The notes under the pieces were generated by a model. That model saw only the letters and a program-made list of their open reading frames with translations, did no database searches and was not told the origin of the DNA. A DNA stretch of 63,798 nucleotides, counting the filler, from Licmophora abbreviata (taxonomy: Eukaryota), in assembly GCA_900291995.1 (NCBI GenBank). It is 10 parts of 10 records of this genome, joined end to end, with 100 filler letters (N's around TTAATTAATTAA, not from the genome) between each part and the next. Parts side by side here need not be neighbours in the genome. Positions count along the whole stretch, not along the records: positions 39,412 to 43,206 come from OLMU01003286.1; 9 more parts are not named here. One strand, 5' to 3'. How positions within the stretch are numbered: position 1 is the stretch's first letter; every line of letters begins with the position of its first letter. This document shows positions 1 through 63,798 of this stretch, piece by piece. A program made the translations under genes and the position numbers.

Positions 1-2
1 TT

Positions 3-509
3 GGCATTCGTCGGACTCTGGATCTAACGGGAGAAGCCATTGAAAACTACTCCGTGTCGCATCGGTCTCTTATGTCTTCCAGCACGCCCTACTCACCCGA
101 CAGCGAGGACGATATCGAGTATGACCCCGACGAGCCTGATGAGCTACGCGCTACTGTCGTCATGGAACAGATCCTACGAGCCGCCGATGTAGCACCCAAC
201 TTGCAGGGCTGGGATCACATGGAGAAATGGTCGTGTCGACTCTTCTTTGAGCTCATGGAATCGTATACGGCTGGGCGGGGGGAGAATCCAGAGAATGGGT
301 GGTACGACAACCAGATTACGTTTTTGGAGTCGTACACATTGCCTTTGGCGCGTCGTCTGAACGACACGGGGTCGTTCGGCGACATTGTCGGCCCCATGTT
401 CGCACGCGTTGTGCAAGAGAATAAGGAACGATGGATTGCCGATGGGGTTGACTTGACTGTGCAGGTCGGGCAGTCATGGGAAGATAATGCAAGAGCCGCG
501 GGGACATGA
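3..509 (+). CDS. 3' end of a cyclic-nucleotide phosphodiesterase (PDEase/HD-like) domain protein, 5'-truncated by the window
   Basis: The frame is open from the window start (GIRRTLDLTGEAIENY...). RATVVMEQILRAADVAPNLQGW...RLFFEL...NPENGWYDNQITFLESYTLPLARRL matches the PDEase C-terminal helices typical of diatom cyclase/PDE proteins. Confidence 0.75.
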   Translation, partial: GIRRTLDLTGEAIENYSVSHRSLMSSSTPYSPDSEDDIEYDPDEPDELRATVVMEQILRAADVAPNLQGWDHMEKWSCRLFFELMESYTAGRGENPENGWYDNQITFLESYTLPLARRLNDTGSFGDIVGPMFARVVQENKERWIADGVDLTVQVGQSWEDNARAAGT

Positions 510-617
510 CAAGTGAATTGTATGATAGCTACAAGATAAAAGTTTTAAAAGTAGAGCACCTCTCCATATCGACAAGTAGACAGTCGGGTTCGCGTTTAGT
601 CTCTTTTCTCTCTGCAT

Positions 618-941
618 TTATTTCTTCTTGACAACAATAGAAGAAATTTTGCCATCGTCATTGACTTCAATGGTCCTTGTCACGGTCAAGACGAAAACTC
701 CCATATCCTTGCTACCATCACATGTCACCTGATTTTCTGTGGATCCTTGCTCGAACGGTGTCCACTCTATTCCTTGCTTCATAATCTTCGGAATTTCTTC
801 CATCCATCGGTCCTTCCCCGTAAAGGACTTTAATGGCGACTGGATCACTACGTCCTCCGCCATGAGGGCGGCTGCTCCCTCAAAGTCGCTGGCTTGAGCG
901 AGGTCTGACCATGTCCACACCACTGCGAGTGAGGAGGCCAT
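618..941 (-). CDS. Small SnoaL/NTF2-like fold protein
   Basis: 107-aa ORF with DFEGAAALMAEDVVIQSP...GKD and terminal IEVNDDGKISSI, the usual NTF2/SnoaL pattern. Confidence 0.65.
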   Translation of the reverse strand: MASSLAVVWTWSDLAQASDFEGAAALMAEDVVIQSPLKSFTGKDRWMEEIPKIMKQGIEWTPFEQGSTENQVTCDGSKDMGVFVLTVTRTIEVNDDGKISSIVVKKK

Positions 942-1470
942 ACTGTCTACTTGTGAATCACTAGAATCGATCTCAGAGGCCGTTCGTTCGCCACAAAGTC
1001 ACAACAGGCTTGCTGTCAATCAATTAGTTGCCTGTTGAAGCTTTTATATCGTATGCAAAAGTAAGTCCACTCCAACCCAGAGGCAGTCTCGAATTCAGAA
1101 TGAACTACAGTGTATCCACACGCATTGTGGTGTCTCGGTGTCGCGCTCCGTCGCTCACGGTGCGTTGGGCCCGCACGACGGACGTTGAGACGGGAACCAA
1201 TCGATCACAGCACCTTATTTTCTTGCTTGTTTCCCTTCGCGCCTTCCAACGACATTTTCGTCATTTTTGTCTTTTGGAGTCATTTTTGATCGTGAAAATG
1301 TCGTTTCGACGGAATATTCTTTTTTCAGTATACATGTATAAATACACTGGAATGTTCAGATTCGGATCCGCCAGCTTTTCGGCCGTTCGCGAACGAAGGC
1401 GACAAACGAAGAAAGCGCCGGCCATCAGACGTGTGTGCTTGTTTGGCCACCCTTGTCGCTCTCGTTCACC

Positions 1471-4297
1471 ATGGCGTCCCACGCATCGACACTTCTGAGG
1501 CGTAGACACGCCCTCATGACTTCTATATTCACAAGAGGGGCCTCACAACGACGGAGAGGAAGATTTCGGCCTCTATCGTCCCACAGAACACCGGCGATCG
1601 TGACTGCGGCACAACAGGACGACTCTTCTCCTCTCTTCGCCGCTTCTGCTCTCCTAGCTGCGTCTGCAGTAGTTCTATCGGTATCCACTCTCACTGACCA
1701 CGACGAGACAAGGGCACGCTGCGATACAGCAGCAACGACCACAGCATTTCCCGTCGACGCTCATGCGACCTCGTCTGTCTCACCCACCACAAATCGAAAA
1801 CCCCGAAACGTCATGCTCCATCGCATGCGCAGCATCCGCGCAAGAAATCTCGAAGACAAGTACAAGGTGGACTGGTCGCATTGCCTTGGAGAGGGTGCCT
1901 ACGGCTCGGTCCATCCAGCACGTCTCGCAGCGACCGGTGAAAAGGCAAGTCTGGTAATGCATGTCGTAAGACATCGTTATATGTATACGGGAGGGTGTAG
2001 GTTTCATTCCGTTTGCATGATGGTGCCATAAGTAAAAATCAGAGGCGTCAATTGATCAATGACGCACAAAAGACATCAACTTTGAACGTCTGTTCCTGCC
2101 TCCACTCGGAAGCTGCCGGCGATGTAGTTTCTGTTTGGCGCGCCCTCGTCTAGGAACTGCGGAAAAGACTATGCTGGAAAATTGTCTTCTCATAGTTATC
2201 CATCCCATCTGTTGTTTCACAGGTTGCTTTGAAGAAGATCTCCAAGCAGTACACCAATTCCTCCAACTTCAAGAACGAGACTGATGCATTGCTTAGAATA
2301 TACGACAGTGGCGGACACCCCAACATTTCGGGCCTACGTGACATGTACGAAGACTACACACACTACTACTTGATTCTCGATCTCGTATCGGGTGGAGAAA
2401 TGTTTGAACATCTCATCAACTATGGAGCTTATTCCGAAGCCGATGCGGCGCGCTTGATGCACGAGGTCGCCTCGGCATTGGCATTCCTGCATGGCGAGGG
2501 CGTGAGTCACTGCGATTTGAAGCCGGAAAATCTATTGCTGTGTTCAAAGAATCGATTAGATGGAACGATCAAGATCATTGATTTCGGGTGTGCCGTTGTT
2601 GAAAGTATCGACGACAAAAAAATCAAGCGGGAAACTGGCGATATCGTTTCGACAGGAACAACGCCGTACTGGCCACCAGAACGCTTCAAAAAGGGCGCTG
2701 TACCGAATGCACCAATGGACATGTGGAGCGTTGGGGTTATTCTGTATATTATGCTTTGTGGTTTTCATCCATTCGACATGCCCGGCAAGTCCACGGACGA
2801 TGAAATCGGCCAACGAATTCTCACGAATCCATCGCCACCTCTTGACCCCGAGTATACGTCGCACTTGTCAGAGTCCGCCATTGATCTCATAAAGAAACTA
2901 ATGGAAAAGAACCCAAAAAAGCGCATGACTGCATACAGCATGCTGCAGCATCCGTGGGTGAGAGGAGAAACGGCAACCAAAGACAAGATGCAGGACTCCG
3001 ACAAGAAGCTTTCTCGATTCAAAGATCTTCGGCAGCAGCTCGAGGCGGGTGTGTTTGCTGTTCTAGTGAGTCAAGCCCATAAGAATTACACCATTAGCGA
3101 GGCGAAAGTGAAGTCGAAGGAGCGCACTGAGAATTCATCGCACATCATGAACGTGCCTTTGATGTGTTTGATGCCGAAGGAAAGGGCTTTGTGACGACAA
3201 AGGACTTGGGTCGCGTTGTCAGTGAACGTACCGAGGCGGAGGTATCATCGATCGATACAATGGAATATATTGCCACAAAACGAGGCGAGAATACTCCAGG
3301 GGATACAGCCGAGAATTTGTCGCTGTCCGATTTCTCGAATCTCTTTTCTGGTATCCAGCACAAGCACTTTCCGCGAGGTCATGCCATTTTTCGAGCGGGC
3401 GACGAAGGTGACGCCATGTATTTCCTAAATTCAGGGAGAGTTGAGATCCAGACTCGAAAAGGTCAGCTTGTGTCGATATTGAGAAGCGGGGACTTCTTCG
3501 GGGAAGGGAGTCTACTCGATGGATATAGCAAACGGTTCACGACGGCGAGATGCTCGACTCCAGTGGATGTCATTCAGATCAAGAAAGAAGACTTTGACCG
3601 ATACGTGGCCTCCTCCTCAGATACAAAAAGGGACCTCCGTGTGAAGTGGCGTGCCAGACAGCTAGCGTACGCAAAAAATCTGATTCGTTTGCAAACGAAC
3701 GTCAAAACCCGCATCCTGAAGAAGGGAGACGTCGTCTACCGCGAAGGGGAGAGAGCCGAATCCATGTTTCGAGTATTCGATGATGATGGAGGAGAGCTGG
3801 AAGTGACGCATGGGGGAGTGAAGGTTCATATCTATGGGGAGGGAGAGTCTTTCGGGGAATCATCACTGTTGCTTGATCAGAAACGATCGTCCACAGTCAC
3901 ATGCGTTTCAGACTCATGTCGATTACACGAAATGCGAAGAGATGACTTTCTTGCCGTAGTTGAGTCGTCTCCTGAGATGGCCAAGTCCCTTCGTCTCATG
4001 TGTCTGAAGCGCCTCTTCAAGAAGGCTGTCAAGGCTTACTCACTTTCTAAGAAGCGGGGTCTGACGGACGACGACATTGTGGCGGCGTTTCACGACGCTG
4101 ACGTGGACGACTCTGGAACTCTAAATTTTCAAGAAATCAAAGCGCTGATGCACCACATGGATCCGTCATTTCCCGAAAAGGATATTGAGACGCTGATGAA
4201 GTTTATCGATATTGACGGCGAAGGTGTGGTCCAGCTAGACGCTTTCAAGAAACTCTTCCGGCAGTTTGAGACTTTCGAGGACGAGGAAGACAATTAG
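1471..4297 (+). CDS. CAMK/CDPK-like Ser/Thr kinase with EF-hands and two cNMP-binding domains (exons 1471-1944 and 2223-4297; apparent frameshift at ~3150)
   Basis: Kinase motifs: LGEGAYGSV, GEK|VALKKI after splicing, HCDLKPEN, DFG, GTTPYWPPE, DMWSVG. Restoring one A at 3150 gives IMKRAFDVFDAEGKG. cNMP cassettes: GDFFGEGSLL..R and GESFGESSLL..R. EF loops: DVDDSGTLNFQE and DIDGEGVVQLDA. Confidence 0.9.
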
Positions 4298-4439
4298 AAA
4301 TGTTGCGTGTACTGTTCTCTGGACTGTAGAGCAAAAGAGAAGAAGAAGTGCTGCCATGCTTGCGCACACAGAACAATGAGAAAGATGAAGCACTTGTAAT
4401 TACTAGAGAAGAAAAGGTTTTAGACGACATGCCGTCTTG

Positions 4440-5477
4440 TTACTTGTTTCCACTGAAGTACTGATCGGCAAGGACATTCTGCGATAGTTTGCCAAAGTTT
4501 CCCGGAAAGCTCTCCGGTATGCACTCGACACCCAAATCTTCGACAAGCACGACTTGGGCGTCATCGACTACAGCAATACGTTCCTTCATCTTCTTGGAGA
4601 GAAAGGCCTTGGTCGTCTTGATGATAGCCTTGGTCCACCACGGCGCGTCTGTCATGTAGAACTGCTTCATCTGGATGGGAAGCACGCCAATTGTGAATCG
4701 ATCGATCTTCATGCCCAACTGAGGTGGCATCAAGGTCATGGCCTTCCAGAACGACAGGTTGGCCATGTTCTGAACCACCACCATGCCAGCTGCAGTGTTG
4801 GACTGAAACAAGAGGTAATGCGTCAGCCAGACAAAGAGACGAAGTGTGTCTGTCGACGACAGGTCCTTGATACGATTCACATCAATGGCAGCAAAGTCGA
4901 TCCACCAGACGAGACGTCCTTCTTTGTCGGTGCTGACAGTCATTTTCCAAGCGTCGAATGCGTCCTGGAGCGAGTCGATCGTCAGAGGAGGGTCAATAAG
5001 ATCACGTCCCGTACTGTCCATCCAGGTGGCGTATCCTTCGAGTCTTCGAAAGGCCTTCGAGACATTGTAGGATTCTTCCTCGCTCTCATCGACACGAGCC
5101 CACTGGAGGAAGGCCAGAAAGAGATCGTCAAGCGTCTTATCGAAGGCAGCGACCGGTGCAGTGGCAAAGTTCCACTTTTGAGGTCTCTTTTGACTCGCAT
5201 GGGTCGACTTGGCACTGTCTACGAACTTCTTTAGCGCCACGAGCGCTTCGTCCAAGGAGGAGACAAGCACGTCGCTCTGGTTCTTCGTGCCGCCGTCGGC
5301 AGAGCGAAAGTTCTGGACGCGGGAAGTGACCATCTCATGCGCCGAAGTTCCGAATTCTTGGAAGGATTTCTTAAGCTCTCCGAGCGTCCTGGGCTCTGCC
5401 GCCGCGACGGGAGGATCCTCTACTCCTGCCGAGCCCACGCTTCCATCGGTCGTTGTCGCTGTACTGTTTTCCGTCAT
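4440..5477 (-). CDS. CRAL-TRIO (Sec14-like) lipid-binding protein
   Basis: FLAFLQWAR...AFRRLEGYATW, DKEGRLVWWID, GMVVVQNM and PIQMKQFYMTDAPWW...FLSKKMKERI match the CRAL-TRIO pattern. Confidence 0.85.
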   Translation of the reverse strand: MTENSTATTTDGSVGSAGVEDPPVAAAEPRTLGELKKSFQEFGTSAHEMVTSRVQNFRSADGGTKNQSDVLVSSLDEALVALKKFVDSAKSTHASQKRPQKWNFATAPVAAFDKTLDDLFLAFLQWARVDESEEESYNVSKAFRRLEGYATWMDSTGRDLIDPPLTIDSLQDAFDAWKMTVSTDKEGRLVWWIDFAAIDVNRIKDLSSTDTLRLFVWLTHYLLFQSNTAAGMVVVQNMANLSFWKAMTLMPPQLGMKIDRFTIGVLPIQMKQFYMTDAPWWTKAIIKTTKAFLSKKMKERIAVVDDAQVVLVEDLGVECIPESFPGNFGKLSQNVLADQYFSGNK

Positions 5478-5888
5478 GCTGTTGTCTAGAGTACACAGTA
5501 TCTGAGGAAGCAATGCAACGCTGCCGTTTCACAGTGTGTTCAAAAAAATATGTGAGTGACTCGTGAAGAGCGCGCATTTTGTTGCACCACCAATGCCATG
5601 ACGGCGACCTCAACGGAAGATTCTGGCCAAAATATGATAAAAGAAGATATATTTTGAACTTTCGAACCATTTCAAAGGCACAATGGACCAAAATTAAAGT
5701 TTTGGCCAAAGTTTGGTTGAAACATACTCAGGTCTGAAGATAAATTTACATGAGTTTGGCGCCAAACTTCACAAAAGTGACACATCGCGATGGTGTGGGC
5801 GGCACCCGGTCCCCGGCGTTGTTGCCATGATATTACACACCGTCGCGGGGTTCTCCTCTTCTGTTCTCCTATCTATATCCACACCACA

Positions 5889-6809
5889 ATGCCATCGAGA
5901 GCACAGTCTACCCTTGCTTTCGTCGCTACCATCGGAATAGCGTCTCTCTTCTTCTGGTCGTATCGAAGAAAGGACAGATCATGTCGTCGAAACACAGAGT
6001 CCCCTATTTTTCTATCCAAACAAGACCTTGCCACTCTTTCACAAGACGAACTCATACAGATATTTTACGAATGCGCTCGACTAGCATCGCAACTAGAGCA
6101 TTTACGGAACGGGGACAAGCTCATGCTGTATGGCTTATACAAGCAGGCCACAGCAGGTGACTGCACGGCCCTCACTCCGAGTCGCATGCAGCTTGTCGCT
6201 CATGCCAAGCACTCCGCCTGGAGCAGATTTCGGGGCATGACGAAGAGTCTCGCAATGAGATACTATGTCGAAGCCATACAAGACTTCTTTCAAGATGATC
6301 ATCCTGCATTGGACGACAATGAGGACGACGAGGACGAGGATGACTACATGGTTGACGTTACGAGTATGGGACTGCGACCAAGCATGCCACAACAAGAACA
6401 AGAGAAAGACGAGGTACACGAGAGTGAACTATCGTGGAACGACCGGATGGTGCGAGCATCGAGTCGAGATGACTGGAAGGGACTCAGGGTTGCACTGGAG
6501 AACGGTGCTGATGTGACTGCGACTGACGAGTCCGGACAGAGTTGTCTTCATTTTGCGGCGGATCGAGGGGAAGCGGACATTGTGCAGCTTCTGCTAGATC
6601 ACGGAGCTGACCCGAACGCAAGTGATCACGAGGGTATTAGTGTCTTGCAGGCGGCTGTGATTGCCGGGCATGTTGAAGTGACAAGAATTTTGCTCCAAGC
6701 AGGCGCCGACCCCGATCAGCAAGACATGGATGGCGACTCGGCAAAATCTTGCGCCGCAGACGACGGCTCCAAAGCCATGAAGCAGCTATTCATGATAAAA
6801 GAACAATAA
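5889..6809 (+). CDS. Acyl-CoA-binding protein with an N-terminal membrane anchor and C-terminal ankyrin repeats (ACBD6 / plant class II ACBP-like)
   Basis: Hydrophobic N-terminus, ACBP motif KLMLYGLYKQATAGDC...AKHSAW, and ankyrin repeats GQSCLHFAADRG and GISVLQAAVIAG. Confidence 0.9.
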   Translation: MPSRAQSTLAFVATIGIASLFFWSYRRKDRSCRRNTESPIFLSKQDLATLSQDELIQIFYECARLASQLEHLRNGDKLMLYGLYKQATAGDCTALTPSRMQLVAHAKHSAWSRFRGMTKSLAMRYYVEAIQDFFQDDHPALDDNEDDEDEDDYMVDVTSMGLRPSMPQQEQEKDEVHESELSWNDRMVRASSRDDWKGLRVALENGADVTATDESGQSCLHFAADRGEADIVQLLLDHGADPNASDHEGISVLQAAVIAGHVEVTRILLQAGADPDQQDMDGDSAKSCAADDGSKAMKQLFMIKEQ

Positions 6810-6886
6810 CGGATAAGCGTCCATTTTACTTTTTTTAGCCATGCATACACATGCGGACAGTTTTACTTGCAGGCAATTTTGTTTCG

Positions 6887-9619
6887 TCAATAATCAATCT
6901 CAACCAGGATCGACGCGAGGCTGAACGGGCCAGTTCGTGTGCCATGCTTGTGGTACAACCCAATCGACCGATACCCACGTCGCAGGCATCTGAAAGGAAT
7001 CACGGCATGCCCCACCTTGTCGTCGAGTCCCACATCCTCTTCCATTAAGGTGAAGTGAATCATAGCTACTTCTGGACTCTCGATCGTAAACTCTTGAAAA
7101 TCCGTGTCGTTCCATACAGGGCAGAATCCGTTGTCGTCAACGCACTTATTTGAATACGTTGTGCTCTTGTACTCTTCCTTTCCTTCCTTCGTGATGACGT
7201 CGTGTGCTGTCACCTGAACATACGGGTCAATGTTCTCTCCAGTAGTAGCTCCATTCGGTTTGGGAAGACAGCTCCCACTCAGGATTCGGAATCTAAACAT
7301 GACCGGATCAGCGGGGGTGTACTTCAAAGCAGCCGGGGGCTTCAGGACGTACCCGCACTGCCCGTTCTGGAGGAACATTCCATCATTCAACAAAAGAGGA
7401 GTATCAGACGTCTGAAAATTCAATGCCACCAGCTGACATCCCACGGCCCAGGCAAGGACCGGATTGTAGTTGGACGAGTCGAGCCTTGAGCCAGCTGGGT
7501 AGGTGCGGGTCATGTGATTCACGTTGTACAAGCGCCATTTCGCGCCGTTCTCCGGATCTTTTGCAAGGATTTTACCAATCTTGGTTTCTCCGATAGAGTG
7601 CATGTGCGATGGTGGTTCTTCGATGGACTTATCAAATGACTTGAACTTGAGTCCGTGAAACAAGGTCAAGCACGCAAGCTCGGCAACAATCTTGGATGGC
7701 TTCGGGGCAGCCTTAGAATCGGGACTTCCGGTTGTCTGTGCACTCTTCGAAGCCTTGCGACCTGGAGCCTTGGGAGGGGACTTTGCGGAAGGGTCGTACG
7801 GATCGTAATCTTCTTCTGTCTCGTCACCTTCGACAGCACTGTCGTCTGGCTCGGGAGGGCGTTTGCCCTTTATGATGACTTTGCCACGAAGTTCCTCGGG
7901 AGATAGCAGCATCTTCGACGTATCTTTGCCGCCTTCACCTTCGAATTTCGGAACGTACAAAAAGTCGCCCAAGATCTCACGGAGACATTTTGCCATGACA
8001 GTTTGAAAGGGGTGGCTGCAGTGATTCTCGAGAGAGAGAATAACGGGGAGAGTATCTTTGTTCTCATCCATGTATGCCTTGACTCCGCGGACAATGTCTG
8101 CAAAACAAATCTTCGTGGTGAGAGTGTGTCCATGAAAGACAACGGGAATCGGTTCCCCATCCGGTGAAGTCTCCCCGTCCCAACAATCCAGCTCGAGACA
8201 TTTGCAACCTCGGTGCAACGACTTCATGTACATTTCCACCGACGAAGTCGACCTGAGCTGATCACCGGTGAGGTATGTGTTGTGCGACGTGTTTATCCAG
8301 TACTGACTCATTGGACGGTTTAAGGAGCCCATGTCCAACTGAAGAGCATCCGGATTGTAGGCATCATTGATGGAATGATGAAGGAACGCCTGGAACCGGA
8401 ACCTACTCAAGTGACCATCCTTGACTGGCAACTTGGCTTCGTCTCGATGCATCTCAACCTTGTTGATAATTCCGAAGAGGAGCCTGACATCAGCCTCCGT
8501 CGCATCCGTTTCCTTTTGCAAAGGATGCATAAAGCGCTCGAGAAACTGACTGGTCGACACATACTTGGTGTCCTCTCCGAAGACTTCGTTCCAGATCCGC
8601 AACGCCATACTCTCCGCTTTGACTCCTTCGACCTTGCCATATTTGATGCGCGTCAACAGGTCCATCGTTTGACGATAGGTAAGCTGCTTGACCTCTTTCT
8701 CACGACAGAACTCCTTATACACCTTTTTCGGATTCTTGATGTACAAGTTGATGCGATTGAGGAGTTTGAGAAATTCCTTTTCTCCCACCGATCCGTCCTG
8801 ATCCGCATCAATGTCGTACCAGATGTAGCGGAGTAATCCCGCTTCGTTAAAGATGTACGCCTGTGCATCTTGATACGCCTTCATCATGCCACGAACCGCT
8901 CCGACGAATGCCTTTCTTTCGCTCGCATTGGCAATCAAAACATCAAGGTTTTGATTTCCGTGATGGCGAAGTGTCACAATCTGCGACGCATCCACATCAA
9001 CCTTACTGTCGAGTCCCTTGAGACGACTGTTCTCTCTCGCCAACTCCAATTTGCGAGTTCCCACTACACTCGTCTGAATACTATCCAAATCGCTGACATC
9101 AATGTATCGCACGAACTGATCCCGCACATCGCGCGTACCGAATCCTCGAATGCCCTTGCGCGTAAAGACGGGTAGCGGCAATTTGGTCGCGACCGTACTC
9201 ATCGCACCGCCCTTGACTTTGGCGTGTGTCACGAAAATAGCAAAGTTTTCTTCACTGATGGTGAGAATTCGAGACTTGGACTTGCCAAAGGAGGTAATTT
9301 TGGTTACGCGGATGCCGTCATGAAGCGATTCGGAGACGGGGACTTGTGCCATACAAGACTTCAAGTAGCCCTCAATGGGAGACTGGATCTGGGTAAACTC
9401 CTTGACACTGGCACCCAGTAGATTAGGTTGGTCAGCCTCGAGACGACCAAAGCGAGAGAGAGGCTTCTTCTCGTTAGGTCTAGCTTCGGGAAGCTGTTCG
9501 CCCTCGTCTTGTTCGTTGTCGACAACTTCAGCAGCTGTAGTACCAAAGATCGCCTGAGAGATCGTGTCAAACGTACTCGGCTGATTTTCCAGCGGTTTTT
9601 CTGGGGATGCAGTCGCCAT
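6887..9619 (-). CDS. PLC: Phosphoinositide-specific phospholipase C (PH, EF, X, Y and C2 domains)
   Basis: X box YWINTSHNTYLTGDQL, CLELDCWDG, VFHGHTLT, ILSLENHCS; Y box RTYPAGSRLDSSNYNP, VALNFQT; C2 domain DPYV...NGFCPVW...GYRSI. Both catalytic His are present. Confidence 0.97.
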   Translation of the reverse strand: MATASPEKPLENQPSTFDTISQAIFGTTAAEVVDNEQDEGEQLPEARPNEKKPLSRFGRLEADQPNLLGASVKEFTQIQSPIEGYLKSCMAQVPVSESLHDGIRVTKITSFGKSKSRILTISEENFAIFVTHAKVKGGAMSTVATKLPLPVFTRKGIRGFGTRDVRDQFVRYIDVSDLDSIQTSVVGTRKLELARENSRLKGLDSKVDVDASQIVTLRHHGNQNLDVLIANASERKAFVGAVRGMMKAYQDAQAYIFNEAGLLRYIWYDIDADQDGSVGEKEFLKLLNRINLYIKNPKKVYKEFCREKEVKQLTYRQTMDLLTRIKYGKVEGVKAESMALRIWNEVFGEDTKYVSTSQFLERFMHPLQKETDATEADVRLLFGIINKVEMHRDEAKLPVKDGHLSRFRFQAFLHHSINDAYNPDALQLDMGSLNRPMSQYWINTSHNTYLTGDQLRSTSSVEMYMKSLHRGCKCLELDCWDGETSPDGEPIPVVFHGHTLTTKICFADIVRGVKAYMDENKDTLPVILSLENHCSHPFQTVMAKCLREILGDFLYVPKFEGEGGKDTSKMLLSPEELRGKVIIKGKRPPEPDDSAVEGDETEEDYDPYDPSAKSPPKAPGRKASKSAQTTGSPDSKAAPKPSKIVAELACLTLFHGLKFKSFDKSIEEPPSHMHSIGETKIGKILAKDPENGAKWRLYNVNHMTRTYPAGSRLDSSNYNPVLAWAVGCQLVALNFQTSDTPLLLNDGMFLQNGQCGYVLKPPAALKYTPADPVMFRFRILSGSCLPKPNGATTGENIDPYVQVTAHDVITKEGKEEYKSTTYSNKCVDDNGFCPVWNDTDFQEFTIESPEVAMIHFTLMEEDVGLDDKVGHAVIPFRCLRRGYRSIGLYHKHGTRTGPFSLASILVEIDY

Positions 9620-10038
9620 GATGATGATGATTCGAAGGATCAAGGCCACCCGCAACGCTCAATCCTGTTCTCAGTGAAACAATGAAAACCACACGTCTCA
9701 GAGCAGAACCGGGCGCGGCTTTGCATGTGAATGGGTGTGTATGTTTTTTGAATTCCAAAACCGGAAAAACAGGAAACAGATCAAGATCGCAACATCCGGG
9801 TTTCGACCGTGGTAATGACCTTGACCCATGGTACATATCGTGTAGAATTCTACGCGAAAGGCATGCAGAGTCAATGACTTTTGGAGCTGATGAATGACAC
9901 CCGCCGGCTTCTCATCGTGGTATCGTCGGTTTTGGATCCTGTGTAAAACAGAACTTGAAACTGCATGTTGAATGTGCAGTGTGTAGGATACTTGGAACTG
10001 GTACAACACCTGTCTGGTAACCGCGTTTCACCTGCACC

Positions 10039-11070
10039 ATGGCCTTTCTAAAGAACGTGCTCGACCCGATGGGTCTCACTACGGACGATGACATGGGCAC
10101 GATCTTCATCACGTCGGGAACCAGCGTGGTTGGCTACCGCGTGGCCACGAACCTCCTCGAAGCCGGCTACAAGGACATCCGGGTCGGAATCTGGAAGGGT
10201 CCCCGTCAGCTCGGAGTCGATCCGTCCATCGGACAGAAGGTTGCTGAGGAACTGGAGGGCAAGGGCGCTACGATCGTATCCTTCGACTGGACCAAGGAAG
10301 AGCAGTACGGCATGGCCCTCACCGGAGTCAAGTCTGTCTTTTGTGCCCTCCCTCTCATCGAATCGTCTGTGGACACCTTCTCCACCTTCACCAAGGCCTG
10401 TCGCAAGGCCAAGGTCGACCACTTTGTCAAGCTTTCATTCATTCACACGAAAGGAGATAAGAACGCTGACACCTACCAGGATTTCGTCTCGCATGTCAAG
10501 TTCCTTCGTGCGTGCGATGACGTTCTTACGAACAAGTCCGTGATGGAAGCTCCCATGACGTACACCCTCCTCTGCACCGCACACTTGATGTCGGCTCCAC
10601 TCGTGTATCAGGGAGAGGCTCTGCGCAAGGAACACAAGTACGTCACTGCCTCCTACGCTATGGGCGTCAACTACGTGAGTCCCAACGACATTGCACGAGC
10701 TGCTGTTGTGGTCCTTGTCAACCGAAAGAAACACCGGAACGTGGTCTACCAGCTTTCGGGTTATATGATCACCGACAAGAACGTTGCCTCGTGGCTCTCC
10801 AAGTTTTATGGATCCAAAGTGCATCACGAAGCGATTGGTCTACACGAGTTTGAAGCCGAATTCAAGAAGCGGGGCTTTCCCGATTGGCAGGTCAAGCACT
10901 TCGCGACCCTGGAAAAGGCCAAGGCAAGCGGGGTCGATGAACGTGGATCGAACTACACACAGGACTTGGAAAAGCTCCTAGGTAACAAGAAGCCGGAACG
11001 TTTCAAGGAGTTCCTTCACGACAAAAATGCCATGACTCTTCAGGAAAATCCTGAACGTATCTCCGTGTAG
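10039..11070 (+). CDS. NmrA-like NAD(P)-binding (atypical SDR) protein
   Basis: TIFITSGTSVVGYRVA Rossmann-like start, ALTGVKSVF, VDHFVKLS, VNYVSPNDIARAA, TQDLEKLLG. Confidence 0.85.
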   Translation: MAFLKNVLDPMGLTTDDDMGTIFITSGTSVVGYRVATNLLEAGYKDIRVGIWKGPRQLGVDPSIGQKVAEELEGKGATIVSFDWTKEEQYGMALTGVKSVFCALPLIESSVDTFSTFTKACRKAKVDHFVKLSFIHTKGDKNADTYQDFVSHVKFLRACDDVLTNKSVMEAPMTYTLLCTAHLMSAPLVYQGEALRKEHKYVTASYAMGVNYVSPNDIARAAVVVLVNRKKHRNVVYQLSGYMITDKNVASWLSKFYGSKVHHEAIGLHEFEAEFKKRGFPDWQVKHFATLEKAKASGVDERGSNYTQDLEKLLGNKKPERFKEFLHDKNAMTLQENPERISV

Positions 11071-11258
11071 TGGGTTGTATGTACCTGGTATGATAGAACT
11101 AAGGGGAAGTAATGCTTTGGCAAGGAATGTCTCACGGCATACTCAATACGTCCACACAAGAAGAACAATCATTAAACAGCAGACGTGCAAGACATCGCAA
11201 TACTACTACTAGAGACGACTGCTAAACGCCGAAGCTCATGACAAAGCAAGCCATGTAG

Positions 11259-12567
11259 CTAGAACGAATCGTCCATGAATGCGAAATCATCATCCAAGTA
11301 CGACCCGTCATAGTCATACTCCGGCACAGCTTCCTCGCGCGCCCCAAGCTCCTTTAGCACGCCTACAATGGCCTTGCCCCAAGCTTTGTACCCCCCAATG
11401 GAAATCTCGGTTTGGTCCGACATGAGGTTCTTTTTCAGATTTTTAAGGTCCCATCCATTTTTCTTGTCACGCGAGCCCGTGATAAAGAGCGGAGTGGCAT
11501 CAAAGTACTCCAAGTGATCATGCTTGGAGCAATAGTTTTCCAAGGCACGATTGACCACTTGAATCGACGGCCACACATTGAGAAATTTCTTGGCCATGTG
11601 CTTCTTGGTGCGTTTGGAAACACGCGGCAAGATAGAGTTCACCACCACGATGGAACCAGGACTGCGAGTCTTGAGTTCTTCCGCCAAGCGCAAAATGCCC
11701 AAGACAGTGACTTCCTCGGAGCACTGACCCACAGCCAGGTCATTGGCCCCAATGCTAATCCACCACACGCCAGGATCGAGATATTCTGGCATTTCATCGT
11801 GATTCAAACGCCAGATGGCATTCGAAGTCTGTACCGATACAGTAGAGTAAACGATAAACATCGCCGTGAGAAGGAAGATCTAGGATTGCACTGACCTCAC
11901 GCTAGAGTTCGCGCGACGCACAACCCATACTTACGGAATCTCCGGCAATGCCCAAGGCGAGTCCTTCAATGTTTGATCCCCCCTCTTTGGTAAGCGTCTT
12001 GTTAAAAAAGTTAGAAATCGCCGGTCCATCTGGAAACGGTTTGCCCAACAAACGTCCGTTCAATGCTTCAATGGTTTCGTCTCCAACAAAGACGACGTTG
12101 AGGTTCTTGACACTAGCCGCTGCCGCAATGTCCTTGTTGAGACGATGCGCATGGGCCCATCCCTTGACTTCTCCTCGAGGAGAGGGAAGATTCGGATCCA
12201 GACAAGTACAGGAATCATCGTCCCCGAACAAGCACCAGTGATCCACGTTCGCCATCTTCAAGGCATAGAGGGAATTGATCGCACTGTAGTCATGCTGCAT
12301 TCGAGGCAAGTGCGTTTTCATGGTGGACCGGTAGGCCACAAAGTCAAAAAAGAGAATAATGACGACCATGAAGGCAATCACCCCGAGCGTAGTGGACACT
12401 GTGCGATAATACAAGGCGTAGGCAACAATCAGGGCGCAGAGCGACTGGCAAAATTCCACGGGAGAGCGAGCACGAGGCTCTTGCTCTTGTTGTTTCATGA
12501 GGCCATCGCCATGCCCCAAGGTGGGCTCCAGTTCCATTGCTTGCATGCCATTGTCGGGATTCATCAT
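11259..12567 (-). CDS. Type II membrane SGNH/GDSL hydrolase-like protein (PAF-acetylhydrolase IB-like); exons 12567-11935 and 11828-11259
   Basis: A GT-AG intron at 11934-11829 joins ALGIAGDS|TSNAIWRL. WWISIGANDL is SGNH block III. There is an N-terminal TM segment. Confidence 0.85.
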
Positions 12568-12678
12568 GTCTGTTTTACAATGCTGGTCAAGGAGTGAGTG
12601 AGTGAGTGAGTGGAGAGGAAGAGGGAAGACGAGACGGCAAAAATGACGATTGCGCGTTGGCGGTTTCGCCGTCTCGAT

Positions 12679-12743
12679 CATTGCAATGATTGTTTAACAG
12701 TTAAGGTGAATTTTGATATGAGTAATACAAGAAACGAGGTCCT
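12679..12743. repeat. 65-bp dispersed element, copy 1 (copy 2 at 63074-63138)
   Basis: CATTGCAATGATTGTTTAACAGTTAAGGTGAATTTTGATATGAGTAATACAAGAAACGAGGTCCT; 62/65 identical to copy 2 by manual alignment. Confidence 0.92.
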
Positions 12744-12980
12744 TTCGTCGCCACCAGCCGCGCGCGGTCACCCGTCACAAGACTCGAACTACACGGGAGC
12801 TTGACGAGCTGAACCTACGTAGAACTCTGTAGCATATGTACGAGCTACGTACTCTCGGTACCAGCGCCTACCCCGGAGATCTTCGCCCGCGAGACTGCAG
12901 AGGAGAGGCCGACGACAATAGTGTCTCTTGCCTGTTTCGCTTGTTTTCTCGTTCCTTTCACTCAAACGCACATTTCCACC

Positions 12981-13652
12981 ATGGGAGGAGGAGAAGAAGG
13001 CCCCAAAAATGTATGGGGAGAGCCACTGGATAGACCAAGTGTCATAGAAGGCTCCTGTTTTAGCCGAACTTCCAACTCGCTGGTACGTGCGTCGCGTGCT
13101 GCCATGTTCCCTTGAGTCGAAGTAATCCAATCCAAACTTAACGATCGAGCTATTCATTTTTTGGTCGTTCTCTCCTCTTAGATTGCCGGAGCCGCGGCGG
13201 GGACCTTCTTTGGAGCTTGTCAGATTGCTTGGTTTCCAGACCCCCTACCATCCGCCAAGGGCGTGACGGTTGTGGGACGCACAGAGGCAAGTGCCGTTGC
13301 TCGTGTGCTCATTCGACCCGCCACGTACATGGCCCTGGCGGGAGCCTCGTTCTGCGCCGTCGAGTGTTTGGCAGAAGGCGCTCGTAACAAGAAGGATTCC
13401 TGGAACTCTGTGATGGGAGGCATGGCGGCAGGTGTCGTCATGGCCAGTGTGACGAAACGATTTGACCTTATGGCCAGTACGGCGTTGGGAATGGGATTGC
13501 TGATGGGTACGACGGACTTTATTGGTCCTTCGACGGTGGTCTTCCCGGAACTGAAACGCGCAAGAGACCAAGGTGTTTTGCCCAAGACACATGTGGAAAG
13601 TGAAGCGCTAGCGGCCCTGAAGGACAAGTACCCGAAATTTAAGCACTTGTAG
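12981..13652 (+). CDS. Tim17/Tim22-family protein, probably complex I subunit NDUFA11/B14.7-like; exons 12981-13082 and 13182-13652
   Basis: A phase-0 intron GTACGT...TTAG (13083-13181) gives a continuous frame. FCAVECLAEGARNKKDSWNSVMGGMAAG is the Tim17-family motif. Confidence 0.8.
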
Positions 13653-13830
13653 TAGAGAAGAAGGATGAAAAAGGTAGCATGGTAGTATTTATTATTATAA
13701 CAAACGAGTGATGACCTCTGGACATCTACGGGAGCATTCTACATGAGCTCTGGCGGTAGAGGGCGGTCGGTGCACCTTCCCATACCTCGCTGCTTTGAAT
13801 GGTCACATTGTATGTTTACAGCACTGTCAG

Positions 13831-16368
13831 TCAGGGTTGGAAAAGCCCGGTATCTTGAGGACAGATCCAGCGCGTTTGCACCAGTTTCTCGAGGCGGGGA
13901 TTGCCATCCGGTTGGTATGCGTCCAACAAGCACCGGCTGACCGAGTTTTCGATGGCTGTTTCCCAGTCTGGGAAGTGCTTGGACATCTCAGGTCTGCGTA
14001 ACAATTCCTCGGCTAGTATGGAAGCAAGTGTTTGAGCCGCCAACCATCTTCCGCTCAGTCCTGACGGGTGCGTGCCATCCGGAAGAATATTCTTGAATCC
14101 ATGCACAATTTCGGGGCATTTTCCTTTCTCGAACGTTGGGCACGTCAAACGATGCCAAGCCACAACTGTGAACGCGATTCGTGGGGTGCTGTTCTTGTTC
14201 TCGCATGCCCGATCCTTCAAAAATGATTGTATCAACTCCCCCTCGTACTTTAACTGTCGTATGCGACGCTCGATGTGCTTACCCGCTGACTGTGTCAGGT
14301 AATGTATATTCTTGACTCCAAACTCTGCAGCTTGTCGTGCGAAGTTGTTCATTGCCTCTAGTCTCAGTTCCGCATCAAGAAATCTTCTTCCCGAAAAAAT
14401 TGGATCGGAAAACCAGTGCGAATCGTGCAAGATTACCGAGTCTGGTCTCGAAAGCGGGATATAGCGTAGAACACTAGTTCGCATTTCCCGGTAGGCCTCG
14501 GAACACATTATTCCATCTTTGAGCGTTTCATTGCAAGGCAAAAAGTAGTTCACAGTGTATGACTCTGGTTGTGCCAGGTTCATAATATCAACCGAAGCAA
14601 AACCGGGAGCGTCGTTCTCGATCGTAGATGTTAGACAACCTCGCACCACCTCCTTGAAAAGCTCCCCCAATCTACCAGCGACACTTTCTCCAAGTGTAGT
14701 AATGTGCTCATGGTTTTTACCCGACGTCTTCGTATAGTTGTCAAGCTGCAGTCGTTGCTCATCCGCATCCCTCCCCATGATCCACGCGGTCTCAAGCTTG
14801 TCCACATCGTTCGTGGTTGGATTTGTCACGCCCGAGTAACAAACATCAATAATCTTGGCAGTGCACATGGCCCCAAACAAGCCTGAGGCCACTACATGCC
14901 ACGATCGCCGCGTCCGAGCAGCAAAGAGAATCGGTTTCGCGAAATAGAAAAAGCTGATCCATCCAAGCGCCACAGATACAAGTAGGAGCAATCCATCTCG
15001 CACTACGGCCGGCAAGTATGAGTGACTTTCCTCTTCGTCATCCAAAGTCTCCATGTCTTCTCTACCTTTCTCAGAGATAGCATGATTCACAGGATTCCCA
15101 AAGAAGCAAATGACGGGCCAATGGATAAGATAAACTTCGTATGAAACAAAACCCATAATGATGAAGAACTTGCTTGACAAAGCGCGGCTAAAGACTGCCC
15201 AACGAGGGAGGGGTTCGCTGATCTGGAGCGACCCCGCAACGGCGAGGACACAAAGCGCAAGACTGTAGGGAAGGCGAAAGTAGTAGAAATACAAATGGAG
15301 CATATCATCGAGCGGCAATGGAATGGCGCCTGGCAACACCACAAGGCAAATGGCGCTAGCCCAGAAGACCTCCAAAGTGACGCGGAATCTAGTCGACATT
15401 GGCTTCAGACCCGGTTGCTGTCTGAATCGCTCGTAGATCGCGGGGTTTAGTCTCACCAGCAAGTAGACGAGACCACCGCACGCAATGTCCCCCATGCGCG
15501 ACCAAGTTGAAAAGTATGCCGCAGACATGCCCATTTTCGAAATCGTAAGCCAAGAGGAGAAGTAAGAAAAGAGAATTACAAATAGCTCCGCGCAACACAA
15601 GGCTTTGAACAATCCAGTTGCATCCCCCACCTGGACTTGTCTCGGAGCGCTTACTAGCGAAACTTTTTCTTGTTCTTCTTCGCTACTATTTTCTCCTTCT
15701 GTCTCGGCATCGTTCGGCCCATCGATTTCTGGTGCCTGTAACTTTCCTGGCGTCTCCGGGTGTGACCTAGCTCTCGTAGTAGCATTTTCTGCTGACGATG
15801 CTTTGATACCGTGTGGGAAATACTTGGTCCAGAGAAAAAGGACGAGCGGCCAGATGAGGTAATATTGCTCTTCGATGGACAAGGTCCATAGATGCCGCGT
15901 GATGGAGGGCTTCCCACCGAGAAAGTAGTCATCCTTCTTGACATACACCAAATTGTAGTTGGTAAGAAACGGAATGGCCCAAAGGAGGTCCCTCCCCTCG
16001 TACCATAGAACAGCTTCATCTTCACTACGACAAAATCGGGAAGCTGCGCACATCAACAAGAGGAGAAAGAGGCTGGGAAAGAGTCGTCCGACCCGTCGAG
16101 ACCAAAACTTGACAATATTCACTGTTCCCGTCTTTTCAAAGGCCTGCAAGGTGATACTGGTAATCAGCAGACCCGAAAGACTGAAAAAGACTGAAATACA
16201 GAGCCAGGAGTGGCGCGTGTAGCGGTATCCCAAGTGATACAGGATGACAAGTAATACGCCGAGTCCTCGGAGGCCATCGAGGTTGCTCAGGTAGGCAGTG
16301 GATCGTTTGACATTCTTGTTTTCTCTCGCCATGATAAAATTAGCATTCGTCTTGTCTTCCTCGACCAT
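13831..16368 (-). CDS. Acyltransferase-3 (OafA/OatA-like) membrane O-acyltransferase fused to a C-terminal SGNH domain
   Basis: LDGLRGLGVLLVILYH, VFFSLSGLLIT, FWSRRVGRLFP, HLWTLSIEEQYY, SYEVYLIHWP; SGNH-like LGES and DGTHP. Single 845-aa ORF. Confidence 0.9.
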   Translation of the reverse strand: MVEEDKTNANFIMARENKNVKRSTAYLSNLDGLRGLGVLLVILYHLGYRYTRHSWLCISVFFSLSGLLITSITLQAFEKTGTVNIVKFWSRRVGRLFPSLFLLLLMCAASRFCRSEDEAVLWYEGRDLLWAIPFLTNYNLVYVKKDDYFLGGKPSITRHLWTLSIEEQYYLIWPLVLFLWTKYFPHGIKASSAENATTRARSHPETPGKLQAPEIDGPNDAETEGENSSEEEQEKVSLVSAPRQVQVGDATGLFKALCCAELFVILFSYFSSWLTISKMGMSAAYFSTWSRMGDIACGGLVYLLVRLNPAIYERFRQQPGLKPMSTRFRVTLEVFWASAICLVVLPGAIPLPLDDMLHLYFYYFRLPYSLALCVLAVAGSLQISEPLPRWAVFSRALSSKFFIIMGFVSYEVYLIHWPVICFFGNPVNHAISEKGREDMETLDDEEESHSYLPAVVRDGLLLLVSVALGWISFFYFAKPILFAARTRRSWHVVASGLFGAMCTAKIIDVCYSGVTNPTTNDVDKLETAWIMGRDADEQRLQLDNYTKTSGKNHEHITTLGESVAGRLGELFKEVVRGCLTSTIENDAPGFASVDIMNLAQPESYTVNYFLPCNETLKDGIMCSEAYREMRTSVLRYIPLSRPDSVILHDSHWFSDPIFSGRRFLDAELRLEAMNNFARQAAEFGVKNIHYLTQSAGKHIERRIRQLKYEGELIQSFLKDRACENKNSTPRIAFTVVAWHRLTCPTFEKGKCPEIVHGFKNILPDGTHPSGLSGRWLAAQTLASILAEELLRRPEMSKHFPDWETAIENSVSRCLLDAYQPDGNPRLEKLVQTRWICPQDTGLFQP

Positions 16369-16702
16369 GACGACGAATTAGTCTCATACAGGAGCAACAA
16401 TTTATAAAAGATTGTTACCGAGCAAGCAAAAGAATAGTTTCATCACGTTGAATGGAGCTACGGAGCTCTTTGCTTTCGAGAAGATGTGCACACTGCACAA
16501 CAGACGACAGAAAAAGTTCAAAAGTTCATCTCTCATCACACAAGGACGGACGACGGACGACGGACGACGGACGACGCATGAAAGGTTCACTTTGCTCGAA
16601 ATTGAAGACATTGACAATCCTCGTAGTAGAATACCTCATATTGCGACGAAGGTTGGGGGACATTCCCATTGTATTCAGCACCTTTGATATTATAAACCGG
16701 TC

Positions 16703-16842
16703 GGCGCGCTAAATATATCGCAATTCCTTCAATTCGGTCGCGCCAAAATTCACTGTATCGCGCACCTTCTCTACAGAGCCGCACCGTATGTTTGACCGTA
16801 GATAGAGTCTAATTCATCCCGAAACCTTTTGGATTTTGGCGC
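16703..16842. promoter_or_regulatory. Three E2F-like sites upstream of POLE
   Basis: GGCGCGCTAAA (16703-16713), CGCGCCAAAA (16739-16748) and TTTTGGCGC (16834-16842) match or nearly match TTTSSCGC. Confidence 0.5.
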
Positions 16843-16936
16843 ATTGTTTCATCACAACTATGATATCACCACAACATCACACATAGGTGTCCTCTTCTTG
16901 CTACAAACTCTACCTCCCGAACGGAACTCTTGCAGC

Positions 16937-19900
16937 ATGGGTCGCCAACGCGTCTTTGGCCAAGCCATGGACAATAAGGCGTCGCGGTACCAACGCCAGA
17001 TGGGCCGTACGCATTCGAAACGCGACACGGAGCTCACGGACGAAGAGCTCCTGGCACAGCGGCGTGCCGAGCGCCGTCGACTTCGTCAGCAACAGGGCGA
17101 ACAGATCGATGCTTCCTTTGGATACGAACGATTCGATCATACCAATGCGGCGCCGAATGAAACGAGACGTGGATGGGTCTTTAACATGCTTGCCACGGTA
17201 AGAATACTATCGTGACAAAAGATTCTGTGTACACCAATGCGATGCACGTACGACACCAGGTTGGATCTCACCATTTTTATTTCATGCCTTTTCTTTTCTG
17301 TCTGTACCCCCAGACGGTCTCCGAGACTGCGACTGCGGAAGAAGCCACTGCGTCAGGACCGGAACGCGCCGCATTGGATCTCTACTTCCGTACCGACTCT
17401 GGATCTACCTTCAAGTCGACCGTCTTGTACAGTCCCTACTTTTACGTCATCCCGTCTCTCCCAGCTCAAGAGGACCACTCCCTCTTTCACGAAGCCCTCA
17501 TTTCGACACTCATGAGACTCTACGACTCTCACGGTCTATCTCAAGTCCAAGTCGTTCACAAGATGGACTTGGATCACGTCAATCACTTGTCGCCGCGTCA
17601 CCGCGAGGGCCGCCCGATGCTCAAATTGAGCTTTGACAACGTCCAACAGCTCATGGACGTGCGCAAGCGCATCCAGCCCATTATTCAAAAGAATCAGAAG
17701 CGACAAAAGGAAGCGCAACTGTCCTTCCACCACCCTACCACGACCACGCAGGATCCCATGGCACGTCTCGTTGACATGCGCGAATACGATGTGCCATATG
17801 TGGTGCGGGTCTGTACCGACTTGGAGATTCGAGCGGGTGCTTGGTATACCGTCACTCCCAATGCCACCTCTCTGGGTGTCACACTGTCGGAGGAAGATGT
17901 GGAAAAGAAGGCCAACCCAACGTACATGGCGTTCGACATCGAATGTACGAAGGCGCCGCTCAAATTCCCCGACGCCAATGTCGATAGTATTTTCATGATT
18001 TCGTACATGGTCGATGGGCAGGGATACTTGATTATCAGTCGGGATGTCGTTAGCCAGGACGTGCAAGACTTTGAATACACACCCAAGCAGTCCTATCCGG
18101 GGCCGTTTCACATCTTCAACGAGGCGAATGAAGAAGCGTTGTTGCAGCGATTCTTTCAAGAGTACAAGCGCCTCAAACCGCAGATCGTCGTCACGTATAA
18201 CGGCGACTTTTTCGATTGGCCGTTTTTGGAGCAGCGTGCGGCGATGTATGAACTTGACATTTGGATGGAGCTGGGAGTAGAAAAGTTGGGAGAGGGCGAG
18301 TATCGAGGACGATGCTCGGTGCATCTCGACGCGTTTCATTGGGTGCAGCGTGATTCCTATCTTCCGCAAGGAGCGCAAGGCCTCAAGGCTGTCACGAAGT
18401 ACAAACTGGGCTACGATCCGGTCGAGGTGGACCCAGAAGACATGGTGCGATTCGCGCAGGAACGACCCGTGCACATGGCGACGTATTCAGTATCCGACGC
18501 TGTCGCCACATACTATCTCTACGAGAAGTATGTACACATGTTTATCTTCTCCTTGTGCACCATCATTCCCATGGGTCCTGAAGACGTCCTGCGCAAGGGA
18601 AGTGGAACGCTTTGCGAAGCTCTCTTGATGGTTCAAGCTTGCTCCAAGTCGATTATTTGTCCGAACAAGCAAGCCGATCCGTTGGCCAAGTTTCACAAGG
18701 GCCATTTACTCGAGTCCGAGACGTACATTGGAGGCAAAGTGGAGTGTCTGGAGACAGGTGTCTACCGCTCTGATGTGGAATATGAGTTCGATTTGAAAGC
18801 GTCTGCGTTTCAGATGCTTATCGACAACATCGATCGTGATCTGACGTTCGCCATTGAAGTGGAAGGAGGCCTTGACAGGTCGAACATTGTTAACTATGAA
18901 GATGTGAGAAGCACGGGAGTTATGTGGTGTCATAAGTCGCGGCTCTTGACGTGTTCTCACTTTCGTCCATCGCTTTCCTATAGGTCCGCTGTCGGATTGT
19001 GGAGCAGCTGGAGATGCTTCGGGACAGACCAAAGCGCGTCGAGAAACCCTACATTTATCACTTGGATGTGGGTGCTATGTATCCAAACATTATCTTGACG
19101 AATCGCCTTCAGCCGAGTGCCATGGTCGACGATGCAACGTGCGCAGCCTGCGACTTTAACCAGGCCAAGAATGACTGCAAGCGCCGCATGGATTGGGTCT
19201 GGCGGGGAGACTACAACCCAGCGACCAGGAGCGAGTACAATGGTGCCAAAGACCAGCTTTCGCGTGAAGTCGTCCAGGATGGCAGGCCGTTCCACAGTCT
19301 GCCTGAAAGGGAGAAATCCGAAATTGTGGCAGATCGATTGAAGACCTACGCTAGAACGGCCTACAAGAAGACCAAAGTCACAAGTGAGGAGACTCGTACC
19401 GATACAGTCTGTATGCGCGAGAATGACTTCTACGTCGAAACTGTGCGCCGTTTTCGTGACCGTCGTTATGAGTTGAAGAAGCTGACCAAGAGTTGGAAGA
19501 AGAAGATTGATAGCGCCGGTGATGCAAGTGGGAAGAAGGAAGCTGCTGACCGTGCGATGGTATACGATTCGTTGCAGGTTGCACACAAGTGTATTCTAAA
19601 CAGCTTCTATGGATACGTCATGCGGAAAGGAGCCCGTTGGCGCTCGATGGAGATGGCCGGTATCGTGACGAAGACCGGTGCTGATCTCATCACCCAAGCA
19701 CGTATTCTCGTCGAGCAAATCGGGCGCCCCCTGGAGCTGGACACTGATGGAATCTGGTGCATTTTACCCAAGAGCTTCCCTGATGTCTACACCTTCACGA
19801 CGCAACATGGCGACAATTTCAAGCTTGAATATCCTTGTATCATGCTGAACGCCGACGTTCACGACAACTTTACCAACCACCAGTACCAGACGCTCAAGGA

Positions 19901-22900
19901 TCCTGCCAGAGGGACGTATGAGTCACGGAGTGAGTGCTCAATCTTCTTTGAAGTGGATGGTCCATATCGTTGCATGGTCCTCCCTTCGAGCACGGAGGAA
20001 GGCAAGCTTCTCAAAAAGCGATATGCAGTCTTCAACTTTGACGGATCTCTCGCCGAGCTCAAGGGTTTCGAGCTCAAGCGACGTGGAGAGTTGGAGTTGA
20101 TCAAGACATTCCAGTCTCAGGTTTTTGAGCGTTTTCTGGATGGAGATTCGCTGGAAGAGTGCTACGCCAGTGTTGCAGACGTGGCCAACCACTGGATCGA
20201 TGTTTTGGACACGCAAGGCGAGAGTCTAGAGACAGACGAGCTCGTTGATCTGATTAGCGAGAATCGAAGCATGAGCCGCCAGCTTGAGGACTACGGGGAC
20301 CAGAAAGGGACCTCTCAAACGACAGCTCGCCGTCTCGGAGAATTTCTTGGGGCTGAAATTATCAAAGACAAAGGGCTAAACTGCAAGTTCATTATCGCTG
20401 AACAACCGTACGGAGCACCGGTCACGGAACGCGCAATACCCACTGCGATCTGGAAAGCCGAACCTGCCGTCATGAAGCACTACCTCCGCAAATGGCTCAA
20501 ATCCCCTGGACTTGGGGCCGAGGAGCTCGACATTCGGAATGTGCTGGACTGGGATTACTACGTACAGCGCCTCTCAAAAACGATTCAAAAGATCATCACG
20601 ATTCCCGCTGCCTTGCAGAAGTTACCAAATCCTGTTCCAAGAGTCAAACATCCTGACTGGCTCTATAGCAAGGTTCNNNNNNNNNNNNNNNNNNNNNNNN
20701 NNNNNNNNNNNNNNNNNNNNTTAATTAATTAANNNNNNNNNNNNNNNNNNNNNNNNNNNNNNNNNNNNNNNNNNNNCTGACTGGCTCTATAGCAAGGTTC
20801 GGCAGCTGAACGATCGATTCCAGCAAAAAAGCATTCGGAGCATGTTCATGCCGAAGACTAAGCTTCTCGGAGATATCGAAGACTTCGGCGCGAGAGGCAC
20901 TGAGAAGCGTCCCGTCGTCCACATGGCAAAACCGCGAAGTCGAAAGAATTCGAAGGCAAACCAAAGTTCTGCGGAACAGTCCGAAAAACCTCGCGTAGAG
21001 TTGTCGAAGGAATGCTTTAGCGGATGGTTGGCACAAAAAAAGGCTCGATGGAGGCGTGAGAGGGTCAATCGGAAGAAGAGAGTTCATGCGACTCGGAGCG
21101 TTGGCACCGTCGAGTCTGGACCCGTCACGAAAAAGTCCAAACTGGCTGCACGCAGCGTTGAAGGATACATTCGAGATGCAGCTCGTGCCCTATCACAAAA
21201 GGAATGGCAGATCGTGGAAGTTCGAGAATTGACTTACGATTCGAGAGGGAATGGCTCTTCGTCTAGTGGGGACTTCGTGTTTTGGGTAATGGTGGGTGCA
21301 GATACGCTCCAGAAAGTCAACGTGACAGTGCCGCGAACTGTGTACGTGACCTGTCGATCTGAGATCAAGACGACCATATCGGATATCGCGCTGAAGAAGG
21401 TTGAGAAGCACTTACCTCACAACAAGGACGCGACCCTCACGTATGAAATTTCGCTGCCAGAGCACATCTTTAAGACGAGGAAGTGGACTCAATTCCTTGT
21501 CCCCGCCAACGTCGGCGAATCGGATCATGCTCTCGAGAGCGTGTTCGAAAGTAAAACTCCTCTGATGCTGCGGGCTCTGATGTCACTTGGCTGTGTTATG
21601 CGGACGGAATCGTCTGAAAGCGTTGGTCGGAAGTCATTCGCGCTGAGCGACCTCCGGCGTGTCGACAATCCCACAGAGGGAGAGTACCTTCACCGGCATC
21701 TGTCGTACAAGCGAATCTTCCTCTATGTAAGCGTAAACTCGAGAACCAAGACTGGCATAGTTTCTCTCTTCACGATGGGCTACTGGGATGGAACGAGTAT
21801 GCACTCGTCCGAAGGCGAGGAGGATGAAGATCAACTGCATCGTCACGACCTGACGAGACCCTCAGCGTCGCCAAAACGCTCTTTCAAAATGAGTGCATCG
21901 TGTCATGTGTGGATAGTCAAACCGGGATCAAGTAGATCGAACCAACGGAACATCACAGCAAAAGGCTGTGAACAAACCTTTTCCAACCTTCTCGATACAA
22001 TTCAGCATCTGTCGACCGAAGCGGAGACTAGTGGGCAGACGACTGAATATAGCTGTGTTTCACCGNNNNNNNNNNNNNNNNNNNNNNNNNNNNNNNNNNN
22101 NNNNNNNNNTTAATTAATTAANNNNNNNNNNNNNNNNNNNNNNNNNNNNNNNNNNNNNNNNNNNNCAAAGTGTAACATTTCGAGTCTAAACTTCTCCAAC
22201 AGCGAAGAAGACGCGCTGGGGGCTGCAAACGAGGTAATCAGCGCGTACAGCAAAGGCAACAACGGCCCTACTTTCCTTCTCTTGAACAGCAGCAAACCCG
22301 TCAAACAACTGCGAAAGGCCGTCCCCACTCTCAATGCTTTTCCCGTGGTAACTCTTCCTTTCCCACCTGGTCCTGCTCACAATCCATCCATGGTTACTCT
22401 TCCTGCGCTCAACTGGGAACAGCCTGCTATGCAGATTTGTATGGAAGCCTACTTTTACATGGGCGCTGTATCATTCCCGAAGCGTGTCATGTTCTCGAGA
22501 TATGGGCGCGTACCTATGGGGAACCTCGGTCAGGATGAAAGCGTTGCGCTGTATGACATTGGTCTGGCACGCCAACTTGTGAAGAGTAGATCCCTCCTTT
22601 GGGCAAGCGAGACACCCGGCTCACCGGACTTGGGAGTGGATTTTCTTCCTGCAGATGACGGAGGAGAATTCCCTCCCGGCAGCGCCAATGGAATGCACTC
22701 AAACCAAAACGATCTATGGGGCGACGAAGACGAGCTAGTCAGTCCTGTCATTCGCCGTCCAGGATCGTATCGCTGCGTATGCGCCGAGATCGAGTTACAC
22801 GACGTGGCGATTGCAGCACTCACAGATATCTCCTCTGCCTCTACCATTGTCGCCGCGAACGGGTCAGGGTCGCACTCCGAAGGGCTGAACCGTCCATCTC

Positions 22901-24460
22901 CAAACAGCGTGGCGATGTTTGATGACGGCGCCAACGATCCCTCCTTCAAGACTACCGCGCCTCTTGGCGACGACATGTCAACGTCTGTGTCATTGCCGCT
23001 ACTCCGTGCACTGGTTGGTAGTTGGCTCCGAGATGCGTTTATTGCGAACAACGAGGTTGCCGACGATATGCTTCACCACGTTTACCGGCTAGTTGCCAGT
23101 CCGGATCCTCTACTGAACGACCCCGCTCTTCATCGAGTCATTCATGGCCTGATGAAGAAAACCTTCCTCCGCCTTCTCGGCGAGCTCCAAAGACTAGGTT
23201 GCTCCATTGTGTGTGCCTCTTTCAACAAAGTCATCGTTGCAACCAACAAGTCTTCACTGGGCGAAGCGGAGGAATACGTCAATTTCGTCATATCCACGAT
23301 TCGAAGCCTAAGCCAATCCGAGGACGGCGCATCTTCGGGCGGCGGACTAGAGAGAGTAGCAATGCGCCCCAGCTGCTTCTACTCCCAGTTCGTCTTCCTT
23401 GACGAGTATAACTTCGGCGGAATGTATTTGGAGAGGAAAGATCCGACCGAAGAGGACCCAGAGAATCTTCTGAGCGAAGAAGATGTGAACGGCGAGAAGA
23501 CCTACGTCGTCTCATCAGTACTCAGCAGCTGGAGCATGCGGAATTATCTTGCAAGCGACATTGCCCAGGAGTATTTTCGGATTATTATTGGCAGGTTTTC
23601 CAAAGACGTCCTGAGAAAGCAGGAGAAGCTCCGGAATGTTGGCGGCGACCTCATGCTTAGCGCTGAGACAGCAGATGCGATCTTGCAGTACAAGAAGAAG
23701 CTTGTCTCCAAGCATTTTGCCTCTTACATGACTCGCGCTGTTGGAGAAATAACCAAGGACGGTGGAGGGCCGGAAAGTTTTCCTCGTTTGCCAGGCTCGC
23801 AAGTGAAGTTCACCAATCCTGCTCTGGAGTTTGTCAAGAGTGTTATCGCTGTGTTGGAGCTCGACAAAGACGTGCAAAACGAAGTTCATGCCCTCAAGCG
23901 CAGTCTTCTTTCTCAGATTGGGGTCGCCGAATACTCGGTTGCAGCGAAATGGGAGAATCCATGCGCACGCTTCATTTTACCCGACGTCTTCTGCACAGAG
24001 TGCAACGAAAGTCGAGACGTGAACTTGTGCGATTTGCCTGCCTCAGAAGACGAGAACGCTGCGACGAAGGTACGTGATGCTTCGATCCGCTGTGGATTTT
24101 ATCAGTTACACCTTACGCAACAGTCACTAACAATCGGTCAAATTCCCTTTTCAGAGGCACTGGGCCTGCGAAGATTGCGGGATGGCGTATAATATCGATG
24201 ATATCGAACGCCGTCTAATTTCTATCGCAGAACGAAAGATGCTGCGCTATCAGATTCAAGATCTACGATGCAAGAAGACGAATAGTGTTGGAACGCGAGC
24301 TTTGTCCATGCAATCGGACTGCTCCGCTGAGCTCAAGCTCGACGTGCCGAGAAACGACGGCTTGCTGGAAGCTACGGTGTTGCTCGACCTCGCTGAATAT
24401 CATGACTTGGAGTGGCTGAAGGAAACGAGCGAGGGCATGTTGGATCACTTCAAGAGGTAA
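16937..24460 (+). CDS. POLE: DNA polymerase epsilon catalytic subunit; introns 17198-17313, 18904-18983 and 24070-24154; spans two assembly spacers
   Basis: Exonuclease [15 protein letters not shown] and [10 protein letters not shown]; polymerase [39 protein letters not shown]-terminal Cys motifs (CTEC, CEDC, QDLRC). Splice sites restore the frame. Confidence 0.98.
20677..20776. other. Artificial assembly spacer N44-TTAATTAATTAA-N44
   Basis: Six-frame stop linker. The flanks duplicate 24 nt (CTGACTGGCTCTATAGCAAGGTTC). Confidence 0.97.
22066..22165. other. Artificial assembly spacer inside POLE
   Basis: Same 100-nt linker; POLE coding sequence continues on both sides. Confidence 0.97.
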
Positions 24461-24530
24461 AACGAAGTTAAAGTGTACCGGCAACTGCGTATTGAAAATC
24501 ATGACTAGTATTTCAGGGCACTGGCTAGTT

Positions 24531-27500
24531 TCATCTTTCTTTTGAAGTCCAGTAGGGCGCCACAGGATATGTCTGCATGAATTGCTTCACATGACCGATA
24601 TCGTCATAACTCGACATGACTCCCGGCTTGCCCAAATTCTCCTCGTACTTGTCTCTCATCTTTCGCCCGTAGACACGGGAGGACATAGCCCTCCGCCGAG
24701 GCGAGTCGGCCAGAAAGTACGTGTCGAAGAACTTGAGAATTTGCTCCTTCAATTCAGCTGAAGATTTCTTCGGCTTTCCGCTGGATATGTGAGACAGTAG
24801 CTCGTCGTCTCCGTCCTTCAACAGCAGCTCCTCAGCAACACGTTCCTGGCGATCAAATGGAGGAGATTGTTTCATTCTTTCACTCAACGTCTCTGTAAGG
24901 AGGATGTCTCCCCAAAACCTGGACACTTCCTGAGATAGCCTGGTGTCTCTCTCCAAAAGCTGAGCCACGACAGCTCTGGCCTCCATTGCAATATTCTCGG
25001 GGTCCATCACCTCAAGCTCGTCTCGGAACTGTGCAATCCATGCCTCACACCGCTCTTCAAGGATTGCCGGCTCAACGGTGCTACTCTGGACCACAACCGC
25101 CATTGCCCAGGAACCGCCTGTGGACTTTCGACCATAGGCGCTGACAATGTAACCTAGCTGCTCCCTTGTCCTCAACTGATTGTATGCAGAGTTGTAGGCG
25201 ATATGGGAGATGAGATCGAGAATCGCTACTCCCTCGAATCCCAAGTATGAGTCACATCCACATTGCAGCAGAAGCTCAACGCAGCTGTTGTCCTCGGATT
25301 CACTACTGGCTAGCTCTTGATATATCAACGGAGCCTTTCTCGTTGCCACTTCCTCCCCAAAAAGCGACACAGCTTCGGAATTCGTCGGAAGCTGCATAGC
25401 TTGGAATACCGGAGTTTCCTGTTCGAGCAAAGGCCGCGTCGCTTTCAGCAAGTTTCTATCAACGACCCGAGCAACTTCTTTCGCGCCGGTTTCATCGATG
25501 TTTCCAATGCAAAGCGCCTCTGTCTTGACTCGGCCCAGCATGCTCTCCTCAGCAACACGGGCACACTCTTCCATCGTCAGCGGGTTCTTGTCAGCGAGTT
25601 TGCCCTCCATCTCAGCAATGTAATTACTCAAGTACCAGACATCGTGTTCTAGGACAAGTCTCGAGTTGTAGCTCGCCACTTCGTAGGGACTGTCGAGTCG
25701 ATAGTTCTTTGTCTCCCGCAAAAGACTCTGCCGCGCTTTCTCGAATTTCAAAGCTAGACCAGGATGAGCTGCTGCTCCCTCTTTCATCTCTTGAATGAGA
25801 CTCAGAATTCTGGTCGTCAGTGTATCAAACAGTAGCGGAAGCTTTTCAGAGTAGCCCTTTACAGACACACGCCACCCAGTAGGCACACAGCTGACTCTGT
25901 AGTTGCACCCCGCCACACTGGCATCGTAGACGTAGCAGTTCAAGTCATCGTTCAGGACCCGCTGGAAGAGTCGGCTCAGGGTCATCGTACGGGGTGATTG
26001 ATAAACTCCAGGAGACAAAATTGACAACCGAATGATGGTCTTCGGTACTTTCCACTTTGCATCCATCTTGTGCCACATGCGGAGCTCGGGACGAGAGATG
26101 AGCAGCCGGGGAGGGGAACTGCTAGATTCATCTTCTCGCCCCTTGGAAGTGACTTCTCTATTATCTGCGTCCTCACAACGCAAGGTGAAATCTTTCGGAA
26201 TATATTCGTTTAGTGCTGGAAGATGGAGACGAGGATCAATCTCCGCCGCAGACTTCCATCGCCCGAGCCTCTCTTCAGAAATGGTCGAGTCCTTGTACAT
26301 GGCCCCATACCACGGTTCCGTTTTCCAATCGTCGCCTTCCGCCTTCAGATCGGGGTCAACAATCGATATCAACGCATTCTCCATGCGGTCGAGAAAGGCA
26401 CTCGCAACGGCAGCATCATATTCTCCAGTATAAGTAGTGCCCGCTAGAATTTCGGCAGGCTCATAGTCAAACATCAGCTCCGCGGCCGAGGAGCAAAAGT
26501 CTGTAGGATCACCATTCTCGCGGAAACGAAAGCCAACTTTGCTGATTTCGCGCAACTCATTGTGATAGTCTACCATCTTACCGTCCTCATTGGCCTGTCG
26601 AATGAGAGCGATCCATTGAAAGACAAAATCAAGCACCCGATCTCTCTGCGCCATTCCCTTGGGAGTGAGACTCAACGTCAAGCTAAACAAGCTGAAATCT
26701 GACGTGTCAATTCCGACTGGGGAGAAGACAAAAAACAAGCACGACGATAAGTCGTAACAACTCAGGCGTCAAGAAATGACTCGATCAATCATACGTACTT
26801 CCGGACGTCAGTCCCATCAACAGTCCTTCCTCGTTTAGCAGAGCATGCAAGCTTCCCGGTGATTCGTGTCCCAGCAAGTGCGAAATGACGCGATATGGTC
26901 TCGATTCCTTCAAGACGGGATCATCCAAGGGCGGTGTAGAAAAGTAAATCTTGATAGCCCTACTTTCTTGCAACGGAATGCTTTCTCGAATCTTGCCCAC
27001 TTGATCCTTTCCGAACGCAGCGATCCCTCCATACTGCGCATGCTCCAAGGCAAACGGAGACGAGAGAGTCTCATCCTTATGGTTTTCCCGTAGCTTACCA
27101 CGCCGTGGTGGCGCATCCGAGTAGGGCAAGAGCCCAAAGGTCTCCTCCACGGCCGCTTGCAGCGCATCCAACGACGTTCGTCCGACAACACACAACCTCA
27201 AATTCGTCGTCACATAATGCTCCTTCCAAAACTGCTGCAAGGCCCCCTGATCCGGCGAGGTACTCCCGGTTCGGAAAATGTCCCATTGACAATCCTCCCA
27301 CCCTGCGTGAGTGTTTCATAGTTGCCACATCCAAATTTGGCAAAGGGGTGGTTTGGATTGGCGGAATGTTTCAAAAGTTGATACTGGCGCCAAGCATCGC
27401 TTGTAAAGGAATTCCGATACTCGCTGTCCACGGCACGCAGCTCCCGTTCGACCATGCTGGAGTCAAAGACGGGAGCAATGAAGAATTGGGCCAAGCGATC

Positions 27501-28385
27501 GAGGGAGCCAACGAGGGCTTCCGAAGCAGCAGCAGCATCATCCTGTTCTTCTTCGTTCTTGTTTCCACTAGTAGAAGCAGTGCTCTTGTCGTCTTCACCC
27601 TCTTGATGAGGAGTTATACTAAAGTAATAATTGGTATCTTCCATATCCGTATATGCATTCGAAGACCCCCCATGCTGATTCAAGAAGGCCTCATATTCAT
27701 TCTCATCTGGATACTTCTTTGTCCCCAGAAAGAGCATGTGCTCGTGAAAGTGTGCGAGCCCCGGAAAGTCCTGGGGGTCGTCCATGTGTCCGGCTTGCAC
27801 GTGGACGGCACCCGCCTCCACGTCACTGTCGGGGGCACTGACAAGGAGGACCTGCAGATTGTTGTTCAGACGAATGGAACGGTAGGAACGTCGATCCGGA
27901 TCGGGCTTGAGGAAGTCCTCATCGTCTGCAAGAAGCGTAGTAGTAGTAGTAGTATAGGAAGAAGGCGATGATGTTTCGGAAAATGTCGTTTCTTCTGAAG
28001 TCGTGGTCGTCATAGACAAGCGACTGCTGCTAGGTGAAGTAGTAGGCTCTACTACTCCTTGTACGAGNNNNNNNNNNNNNNNNNNNNNNNNNNNNNNNNN
28101 NNNNNNNNNNNTTAATTAATTAANNNNNNNNNNNNNNNNNNNNNNNNNNNNNNNNNNNNNNNNNNNNACGAGTAGGGATGGTAACCGTGATGACTTGTTG
28201 TCACCCCCAGCACCACCACGCACACGCCTGACTGCTGGAAGACTCCACTGGACAGACGAACGCCGACGGATGCTACTGACAAAGGCACTGGTCAGCATCA
28301 GTGGTGGTGTAGTACTGCTTGTCGTTGCCAACAAAATGGAACCGAACAGAACGAACGACGACATGCTACGTTGTGCCGTCCTCAT
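24531..28385 (-). CDS. M16A insulinase / IDE-like zinc metallopeptidase with a putative bipartite plastid presequence; intron 26798-26717, frameshift ~27270, spans a spacer
   Basis: DPDRRSYRSIRLNNNLQVLLVS, GLAHFHEHMLFLGTKKYP (HxxEH), NAYT, ERELRAVDSEY, SHLLGHESPGSL, YNQLRTREQLGYIV. The N-terminus is hydrophobic followed by TSAF. Start codon is uncertain (28385 or 28364). Confidence 0.92.
28068..28167. other. Artificial assembly spacer
   Basis: Linker with a 5-nt flank overlap (ACGAG); merging the overlap keeps the insulinase frame (LLVQGVVEP). Confidence 0.95.
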
Positions 28386-28897
28386 GTAGACTACGGACTG
28401 TCTCAATCACGGTCTTTCGTTACGTGAAAATTCTTGCAGAGCACTCTTTCGTACAATACTATGCTATGCAACACTCGCCACTGCATCCACACACCGCTGA
28501 TGATTGTTATTATGATAGTGATGAAGGATGTTTGCGATGTTGTGTGTGTTTGTTGACTCGCTGTGCTACAGGTGTGCTGTTCCAGCTGTCCGCCGACGAC
28601 ACAGAACGAGAGAAGGAGTACTCCGAGTACGTAGTACTGATGGGAGGACAGACTGCATAGGGCTGTAAGATGTGTCTGTCTGTGCTCCGTTCAGGATCAT
28701 CCCATGTTACACAACATAACTCTCATCTCTGTCTCCAACTCATTACATTGTGCCTTCCCATCGTCGCATGGTACACACAACTTAGACGACCGTATGAATA
28801 CAGTCACACTCGTACCCTACTCTAGTAGAGACTCTCTTACTCTACTACCAGAGTGTATCCTAAAAGTACGTTGTGAGCCAGGAAACGTGTCAAACTG

Positions 28898-30604
28898 TTA
28901 CAGTTTCGATCGCACAAGGCCTCCATTCTTCCTATTGTCTCGTTGCAGCTTCACTCTCGCTTCTTTCACAATGACCCGGTGCACTCGCCCAGCTGCAACC
29001 GTACACGGCACTACGGCGAATAAGTAAATAAGGTTGGGGAGAAAAAAGTCTCCCTGCACCCCCGCCAGTCCATTGAGCGGAATGTTCATGAAACTCGCCA
29101 CGCCACCCACCATGGCAAGGAAGCCCGTTCCTCTTCCAACCACATCTGCCGAAAGCAAGGATGGCAAAAAGGAAAAGGTCGTTGCGTATAAAAAGCATCG
29201 GACGGCAGCCACCATGAGAAAGGTCACGACCTGTAGGTGCAGACTCGTGCTGGTGCATTTGATCATAATGTACACGAAATTGATAGCATTGACGGCCTGA
29301 AAGGCAACCCCAAAGCCGTAGGTTTGAACGATCCAGTCGACGAGCGGAAGAGCGAGAATCGAGGCAGGTTGCATCAGAGTGAAAATCTTGAGGTAGGTGC
29401 CGTCGTCCCCGAGACCCGCCAAAAAGTCTGCCGCGGTAATGAGAGACCAGTTGCAGGAAATCATGCTCAAGGAAAAGAATATATTGAGCATGATGAATGG
29501 CAATGAGAGAAGCTGATCATTGGCAGATCGTTCCGACAATAGAACGTAATCATCATCATCATCATCGGTATGTTCCTCTTCCGTTTCATCCTCAGGGAGC
29601 ACTTCTTCTCGAATGGACCCGTACATGACCGATGGCGGATATTGCTGCTGTCCACTCAGTGTTGCACTTGTCGTCGACGACGAAGTGGCGAGACTTCCAC
29701 GACGAGAAGTCACAACATCCTTCAAGAGTGAATAGTCCATTTTTGATTCCATAAAGAAACGCAGACTTGTCGACACGGGTGCCGTCGTTTCCGACTCGGC
29801 ACCATCCAACACTGTTGCTCCGTAGTGTTGTTGTTGTTGCAAACGCTCCATCTCTGCCGTTATACTCAATGGTTGATCCTCTTGATGCTCCGTTTGAGGA
29901 ACCGCCACTGTCCACAGATAGCTTGCGGGCACAAAGAGTAGGACCGAAGCGAAAAAGTACAGCGTCGCCACCGTGGCAAAGGTGACATGAAAGTACTCTT
30001 GAATCATCCAAAGGAACAAGTAAGAGACGCTGCCAGCATCAAAGAGCGTATTCAACCACATGATGATGCGAACTTGAGTCCGACCTTGAAAGTAGAGACC
30101 AACTTGCACGGACAATAGGGAGCCAGTAAAGGTCGTGAGACCCAAGAGTGCAAAGGCTATCCAGTAGAGCCAACTGATGTTGTGGTAGGTCGCAGCGACG
30201 ACCAGGAGACCTGATCCGAGCATGGCGCATAGGCTCATACCATAAGATACCACAGATGCACCATACTCATCAATGGCATGGCCAATGATTGGTGTGACAA
30301 TGGAGAGTGTCGTTGCCAAAAATCCCATGTTGACAAGAATCTGTCTCTGTGCTGGACACGCTACTTCACCATCACTAGCACTAGTAGCAGTAGTAGTAGC
30401 AGTAGTACCAGTCGATGATGACGGAGTCATGGTGGTACAATAGTTTGCAAAGGCACCACTGCCTTCCAGCAAGCGTTGCATCGGACCCCATCCAAAGAGA
30501 GCCCCCACAAAGACAAATGTGTACAGACTGGCAAAGACAGCCAAGCCATGTCTGGCAAGAAACTTCTTCTTGTCGTTGTTGTGGTCTTGTTGTTTGGGTG
30601 TCAT
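28898..30604 (-). CDS. MFS transporter, SLC43/LAT3 (FMP42)-like amino-acid transporter
   Basis: About 12 hydrophobic segments, GALFGWGPM in TM1, C-terminal half with GRGTGF, and a long central loop. Confidence 0.85.
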   Translation of the reverse strand: MTPKQQDHNNDKKKFLARHGLAVFASLYTFVFVGALFGWGPMQRLLEGSGAFANYCTTMTPSSSTGTTATTTATSASDGEVACPAQRQILVNMGFLATTLSIVTPIIGHAIDEYGASVVSYGMSLCAMLGSGLLVVAATYHNISWLYWIAFALLGLTTFTGSLLSVQVGLYFQGRTQVRIIMWLNTLFDAGSVSYLFLWMIQEYFHVTFATVATLYFFASVLLFVPASYLWTVAVPQTEHQEDQPLSITAEMERLQQQQHYGATVLDGAESETTAPVSTSLRFFMESKMDYSLLKDVVTSRRGSLATSSSTTSATLSGQQQYPPSVMYGSIREEVLPEDETEEEHTDDDDDDYVLLSERSANDQLLSLPFIMLNIFFSLSMISCNWSLITAADFLAGLGDDGTYLKIFTLMQPASILALPLVDWIVQTYGFGVAFQAVNAINFVYIMIKCTSTSLHLQVVTFLMVAAVRCFLYATTFSFLPSLLSADVVGRGTGFLAMVGGVASFMNIPLNGLAGVQGDFFLPNLIYLFAVVPCTVAAGRVHRVIVKEARVKLQRDNRKNGGLVRSKL

Positions 30605-31005
30605 TTCCGGTTCCAAAGAACGAGAGCAAGTGTTATAGGTACACGACGACGAGGATATCTTCTCAGCTACTAGATGAGAGGGTTTGATCTTTTGTTCTGG
30701 AAAAAAGTAAGAGTCTCAGTAGACTACACACCATCATCGATAACAGAACGACAGTGTGATGAGCATGGTGTACAGAAAACAAAACGCGTTCCAAACTTCC
30801 AAACTGCCGAGGAAATGTCGGAAGATGCTTGCGGCATCTGCATATGGCGCGACAGTCTGACCGGCGTACCAAAACGTGTGACGGCATGAGACAAAACGAC
30901 CATGACGAAATTGAAAATAGTCGCGCCGTTGTACAGTCCCAGGCATCAATCATCACCATCATCATCATCCTTACGGTCGTCGTTCGCACCGTCGCTCACA
31001 CCACC

Positions 31006-32295
31006 ATGTCGGCATCTCTTTCCAAGTCAACCTCCTACTGGAAACAAGAGATTGCCAAAGAAGAACGTCTCATACGAATTTACAAGGCAGAGCTAGGACG
31101 ACTACTATCTTCATCCGTATTAGAAGTGCAGCGTTCGTGTCAAGGCAATGATGAGGAAGTTTCCAATGTCTTGACGGCGTCGAGCCTTTTAGATCAAACT
31201 AACGATACAACTGATACTGACGACGACGACGATGGCTAGTTGGAACAAACCTTGGAGGCGCTTCAGTCCAGCCATACTACTACTACAACGACGAGGAGTA
31301 GTACTAGTATTAGTACTGCCGGTGGTAGTACACCACTTGCTGCTACTGCGACAGAGAGTCGCAAGAATGATCCATCAATCCAAGGAGACGACTCATCGTT
31401 CCATGTTCCGCTTGACACGCAGTGGCAAGATGATCCAGACTTATACAGGCTCTTACCGCATTTGGGCGGTATTTCCGTGATGAATATTCAAAATGTCACC
31501 GTACCAATAACAACAACCACCACCAGCAGCAGACTACAACGGCGATCCTATCAAATGCAAGGTCGGGTCTGTGCGGTGGCTGCTACACCGCTGGTCTTTT
31601 CCGTAACGTTGACCGTCGAACTGCCTGAAAATAGTAATGACGGCGACGACTCCCATTCCGCTCGAGTCATGGACCTCCAAGCTGACTTTCTGCCACACGC
31701 TGCTACTACTGCTGCGACTCGTCTTTTACAAGTAGAATTGTCGGAGATTTCCAAGGTGGCAGCCGAAACGTGCAGTTTGCCCTTGTTTGTTCGTCAATTG
31801 CAATCACTGGCGGAATTGGAGTACCGGCGAAGTTTGTTCTTGTCGACACTGCAGAATGAGGAGCTTGCACATTCGGCATGGACGTTGGAACGACAGTCTG
31901 CTCATGTAGTTGCGATAGTGAAGACAAGAAAAGACGACACTCATGATGATTCAGCAGCAACAATAGAGGGGCAGTCTTCTCTTGTGTTGGAGTGGAAGTG
32001 GCATGTTGCCTGGCATACTCCTCGTGGCCATGAGGAACTTTCGGTCGTGGACGTGGTCGTTCCTCCTTCTTTGAATCTACCAGAGCAACATGATGAGCAC
32101 ACTCGACAACGGCGACAAGGCATCAAAGAGATACTGTGCAATCCGCAGGGGCTAAAGGATCTCCTCACGTGCACTCACGGTAGTGTGGAAGATGTAATCC
32201 GTATCTTGGTCCAGACCCTCGTTGGAGCGCCGTCAAGAAAACGATCATCGGCAACACATCATGACGAAGAGGATCAAGACGACGAGCAATACTAA
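31006..32295 (+). CDS. Probable divergent centromere protein P (CENP-P/Ctf19)-like protein, interrupted by an in-frame TAG at 31237-31239
   Basis: N-terminal coiled coil, then LGGISV, RSYQMQG, FSVTLTVE, RVMDL, ELSEI..AET.SLPLFVRQL..LEYRR..F, LVLEW and GLKDLL...VEDVIRILVQTL, in the same order as in CENP-P as I recall it. Confidence 0.55.
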
Positions 32296-32498
32296 TCTGT
32301 AGATGAAGAAAAGCAAGCACCCTACTAATACTAAGATAGGGTAGGACTACCATTATATTCATCATTCATCAATTCTGCAGCGACCAGTTCCGTTCTCTTT
32401 TTGCCTCTACTACGAGTAAGTAGTAAGTTGGCATCACTTTCCTCCTCTTTCTTTCACATCAAGCGTCCAGCAGCACTAGCTACAACACGGGGTCTTGC

Positions 32499-33423
32499 TC
32501 AATCCTTGTTCTTCGCTCGAAGAATCAAAGGAACCAGAATGACCAAGAGGATACCAACAATCAATCCGCCCAGCAGCAGTGTCATTTTAAGATTCTTCCA
32601 TGCCATTTGCTTTTTGAGGTCCTTGCTGTTCTTCTTGAAGACTTCGGCTTGTTCGTTGAGCTGATCACTCTTCTCGGCAAGAGTCTCTGCCTTCTCGGTA
32701 TTCTTGAGCATGCTACTAATATTGTCTTGCATCTGTCCTTTGACGGCATCCACCTTGCCCAAGACGATACTGGCCTTGTCGATCTTGGCAGAATCTTCGT
32801 ACTTTTGACAGACAGTCGAGAGAGTGCTGGATGCCTTCTTGGAAAGGCCGTTGGCGGCGATCGTCTTGGCCTGATCGCCAAACTTGTCGGTAAAGGTGGT
32901 GTAGAGCTCGTTCAACATGGAAATGGCCACTCGGGAAGGATAGCTGAGACCCGTGATGACAGCGAGGCCTGTACGATAGAAGCAGCAGGAACGAGAAAGG
33001 AGATAAGCGGTGCCAAGCACATTCGGCAAGACGACAAGAAACAAGTCGTGAGTAAGTCGTGAATACGAAATGCGAACGCATTTTGATATATTCCACAGCG
33101 CCATTTCCCTATTCCAACCACTCTATGTACTCACAAATGCCATCCGGATCACTGCCGTAGACCACTTGATGGACGTCGCTCTGGACGACCTTGAATCCCC
33201 CCAGCGTGTTGGCTTGCGTCAAGCCCCCGGGTGGGTCAGAGCCAATGATCTTGGCGACAGCTTCGGCGTAATTCTTGTCACGACCGCCGTACAGAGCCCC
33301 GTCGTCCGCACCGCCGCCATGGGTCTCGTACTGCGAGGCGTGGTCGTATTTCGCCACGATGGTCGGACTGCCGTCGCTTTCCATGCGATACACCAGTGCA
33401 CAACGGACTTTAGAGTCTGTCAT
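32499..33423 (-). CDS. VAMP7: Longin R-SNARE (VAMP7-like synaptobrevin); exons 33423-33135 and 32968-32499
   Basis: GT-AG intron 33134-32969. Longin domain (CLAVIT...YPSRVA), SNARE coil VDAVKGQMQDNI...EKAETLAEKSDQL, WKNLK and a C-terminal TM. Confidence 0.88.
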
Positions 33424-34255
33424 GTTGCAAGATAGAGATACGGGTCGGGTGATGAAGAAGAGAGAGTGTCTTTGTGTGTCGAGAGAGTGAGCAACTCCAC
33501 GACACTAGGCTTGAAAAGTTTTTGCTCGCTTGCGCAGGATTCACAGTAGCAAAGTACGTGCGAGGTTTGATAAACGGTAAACTTGGGTCATTTTGAGTTT
33601 GCGTTCCATTTGCATACGAACCGTTGAGTCTTACAGAAAGGTTTAGCATCCGAAATAGCTCTTCGAATGTTGAAAATTGAAAATTCATAATTCAAACTTC
33701 GGACTTCCTTGGAACTTCCAAAAGACAGGGACGATGCTCGTCGTACGAGTATCGATGATGTTGGCACGGGGTCAATGAGAAAGATTGAAAGCCATCACGA
33801 TTGCTCGCTTGATAACACTGTAATGCGAATCTCCTGAGAATAGCGTTGATTCAGGAGCAACAAAGGAACACTACTAGACGATGGACCAATGACGACGACG
33901 ATGCGATACCACCACACTCCTACCGGTATGGTGCACGCGCACCTCACAGTGCTGGACTGCGACGACGACCCTCAGGACTCGAGTCGCATCTACGGAAATG
34001 TATTCTTATGTACGAAGATGAGCACTGCAACTGCAACGCTCCGGAATAGAAGATCACCCCAGATCGCGATTCATTCACCACCTTCGACTTCTACTTGGTT
34101 TTAAAGCCTAGTCTACGTCTTCCCGGCAGACTCCTCGTAAAATCCATCAATCCATGTGCTGGAATCATCCGAACAAGCCCAGCGAAAACACCCACCAGGT
34201 AATGCTGATCATGCGTTCATTCTCTTCGAAACTACTACTCTGCTTGATACTTCAC

Positions 34256-35026
34256 TTACATGACTGATGTTCCTGGAGTCGCGACAGTGCCATCATCATT
34301 ATTGTCATCACCACCAACATCCTTGCCCGATCCGACGATGACGACAAGACGCGGGACACTAATACTGGTGCGTTGCTCCGACGACGACAAGAAATCCACC
34401 AGTTCCTTGGTCACATGCGGATGTTCCTTCAACAGTTCCAAAGGCAACTTTCCATCGTCACCACGATGCGACAGGGCAGATGGGTACTGATCGACAAGCA
34501 TCTTGACAATGCTCACGTTGCGATTCAGAAACGAAGATCCACACGCCAGATGTAACGGCATCCAGCGACGATGGTCCAAGGAGGACAGCAAGTCGGGAGC
34601 AACAGCACGAAGGACCTCGAAGACTTCCACACCGCAATCGTTCGCCACAGAGTAGTGCATGGCAGTTCGCTGGAGTGTGTCACGGACCGTCACCATGGCA
34701 TTGTCGCGACGAATCAAGTAGAGAGTGATCTTGGGATGGTTGTGATGCATCAAACAGACGTGCAGAGGCGGACGCTGGTATCCAGTTTCACGCATGCGAA
34801 TACTGTCCGGGTAGACGCGAAGCAACTTGCGAATGACGCGGAGAGGAGCACGACGACTCAAGGCAGCGTGAAGAGGCAAGCCACTGCACTTGGTGCCGTA
34901 GGCGTCCGTCAAAGAAGGGATCTCGCTGAGCTTGCGACACTCTTGGGGGTGCGAGTCGATGCGTCCAATGACGCGTTCCCAGGCGTCCTTTTGGATGAGC
35001 TTGTGGAGTGCCAGGGAAGAAAACAT
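34256..35026 (-). CDS. Ankyrin-repeat protein (diatom-expanded LPLH type)
   Basis: Repeats GLPLHAAL, RPPLHVCL, RTAMHYSV, WMPLHLAC, GKLPLE. Start uncertain. Confidence 0.8.
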   Translation of the reverse strand: MFSSLALHKLIQKDAWERVIGRIDSHPQECRKLSEIPSLTDAYGTKCSGLPLHAALSRRAPLRVIRKLLRVYPDSIRMRETGYQRPPLHVCLMHHNHPKITLYLIRRDNAMVTVRDTLQRTAMHYSVANDCGVEVFEVLRAVAPDLLSSLDHRRWMPLHLACGSSFLNRNVSIVKMLVDQYPSALSHRGDDGKLPLELLKEHPHVTKELVDFLSSSEQRTSISVPRLVVIVGSGKDVGGDDNNDDGTVATPGTSVM

Positions 35027-35856
35027 ATGATCGTGGGCGCAATGAAAAGCAAGAAAAAGATTCGGTCGATGCGACTGTTGTTGTTTGTGTGAAGCATGAA
35101 CGGCGCCTTCACAACGAACAAAGCAGCGTCTGCTGAGCATCATCGTCCCTCTACGCCGCCATCGTACCATCACGGCTGTAGAATAGAAACCGCCAAAATC
35201 AAGGCTACTCCCTGGAAACGGTCGCTATCTCTCTTCTGCCGCCCCCCTTTCGCTTCAGGAGGATGCATAGACGCTCATTAACACAACATGCTGTCTACAT
35301 ATTTGCTTCTCGAGGAGGTAGGAGGACGACCCAGCCAGCTTGCCATACACACGCCCAAGCATATATGTGAGCGACTTCACGCCCATGATACCTTTCGATA
35401 TCGCCCAATTAGAGTGAACTTTGACCTCCTTCTAGAGTGACACGCATCGATCGCCGCAGACTTACATACGAGAGGCGGGGTCTATGGACCATGTTGCCGT
35501 AGTCTAGACCTAGAGATATTATGTTGACCTAACTTCCGACTTTGTTGTGAGATGGACACGAAAGTTCGCCCTCGACATCAATCGTGCACGAACGACAGCC
35601 TTACCTGTATCCATAAGTAGCAGCAAGGCACGTGTACAATGATATTTAGACACGTAGTTGTCGACAACGGATATCTGTTTATGACTTGCAACAACGAAAA
35701 TGTCCTGCTCAGAATAACACACGGCGCACTCTCTCGCCACAAGAACGAAGCACGACCTCAACACCTCAACGCTCCTTTCATGTGCTCATCGTCTTCATCG
35801 TTGAAGCGGCAAGCGTTCTCATCCTCCTCTCCCGCAATTCTGATCGACTTTGAAGC

Positions 35857-38316
35857 ATGCCGTCGACCAACCCTCAGGGTGGCTCGGCCTCCAGCTCTTC
35901 CAGTAGCGGAAATATCTTACTTGCAGGCGGCAAGAAAACGAAAAGCTACAAGGCCCTCCCTCCTCTTGTTTGGTACATGGAAAACGGAGACTGGGTCAAG
36001 GCCACGGAGCGCGCCAAACGGTACCCCCGCGAAGTCAGGACATGGGCGACACTGCGTACTAAAAGCATGGAGGGCACAGAAGCCAAAGTTTCCGGAACCA
36101 AGCGATTGGCCTTGCATCATGCGTGTTTCAAGCTGCGCTCTTCACTGAGTACCTTTTCTACGGACGAGTCAGACCCGTTTGTCGATGTCTGCCGATTTAT
36201 TCTTCTACTGGTGAACCTCTACCCAGAGGCAGCAGGAATGAGGGAGTCACGACATGGATGTTTGCCCTTGCACTTGGCGGCCTTTGCCTCGTGTGCGCCG
36301 CGGCCTGCGGAGCGGACCAGCCGGGCCGCCACNNNNNNNNNNNNNNNNNNNNNNNNNNNNNNNNNNNNNNNNNNNNTTAATTAATTAANNNNNNNNNNNN
36401 NNNNNNNNNNNNNNNNNNNNNNNNNNNNNNNNGACCGTGGACACGATGAATATTCCTTCTACTACTACTGCAGGTCGACTCAGCGCTCCTACTCGTACCA
36501 TGGACCATATCGTCGCCGTTAACAGTGGGCTGTCACGTCCATCTGCCGTTTCTCAGCAACAACGATCGATTTCCGATGCCACGCATGATACAAGCATGAC
36601 CACCATGTTGGCCGAAGAACGCTACACTGGGAACCAGACCATGCAGCATTCGAATTCACCCCGGAAGAGTGGACATGCATATTCCAAGAGATCTACTGAA
36701 TCACTTCCAGTCCGTGTATCGCAAAAATCGAATGTCTTGATTTCGTCACGTCGTGAAGACATGGCCGTCCAAGTCCTGAACGCACTCCTGGACGCCTACC
36801 CCAAGGGCATTAAAGTCGATAGCGAAGGCGGTCGCTTACCCTTGCACACGGCCTGTGCAGGACGGGCTACACCAAGAGTCATTTCGACACTGCTCACCGC
36901 CTACCCCGCTGCCGCACGCCATCGCAACAAGGATGGCTTCCTACCGCTCCACTTATCGGCTCACTGGGGTGTCTCACATCCAAATGTCGCCATTACGTTA
37001 TTGAAAGTCTATCCTGATGCGACACTCGGTCGCAATCGATGGGAACGAACGCCGTTGGAAGAAGCCTTGTGTATGGCGGGAGAGAATGGAAGACCGCATC
37101 AGGCGGCCTTGGTGAGGTCCCTGCGCAAGCATCCCAGCTATTGGACGAGGCCACCCTCGGAACTGTTTTCAGGAGGAGAACCACAAGCGGGACGAAGGCA
37201 GCATACGATTGTCGATATGGATGAAACGATTCCGAGTGATGGGACGAGTACGCACGATGATGAAGATGGGCATTACTATAATGCTGTGGGAGAGTAAGTA
37301 GCGAAGAAAGAAAATGTGTTTGGCATACATGCCGTTTGAACAAGCGGAAACTGATTCGTATCTATTCTTCCGTCGTAACCTCCTGTGTGATCGTTACAAT
37401 CACCACTACAGTGTGGATGGACTGGATCAGCCCAAGCATCGATTCACACCACGAAACTTGTTGCGCAAGAGCAAGGCCGAGGCATCAAAGCGGTCGGTGC
37501 CTTCCCAAGACTTGTCAACACTCATCAAGGCCCAGAACTGGGACGCGGTGATTGACCGTCTAGAACTCGAACCTAACGAGGCTTCGGAACACTTGAACTT
37601 GACGACGCGAGGTGGATTCGTTTCCACGTTTGGCTTGACGCCACTGGCGTATGCATGCGAACGTCGTCCTCCGGCCGAAGTCATTGAAGCGCTACTGGAA
37701 GCATGTCCGGAAGCCGCCATGACCAAGGTGCAGCCCGGAGGCTCGCTGCCCCTGCACATTGCATGCACGTGGAATGCGCCACATGCAGTAGTCTCCCTCT
37801 TGTTGTCGACGGAACCGGCCGCATGTCACGTCCCCGACTCCCTGGGCAATCTGGCGTTGCACGCGGCGTGCTTTTCCGGAGCAGGTGAGCGTCGTTGTGT
37901 TGATGTGTCTGTAGTTTGGAATGATAACTTGTGCTCACCTATATGCATGCTTTGCGGTTTCGTGTCAATACTTAGTCGCGACCATTGTCGACGGCCTGCT
38001 ACGAACATACCCCCGGTCCGTCTTGGCTCGCAACAACCAAGGCAGTCTCTCGAGTGACATTGTGAAACGCCTCCGCCACGACAACCGCAGACAAGTAATG
38101 GCGATTCTCAACACGAGCACAGAAGAACTCATGGCGCATCGGAGGAGCCGCTCGTCGGGATCCTTTTCCTCCGTAGCGAAGCGAGCAGCCGAACTGAATG
38201 CCCGCGAAGAGCACGGCTATTTGGAAACGAGAGGGTGCGATGCGTCCAAAGAGGGCGGTATGGGAGTTGAAATTGTCCCTCTGGACGACGCGGATGGGGA
38301 AATGATGTGGATATGA
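35857..38316 (+). CDS. Multi-block ankyrin-repeat protein; introns 37294-37411 and 37885-37975; spans a spacer
   Basis: RLALHHAC, GCLPLHLAA, GRLPLHTAC, GFLPLHLSA, GSLPLHIAC, GNLALHAAC. Splice sites restore the frame. Confidence 0.85.
36333..36432. other. Artificial assembly spacer
   Basis: Same 100-nt linker. Confidence 0.97.
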
Positions 38317-38384
38317 AAGTAAAAGAAAGAGAATGGCACCTCATGTAAGATGATAGATAGTCAACAGTTGGTAGTTTCAAGGAG

Positions 38385-38415
<31 letters not shown>

Positions 38416-38416
38416 G
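38385..38416. repeat. (GTT)n microsatellite
   Basis: About 10 GTT units between two converging 3' ends. Confidence 0.9.
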
Positions 38417-38478
38417 ATGGTGTTCGTTATCTACTTATTATTGTACTCGCACGATGGTATTGACCGTTTCTCTTTTCC

Positions 38479-38823
38479 TCACACACGAGAAGGATAAAGC
38501 ATGACACGAACACGTCCACCAATGGCTTGAGGCGGCAAATTACGATGGAAACGGCACCGGACAACTCCATTGGAGCCATGCGAGCGGCAGACCTTTCCCC
38601 ACGTGACTCGAAACTTGTTTCCAAACTTGTCTGCAGTCTTGGCCTTGGTGATGAAGGCAACTTTCTTTCCGTAGTAGAATTCGGCATCTTGGGTGCTATC
38701 GACGCCCTTGATCTTGATGAGGGAAATACTGTTGTTTTGGGTGCGCAGGCCTCGCTTGTATCCCAAAATGGCGCCATCGACGTGGAGGCGAGGCGGTCGC
38801 TTTGTTGTTTCCGAAGAAGACAT
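38479..38823 (-). CDS. RPL35A: 60S ribosomal protein L35a (eL33); putative 5'UTR intron 39167-38888
   Basis: RLHVDGAILGYKRGLRTQ...WGKVCRSHGSNGVVRCRF..NLPPQAIG.RVRVMLYPSRV. Confidence 0.97.
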   Translation of the reverse strand: MSSSETTKRPPRLHVDGAILGYKRGLRTQNNSISLIKIKGVDSTQDAEFYYGKKVAFITKAKTADKFGNKFRVTWGKVCRSHGSNGVVRCRFHRNLPPQAIGGRVRVMLYPSRV

Positions 38824-39311
38824 GATTTCAAATGATAAAAAGTGGAGTGCTGCTGGACTTGTTGGCAGTAGTAGTGCAATGCAAGAACTAGAGGGGAAAA
38901 GACAATAAAAGAGGCGAGAATGATCAGTGGGTGCAGGGGATCGCTCTAAATCGCTTCGGTGCTCGTTCGACTAAACCGACTGACTCGAAACACAGCAAGA
39001 CGACGGCGCGACCATGAGCAAGTCAGTCCTCGTCTCCGTTCTTCTTGCCACCGCTGTCCAAACCTAGTCTCCCCCTCTCGTTTCCAACTCTTTCCTCTGA
39101 TTCGTTTGTTTCTTTCCTTTCTTCGTATCATGGTGCAGCAGCAGCAGCAACAACAACACGCACTCACCCTCTCGCAACGACGACACCGATGATAACTGTG
39201 TGTGTGCGGTCCGAAGTGTGCATGTCTGTGTACCCATAACCTATAGTAAACGGTAAAACAGTCAGCCCCCACTCCACTCAACGTAGACTGCAGTACTATT
39301 TTCTACAAGAA

Positions 39312-39411
39312 NNNNNNNNNNNNNNNNNNNNNNNNNNNNNNNNNNNNNNNNNNNNTTAATTAATTAANNNNNNNNNNNNNNNNNNNNNNNNNNNNNNNNN
39401 NNNNNNNNNNN
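39312..39411. other. Artificial assembly spacer
   Basis: Linker; the flanks overlap by 8 nt (TACAAGAA), so the two sides are probably contiguous. Confidence 0.95.
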
Positions 39412-39840
39412 TACAAGAACTGCATTTGGGGCGGCTCTCACCGCACACCCAAACACAGTTCAGTATACGATAGCATCACATCTAGTGTAGAGACACAGTG
39501 TGTGAGAGAATAGTCTCGACGACGCGACAAGAGCTGTTTCAAGGTACGACGAAGGATGGAGGCACAGTGAGAGCAGGACGGATAGAGAGGCCATCGATCC
39601 GATTGGGTAGTAGATACAGAGAGAGAGATGCGCAAGGAAAACGAACTGAACACCCCTCCCTCGTCATGGTTGCGTCCGTCGTGCGCGCGCGTGGTGTTGG
39701 GCAATCAGGACGACGGACTGTTGCAACGATCGATGCAAGCGTCACATGCCGAAACTTTGTATTTTTTGGTTGGTTCGTCAGCTGGCTACTCACTCACCCT
39801 TGCGCTATCGGTTTCTCCTTTGTAATCTCTCTCTCTCTAG

Positions 39841-40508
39841 ATGGTGCGCATGTCAGTACTAGCCGATTGTCTCAAGACCATTTCAAATGCTGAAAAGCGT
39901 GGTCGGCGACAGGTTCTCATCAGGCCATCCTCCAAGGTGGTCATTAAATTCCTGCAGTGCATGCAGCAGCATGGTGAGTTCGTTCATATGACTTGACCAA
40001 GTACAATCAATCCATACAGACGGGGACACTTTTCTGTTTCGTGAGCGCCACCACGGATGGATATTATAATTCATTTGGTGCGCTGTTGCTGCCGTGACCC
40101 GAGACAAGTCATTGATCCCCCAAAATAGAAACATCGGGCGCAGGAAATACACTCACGGAACCAAACTATTGCAGTAGAGGTCCTCCGCCGTCTCGTGCGC
40201 CACAATTTTACTCATGGTGTCTCTTTGTTTCATACTTTATATAAATAGGCTACATTGGAGAATTTGAAATTATCGACGACCATCGCGCCAACAAGATTGT
40301 GATTGAATTGACGGGACGCATCAACAAGTGTGGTGTCATTGCTCCTCGGTTCGATGTCCCGTACACGGAAATTGAAAAGTGGATTGTCAATCTCTTGCCC
40401 TCCCGCCAGTTTGGTCATGTCATTCTCAGCACGACCTATGGGATCATGACCCACGAAGAGGCGCGTCGTAAAAAGACGGGTGGGAAGATTCTTGGATTCT
40501 TTTACTAA
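39841..40508 (+). CDS. RPS15A: 40S ribosomal protein S15a (uS8/S22); exons 39841-39973 and 40249-40508; 5'UTR intron 39544-39840
   Basis: [75 protein letters not shown]...GGKILGFFY. The ATG is directly preceded by a pyrimidine tract and TAG. Confidence 0.98.
40015..40207 (+). ncRNA. Candidate structured intronic RNA (possible H/ACA-like snoRNA or cis-regulatory fold) in RPS15A intron 2
   Basis: Nested complementary segments found by eye (see findings) and an ACA triplet at 40202-40204. No family recognised. Confidence 0.35.
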
Positions 40509-40630
40509 GTAGAAATTAGTACTAGACTCAGATGAACAGCAAACGAGAACGTATTAAGGATGTGATACTCTAGCACTGCGCACTACTCTACAAGGAGCAT
40601 TGTATGATATGATTGGTACTTGTGTCCTCA

Positions 40631-41338
40631 TCACACAAGCCCATTCTCCAAGGACGCAGGAGGATGCACGGGCATCCTCAGGCTGTCCATCATGTTCTGC
40701 TCGTACTGTAACAAGACTTGCTCTACCTCGTGTGAGTTGGAGGCGTGTTGCAGCGACAAACACCGCCGAGGTGTCGCTCCCTTTTGAGTGAGGAGTACCG
40801 ACGATTCGGGGTAGAGTTGGAGCAAATGTTGAATGATGGACGTCGATGCTCCGACACTGCAGGCAACGTGCAGTGGCGTCCAGCCTCGTTTGTCACTGCA
40901 GCGGGCTGATGACGGCCGAGTGTCCAGTAGCAGATGGATCATGTCGGGATTTGCACCATTGGACAGGGCATAGTGGATTGGGAGTCTTCCCAGTAGGTCC
41001 GCTTGTAAACATGCATCAGGAAAGTGTTGCAACAATAGACTGACGACATCATAATTGGCCGTTTTGCGACAGGCAATGTGCAGGGGCAGTCGTTGATAGG
41101 CAGACTCGACCAGTCGACATGACTCGGGGTAGGCCAACACCAAGGTCTCAATCATGGCGTACGGCACCCGCTCGTTGCAACACGCCTCGTGAATGGGCAG
41201 GACTTCTGCACTCTTGACTCCCTCGAAGAAGCCTGCTCGTATGGCCCTTTGCTTGGTCCATGCCGGTTTCGAACGACAGACACGCATCGCGTGCTCCCAC
41301 TCTTCCGAAGTGATGTACTGAGACAGTTCGGAGGGCAT
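40631..41338 (-). CDS. Ankyrin-repeat protein (LPLH type)
   Basis: VLPIHEAC, RLPLHIAC, GRLPIHYAL, GWTPLHVAC. Confidence 0.85.
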   Translation of the reverse strand: MPSELSQYITSEEWEHAMRVCRSKPAWTKQRAIRAGFFEGVKSAEVLPIHEACCNERVPYAMIETLVLAYPESCRLVESAYQRLPLHIACRKTANYDVVSLLLQHFPDACLQADLLGRLPIHYALSNGANPDMIHLLLDTRPSSARCSDKRGWTPLHVACSVGASTSIIQHLLQLYPESSVLLTQKGATPRRCLSLQHASNSHEVEQVLLQYEQNMMDSLRMPVHPPASLENGLV

Positions 41339-41860
41339 TCGGATGTGTTTTTTTAAAGTATGGATTGCAAAAGACTTGATGGAGGGCTCACTCTGACTGA
41401 CCTGATAGTATTGCACACAACCCCCGTGGCGACGATAGTCTCTGTATCCGCAACAACAAACACAATTAATACGGTGTGTCGACTGGAAACGCGGGTCATC
41501 CTGTGGTGGATATGTATGTCGTCGTCGTTGCGTGATGCAAGACATCCTCCGCTTCGTCGGCACGCGCGCGCTAGGAAAGCCGCGCATCATGGATACGTCC
41601 CTATCCGTCTACGAGTAGGAGGAGCCTGGTATCATACCCATTTCAAATTTCAAGCTTGCAAAAACAAAGTTCACGATGAATGAGTAGAGAGAAGAGATGG
41701 AGAGTAAGGGCATACTATGAACGACCTCCTCGTTGGAACGTCATGGCGAGATTACTGTGTGGTGCCGCTGATTGGCTGGGTGCTCGAGGTACGAGAGTTT
41801 CACACAACCTACGCCGGGCATCGCTGATGTACTCTTGTCTGCACGTAGGAATCGCAAGAC

Positions 41861-42934
41861 ATGATCCGTCGTATCGCTCACACGTTGTTGCCTCGCTCTG
41901 CTCATGGCGCCCATCAGACGCATCGCCTGAATTTACACGTGTTGTGCCATATGCTACTGCGACACATGCTTCCGAATGAATTGGGGATCTATTTCGTGAG
42001 ATCCCGTCGTAGTAGTTTTGGTACGAGCCCTCCACAGGACGACGATGCGACCGTAGTACGGACTGCAAGTACAGTTGCAAGTCGCGCCTTGGTGGAGCAG
42101 GACACCGATCCGCTACTACCTCTTTGTCCCCAGTCGACGCATGCGGAACGAACTCGCTTCCTGCGAGCAAGAAAGGGGGACGTTCCAGCAGCGGCAGAAA
42201 TGCTACACCACTATCTTGGCTGGAGAAGGCGATACGATGACAGCAGCAACAGCAATAACAACAACATAAAGGAGAAGGATGCTCATGCCCATCCACCATC
42301 TCCATCGCGTGAGGATCCCATTTGGACACGCGCTTGTAATTCTGCAGCAGCAGCATCACTAGTACTAAAAGAGCAGCAGCGACATGACGCTTCCATTCAC
42401 CAACACAACACTGCTACTCCTCCACCCTGGATTGTGTGCATCTTGGATGAGACTCACACGACACATCATGACAACAAACGCATTCTTCAACACTTACCTG
42501 CTCGTATTGACCTATCCCAGGGATCCGCCGAAACCTACGCCACCGTATTGGCATTGTACATCGACCGTGTCTTGGCACACGACTCTCTCGAAACGATTTG
42601 CGTCGCGATTGACGTACGCCCGGGTACTGGATGGAGCAACATTCCCGCCACGCAGCTCATTCCCTTTGTCCAACGGACTGCCCAGTTGTTGAATGAGGTG
42701 CACCCGGAACGTTTGGCGACGTGCATTCTATTTCCTGTCCCGTACGTGGCTAAATTAGTGTGGAATATCATCCGACAGGGGCTGGATCCGGAGACGGCTC
42801 AGAAAATTAAGATTTTGTCCGGGGCGGCGGGGAAGGACTCGCCTGTGCCCCAGGAGATGTACAAGTACGTAGCGAGTGAAACTGTGGAGTGGATGGAACA
42901 GAATCGACTGTCAACCTTTACAACACCCAGTTAG
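41861..42934 (+). CDS. CRAL-TRIO domain protein (start uncertain)
   Basis: ERTRFLRARKGDVPAAAEMLHHYLGWR, ICVAIDVRPG, HPERLATCILFPVP, LDPETAQKI. Confidence 0.85.
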   Translation: MIRRIAHTLLPRSAHGAHQTHRLNLHVLCHMLLRHMLPNELGIYFVRSRRSSFGTSPPQDDDATVVRTASTVASRALVEQDTDPLLPLCPQSTHAERTRFLRARKGDVPAAAEMLHHYLGWRRRYDDSSNSNNNNIKEKDAHAHPPSPSREDPIWTRACNSAAAASLVLKEQQRHDASIHQHNTATPPPWIVCILDETHTTHHDNKRILQHLPARIDLSQGSAETYATVLALYIDRVLAHDSLETICVAIDVRPGTGWSNIPATQLIPFVQRTAQLLNEVHPERLATCILFPVPYVAKLVWNIIRQGLDPETAQKIKILSGAAGKDSPVPQEMYKYVASETVEWMEQNRLSTFTTPS

Positions 42935-43206
42935 TGGCCAGCAATGAGGACTGTATCCCGAGATTGAAGCGGAAGTGGCCTGCTTACTTGTCGGTCGATA
43001 CATCGGTATTGCGAGATGCGCGGTTGTCGACACCATCTACTTTGCTCCATGTCTCGCTCCGATGGACAGCGACAACAGTCGGCTGAACGACATGCCTGTT
43101 ATAGAATGCCTCTGCTGTCCTGAAGCTCTGAGATCGGCTACAGCTCGACGATGGGTGCACTGTACAAGCAACGTACTCGGTCCTACTTATATATACACTT
43201 ATCATT

Positions 43207-43306
43207 NNNNNNNNNNNNNNNNNNNNNNNNNNNNNNNNNNNNNNNNNNNNTTAATTAATTAANNNNNNNNNNNNNNNNNNNNNNNNNNNNNNNNNNNNNN
43301 NNNNNN
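43207..43306. other. Artificial assembly spacer
   Basis: Same 100-nt linker. Confidence 0.97.
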
Positions 43307-43318
43307 CACTATCCGACC

Positions 43319-45823
43319 TTAACTGATGCCGTTTCCGGCCTTGCCCGTGTCCATCTCGACGCCTCCGGACTTGTTGGATTTGAGAGCCATATAGGCGATA
43401 ACGCCAATGATCGCCACACCGGCGAATACACCGATGGCAATGCCAGCCTTGGCGCCAGACGACAGACCGTCACTTCCACCGTCACCGCCACCCGCATCCC
43501 CGACAAAGACAGTACTAACAGGAACGAAAGGATCCTCGCACTCAAACTCCCAAAAGGAGACCGTGCCGCTGTGAGCACCGCCAAAGATGATCGCCGCCTT
43601 TCCAGTGGGAGACTCGTTCGCAGGGACGAACAGAGTCACTTCGGCATCCAGATCACCAAGAGTGCGGTCGTCGTAGGCGACGCCAGGACTCTTGTTTTCT
43701 GAGGCAGGGCTCAAGTTGAACACTTTTCGGAGAACAGGATCGCCCCCATTGTTGAGCTCGGAAATATCGTAGAGGAAGCAATCACCGTTGTTCTCGCCGC
43801 ATGAAATGGCGAAGAGCCTGTTGCAAGCCGCAGCAATTGTGACAGACTCAGGAGCAAGACCATCCTCGGCTGCCTTCTCGTCAATGGTTTCGCTAATTGG
43901 ACAGGCACCTGCATTACCGTTGCCCGCATCGTTGCAACCATCAAAATTGGGGTCGTTCCTATGGTGGTGAACGGAGAATGGTGTGAGAGAACCTCTTGTC
44001 TTGACACGAAATGGATCTACTCTCTTCCTGTGAAAGAGTACTCACATGTCATCGAGACCATCTCGTTCGTCAGGATTCAGCTCATATCGCGTGCCATCGA
44101 CGGGAGCATAGTCGTCATCTTGAACGCCATTGTGAGACCAGGGAAAGGTAGAGCATCCTTCAACCTCGAAGTCTGATCCCTGTCGAAGACAAAATGGGCG
44201 TTGATAAGGACATCAAGTATGCAAAGTAGGGAACGTCGGGTCACTGCAGAGTTGTACTTACCGAATCCCAAACGAAATCAATCGTATCATCATAGGAGTC
44301 AGGGACCTTATAGATGCCGATTCCTCGACCGCCAAGAGCAACGACCTTCTCTACCACCGGTGCAGAGGGATCATCATAGTTAACCGCATCCGATCCAATC
44401 GTAATCTCAAGCCCATTCGCGCACCATGCGAGACCATTGTCTTCGCAATCGCTGTTGAAGGGAGCTGCCTGACCTTCCGCGGAGTTTGTCGTACTGAACA
44501 AAGCAGCGGATGCCACAAAGTTGCGCTGTCCTAGCGTGGTGCCACTGAAGAGGTCACCGGCTTCCATCTTCTCCTCATATGGACCGTAGTCAGCATCGGA
44601 GCCCTCATCCGCAGTAAAGACATAGTCTACACCGTCAATCTCGACTGTCGCAATTCCATCCGGTTTGCGACACGAGTACAATACAGGACTGGTGACAAGC
44701 AATCCACACCCGTCATCCTTGACGATATCAATGCCCGGACCCGAGGTCCACGGCTTGAGGCCAAAGCCGTCAATGGCCTTGGCTTCGGCAGACGCCACGT
44801 CGATGCGGACAAGAGCAGCGTTCTGTTGAAGATTCACAAAGAGCTGCTCGTCATCGGCGCTGAATTGCATAAACTCGGGCTGCATGAAGAAGGCGGGATT
44901 GTAATTGGCCCGAATGTTGGCCCAGTCAATATCATTTGCAGCATTTGACACGTCGTCCCAGTACTCCATGGCCTTGAGGGTAAGAGGCATGTGGACCTCG
45001 CGACCAAGAAGATAGGCGTCGTCAAATCCGTCAAAATTGATCTGCATCCAGGGGGAATATATGAATCGAGTTGAAGGAGGTTAGAGACTACAGGATTGTA
45101 CAGCAATGACTTCTTGAAACGAATCCTCGTCATTCAGAAGCACCATATGACACATGTGTCGGACAGCAGACGCACCTGCTTGATCGTCGGTCCTCCATTG
45201 GCACGAAAGTTGGATACGAGATGGATCGCTCCTTCCGCAAGGGCATCGCCGTCATTCTCGTTGGCGACCGCGAGAATCGAACAGTCCCCGTTGACACGAA
45301 TGTTATCGGGAAGTGGGCCTGCGTCAATCTCGGCGAGGAGCGCGGGAGTGGAAGCATCGTTGCGCTTGACCGTGCTATACATGAGAATGAGGTCAGCATC
45401 CGTCGCTGCGATGAACAAGAGCTCTTCTTCAGGACAAACGGCCACATCCTTGATGTCTGAATCGTACTCGGTAAGGTCGAGAGAGTACGGGGTGATGGAA
45501 GCAGGCAAGGAGCTGTAGTCGATCACAGTCACGTAGGGCCCTCCCTCGGATTGCGTGTACATGTATCCCTGGATTGGATCATAGGCAAAGTGCTCCACGG
45601 CGCCCATGCCGAATCCGTAACCTTCCCAAACTTCATCGGAAGGCTGGGGAGGCGTCGTCGTCAGATCTGGACCGTACGGAACAAAGAGTCGATCCTTGAA
45701 GACCAAGTCCTTGAAGTTGTTCGTGGAGGCGAAGCTGGAGTCGTACTTCAGCACCGACGAAGCGTGCGACTGCTGGAGAAGTAGACCAAACAAGAGGAAG
45801 AATAGGCAACGGATCCTCATCAT
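43319..45823 (-). CDS. Cell-surface choice-of-anchor I / MSP130-like (alkaline phosphatase-related) beta-propeller protein; exons 45823-45176, 45041-44262, 44179-44046 and 43958-43319
   Basis: Signal peptide; GPLPD..VANE, QPEF, FVNLQQNA, KPDGI, TADEG, GGRG, WDSG, G.APE, GDLDAE; C-terminal TM. Three GT-AG introns restore the frame. Confidence 0.8.
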
Positions 45824-45928
45824 GGTGGTAGTAGTTCACAATTCATAGAAACATATCTTGTACACTTCCTATTCGGACTTGCGAAGGATCTTCCTGCACG
45901 AGAACGACCTTCTACCTGGGTATAAAGA

Positions 45929-45974
45929 CGAATCTTTCCCGCATCCTTCCGAAAGAGATTCGAACCGAGATTCA
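45929..45974. promoter_or_regulatory. Three YGAATCTH (PSR-like phosphate-starvation) motifs
   Basis: CGAATCTT 45929-45936 (+), CGAATCTC 45955-45962 (-), TGAATCTC 45967-45974 (-). Confidence 0.55.
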
Positions 45975-46118
45975 AAAAAGGTATCCTTTTGCGAAGGGCC
46001 ACATATACGAGTAGCTCGCACTTGAAAGGAGCTCGTGCGAGGCGCCTGTCCGTCATCGGTATGATCTTTTTTTCGTCTTAATGACACAAGCTACAAAACT
46101 GCGGAAGACGACAGCACC

Positions 46119-49100
46119 ATGAGCGGTACGACGAGACGGCGCAAGCGTCCCGACAAGGACGCGGCTGTGGTCCCTACTTTACAAGAGGATAGCGATGTGA
46201 CGGAAGGAGAGAAGCTGGCGGAGCAGAATAAGGATGCAGAACCTCGAAAGCCCCGAGGCACCTCCGTGGGCAAGGATGATGCTCCGAACGACCGAAGCCG
46301 TCGGAAGAGCAACCTGGATGGCTACCAGCTCACACCGCTCTGTCAGAGATCGACTTTCGCACGCCACGATGTCGGGTCGTTTCTTGTACTATACGGACTC
46401 TGCCTCTGGATCGATCGCCAGTACGACGTCGCCGACACTACACCCTCAATCCCGTTGGAATGGGCCCACGGGGCGGCTCTGCCACTGATGTTGCTATTTC
46501 ACCTTACAGTGGTCCTCTGGCAGCAATGGAATGTAGCTTTTCAGTGCTGGGTGGGATACTATCGCAAGTCGTCAGCATCCACTCTCGATGCGTGCACGCA
46601 CTGTCTCGTACAGTCGCCTCGCGTGGGAGGCTCACGACATGCTGCCATCGTACCAACGCATCGTCAACGAGATGGACCGGCGTCCGTCGTGGTGGTGGTG
46701 AACTTTCACGACATTGTCTTTCGTGCGGGGGGACAGGACGAAATGGAGGTGCTCTGGGAACAGAATTGTGAAATCGTGCCGGAGGAGAAGAGTAGCGTTC
46801 GTCCTTTGACTCCTCCTCTGCTCTTTCACAAACTCCGATATCCCATTCAGCTTCCCGTGTCCTTCTATTCGCGATGGAGAGGACACATCGCGCTGGTTTC
46901 TGTCAAGAAGTCTCATCAAGTATACGGCTCCAACACGACGCACATTCAGCTACCGCCCTTTATGGAATTGCTTGGACAACAGCTACTGGCTCCCTTCTTC
47001 TTGTTTCAGCTCTTCTGTGTACTCCTATGGAGCTTGGACGAATATTGGTATTACGCCTTGTTCACCCTGTTCGCGTTGGTCATGTTTGAAAGTACCGTGG
47101 CCTACAATCGACTACAAGGCCTCGAACGGCTCCGCGGCACACTACGACATTCGTATCCCATACTTGTCTATCGACACTCGCAATGGATGAGAATCATGAC
47201 TGAAGAACTGGTGCCGGGGGATGTTGTATCATTGTCAGCACGTCCTATTCCGTCCTATAACAACCGGCGACAGACTACACAGTACACGCCCCCGCATGTA
47301 CCGGCCGATATATTGCTACTGCGGGGTGGATCAGCCGTGGTCGATGAGGCACTCTTGACGGGAGAATCCATTCCTCAACTCAAAGTGCCACTGTCAGCCG
47401 AAGCATCGACTGCGCAGGCCGATCCACTGGATGTCGAGAGCGAACATAAATCATCGGTACTGTTTGGCGGGACTGTCTTGGTGAGTCAGGATTCTTCGGA
47501 TAGCGAGAGTGACCTTGACAGCAGTACCCCGACTATCCCACCGCCTCCTGATAGAGGCCTCGTCGGTTTCACACTGCGGACTGGTTTTGATACAGCGCAG
47601 GGTTCCTTATTGCGCACCATGGCTCATTCGTCCCACAAGGCTGCGGATGGCATTCATACGATAGACACCTTTGTCTTTGTTGCCATACTATTGTGTTGCG
47701 CCATTGGGAGTGCCTTAATGGTATTACAAGAGGGATGGTACGATGAGACTCGGAATCGGTTTCGACTGGTGCTTCACGTCATAATCATTGTCACGTCCGT
47801 TGTTCCACCCGAGTTGCCCATGGAACTGTCACTGGCAGTAACCAACAGCGTAGCGGATCTCATGAAACGATGTCATGTCTTCTGCACGGAACCTTTTCGG
47901 ATCCCTTGGGCGGGACAAGTCAATGTGTGTTGTTTTGATAAGACGGGGACGCTTACCAGTGATGAAATGCAACTGCTAGGAGTCGTTCAATGGAAGGAAG
48001 GCGGGACAACCGAGCTGGTTCATCCTTCGGACGAAGGTGGGATGCCATGGTCCACGATACGCGTCATGGCAGCTTGTCATTCATTGGCAGTCGCACCGGG
48101 GAGCAGGGACGAGTCGTCGGACGGCCATTTGATTGGAAATCCTCTGGAGCGTGCCGTGCTACGCGATACTGGATATCGACTACAAAAAAGTGACTCTGTC
48201 GTTACATTGAAAACAACCCAAGGACAACCAAAGAAGATGCAAATTCATCACCGATTTGCCTTTTCTTCTCGGTTGAAACGTATGACTACCCTCGTGACCG
48301 AGGATTCTTCGAAGACTGTCTGGGCGTTGACCAAAGGTGCTCCGGAGACGATCAAGTCGTTTCTGAAACCTGACTCGATTCCAGCGAACTATGACGACGT
48401 TTACACGCAGCACATGGGTCGTGGTCAACGTGTACTCGCCATGGGATATCGAAAGTATGATGGCAGGAGCATATCTGGTTTGAAAGAGGCGGGACGAGAG
48501 CAGATCGAGAAAGACCTGTGCTTCGCCGGCTTCCTGATATTGGACTGCCCTCTCAAGCCCGATTCGAAGGCTGTCATTACAGAGCTGCGAAAAAGTGGCC
48601 ACGACGTTGTTATGATTACTGGCGACGCTGTATTGACGGCAGCGGAGGTTGCTCGACAAGTTGGCATCGTTGCGAAAAAGTCGGTTTCGTACGAGCTGTG
48701 CGAACGACACGATGCCTCTTCGAGCGCGAACCCCTTGGGCTCTTTTTCGTTCGTCCCGATGCCTAGCTCGTCAAAAGCTACTGACGCAGCCCAGGACATT
48801 TCCGTGTCACTTTCTGCATTGCCTGGTTTGAAAGAGATGGTCGAGAAGCGCCAGGCCTCTTTCTGTGCGTCCGGCTCGGTTCTCGCCAGATTGTCGATCG
48901 CAGCCATTCAGGCTCGCCAACAGCGTGGCGGACAAAATTCTGACGCTGGTCCATTGGACGAAAAGAATGCTTTGCTTCACTCTGCTGCGCAAGCTCTTCT
49001 GAAGGATGTGGTTCCCATGATTTCTGTATTCGCTAGACATGCACCTCACCAAAAGGAAGCTGTCGTGGCGGCGTTCAACCTGGGCGATCGACACACGCTG

Positions 49101-50205
49101 ATGTGTGGCGACGGTACGAACGATGTGGGAGCGCTGAAACGGGCCCACGTTGGAATTTCTATCATTTCTGCTCCAGAGCTGGAAGCCAAAGAGCGCAAGG
49201 CTACTGCCGCACTCGCGGATCTCAAAGCAGGCGAGAAACGCGAGCGCAAAGCTCGAAAGGAAGGAAGAAGCAGCAACAAGTCCTCTTCTAAAAAGGCGAA
49301 ACGGGCTTCGACATTAGAATCTACAATGAGGACAGTTACAGGAGGCCCAAGAAGAGCTGGATCATGTGGAATTGGGCGATGCGTCTGTCGCGTCTCCTTT
49401 TACGTCTCGTGCCATGAGCATCAAATGCTGCAAGGACGTGCTGCAGCAGGGCCGTTGCACACTGGTGACCATGCTACAGATTTACAAGATTCTTGGGGTG
49501 AATTGCCTAGTCAATGCCCTCGTGTTGACCAAGCTACACATGCACGGGGTCAAGCAAGGCGATCGTCAACTGACCATTCTGGGTGTCGCCGTCGCGGCGC
49601 TATTCCTCTTTGTCACTCGAGGCAAACCGTTACCAACGTTGTCACCCCGTCGCCCGCCATCATCTGTACTCTGCACCCAAGCCCTGGTTTCCCTGGCAGC
49701 TCAGTTCGCCATACACTTCGTAGCCATCATGCTGGCGACCGACGCTGCGCTTGCCTTTGTCGATCCGTACGATCCCAGCATGATACCCGACGGTTCCTTC
49801 AACCCGAACGTGCTCAACACGTGCACATTTCTAGTAACCATGGTGGCAACCGTTACTACCTTTGTCGTCAACTACCGCGGACGACCGTTTGTGGAAGACT
49901 TCAAGGAAAACAAGGCCCTTCTACGCTCGGTGCAGCTTTGTTATGGCGTGTTGTTTGTTTGTGCGCTGGAAGTATTTCCGCCGTTGAACGATTTACTGCA
50001 GCTGTCGCCCTTTCCGGATGTGGAAAGCCTGTCGGGACCCGAGGTCGCCGACGACGAGTGGGTGAGCAGCATCACGCAAGCTGGGGGCCTCACTGGCCTT
50101 GTCCTAGCTGTCGGGTTTCCAACGGCCATGACCGTTCTCATGGTTGCCGACGTATTGCTTGCCTATGTGACCGAAAAGACTATTGTCCGCATATTCGAAG
50201 GATAG
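46119..50205 (+). CDS. ATP13A1: P5A-type ATPase (ATP13A1/Spf1), apparent +1 frameshift at ~49330
   Basis: PFFLFQLFCVLLWSLDEYWYY, LTGES, VPPELPMEL, CFDKTGTLT, MITGD, MCGDGTNDVGALK. Removing one base gives MRQLQEAQEELDHVELGDASVASPFTS...QGRCTLVT. Confidence 0.95.
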
Positions 50206-50367
50206 TCTAGCTACACTTTATAGAAAGGAATGAGAATATTTAATGGAGACTAGAGTACTGTAGTATTTTCTACAACCATCACATCATCAACAAAGTGTGA
50301 ATGTTTCTAGCACGACGGTGTACACCACACAATGCTATCCGCTGCCCTCGAGCGCTCTCATACTAGT

Positions 50368-51492
50368 CTACTGGCCCTTCTTTTGTTCGACCGCATCATC
50401 GGCAATGACTCCTCCTTCATCCGGCCCTGTCTTCATCCTCTTGACTCGGCTGTAGGGCAGAATCTTGGAATTGAAAATGTACTGAAATATCACAACAACG
50501 TAGCTCTTGTGGACCTTGAGCGGCTCGTAGAATTCCGCCGCAATGCGACGAACTTCAGGAAGCCTGCATCCAGGAACGTAGGGGAAGTCATGGTGTTCAT
50601 TGTGATAACCCACATTGAAGGTAAAGAGGTTGCAAATGCCATAGTAGGAGTAGGTCTCCTGCTCGTCTCCCGGAAAGACGTAGTGTTCGGCGATAAAGTG
50701 ACCTGCCACTGGATGCAGGCCTCCTCCAAAGAGGGATGCGATCAACAAGTAAAAGACGGCCGACGGACCCAGAGTGCTCAAGAGAATGGCATCGACAATC
50801 AGGCAAACGAGAACGTTGGTGCCCGTCCAGGAGTCTGGGTTTTTGGCATTTACAAACATGGGACGCACAGCGTAAAAGACAAGCTGAAAGCAAACAAAGA
50901 GGAACTTGGAGACGCAGTTGCGTATGAGTCTGGCTTCTGTTGGAGTCGGGATATCGACGTCAATGCCTTGGACGCCCTGGTACTTGTGATGGTCCATGTG
51001 GTAGCGCTTGAAGGTAATGGCGCTGGGGATGATGAGGGGCAAGTTCGCAAAGATGCTGTACCACTTGTTGAGCGCCGGCTTTTTGAATCCGAGATTGTGT
51101 GCCAGCTCGTGCATGGCGAGAAAGAGAGCATGATTGCAGGTGCCCCCGATCCAGTAGGCAGCCAGAAAAAAGACAAAGTTGGAGTACTGCGCCTGCTGGG
51201 TGAACTGGTGCCGGAACAGGTAGGCCATGCCGAACTGGGCAAAGACGACGCCTGCGATCTTGTATTTGAGCAAGACGTCGATTCCATAGAGTTTCTTGAT
51301 TTCGGGATACTTGTTCAGAATTGCCTTGCGGCGAGAGGCGTGAGGTTCATCCGTCGCCGACCAAAGAAAGTCCTCCGGTCGTGCATTCGTCCACGGCGTC
51401 GTTTTCTCTCTGCTGCTCGTCAGCAGTGTCGACTTGCTTGGCGACGCCGGCGTGTCTGCCAGCTTGCTACTGCGATCTCCTCCTTTGCCCAT
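50368..51492 (-). CDS. DEGS: Sphingolipid delta-4 desaturase / C4-hydroxylase
   Basis: DFLWSATDEPHASRRKAIL and the three His boxes HELAH, HMDHH and HNEHH. Confidence 0.97.
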   Translation of the reverse strand: MGKGGDRSSKLADTPASPSKSTLLTSSREKTTPWTNARPEDFLWSATDEPHASRRKAILNKYPEIKKLYGIDVLLKYKIAGVVFAQFGMAYLFRHQFTQQAQYSNFVFFLAAYWIGGTCNHALFLAMHELAHNLGFKKPALNKWYSIFANLPLIIPSAITFKRYHMDHHKYQGVQGIDVDIPTPTEARLIRNCVSKFLFVCFQLVFYAVRPMFVNAKNPDSWTGTNVLVCLIVDAILLSTLGPSAVFYLLIASLFGGGLHPVAGHFIAEHYVFPGDEQETYSYYGICNLFTFNVGYHNEHHDFPYVPGCRLPEVRRIAAEFYEPLKVHKSYVVVIFQYIFNSKILPYSRVKRMKTGPDEGGVIADDAVEQKKGQ

Positions 51493-51754
51493 TGTTTCTT
51501 TCGATTTGACCAGAACAGCAACAAAAAACACCCTCCTGGAGAGAGAGAGAGATGAGCAGTTTGACTACGCTATGATACTCGTATCGTACGACTTGTAGTT
51601 CGTCGTGGTCACCCGCCGATCAAGCTGGTTCGGATTTGTCTACGTGGTCTCATCGATCGTGGAAGGTGGCGAGCGTACCTGGCAGTATCGCTGCTACGCA
51701 CATACCACCTACAGTACCTACCAGTACAGTTTCTACGGCAGGGCTGGCGAATAC

Positions 51755-51854
51755 NNNNNNNNNNNNNNNNNNNNNNNNNNNNNNNNNNNNNNNNNNNNTT
51801 AATTAATTAANNNNNNNNNNNNNNNNNNNNNNNNNNNNNNNNNNNNNNNNNNNN
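51755..51854. other. Artificial assembly spacer
   Basis: Same 100-nt linker. Confidence 0.97.
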
Positions 51855-52524
51855 AAGAGAGCACGAAAATGTGGTGAGCCAAGAGTTCAACTTGCTTTCT
51901 CTAGTGATAGATAGATACCTTGCTGCTTGTTTCCAAGCACAGCAAAGAAGCTTGCTGCTTCATAGAGTCGACTTACCCTAGCTTGTTTTGGATCGCTGCT
52001 GAATAGATATTGTGAGACCACACCGTGTGGTTTTTCCGATGGACCGAAGAGTCGTAAGTTCACCGGGTTGTTTCCTAGCTGGTGATAGCCATTGAGATTT
52101 GTCATTCCTGCTCAGACGCACGATTGATTCGACGGCACATAAGTAATCGATGACCCATCGCATAACTGACTTCACAATGAGTGTTCTCAAGAATATGTCA
52201 CTGACATTTTGACTTGTCGGAGTGTCACAATAGAGAGCAAGATAGCCCTTCACCCTAATCACCATGTACCGGTACCGGTAAGATTTTATGTGAGCACGGG
52301 CGGATAACAGGTAGTTCAGCCCGGCCTCGCGTCGCTTTGACACGATGAATGTGCTACTGTCCACTCTAGACTATCGGTGCCTGTACGTACTCCCATGCAC
52401 CAAGCAAAAGCTATGACGTGGGGGCAATACACAGACGATGCCCTCTACAGAGCAGTAGCAAGATCTCTCATGTACTAATTAGCGTAAACCGGGAGCAAAG
52501 CGCAACCGCATCAATAGCCGTAGA

Positions 52525-54714
52525 CTAGGACTTCGCTTGAGTCATCCACGCCGGCAAGTTGGACACACCACGGCGCCCCGAATCCTTAGCTACCGGAGCA
52601 GGAGGCGGAGGTGGCTGCTGTCCGCCAAACGGTGGTGGAGGTGGACCACCAGGATGTGGAAAGTTGGGCGGAGCCGCAAAGTTTGGTGGAGGCGGCGGCA
52701 GGTTCCCGGGACGCGGCGGGGGTGGCATGTTCGCGAGCGGCGGCGGTGGTGGCCGCTGCGGCGGCGGAGGTTGCTGCCAGCCACCAGTCGCCTGCATAGC
52801 TGCAGCAGTTGCGACAGGAGGAGCAACTCCCCATCCGGCTTGTGCGGCGACCGGAACTGGTACGTTTAGCGGGGGCTGAGGTGTCCATGCTGGAGCAGCC
52901 GGAGCAGCAGGGGGAGCGACAGGCTTGGCACCCCAGCGCGAAGGACGACTGGGTGCAGCCGGTGGTGCTGTATTGACAACCTCTGATGGTACGGAGGCCG
53001 CCGTACTGACGCTCGTGGCGGAGCGAATCGAAGCCGCCGAAGTGGTGGCGCGTGGGTTCTTCTTAAAGTCGTTCAGTAGTCGGTCCAGGTTCGGGTAAGT
53101 CGAACCTCTCCACAGAAAACCTTTTGGAGAAAGCGCAATGGTATGGAACCTGGGAGACGAGGACATAATGTAGCGCAGCCACACATAGCCGGGGTGCAAC
53201 TCCTGCCAGCAAAGAAAGTAAAACATACCAGCTGGTGTATCACTTTTCAGCGCTCGGAGCTTGTCGTCCACCTCCTCCTCAGGTAGATCGAGGAACTTTC
53301 GATGATGAGTCAAAGCCTCGGCATGATCATTCATGGGAGCAATGAAGCGCCCAAGGAGCTCATCAATACTACCATAAGTCTCACCCTAAATTTCAAAAAA
53401 ATCGTTAGTATGAACTGTCGTGCCAACAAATGAAAAAAAATCCAATTCAACACGTACCTTGATCTTCAATGTGTTGCCGATGCTTGCATCCGTGTCCTTG
53501 TCTTCTTCATTCACTTCGATTACTTTGATAGTCCTGGCCCTGACCACCCAATGGATCGCGAGAGAGTCAGCCGACTTGCTGCTCGGCCGAATGAGCGCCT
53601 CGCCGACCATGGATTCGCCACCTTCGCGCAGCTCCCTGTCGACTTCCTCATGCTTGGCATTCCTAAAGGCTGGGTGTGCGCATGCCCTGCGGGTAACTCG
53701 GCCGGTGCGCATCGATGTCTGACCTCCGTTCTCATCGTCGCCAACCTTCGCCGAGCCGAAACTAAGCTGCATGGAAGCTAGACGAGCTTCGCGGTCTTTG
53801 CTCTTTTCCTGCTCAATTTGAATAGCGGAAATCTGGTCAAAGTGCGAGTCGAGAGGACGGAGACTAGGCGGACGATCCCACGATGATTGTAGTTTCCGAA
53901 AGTCTTCCATTCGCAAACTCATGTCGACAGAAAGATGATCCTTTTTCACCTCAGTAACCACTGCAGTGACGATAGCGCCTGCGTTCACAATGTCTTCTGC
54001 CGCCTCGACGTGCTCGTCCGCCAAATTCCGCATGGGAATGAAAGCTGGAACGTCCCCTTCGAGCTTGACCCTGGATCCGAAGTCTCCGTTGGCTACAACC
54101 TTGCCAGTGACCTCCTTTCCAGGCCTCATTGTCTGGTCTGTCTCCCCTGTGAGCAAACGGAACAACTTGTCACCGGTCAAAGGCTCCATCGGCTTTCTCG
54201 GATCTGCAAACGGCTGTCGGAACTCCCACTTGATCATCTGGAGATGTGAAAGCCAGTTTCCGTGACCTTGTTGTTCGAGAATTCCGGCGAACGTCTCCAG
54301 ATCGAGCTCCTCCACTTTGTCTGTCCATGCGGTGATCGGGACAGTTTGAGTATCCCAGGCAGCAACATTGAAGGTTGGCCCATAGTGCGTCTCCCACTCT
54401 TCTTTGGTGGCCTTGAAAAGTCTCTCGACTTCATTTCGTGAATCTTCCATTACGTCGTTCAGGGCTGTGATTGCGATCGCCTCTTTGTCTGCTGCTTTTC
54501 CTTCGTCTTCGATGCGTTCCAGAGCGTCGATCGCAATTTTTGCGGCCCAGTTGTAACGGATGTACACATCTGGATGCAAACGAGTATTGTCAAGTGGGTG
54601 GACAAATTGGTCTGAAAGTTGCTCAATATCGCGAATTCTCAGGAAGCCAGCAGAGTTATTGTAAACGATTGGTCCCATCAGACGTTTCGCGAGCAACGTC
54701 TTCCGACTGGGCAC
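52525..54714 (-). CDS. SPT6: Transcription elongation factor SPT6, C-terminal part (HhH, S1, tandem SH2, Pro-rich tail); intron 53457-53386; 5' part missing
   Basis: MGPIVYNNSAGFLRI, PLDNTRLHP, FRLLTGET, S1 domain, HPAFRN...GEALIRPSSK, YGSIDELLGRFIAPM. Confidence 0.93.
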
Positions 54715-54741
54715 AACTCCTCTCTATGGGCAGTCGGTGAT

Positions 54742-54841
54742 NNNNNNNNNNNNNNNNNNNNNNNNNNNNNNNNNNNNNNNNNNNNTTAATTAATTAANNN
54801 NNNNNNNNNNNNNNNNNNNNNNNNNNNNNNNNNNNNNNNNN
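54742..54841. other. Artificial assembly spacer (large hidden gap or non-contiguous join)
   Basis: Linker between truncated SPT6 and the start of an unrelated gene. Confidence 0.95.
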
Positions 54842-54842
54842 A

Positions 54843-56887
54843 ATGGCATTCCTTGCCTTGGTCATTATTGCCATGGGTCTAGTGTCCACCAGCAGCCATT
54901 TCAAGCGCGTGAGCGAAGATCAGCTCGCTGCTCCTACGCGAGAGCTACAGGAGTGCGCCGACAATCCCAGAAGAACGTTCGGAGGGAATCCAACCGTAAA
55001 CAACTGTCAAGAACTATCGGAGCTCCGCCCCCGGGGCAGGATTCGGAGGCTCTGCAGTACCTACCGCCAATTGAGAGTGAGTTGTCCTTTAACCTGTGAA
55101 GAGTGCGAGGTTCCTTCCACCCCGCGCCCTACCCCGGCACCGAAAACCCCGCGTCCCACACCGACCCCGCGTCCCACACCGACCCCACGTCCCACACCGA
55201 CCGCGCGCCTGATGACCCCTGACCCCACCAAGAACCCCACGCCAATGCCTACCAAGAACCCAACCCCGATGCCTACCAAGGACCCAACCCCAGGAACCCC
55301 GATTCCCACCAAGAACCCCACCCCGATGCCTACCAAGAACCCTACCCCGGGAACACCGATTCCCACCAAGAACCCCACCCCGATGCCTACCAAGAACCCA
55401 ACCCCAGGAACCCCGATTCCCACCAAGAACCCCACCCCGATGCCTACCGAGAACCCCACGCCAATGCCTACCAAGAACCCCACCCCGATTCCCACCAAGA
55501 ACCCTACCCCAATGCCTACCAAGAACCCCACCCCGATGCCTACCAAGAACCCCACTCCGGGAACCCCGATTCCCACCAAGAACCCTACCCCAATGCCTAC
55601 CAAGAACCCCACCCCGATGCCTACCAAGAACCCCACCCCGGGAACCCCGGCACCCACCCCGGCTCCCTGTTTTGTCTCCCACGAAACCTCCGACTCTACC
55701 TCCGACAGGCGTGGTCATTCCCAACCCGGACGGTCCTAATGGTTGCTGGGAAAGTACTTCGGCGGCGACGCTCTTAGACGTCCAGCTGATCATTGGTGAT
55801 GAATTGGACGTCAGTGTAACTCGCATCTATGAATTCTGTCCCGGTACCACCGTGTTTATTGGAACACTCACGTTCGACGGTGGGTTTTTTGGAAATCTTC
55901 CCGAACTCACTGGAGGAGATCTCCCCTTCCTTGTGTTGAATCCAAACGTGCATATTCGGTGTGGCTCCTCGGGAGATGTGAATGACGCGTGCGTCTTCAA
56001 CGGAGGGACTGAACATATTGCCACTCAACAGGATAGAACTTTGATCGATGCTGCCTTTCCATTCCTTGGGCCGCTTTTTGGCGTTGACCTTCCACCCATT
56101 CCAGATGATTACACGCCTGATTCATCGAATTTGATTGTTGAAGGAATTACGTTCTTGAGGGCAGCCGATAGAAACGGTGATGGCGAAGAGCATTCACCGG
56201 TGAATCTTCCAGGGCCAGGTCAAAACATGTTGATCAAAGACTGCGTCTTTCTCAACAGCGGGAAAGATAGCGGGACTGTAGCATACAGTGCAATTGGTTT
56301 GAAACGCTACCCCAGTGCGCAGGTGACTAGCAACCCCTACAGCAGTCTCGTCGTTTTGAACACAATATTCAAGGTACGCGATTTACCAGTACAGTTTCTT
56401 GCTTTGAATGGGAAACAGCGACATTTCTCCTCTCACTTTGTCTTTCTTTGCATGACCATAGGGCAATGAATTTAGCAACGGCGTTATTACCACTACGTAT
56501 GCTGGAAACGATGGCCAGAACAACAATCCAAACCGTATTCGTCTCACCGTGTTGGACTGTTTCTTCGACGAGAACACGGTTTCGGGTCCAGCAAAGAATC
56601 TTGCCATTATCAATGCAGAAATCCACACGAGACTAAACGTGGAAGGTTCCTGTTTCAACGGCAATAGCATCTCTTCAAGCGGCTCGCTTGTGGAGGCGGC
56701 GGTAGTGTCAAGCAAGGACGGCATTCTGAACGTAAAGGAATTGTATGGATCCGGAAATTCCATTCCGGGGACCGCGACCTGTGATGACATTGCCTTTTAT
56801 GAGATCAACCCGAATAATTTCAACATCCGGAAGGCAAGGACGGAATGTACGGCGTTCGACGGCACTACGTGCACGCTGGACGCGTAG
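54843..56887 (+). CDS. Secreted protein: signal peptide, Cys-rich ShK-like module, PT-repeat stalk and C-terminal beta-helix-like domain; +1 frameshift ~55665; intron 56374-56461
   Basis: Hydrophobic N-terminus, [14 protein letters not shown], (PTKNPTPM)n, then [17 protein letters not shown]...[28 protein letters not shown]. Confidence 0.8.
55116..55661 (+). repeat. Coding tandem repeat, PTKNPTP(M/I/GTPI) units of about 24-33 nt
   Basis: Many copies of CC(T/C)ACCAAGAACCC(C/A/T)ACCCC. Confidence 0.95.
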
Positions 56888-57532
56888 GAGTTGGTTCGAT
56901 CGCTAGGTCGTGTGCCACGGTAACAGTGACTGGTGGTGACACGGAAGCTTTGCAGAACCTTGCATTTAGTATTTGTTTTATATAGTTGGTATCCTATGTA
57001 TGAGGCTAAGAGTTGGTTCCGTATGCGCTCTACACAATCTCAATGTTGTTAGTCGACGGATCATCGACAAGGTACGCTTCGCTATCAGTATGCATACTCG
57101 CTCTTTCAGTACGGTACTGTGAAGATAGCTGGGTCAAGATAGAGCTAAGCGGGGCTGCTTGCGGTGCTTGAGACGACGCTTGTGAGCCAGACATCGAGCA
57201 TGTACGTCAGCAGCCTCTGTCGGGCTGTGTGAGCTACCTGGTATGCCACATCCCAGTCATAGAATGTCGACAGTATCGACAGTCTTGCAGTTGCGATCCA
57301 TAGAGATAGTCTAGTCACTAGTGTAGCTAACGTTAAGACGAGCGAGTTATGACTCACTCGACTACTTCGTGGCGCAAGCGAAAACATGAAAAAAGAAGCT
57401 GTTGCTGGGTACCGACACTGCTCCGGAACGGCCGTTTCTTCTCCGCACCATGGCTGAACTGGAACCCTTCGATGGCGATGGCGATGGCGATGGCGATGGC
57501 GATGAAGTCTCGGATGGTCCTGATGAGAGGCC

Positions 57533-57632
57533 NNNNNNNNNNNNNNNNNNNNNNNNNNNNNNNNNNNNNNNNNNNNTTAATTAATTAANNNNNNNNNNNN
57601 NNNNNNNNNNNNNNNNNNNNNNNNNNNNNNNN
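57533..57632. other. Artificial assembly spacer with haplotype-divergent overlapping flanks
   Basis: About 120-135 nt are duplicated on both sides, with SNPs and a different (GATGGC)n length. Confidence 0.93.
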
Positions 57633-57685
57633 AGCTGATGCTGGGTGCCGACAGTGCTCCGGAACGGCCGTTTCTTCTCCGCACC

Positions 57686-59566
57686 ATGGCTGAACTGGAA
57701 CCCTTCGATGGCGATGGCGATGGCGATGAAGTCTCGGATGGTCCTGATGAGAGGCAGTGTCCGATCTGTCTGAACTCTCCTTCCAGCAAGCGCATGTTCG
57801 TCCAGGGCCACTGTCGCCATGCAGTGTGTCAGTCGTGCATGGAGCGTCTCTTGTTGGCGCCAAATCATCATCGCCGCGAAGACGACGCTCTCTCGGCGAC
57901 TGCTCCCACACGAGGCCCATGTCCGATCTGCCGTTCGGAACTGAATTTCTTTGAGCTTGTCAACGTCAAAGATGAGCAAGAAATATACGAAAAGGATTTT
58001 GACGTTTCGAATTGGCCCGTCGCGGGGCTCGTCTATGTCATCCGAGGGAAAGACGTGGGGGAAGCCAGTCTGCACTTCCCAAAGGAAGCTGGACAGCGGC
58101 CTTACTTCTATCGAAGGGATATGGCGGACTACTTTGATGAGGGCTGTCACTTTCACCGAAAGACTCTCACATTTCATGCCAACCGGAAACTTGCACTGCG
58201 TACGGGCGATGTAAGACCATGATGGACACTGCGAGGAAACGAGTATCCTCATTAGCAATTCACGTTTTCACGCTTTTTATATGCGTTTCTCTTTTGTGTC
58301 TACGCCTTATAATTGACAGCCAGGCCACATCTGGGAGCTGAACGTCCGATTCTCTTCTGATCTACGATATATTTCCTATGGAGTCTACGCACTGCACATT
58401 ATACCTCCTACACCAGGACAGTCTATTAGCAACCTACGAAAGATGAATCCCCTGGACGGAACTTGGACAGTCACATGGCAAGAGAGCGGCGTGTCTGATC
58501 GGATTCATGTATTGGCCAGTGCTTTTAAGCATGGGCCATTCCGGTATTTGATTGACACGAAGGATCCCACGTCGCCTCGATTCACTTGGCCACGTCGCGG
58601 TCGACTCAGCTCCGAAGGTGTTGAACAATGGGCACTCTCCGGAGTTGATCTCACCGTGACCCCGGAAGGTCCCGCGGTCGGCTCAAGCATTGAATGGGTG
58701 ACATCCGAAGGGAACCGCATTGAATGGGTGAGCAATTGGTGGAACGTCCTGCTAGGAAGTTGGTGCCATGTGTATTTGTCGTCTCATCGCGTCTCACTTG
58801 TTGTTTCTGTTCATGGTCGTTCTGACGTCAGACTAGAGAAACAGTGGGCGATCCGTATTCTCGAATGCCTTTGGAGGCTGAACTCCTTGGGCCCCGTCAT
58901 TGCCTCTACCACCGTTTGGACACGACTGAGTCACAGTCCCACCCAGTTTTTGTTGAGGGAACTCTCTGGGGTAACACATTTTGTCAAGCTTTCAAGGTTG
59001 GACTGGCCTCCTATCACTTTATGTCCGAGCAGGAAGGATCGTATATTTCGTATGAGCACCCAGATGCTTTGCAGTGGCCGTTATTGGACGACGGATCTCC
59101 AGTGCCGTCTCGAGTGCGATTCCACAATGTGACTCTGGATGCAAGTCAGCGCATATTTCGCGGCACGATTGAGTGGTACGAGGACTACCAGACAACGTGG
59201 CAGGGGTGCAGAAAGTGGATATACGAGATGAAGTTCGACTCGGAATACGTCTGCATTGTCAATGGTGTCGTCAAGAGTGTCATCACTCAAAGTGATGAAC
59301 CGCAACTATTGTCGACGTTTGGCGAGACCCTGGTTTACCTCAACGGTGCACTCGAAGGACGATTCCAGCGACTCTTGAGGCCAATTACCTCTAATGACGA
59401 CAACGAGGAAAGGGATGGGTTTGACGCGAGACATCAACGATTTCGTCAAATCTCTGATGAGTTACAACAGCGGTTGGGTCGCGAGGGTGCGTCTGTGCGC
59501 ACGGTTGCTGCTATTTGTATCGTCTTGTTCCCACCAGAGAGACGCTTAATCGACTTTGGTCTCTAA
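57686..59566 (+). CDS. RING (C3HC4) finger protein with a duplicated uncharacterised domain; exons 57686-58210, 58320-58727 and 58832-59566
   Basis: CPIC...CRHAVCQSC...CPICR. Two GT-AG introns restore the frame. Confidence 0.85.
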
Positions 59567-59718
59567 GAGTCACAATGCTGCAGGTTTTAAAGCGTGCCCT
59601 CGATGTATCCAACACGGTGGATAGTAGCGTCCCGTCTTGTCAAAACTCTCGTGGGAGCGACCATGAAACGACAAACAATTGTTCTCAGTTGGAAAAAGAG
59701 GAGGCCTACCCTCGTATG

Positions 59719-61152
59719 CTACCCCACCGCATGGGCCTTGTCATCAACCCTCACTGGCATATCCCTCTCCAAAGGATCCTCTGTATTGGCGATCGACAGT
59801 CCCTCCTGCCCCGCCGACTTTCCTTGCACGTTTACCTCTGTCTCTTCGGGACATTGCTTTCTCCTTGATCGTTCGAGCATACCCTCCAACGATCGATCTT
59901 GTGATACACCATTGGATGTCAGCACATCCGACAGTTTCAACAGAAAGTTGGCCAGCAACGTAAAACCAATTAAGCACACAAGGGGGATATAAAACATGTC
60001 AACAGGCCGCCATTGATCGTGAGGAATGTGAATATCTCCAAGTCCCACAGTCGTGATTGTGATGTAGGCAAACCACACTGCATCAGAGAAGTCAAATAAC
60101 ATTTCGTTGACACCGTCACGAGTTCGACTCCAGCTCCAAATGGTACCGGCTAGGACCAAGATCCAGGTAGCGAAGCAAGTGAACCAAAGAATTGCAGCCA
60201 GGATGCCTTGTGTGAGCCTTTGGAGATTGCATCTGCGGAAGAAGTCATCCGCTATTATCAAGAAGATGTATCCGGCTTGTCCAATAAGGGCGGTAAAGAT
60301 GAGTATGCTGACAAACCCAAGTGTGCACACGAGGGCGCGGCCTTGTGCCGTTACGGGAGCCGTATTGCCATATCCAATGGTGGTCATGATGGTGAACCAG
60401 AACAGAGCACCAGATGCTGTGTTGACTCGACACCCATCATGGCCCGTGGCCTCCTCAATAGCCCTGTCCTGGGCATCTGTCAAGTTCTGAGAATCATACT
60501 TCCCCTCCAAAGCATTGAAGTCAGCAAGCCAGGCGTCTATGACTTGTTCGGCTTGTTCTGCTTTGGTGGCGTAATTGCCAATTCCTTCCGAACATACAAT
60601 CCAGTCGAATGTGATCGATTCATAGGCATCAATGGTGCTGTCCGTAATGAACTCGTCGAGGATCTCATTTAGCTCGCTCGAGACAAATGTACCACAATCT
60701 TCCATGTGCTTCTCCAGAGCGGTAAAGTCCGCGGTATCCCCCTCGAATAAGCGTAAACATATAGTGGGAGTCGCGCTAGCCAGCTCAGCGAGTTGAATGA
60801 CCCGTGCTGCCTCATCGACGATATCCGCCAGAGCCCCATCGTTGGTCTCAATTTCCGCGTCAGATTCCCACAACGCCAAGAGATATCCACAAAGAAAGGA
60901 GATTCCAATTAGAAAGAACAAGGGGCCGACAATCTTGAAAACGACGTGATACGTGCGTGGAAACCGAATCGCAAAGCGAGACAAACGAGGGCACTTGGAC
61001 GACCTGGCTTCGTCCTCGCTGCTCGATACTGTCGGCGCAGCGACCGGGTTTGGTTCTGCAAGGTTGAAGCGCTGGAAGCCGCCCGCGAGTGTCACAGGGG
61101 CTTGGCTATAGGGCTCAGTGGTCTCCCTCCTTTCACCCTCTGGCGAAGGCAT
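59719..61152 (-). CDS. Two-pore-domain potassium channel (K2P)
   Basis: Two P-loops, FTIMTTIGYG and YITITTVGLGD, four TM segments and a large extracellular cap. Confidence 0.93.
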   Translation of the reverse strand: MPSPEGERRETTEPYSQAPVTLAGGFQRFNLAEPNPVAAPTVSSSEDEARSSKCPRLSRFAIRFPRTYHVVFKIVGPLFFLIGISFLCGYLLALWESDAEIETNDGALADIVDEAARVIQLAELASATPTICLRLFEGDTADFTALEKHMEDCGTFVSSELNEILDEFITDSTIDAYESITFDWIVCSEGIGNYATKAEQAEQVIDAWLADFNALEGKYDSQNLTDAQDRAIEEATGHDGCRVNTASGALFWFTIMTTIGYGNTAPVTAQGRALVCTLGFVSILIFTALIGQAGYIFLIIADDFFRRCNLQRLTQGILAAILWFTCFATWILVLAGTIWSWSRTRDGVNEMLFDFSDAVWFAYITITTVGLGDIHIPHDQWRPVDMFYIPLVCLIGFTLLANFLLKLSDVLTSNGVSQDRSLEGMLERSRRKQCPEETEVNVQGKSAGQEGLSIANTEDPLERDMPVRVDDKAHAVG

Positions 61153-61736
61153 GACTCACTGCTCACGAGAGTGGGGAACTAGAGGCAGTGAGTGTATCGG
61201 CGTACAACACAAAGTCTCGCACTAGATGTGCTAACCCGAACCCTAGAGGTCAGATGTCGTCTTTGTTTCGAATTTCGAACTGTCTGAGCGTTGTTTCGTC
61301 TCGCGAACATGTCCATTACGTGCACACACCTTGTACGTGCTAGATCTAAAAACCGATTTCAACAAAGGACCAGAGCCTGAGCAAGATGAGGCGATGAACG
61401 CGATGCCATTTTCATAAGTCGGGGGTCGAAAGTTTGATTGCTTCACATTTTTTTTAGACATTCTTCTTGACTTCTTTGACTCGCGCACTGCACCGACGCT
61501 CGTTCGATTGTAATTCTCAGAAGCACCCGGAGAGTCTAAAATGCTGCCGCCGGCGCAAAAAGAAATGCACGGGCAGGTTCTGCATCATGTTTCATGTTCG
61601 ATGGAACTCTCGTGTCCATCAATCACGTGCCACCTTCGATCCTCACTAATTGATGTCATAAAATTCAAAGCTTGCCTCCCAGAGCTCAAGTTCGATCCTT
61701 CTATCAATCTTCTCCTCCAATCTCTCAAACACAGTC

Positions 61737-62135
61737 ATGTCGCTCACAGCCCTCCAAGGTGCCACTCTCATCGCCACTCACGCTGCATTCAGCAAAATGT
61801 TGATCAGCTTCACCCTCCGCACTTACCAATACTTGGAATCGGACTCCACGCGTGTGAAGAAAGTCACATCGAATCGTTACGTTCAGCAATTCGAAAAGGC
61901 CCAGGTCAACGAATCTGAATATGTTGGACTGTTTACTGCCTTACTCCTCTACATCTCCTTGAGCGACAACGAAGCCTCTTTGGGTCCTGCCCTTGCCGTC
62001 GTCGGTCAGGTTGGCTATGTCTGGACTCGTACCTTGCTTGGCTATCCTTCCATGCCCACGATTACGTTCGCTGTGATCCGCTATGGTGGTCTTTTCCTCC
62101 TCGTGTCGGAGCTCTGGAAGCAGACTACATTCTAA
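61737..62135 (+). CDS. MAPEG-family membrane protein
   Basis: 132 aa with about four TM segments and the KAQVNESEY motif. Confidence 0.65.
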   Translation: MSLTALQGATLIATHAAFSKMLISFTLRTYQYLESDSTRVKKVTSNRYVQQFEKAQVNESEYVGLFTALLLYISLSDNEASLGPALAVVGQVGYVWTRTLLGYPSMPTITFAVIRYGGLFLLVSELWKQTTF

Positions 62136-62286
62136 TGCACTGATTTGGGCTTGGTATTCGACAACCACTTGTACTCTCGCAAACTCAATCTAATGATCCA
62201 TACGTATAGTTTGCTAAAGTGCTAATACTGCCCAAGCCCCAACGCCATTGACTTTCTTACGTCTACTAGTAAAATGAAGTATCAAT

Positions 62287-62970
62287 TCACTCCTTTTTCG
62301 GCCGTTTCACACAATAACGCTTCACATTGTACACGAGACGCTGTTCCGTCCTCAACAGAAATACCAGCGAGACTTGAATGAGCCGCACCAGCAAGATTGG
62401 GACTGAAAAATGAGTTGCTTTGTACTTTTGTTGGACACAGCCCCACATACCACCAAACGTATGTACTGCCATCGTCTCCGTACCAGTCGCTGGATCCTGG
62501 ACGCGAGGAAGTGGTGAAGACACGCAGATGCTTGTAGCCGACGAAGCGTCTTCACATGCACTCCTCCTCGCCTGTTCCACAGCATGCGTATACGACACGA
62601 TACCATCAAGACTGTGAATACGCCCCTGTAGTCCGTATCGATTTCGAAGTCGCCTCGCTTCCATACCAGATCGGTATCCAATCGTACAGTACGTAATGAC
62701 TTGGGTGCCGGGTTGCAGGGAAGGTACAATGTCGCGCTCGAATTCTTGTAGTGACACGGCACCCTCAATCATGGATACACGACGTTCAGGAGGGGTTCTC
62801 ACATCCACCAGTATTGTTTCAGCGGGTTTACTGGACCGAGCTGCATCAGTCCTTCTCTGTTCGAGATAGTCCTTGGAAGAGATTGCGGGCACGTCACGAA
62901 ACTGGCCTTGATAGAACTTCGTCTTGCGATGGCATTTCTCTTCGTTTGTCAGTCGAGAACGTCGAAACAT
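62287..62970 (-). CDS. Rhodanese-domain protein
   Basis: LVDVRTPPERRVSMIEGA, active-site loop VITYCTIGYRSG, SLDGI. Confidence 0.88.
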   Translation of the reverse strand: MFRRSRLTNEEKCHRKTKFYQGQFRDVPAISSKDYLEQRRTDAARSSKPAETILVDVRTPPERRVSMIEGAVSLQEFERDIVPSLQPGTQVITYCTIGYRSGMEARRLRNRYGLQGRIHSLDGIVSYTHAVEQARRSACEDASSATSICVSSPLPRVQDPATGTETMAVHTFGGMWGCVQQKYKATHFSVPILLVRLIQVSLVFLLRTEQRLVYNVKRYCVKRPKKE

Positions 62971-63073
62971 GTGTGTGCTCACTGTGACGCTATGATACAC
63001 GAGAAGAGAGAACGATAGATTGTGAAGAGAACCTTTGCGGAGTGGGGATTGGGGTTGAAGGTTCGACACACAA

Positions 63074-63138
63074 CATTGCAATGATTGTTTGACATTTAAG
63101 GTGAATTCTGATATGAGTAATACAAGAAACGAGGTCCT
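63074..63138. repeat. 65-bp dispersed element, copy 2
   Basis: CATTGCAATGATTGTTTGACATTTAAGGTGAATTCTGATATGAGTAATACAAGAAACGAGGTCCT; three differences from 12679-12743. Confidence 0.92.
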
Positions 63139-63635
63139 CTGAGTTATATCCAAGAGGCTGTTAACTCCGGCTAGCAAAATGTTCTCTAGGACGACGACGG
63201 TTACGAAAAGTTTGCCATGAAGAATACCGACCATCTTCAGTACCAGCCCAGAAGGCAGGTGTCATTACATACTGCCGGTAGTATTGCATCACATCTCACA
63301 TCGACTCGTCACACACACACACACACTCGCTCATATGTGGCCAGACGCGTCACGTCATCGCATCCTTTACATCAGATGCGAGGCCGACACGCGGAGCAGG
63401 TCGAGGTGCGCGCTCCAAGCCAAACAGTGAGACGCCTGGCTTTGTATCAATCAAGTAACTTTAAACCCGTATACCATAAAACGTTTTGAAAGGGCGATTT
63501 GGCAGCCGGGCCTTTCGGGACGAAATCCTGTTCTTGATGTCCTCATCATCACAAAAGTTGCCTAATGTCCTTTTTTGCAACGTTCGAGGGACGACGACAT
63601 GTTGTGAGGACACCTAGAGCAAGCTGAATACCCCC

Positions 63636-63798
63636 ATGGCATCACAAGGAGAGACCTTAAGGATGCCACCGTCGCTCTCGCGGTCGAAAGCTCCTCCTGA
63701 GGAGGGATGGACCAAGCGACGCCTGCTGATTCTCATGGTGTTCCTAGTCGGATCTGTATCCCTGCTTGCAGCGGCTCTCGCGATTCTGTTGACGCGGG
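63636..63798 (+). CDS. 5' fragment of a probable type II membrane protein running off the window
   Basis: MASQGETLRMPPSLSRSKAPPEEGWTKRRLLILMVFLVGSVSLLAAALAILLTR: basic patch followed by a TM helix. Confidence 0.5.
   Translation, partial: MASQGETLRMPPSLSRSKAPPEEGWTKRRLLILMVFLVGSVSLLAAALAILLTR

Follow-up and report, generated by a model that had tools for sequence, protein, structure and literature searches.

Ribosomal proteins that bind their own transcripts are a classic form of autoregulation in bacteria, and S8 represses the spc operon at the level of translation through a mimic of rRNA helix 21, a stem with conserved bulges and base triples. The proposal considered here concerns the same protein family and the same concept of binding to the own transcript, but its target is splicing rather than translation. 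A closer parallel is yeast RPS22B, which also encodes uS8 and has a 557-nt intron lying wholly within its 5'UTR. Excerpts of two reports (PMC7732827, PMC13232506) describe experimental autoregulation of this gene, in which a conserved 180-nt structure of the 5'UTR intron is needed for the approximately 12-fold repression by excess Rps22. With several AUGs inside this intron, the mRNA must be spliced before it can be translated (PMC7732827, in part), and the second intron of the gene carries the H/ACA snoRNA snR44 (PMC4937481, in part). The authors of PMC13232506 report that they were unable to align the yeast uS8 site with that of bacterial S8, so there is no eukaryotic uS8 consensus against which a candidate could be tested. 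Two further yeast systems are relevant: the RPL30 pre-mRNA, in which a protein-bound structure adjoins the 5' splice site (PMC13232506), and the "zipper" or bridging stems of introns of the RPS17B type (PMC4937481). Our literature search returned no paper on uS8/RPS15A feedback or on 5'UTR introns of ribosomal protein genes in diatoms.

The original prediction held that the RPS15A (uS8) 5'UTR intron in Licmophora abbreviata folds into a long nested stem over its branch point and pyrimidine tract, a candidate for splicing autoregulation by uS8 that was likened to yeast RPS22B. The parallel is real and stronger than that prediction had it, as the yeast gene is experimentally autoregulated (excerpts of PMC7732827 and PMC13232506). 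The window, by which we mean the whole 63,798-nt stretch of DNA analyzed, has in common with RPS22B the protein family, a 5'UTR intron, a coding intron with an H/ACA-type RNA, and intronic AUGs. It is likened by layout, not by sequence. The "Hooks" structure of RPS22B is conserved across Saccharomycetaceae, proven by mutation, and equipped with an Rnt1 site, whereas conservation, covariation, and above-chance stability were not detected in the window. Among RPS22B-type features, the location of an intron in the 5'UTR of a uS8 gene was found, and a structure conserved among relatives was not. The parts of the gene are as follows (a slash within a motif marks a splice junction here and below).

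39412 to 39543, plus strand: non-coding first exon, ending TTTCAAG; this is its largest possible extent, with a conserved CAAG/GT junction
39544 to 39840, plus strand: 5'UTR intron, 297 nt, GTACGA...CTAG, placed from sequence and comparison
39841 to 39973, plus strand: RPS15A coding exon 1, from M1 through base 1 of codon 45
39974 to 40248, plus strand: coding intron, GTGAGT...ATAG, phase 1, placed from sequence and comparison with relatives
40249 to 40508, plus strand: RPS15A coding exon 2 with the stop codon, placed from the Ribosomal_S8 profile match

The gene is RPS15A/uS8, as had been predicted. Its two coding exons, on the plus strand with the ATG at 39841, both match the Pfam profile Ribosomal_S8 (PF00410), exon 2 with 41.4 bits (cut-off, 24) over profile positions 41 to 126 and exon 1 with 22.9 bits over positions 3 to 38. 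The sequence signals of a GT-AG intron occur at 39544 to 39840, directly before the ATG: GT and AG at the two ends, a branch-like motif, and a tract of pyrimidines. This stretch starts as CAAG/GTACGA and ends as CTCTCTAG/ATG, with the acceptor TAG at 39838 to 39840 and its AG (39839 to 39840) abutting the ATG. The branch-like CTCAC at 39789 lies 52 nt before the acceptor, two copies of CTCAC fall within 39789 to 39797, and pyrimidines make up 0.80 of the last 40 nt.

Relatives came from metagenome contigs scanned with the exon-2 protein, and the best 80 of 272 confirmed loci were used; exon 1 was available from its first codon in 66 loci, comprising the 49 closest and 17 more distant ones. Of the 49 close loci, 42 have an AG before the ATG (34 of them a YAG), versus 3 of the 17 distant loci, and a pyrimidine-rich run is present in 30 of the 34 close loci that read YAG/ATG. 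CAAG/GT (AAAG/GT in two) occurs 186 to 424 nt upstream in every one of the 24 distinct loci that could be delimited among those with at least 150 nt of sequence before the ATG. When distinct introns are counted, the window included, CAAG/GT is present in 23 of 25, and CTCAC lies 21 to 92 nt before the acceptor in 20 of 25. The sequences between these splice signals are unalignable among the orthologous 5'UTR introns, and the only upstream pieces that the window has in common with the 80 loci are 13 to 18 nt at the exon/intron junction. It is this combination of conserved CAAG/GT, branch-like motif, pyrimidine tract, and YAG/ATG around an unalignable interior that leads us to take 39544 to 39840 as an intron. 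On these sequence hallmarks and the conserved position, it is very probably a genuine 5'UTR intron whose place has been kept in many related algae, in agreement with the predicted 5'UTR intron whose acceptor abuts the ATG.

A different reading would dispense with the intron: transcription would start within 39544 to 39840, the CT-rich tract would be a leader or initiator, and the complementarities within this stretch would be promoter DNA. Such an arrangement could be seen in L002, L016, L029, and L027, where the ATG follows ...TTCAAG or ACC and no pyrimidine tract is evident. However, CAAG/GT, the branch-like motif, the pyrimidine tract, and YAG/ATG are jointly conserved in 23 to 25 distinct loci, and the exon-end motif TTCAAG reappears fused to the ATG in L002, L016, and L029, although these three contigs are themselves ambiguous. 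We consider a start of transcription inside this stretch highly improbable.

Several loci (L003/L004, L005, L007/L012, L014, L015/L017, and L035) keep the 5'UTR intron while the coding intron is absent, and within the available DNA they lack the intronic RNA described below as well. The L005 contig may be either genomic DNA or a transcript that has been spliced in part. A search among the loci for a pair of contigs of the same species with and without introns found none, the closest pair being L005 and L037 at 93.5%.

The 5'UTR and coding introns differ at their 5' splice sites. T occupies position +6 in all 20 coding introns versus 10 of 25 5'UTR introns (Fisher p = 1.2e-5), and the window reads GTGAGT at the coding intron versus GTACGA at the 5'UTR intron. 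In the 5'UTR introns this site departs systematically from the consensus, which fits regulated splicing. The window's 5'UTR intron holds five ATGs (39556, 39628, 39666, 39733, and 39746) and the first exon (39413 to 39543) holds none, so unspliced RNA would be expected to translate poorly.

We rejected the idea that an early upstream ATG serves as a fail-safe, as local composition accounts for its early position. The median position of the first ATG is +17 in the 25 5'UTR introns versus +39 in the 20 coding introns, and when nt 7 to 100 of the 5'UTR introns are shuffled the median is 18, with 44.8% of shuffles as early. The strong start context ACCATG occurs in the first 31 nt of 7 of the 25 5'UTR introns (L018, L023, L024, L025, L035, L038, and L046); it is absent from the window intron, where the first ATG, at 39556, reads AGGATGG.

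The predicted fold of the window intron comprises the following parts.

39615 to 39646, plus strand: 5' arms of the three outer stems, namely the (AG)n run, GCGCAAGG, and ACGAAC (from sequence, fold, and repeats)
39669 to 39727, plus strand: apical hairpin, a 9-bp perfect stem of GTCCGTCGT with ACGACGGAC plus GTTGC with GCAAC (from repeats and fold)
39773 to 39838, plus strand: 3' arms of the outer stems, namely GTTCGT, CCTTGCGC, and the CT-rich tract, enclosing the branch-like CTCACTCAC at 39789 to 39797 (from the fold)

All four complementary pairs named in the original prediction exist in the sequence, and both the minimum free energy (MFE) fold (-88.3 kcal/mol) and the centroid use them. 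From the outside in, the stems are (AG)n with (CT)n, the 5' arm being TACAGAGAGAGAG at 39615 to 39627; GCGCAAGG (39630 to 39637) with CCTTGCGC (39798 to 39805); ACGAAC (39641 to 39646) with GTTCGT (39773 to 39778); and the apical hairpin, in which GTTGCGTCCGTCGT (39669 to 39682) is complementary to ACGACGGAC..GCAAC (39710 to 39727). A repeat search recovers a 27-nt pair of 78% complementarity (39615 to 39641 with 39813 to 39839), together with an 11-nt (AG)n with (CT)n pair and pairs of 9 and 8 nt. The CTCAC motifs are predicted to sit in a loop between helices, as had been proposed, with a predicted pairing of 0.26 for the branch motif and 0.68 for the pyrimidine tract.

The long nested stem is thus present and folds as described, but it is neither more stable than shuffled sequence nor shared with relatives. 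Folding, the check that the original prediction itself had named, gave the intron as a whole no advantage over dinucleotide shuffles (mean, -95.9 +/- 5.1; z = +1.50), of which 187 of 200 equal or exceed its stability, and in a second set of 30 shuffles its z of +1.76 was the highest of 26 orthologous introns. The sub-window 39611 to 39840, chosen post hoc to hold the stems only, reaches z = -1.68 (12 of 200 shuffles as good), the apical hairpin region 39665 to 39731 reaches z = -1.40 (18 of 200 as good), and the minus strand of the intron is likewise unremarkable (z = 0.43). The duplex between the last 60 nt of the intron and the upstream part has a predicted energy of -45.8 kcal/mol; shuffling the upstream part gives a mean of -41.3 +/- 4.1, with 14.8% of 500 shuffles as good, and shuffling the 3' end gives -46.5 +/- 4.2, with 53.8% of 500 as good. 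The modeled stability of the nested stem is not above chance, in a z-score test whose power is low, as the covariation-supported RNA of the coding intron reaches only z = -1.48.

Conservation, the second check, likewise went against the stem. In blastn searches of the region upstream of the gene against the 80 loci the best E value was 1.0, and the intron interior has no alignable relative; this precludes a covariation test of the window stems. Even L013, the nearest relative among the best 80 of 272 loci with approximately 81% coding-DNA identity, has an unalignable intron, and its predicted architecture is the opposite of that of the window (0.77 for the branch motif and 0.21 for the tract, compared with 0.26 and 0.68). 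Over 25 introns the pyrimidine tract is predicted to be paired to an extent of 0.02 to 0.85 (mean, 0.40, less than the intron-wide 0.56), and over 26 orthologous introns the MFE z has a mean of -0.51 and a median of -0.39, with five values at or below -1.97 and the window highest. In these predicted folds, a looped branch motif combined with a paired pyrimidine tract is not an architecture that the relatives share with the window, not even L013; this is a failure to find it among the available relatives, which include no close congener, and not a disproof.

Composition offers a simple source for long-range pairing. The share of purines declines from 0.56 to 0.31 over the length of the 25 5'UTR introns, from 0.71 to 0.27 in the window intron, and from 0.49 to 0.36 in coding introns, and a purine-rich 5' part with a pyrimidine-rich 3' end favors such pairing by composition alone. 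The duplex of the upstream part with the 3' end averages -32.7 kcal/mol when both come from the same intron versus -31.4 kcal/mol when the partner comes from another, and 332 of 5,000 permutations are as low. The window's own long-range duplex (-45.8) ranks second of 25 partners, approximately 2 SD below the non-cognate mean, which is the one hint in favor of the model originally proposed.

The explanation that we favor, and regard as reasonably probable, is that 39544 to 39840 is an ordinary spliceosomal 5'UTR intron of uS8, spliced so that ...TTTCAAG joins the ATG. Its position would be old and kept across related lineages, and its interior would evolve freely. The nested stem would be mainly a by-product of the opposition between a 5' part rich in purines and a 3' end rich in pyrimidines, of the (GA)n and (CT)n repeat pair, and of a few complementarities of chance size (6 to 9 nt). 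The most likely role would be constitutive removal, which the five upstream ATGs would make necessary for a translatable mRNA, and in a highly expressed gene a promoter-proximal intron may also aid expression. The non-consensus GTACGA leaves room for tuned splicing, but nothing links such tuning to the fold or to uS8. Against this explanation stand the duplex that ranks second of 25, the stem-only z of -1.68, the off-consensus 5' splice site, and the weakness of the z test, as well as the autoregulation of yeast uS8 through a 5'UTR intron (excerpts of PMC7732827 and PMC13232506) and a covarying structure in another clade.

That structure emerged from an all-against-all comparison of the introns, in which a block of 45 to 55 nt recurs at the intron 5' end in L031/32, L035, L038, L045, and L042. 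It forms a hairpin with an outer stem, asymmetric internal loops (ATTTT and CCATAG), and an inner stem.

L038, 2066 to 2126; L045, 2072 to 2132; L035, 38 to 105; L042, 378 to 430; L031, 2003 to 2063; L007, 1 to 62: clade hairpin, 4 to 10 nt after the 5' splice site

In an alignment of five sequences, 93.8% of cells pair, versus 15 to 42% with the partners displaced, and both sides have changed in 3 of 10 pairs, in a set that amounts to only about four independent sequences. In addition, intron positions +3 to +14 are complementary to the stretch directly 5' of CTCAC over 12 bp in L045, 10 bp in L038, 9 bp in L035, and 8 (+5) bp in L031, with two compensatory changes in the L035 helix. A covariance model of the hairpin, run on 73 sources, matches those clade loci only, plus a truncated copy in L007. 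Run on the window with filters off, it scores 2.7 bits at best, and the element is absent there; the L038 hairpin has no match in Rfam at E <= 10. A hairpin with two internal loops 4 to 10 nt after the 5' splice site, as found in L031, L035, L038, L042, and L045, is reminiscent of the structure in RPL30, from which the window differs in having no such hairpin. Judged from these sequences, structured control of the 5'UTR intron somewhere in the group is credible, and the hairpin-and-helix element of L038, L045, L035, L031, and L042 is a better-supported candidate than the window stem. This clade is also a better target for work on uS8 feedback than the stem first proposed.

For the window itself, a feedback model would have excess free uS8 bind the nested stem or the apical hairpin and block splicing, leaving an unspliced RNA full of upstream ATGs that would go untranslated or be degraded, as in yeast RPS22B. 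The gene family and layout agree with that system and its approximately 12-fold repression (PMC13232506 and PMC7732827, both in excerpt). The five upstream AUGs in the intron, the weak 5' splice site, a centroid fold that retains the stems with the branch motif looped and the pyrimidine tract paired, and a related clade whose covarying hairpin adjoins the 5' splice site all speak for the model. However, the fold is not above chance, neither its sequence nor its architecture is conserved (L013 included), and the element of the other clade is absent from the window, with 2.7 bits as the best score. Nor does a eukaryotic uS8 binding-site consensus exist to guide the comparison, the yeast site being unaligned with the bacterial one in the excerpt of PMC13232506. 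We consider it decidedly unlikely that the window intron works in this way; uS8 feedback appears plausible in general for the gene family, and an RNA switch in the window is no more than a possibility.

Pairing could also act without a protein, as a bridge or zipper that either brings the splice signals effectively closer together or exposes the branch site in a loop, which would help the splicing of a fairly long intron. The RPS17B-type zippers are alike in that long-range pairing lies near the splice signals of an intron in a ribosomal protein gene. A true helix from the 5' splice site to the branch site is found only in the relatives L031, L035, L038, and L045, where +3 to +14 pairs next to CTCAC and L035 shows its compensatory changes. 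The window's branch motif, flanked by two helices, is predicted to be largely unpaired (0.26) and the cognate duplex ranks second of 25, but the pairing in the window joins the pyrimidine tract to a region 70 to 100 nt from the 5' splice site and stays at chance level. The segment proximal to the 5' splice site has only a 6-bp partner there (GACGAA with TTCGTC), and its duplex ranks fifth of 25. Over the 25 introns, duplexes of the 5' end with the branch region are no better when cognate than when non-cognate (-17.6 versus -17.2; 1,610 of 5,000 permutations). Moreover, the window stems pair the pyrimidine tract and would hinder its recognition rather than help it. We regard a protein-independent role for the window stems as quite unlikely.

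More broadly, uS8 might control the splicing of its own 5'UTR intron in this algal group by way of fast-evolving, lineage-specific RNA structures. One clade would use the hairpin by the 5' splice site and the helix from +3 to +14 to the branch site, and the lineage of the window would use a nested stem that buries the pyrimidine tract. Although we think this unlikely, the layout in common with yeast, with a 5'UTR intron and a coding intron that holds an H/ACA-type RNA, would then point to a uS8 feedback that is ancient or repeatedly reinvented, spanning bacteria, fungi, and stramenopiles. The concept is already known and the demonstration in yeast is recent; a third, distant eukaryotic lineage would tell whether uS8 feedback is ancient. 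What the present analysis contributes is a conserved intron before the ATG, its off-consensus 5' splice site, a covarying structure at the splice signals of one clade, and an undescribed, conserved H/ACA-like RNA.

The last of these lies in the coding intron.

40036 to 40207 (ends approximate), plus strand: conserved intronic RNA with an H/ACA-like layout of two hairpins, from alignment and model

All 28 aligned sequences have an identical ACACTCACG (40149 to 40157 in the window), followed at a fixed distance by a nearly invariant ACA (40202 to 40204). Among 20 distinct coding introns, ACACTCAC is present in all 20, ACTCACG in 19, and AGCGCC and TGACCC in most, and in 25 of 72 sources a model of the 3' half matches once, within the coding intron. 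In the upper stem of the 3' hairpin, pairing reaches 73%, both partners have changed in 6 of 7 pairs, and the covariation of 0.415 exceeds that of shuffles (0.223 +/- 0.026; 0 of 500 as high). The lower stem, poorly registered in the alignment, is 49% paired, and the 5' hairpin and hinge box were read by eye. RNAalifold on the MAFFT alignment returns 0 pairs, the stems being visible only with a supplied structure, and the stability of the RNA is modest (z = -1.48) despite the covariation. With two pocketed hairpins, a hinge, and an ACA, it looks like an H/ACA snoRNA. Searches of Rfam returned nothing relevant for 39300 to 40700 at E <= 10 (a chance match to sroE, E = 3.7), none for six loci at E <= 1 except a chance match to ceN109 elsewhere in L046, and none for the whole window at the gathering score, so that no described family such as snR44 was matched. 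The conserved RNA thus appears to be undescribed.

Upstream of RPS15A, in head-to-head orientation, lies an exon of Ribosomal_L35Ae (eL33) at 38482 to 38970 on the minus strand. Given this orientation, 39000 to 39540 is probably a divergent ribosomal-protein promoter shared by eL33 and RPS15A. Within this region, CATAACC..TAGTAAACGGTAAAAC (39235 to 39259) is followed by CACCGCACACC (39439 to 39449), and the order is kept upstream of orthologues, for example in L015, L021, L033, and L044; both motifs are candidate promoter elements of ribosomal protein genes. Between them lies one of the N44-TTAATTAATTAA-N44 spacers by which small contigs are chained in the window; it occupies 39312 to 39411, 130 nt upstream of the 5'UTR intron, and others are at 20677, 22066, 28068, 36333, 43207, 51755, 54742, and 57533. 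The conserved order of the motifs across the spacer at 39312 to 39411 suggests that its two contigs are truly adjacent. The same 8-mer, TACAAGAA, is found on either flank of this spacer.
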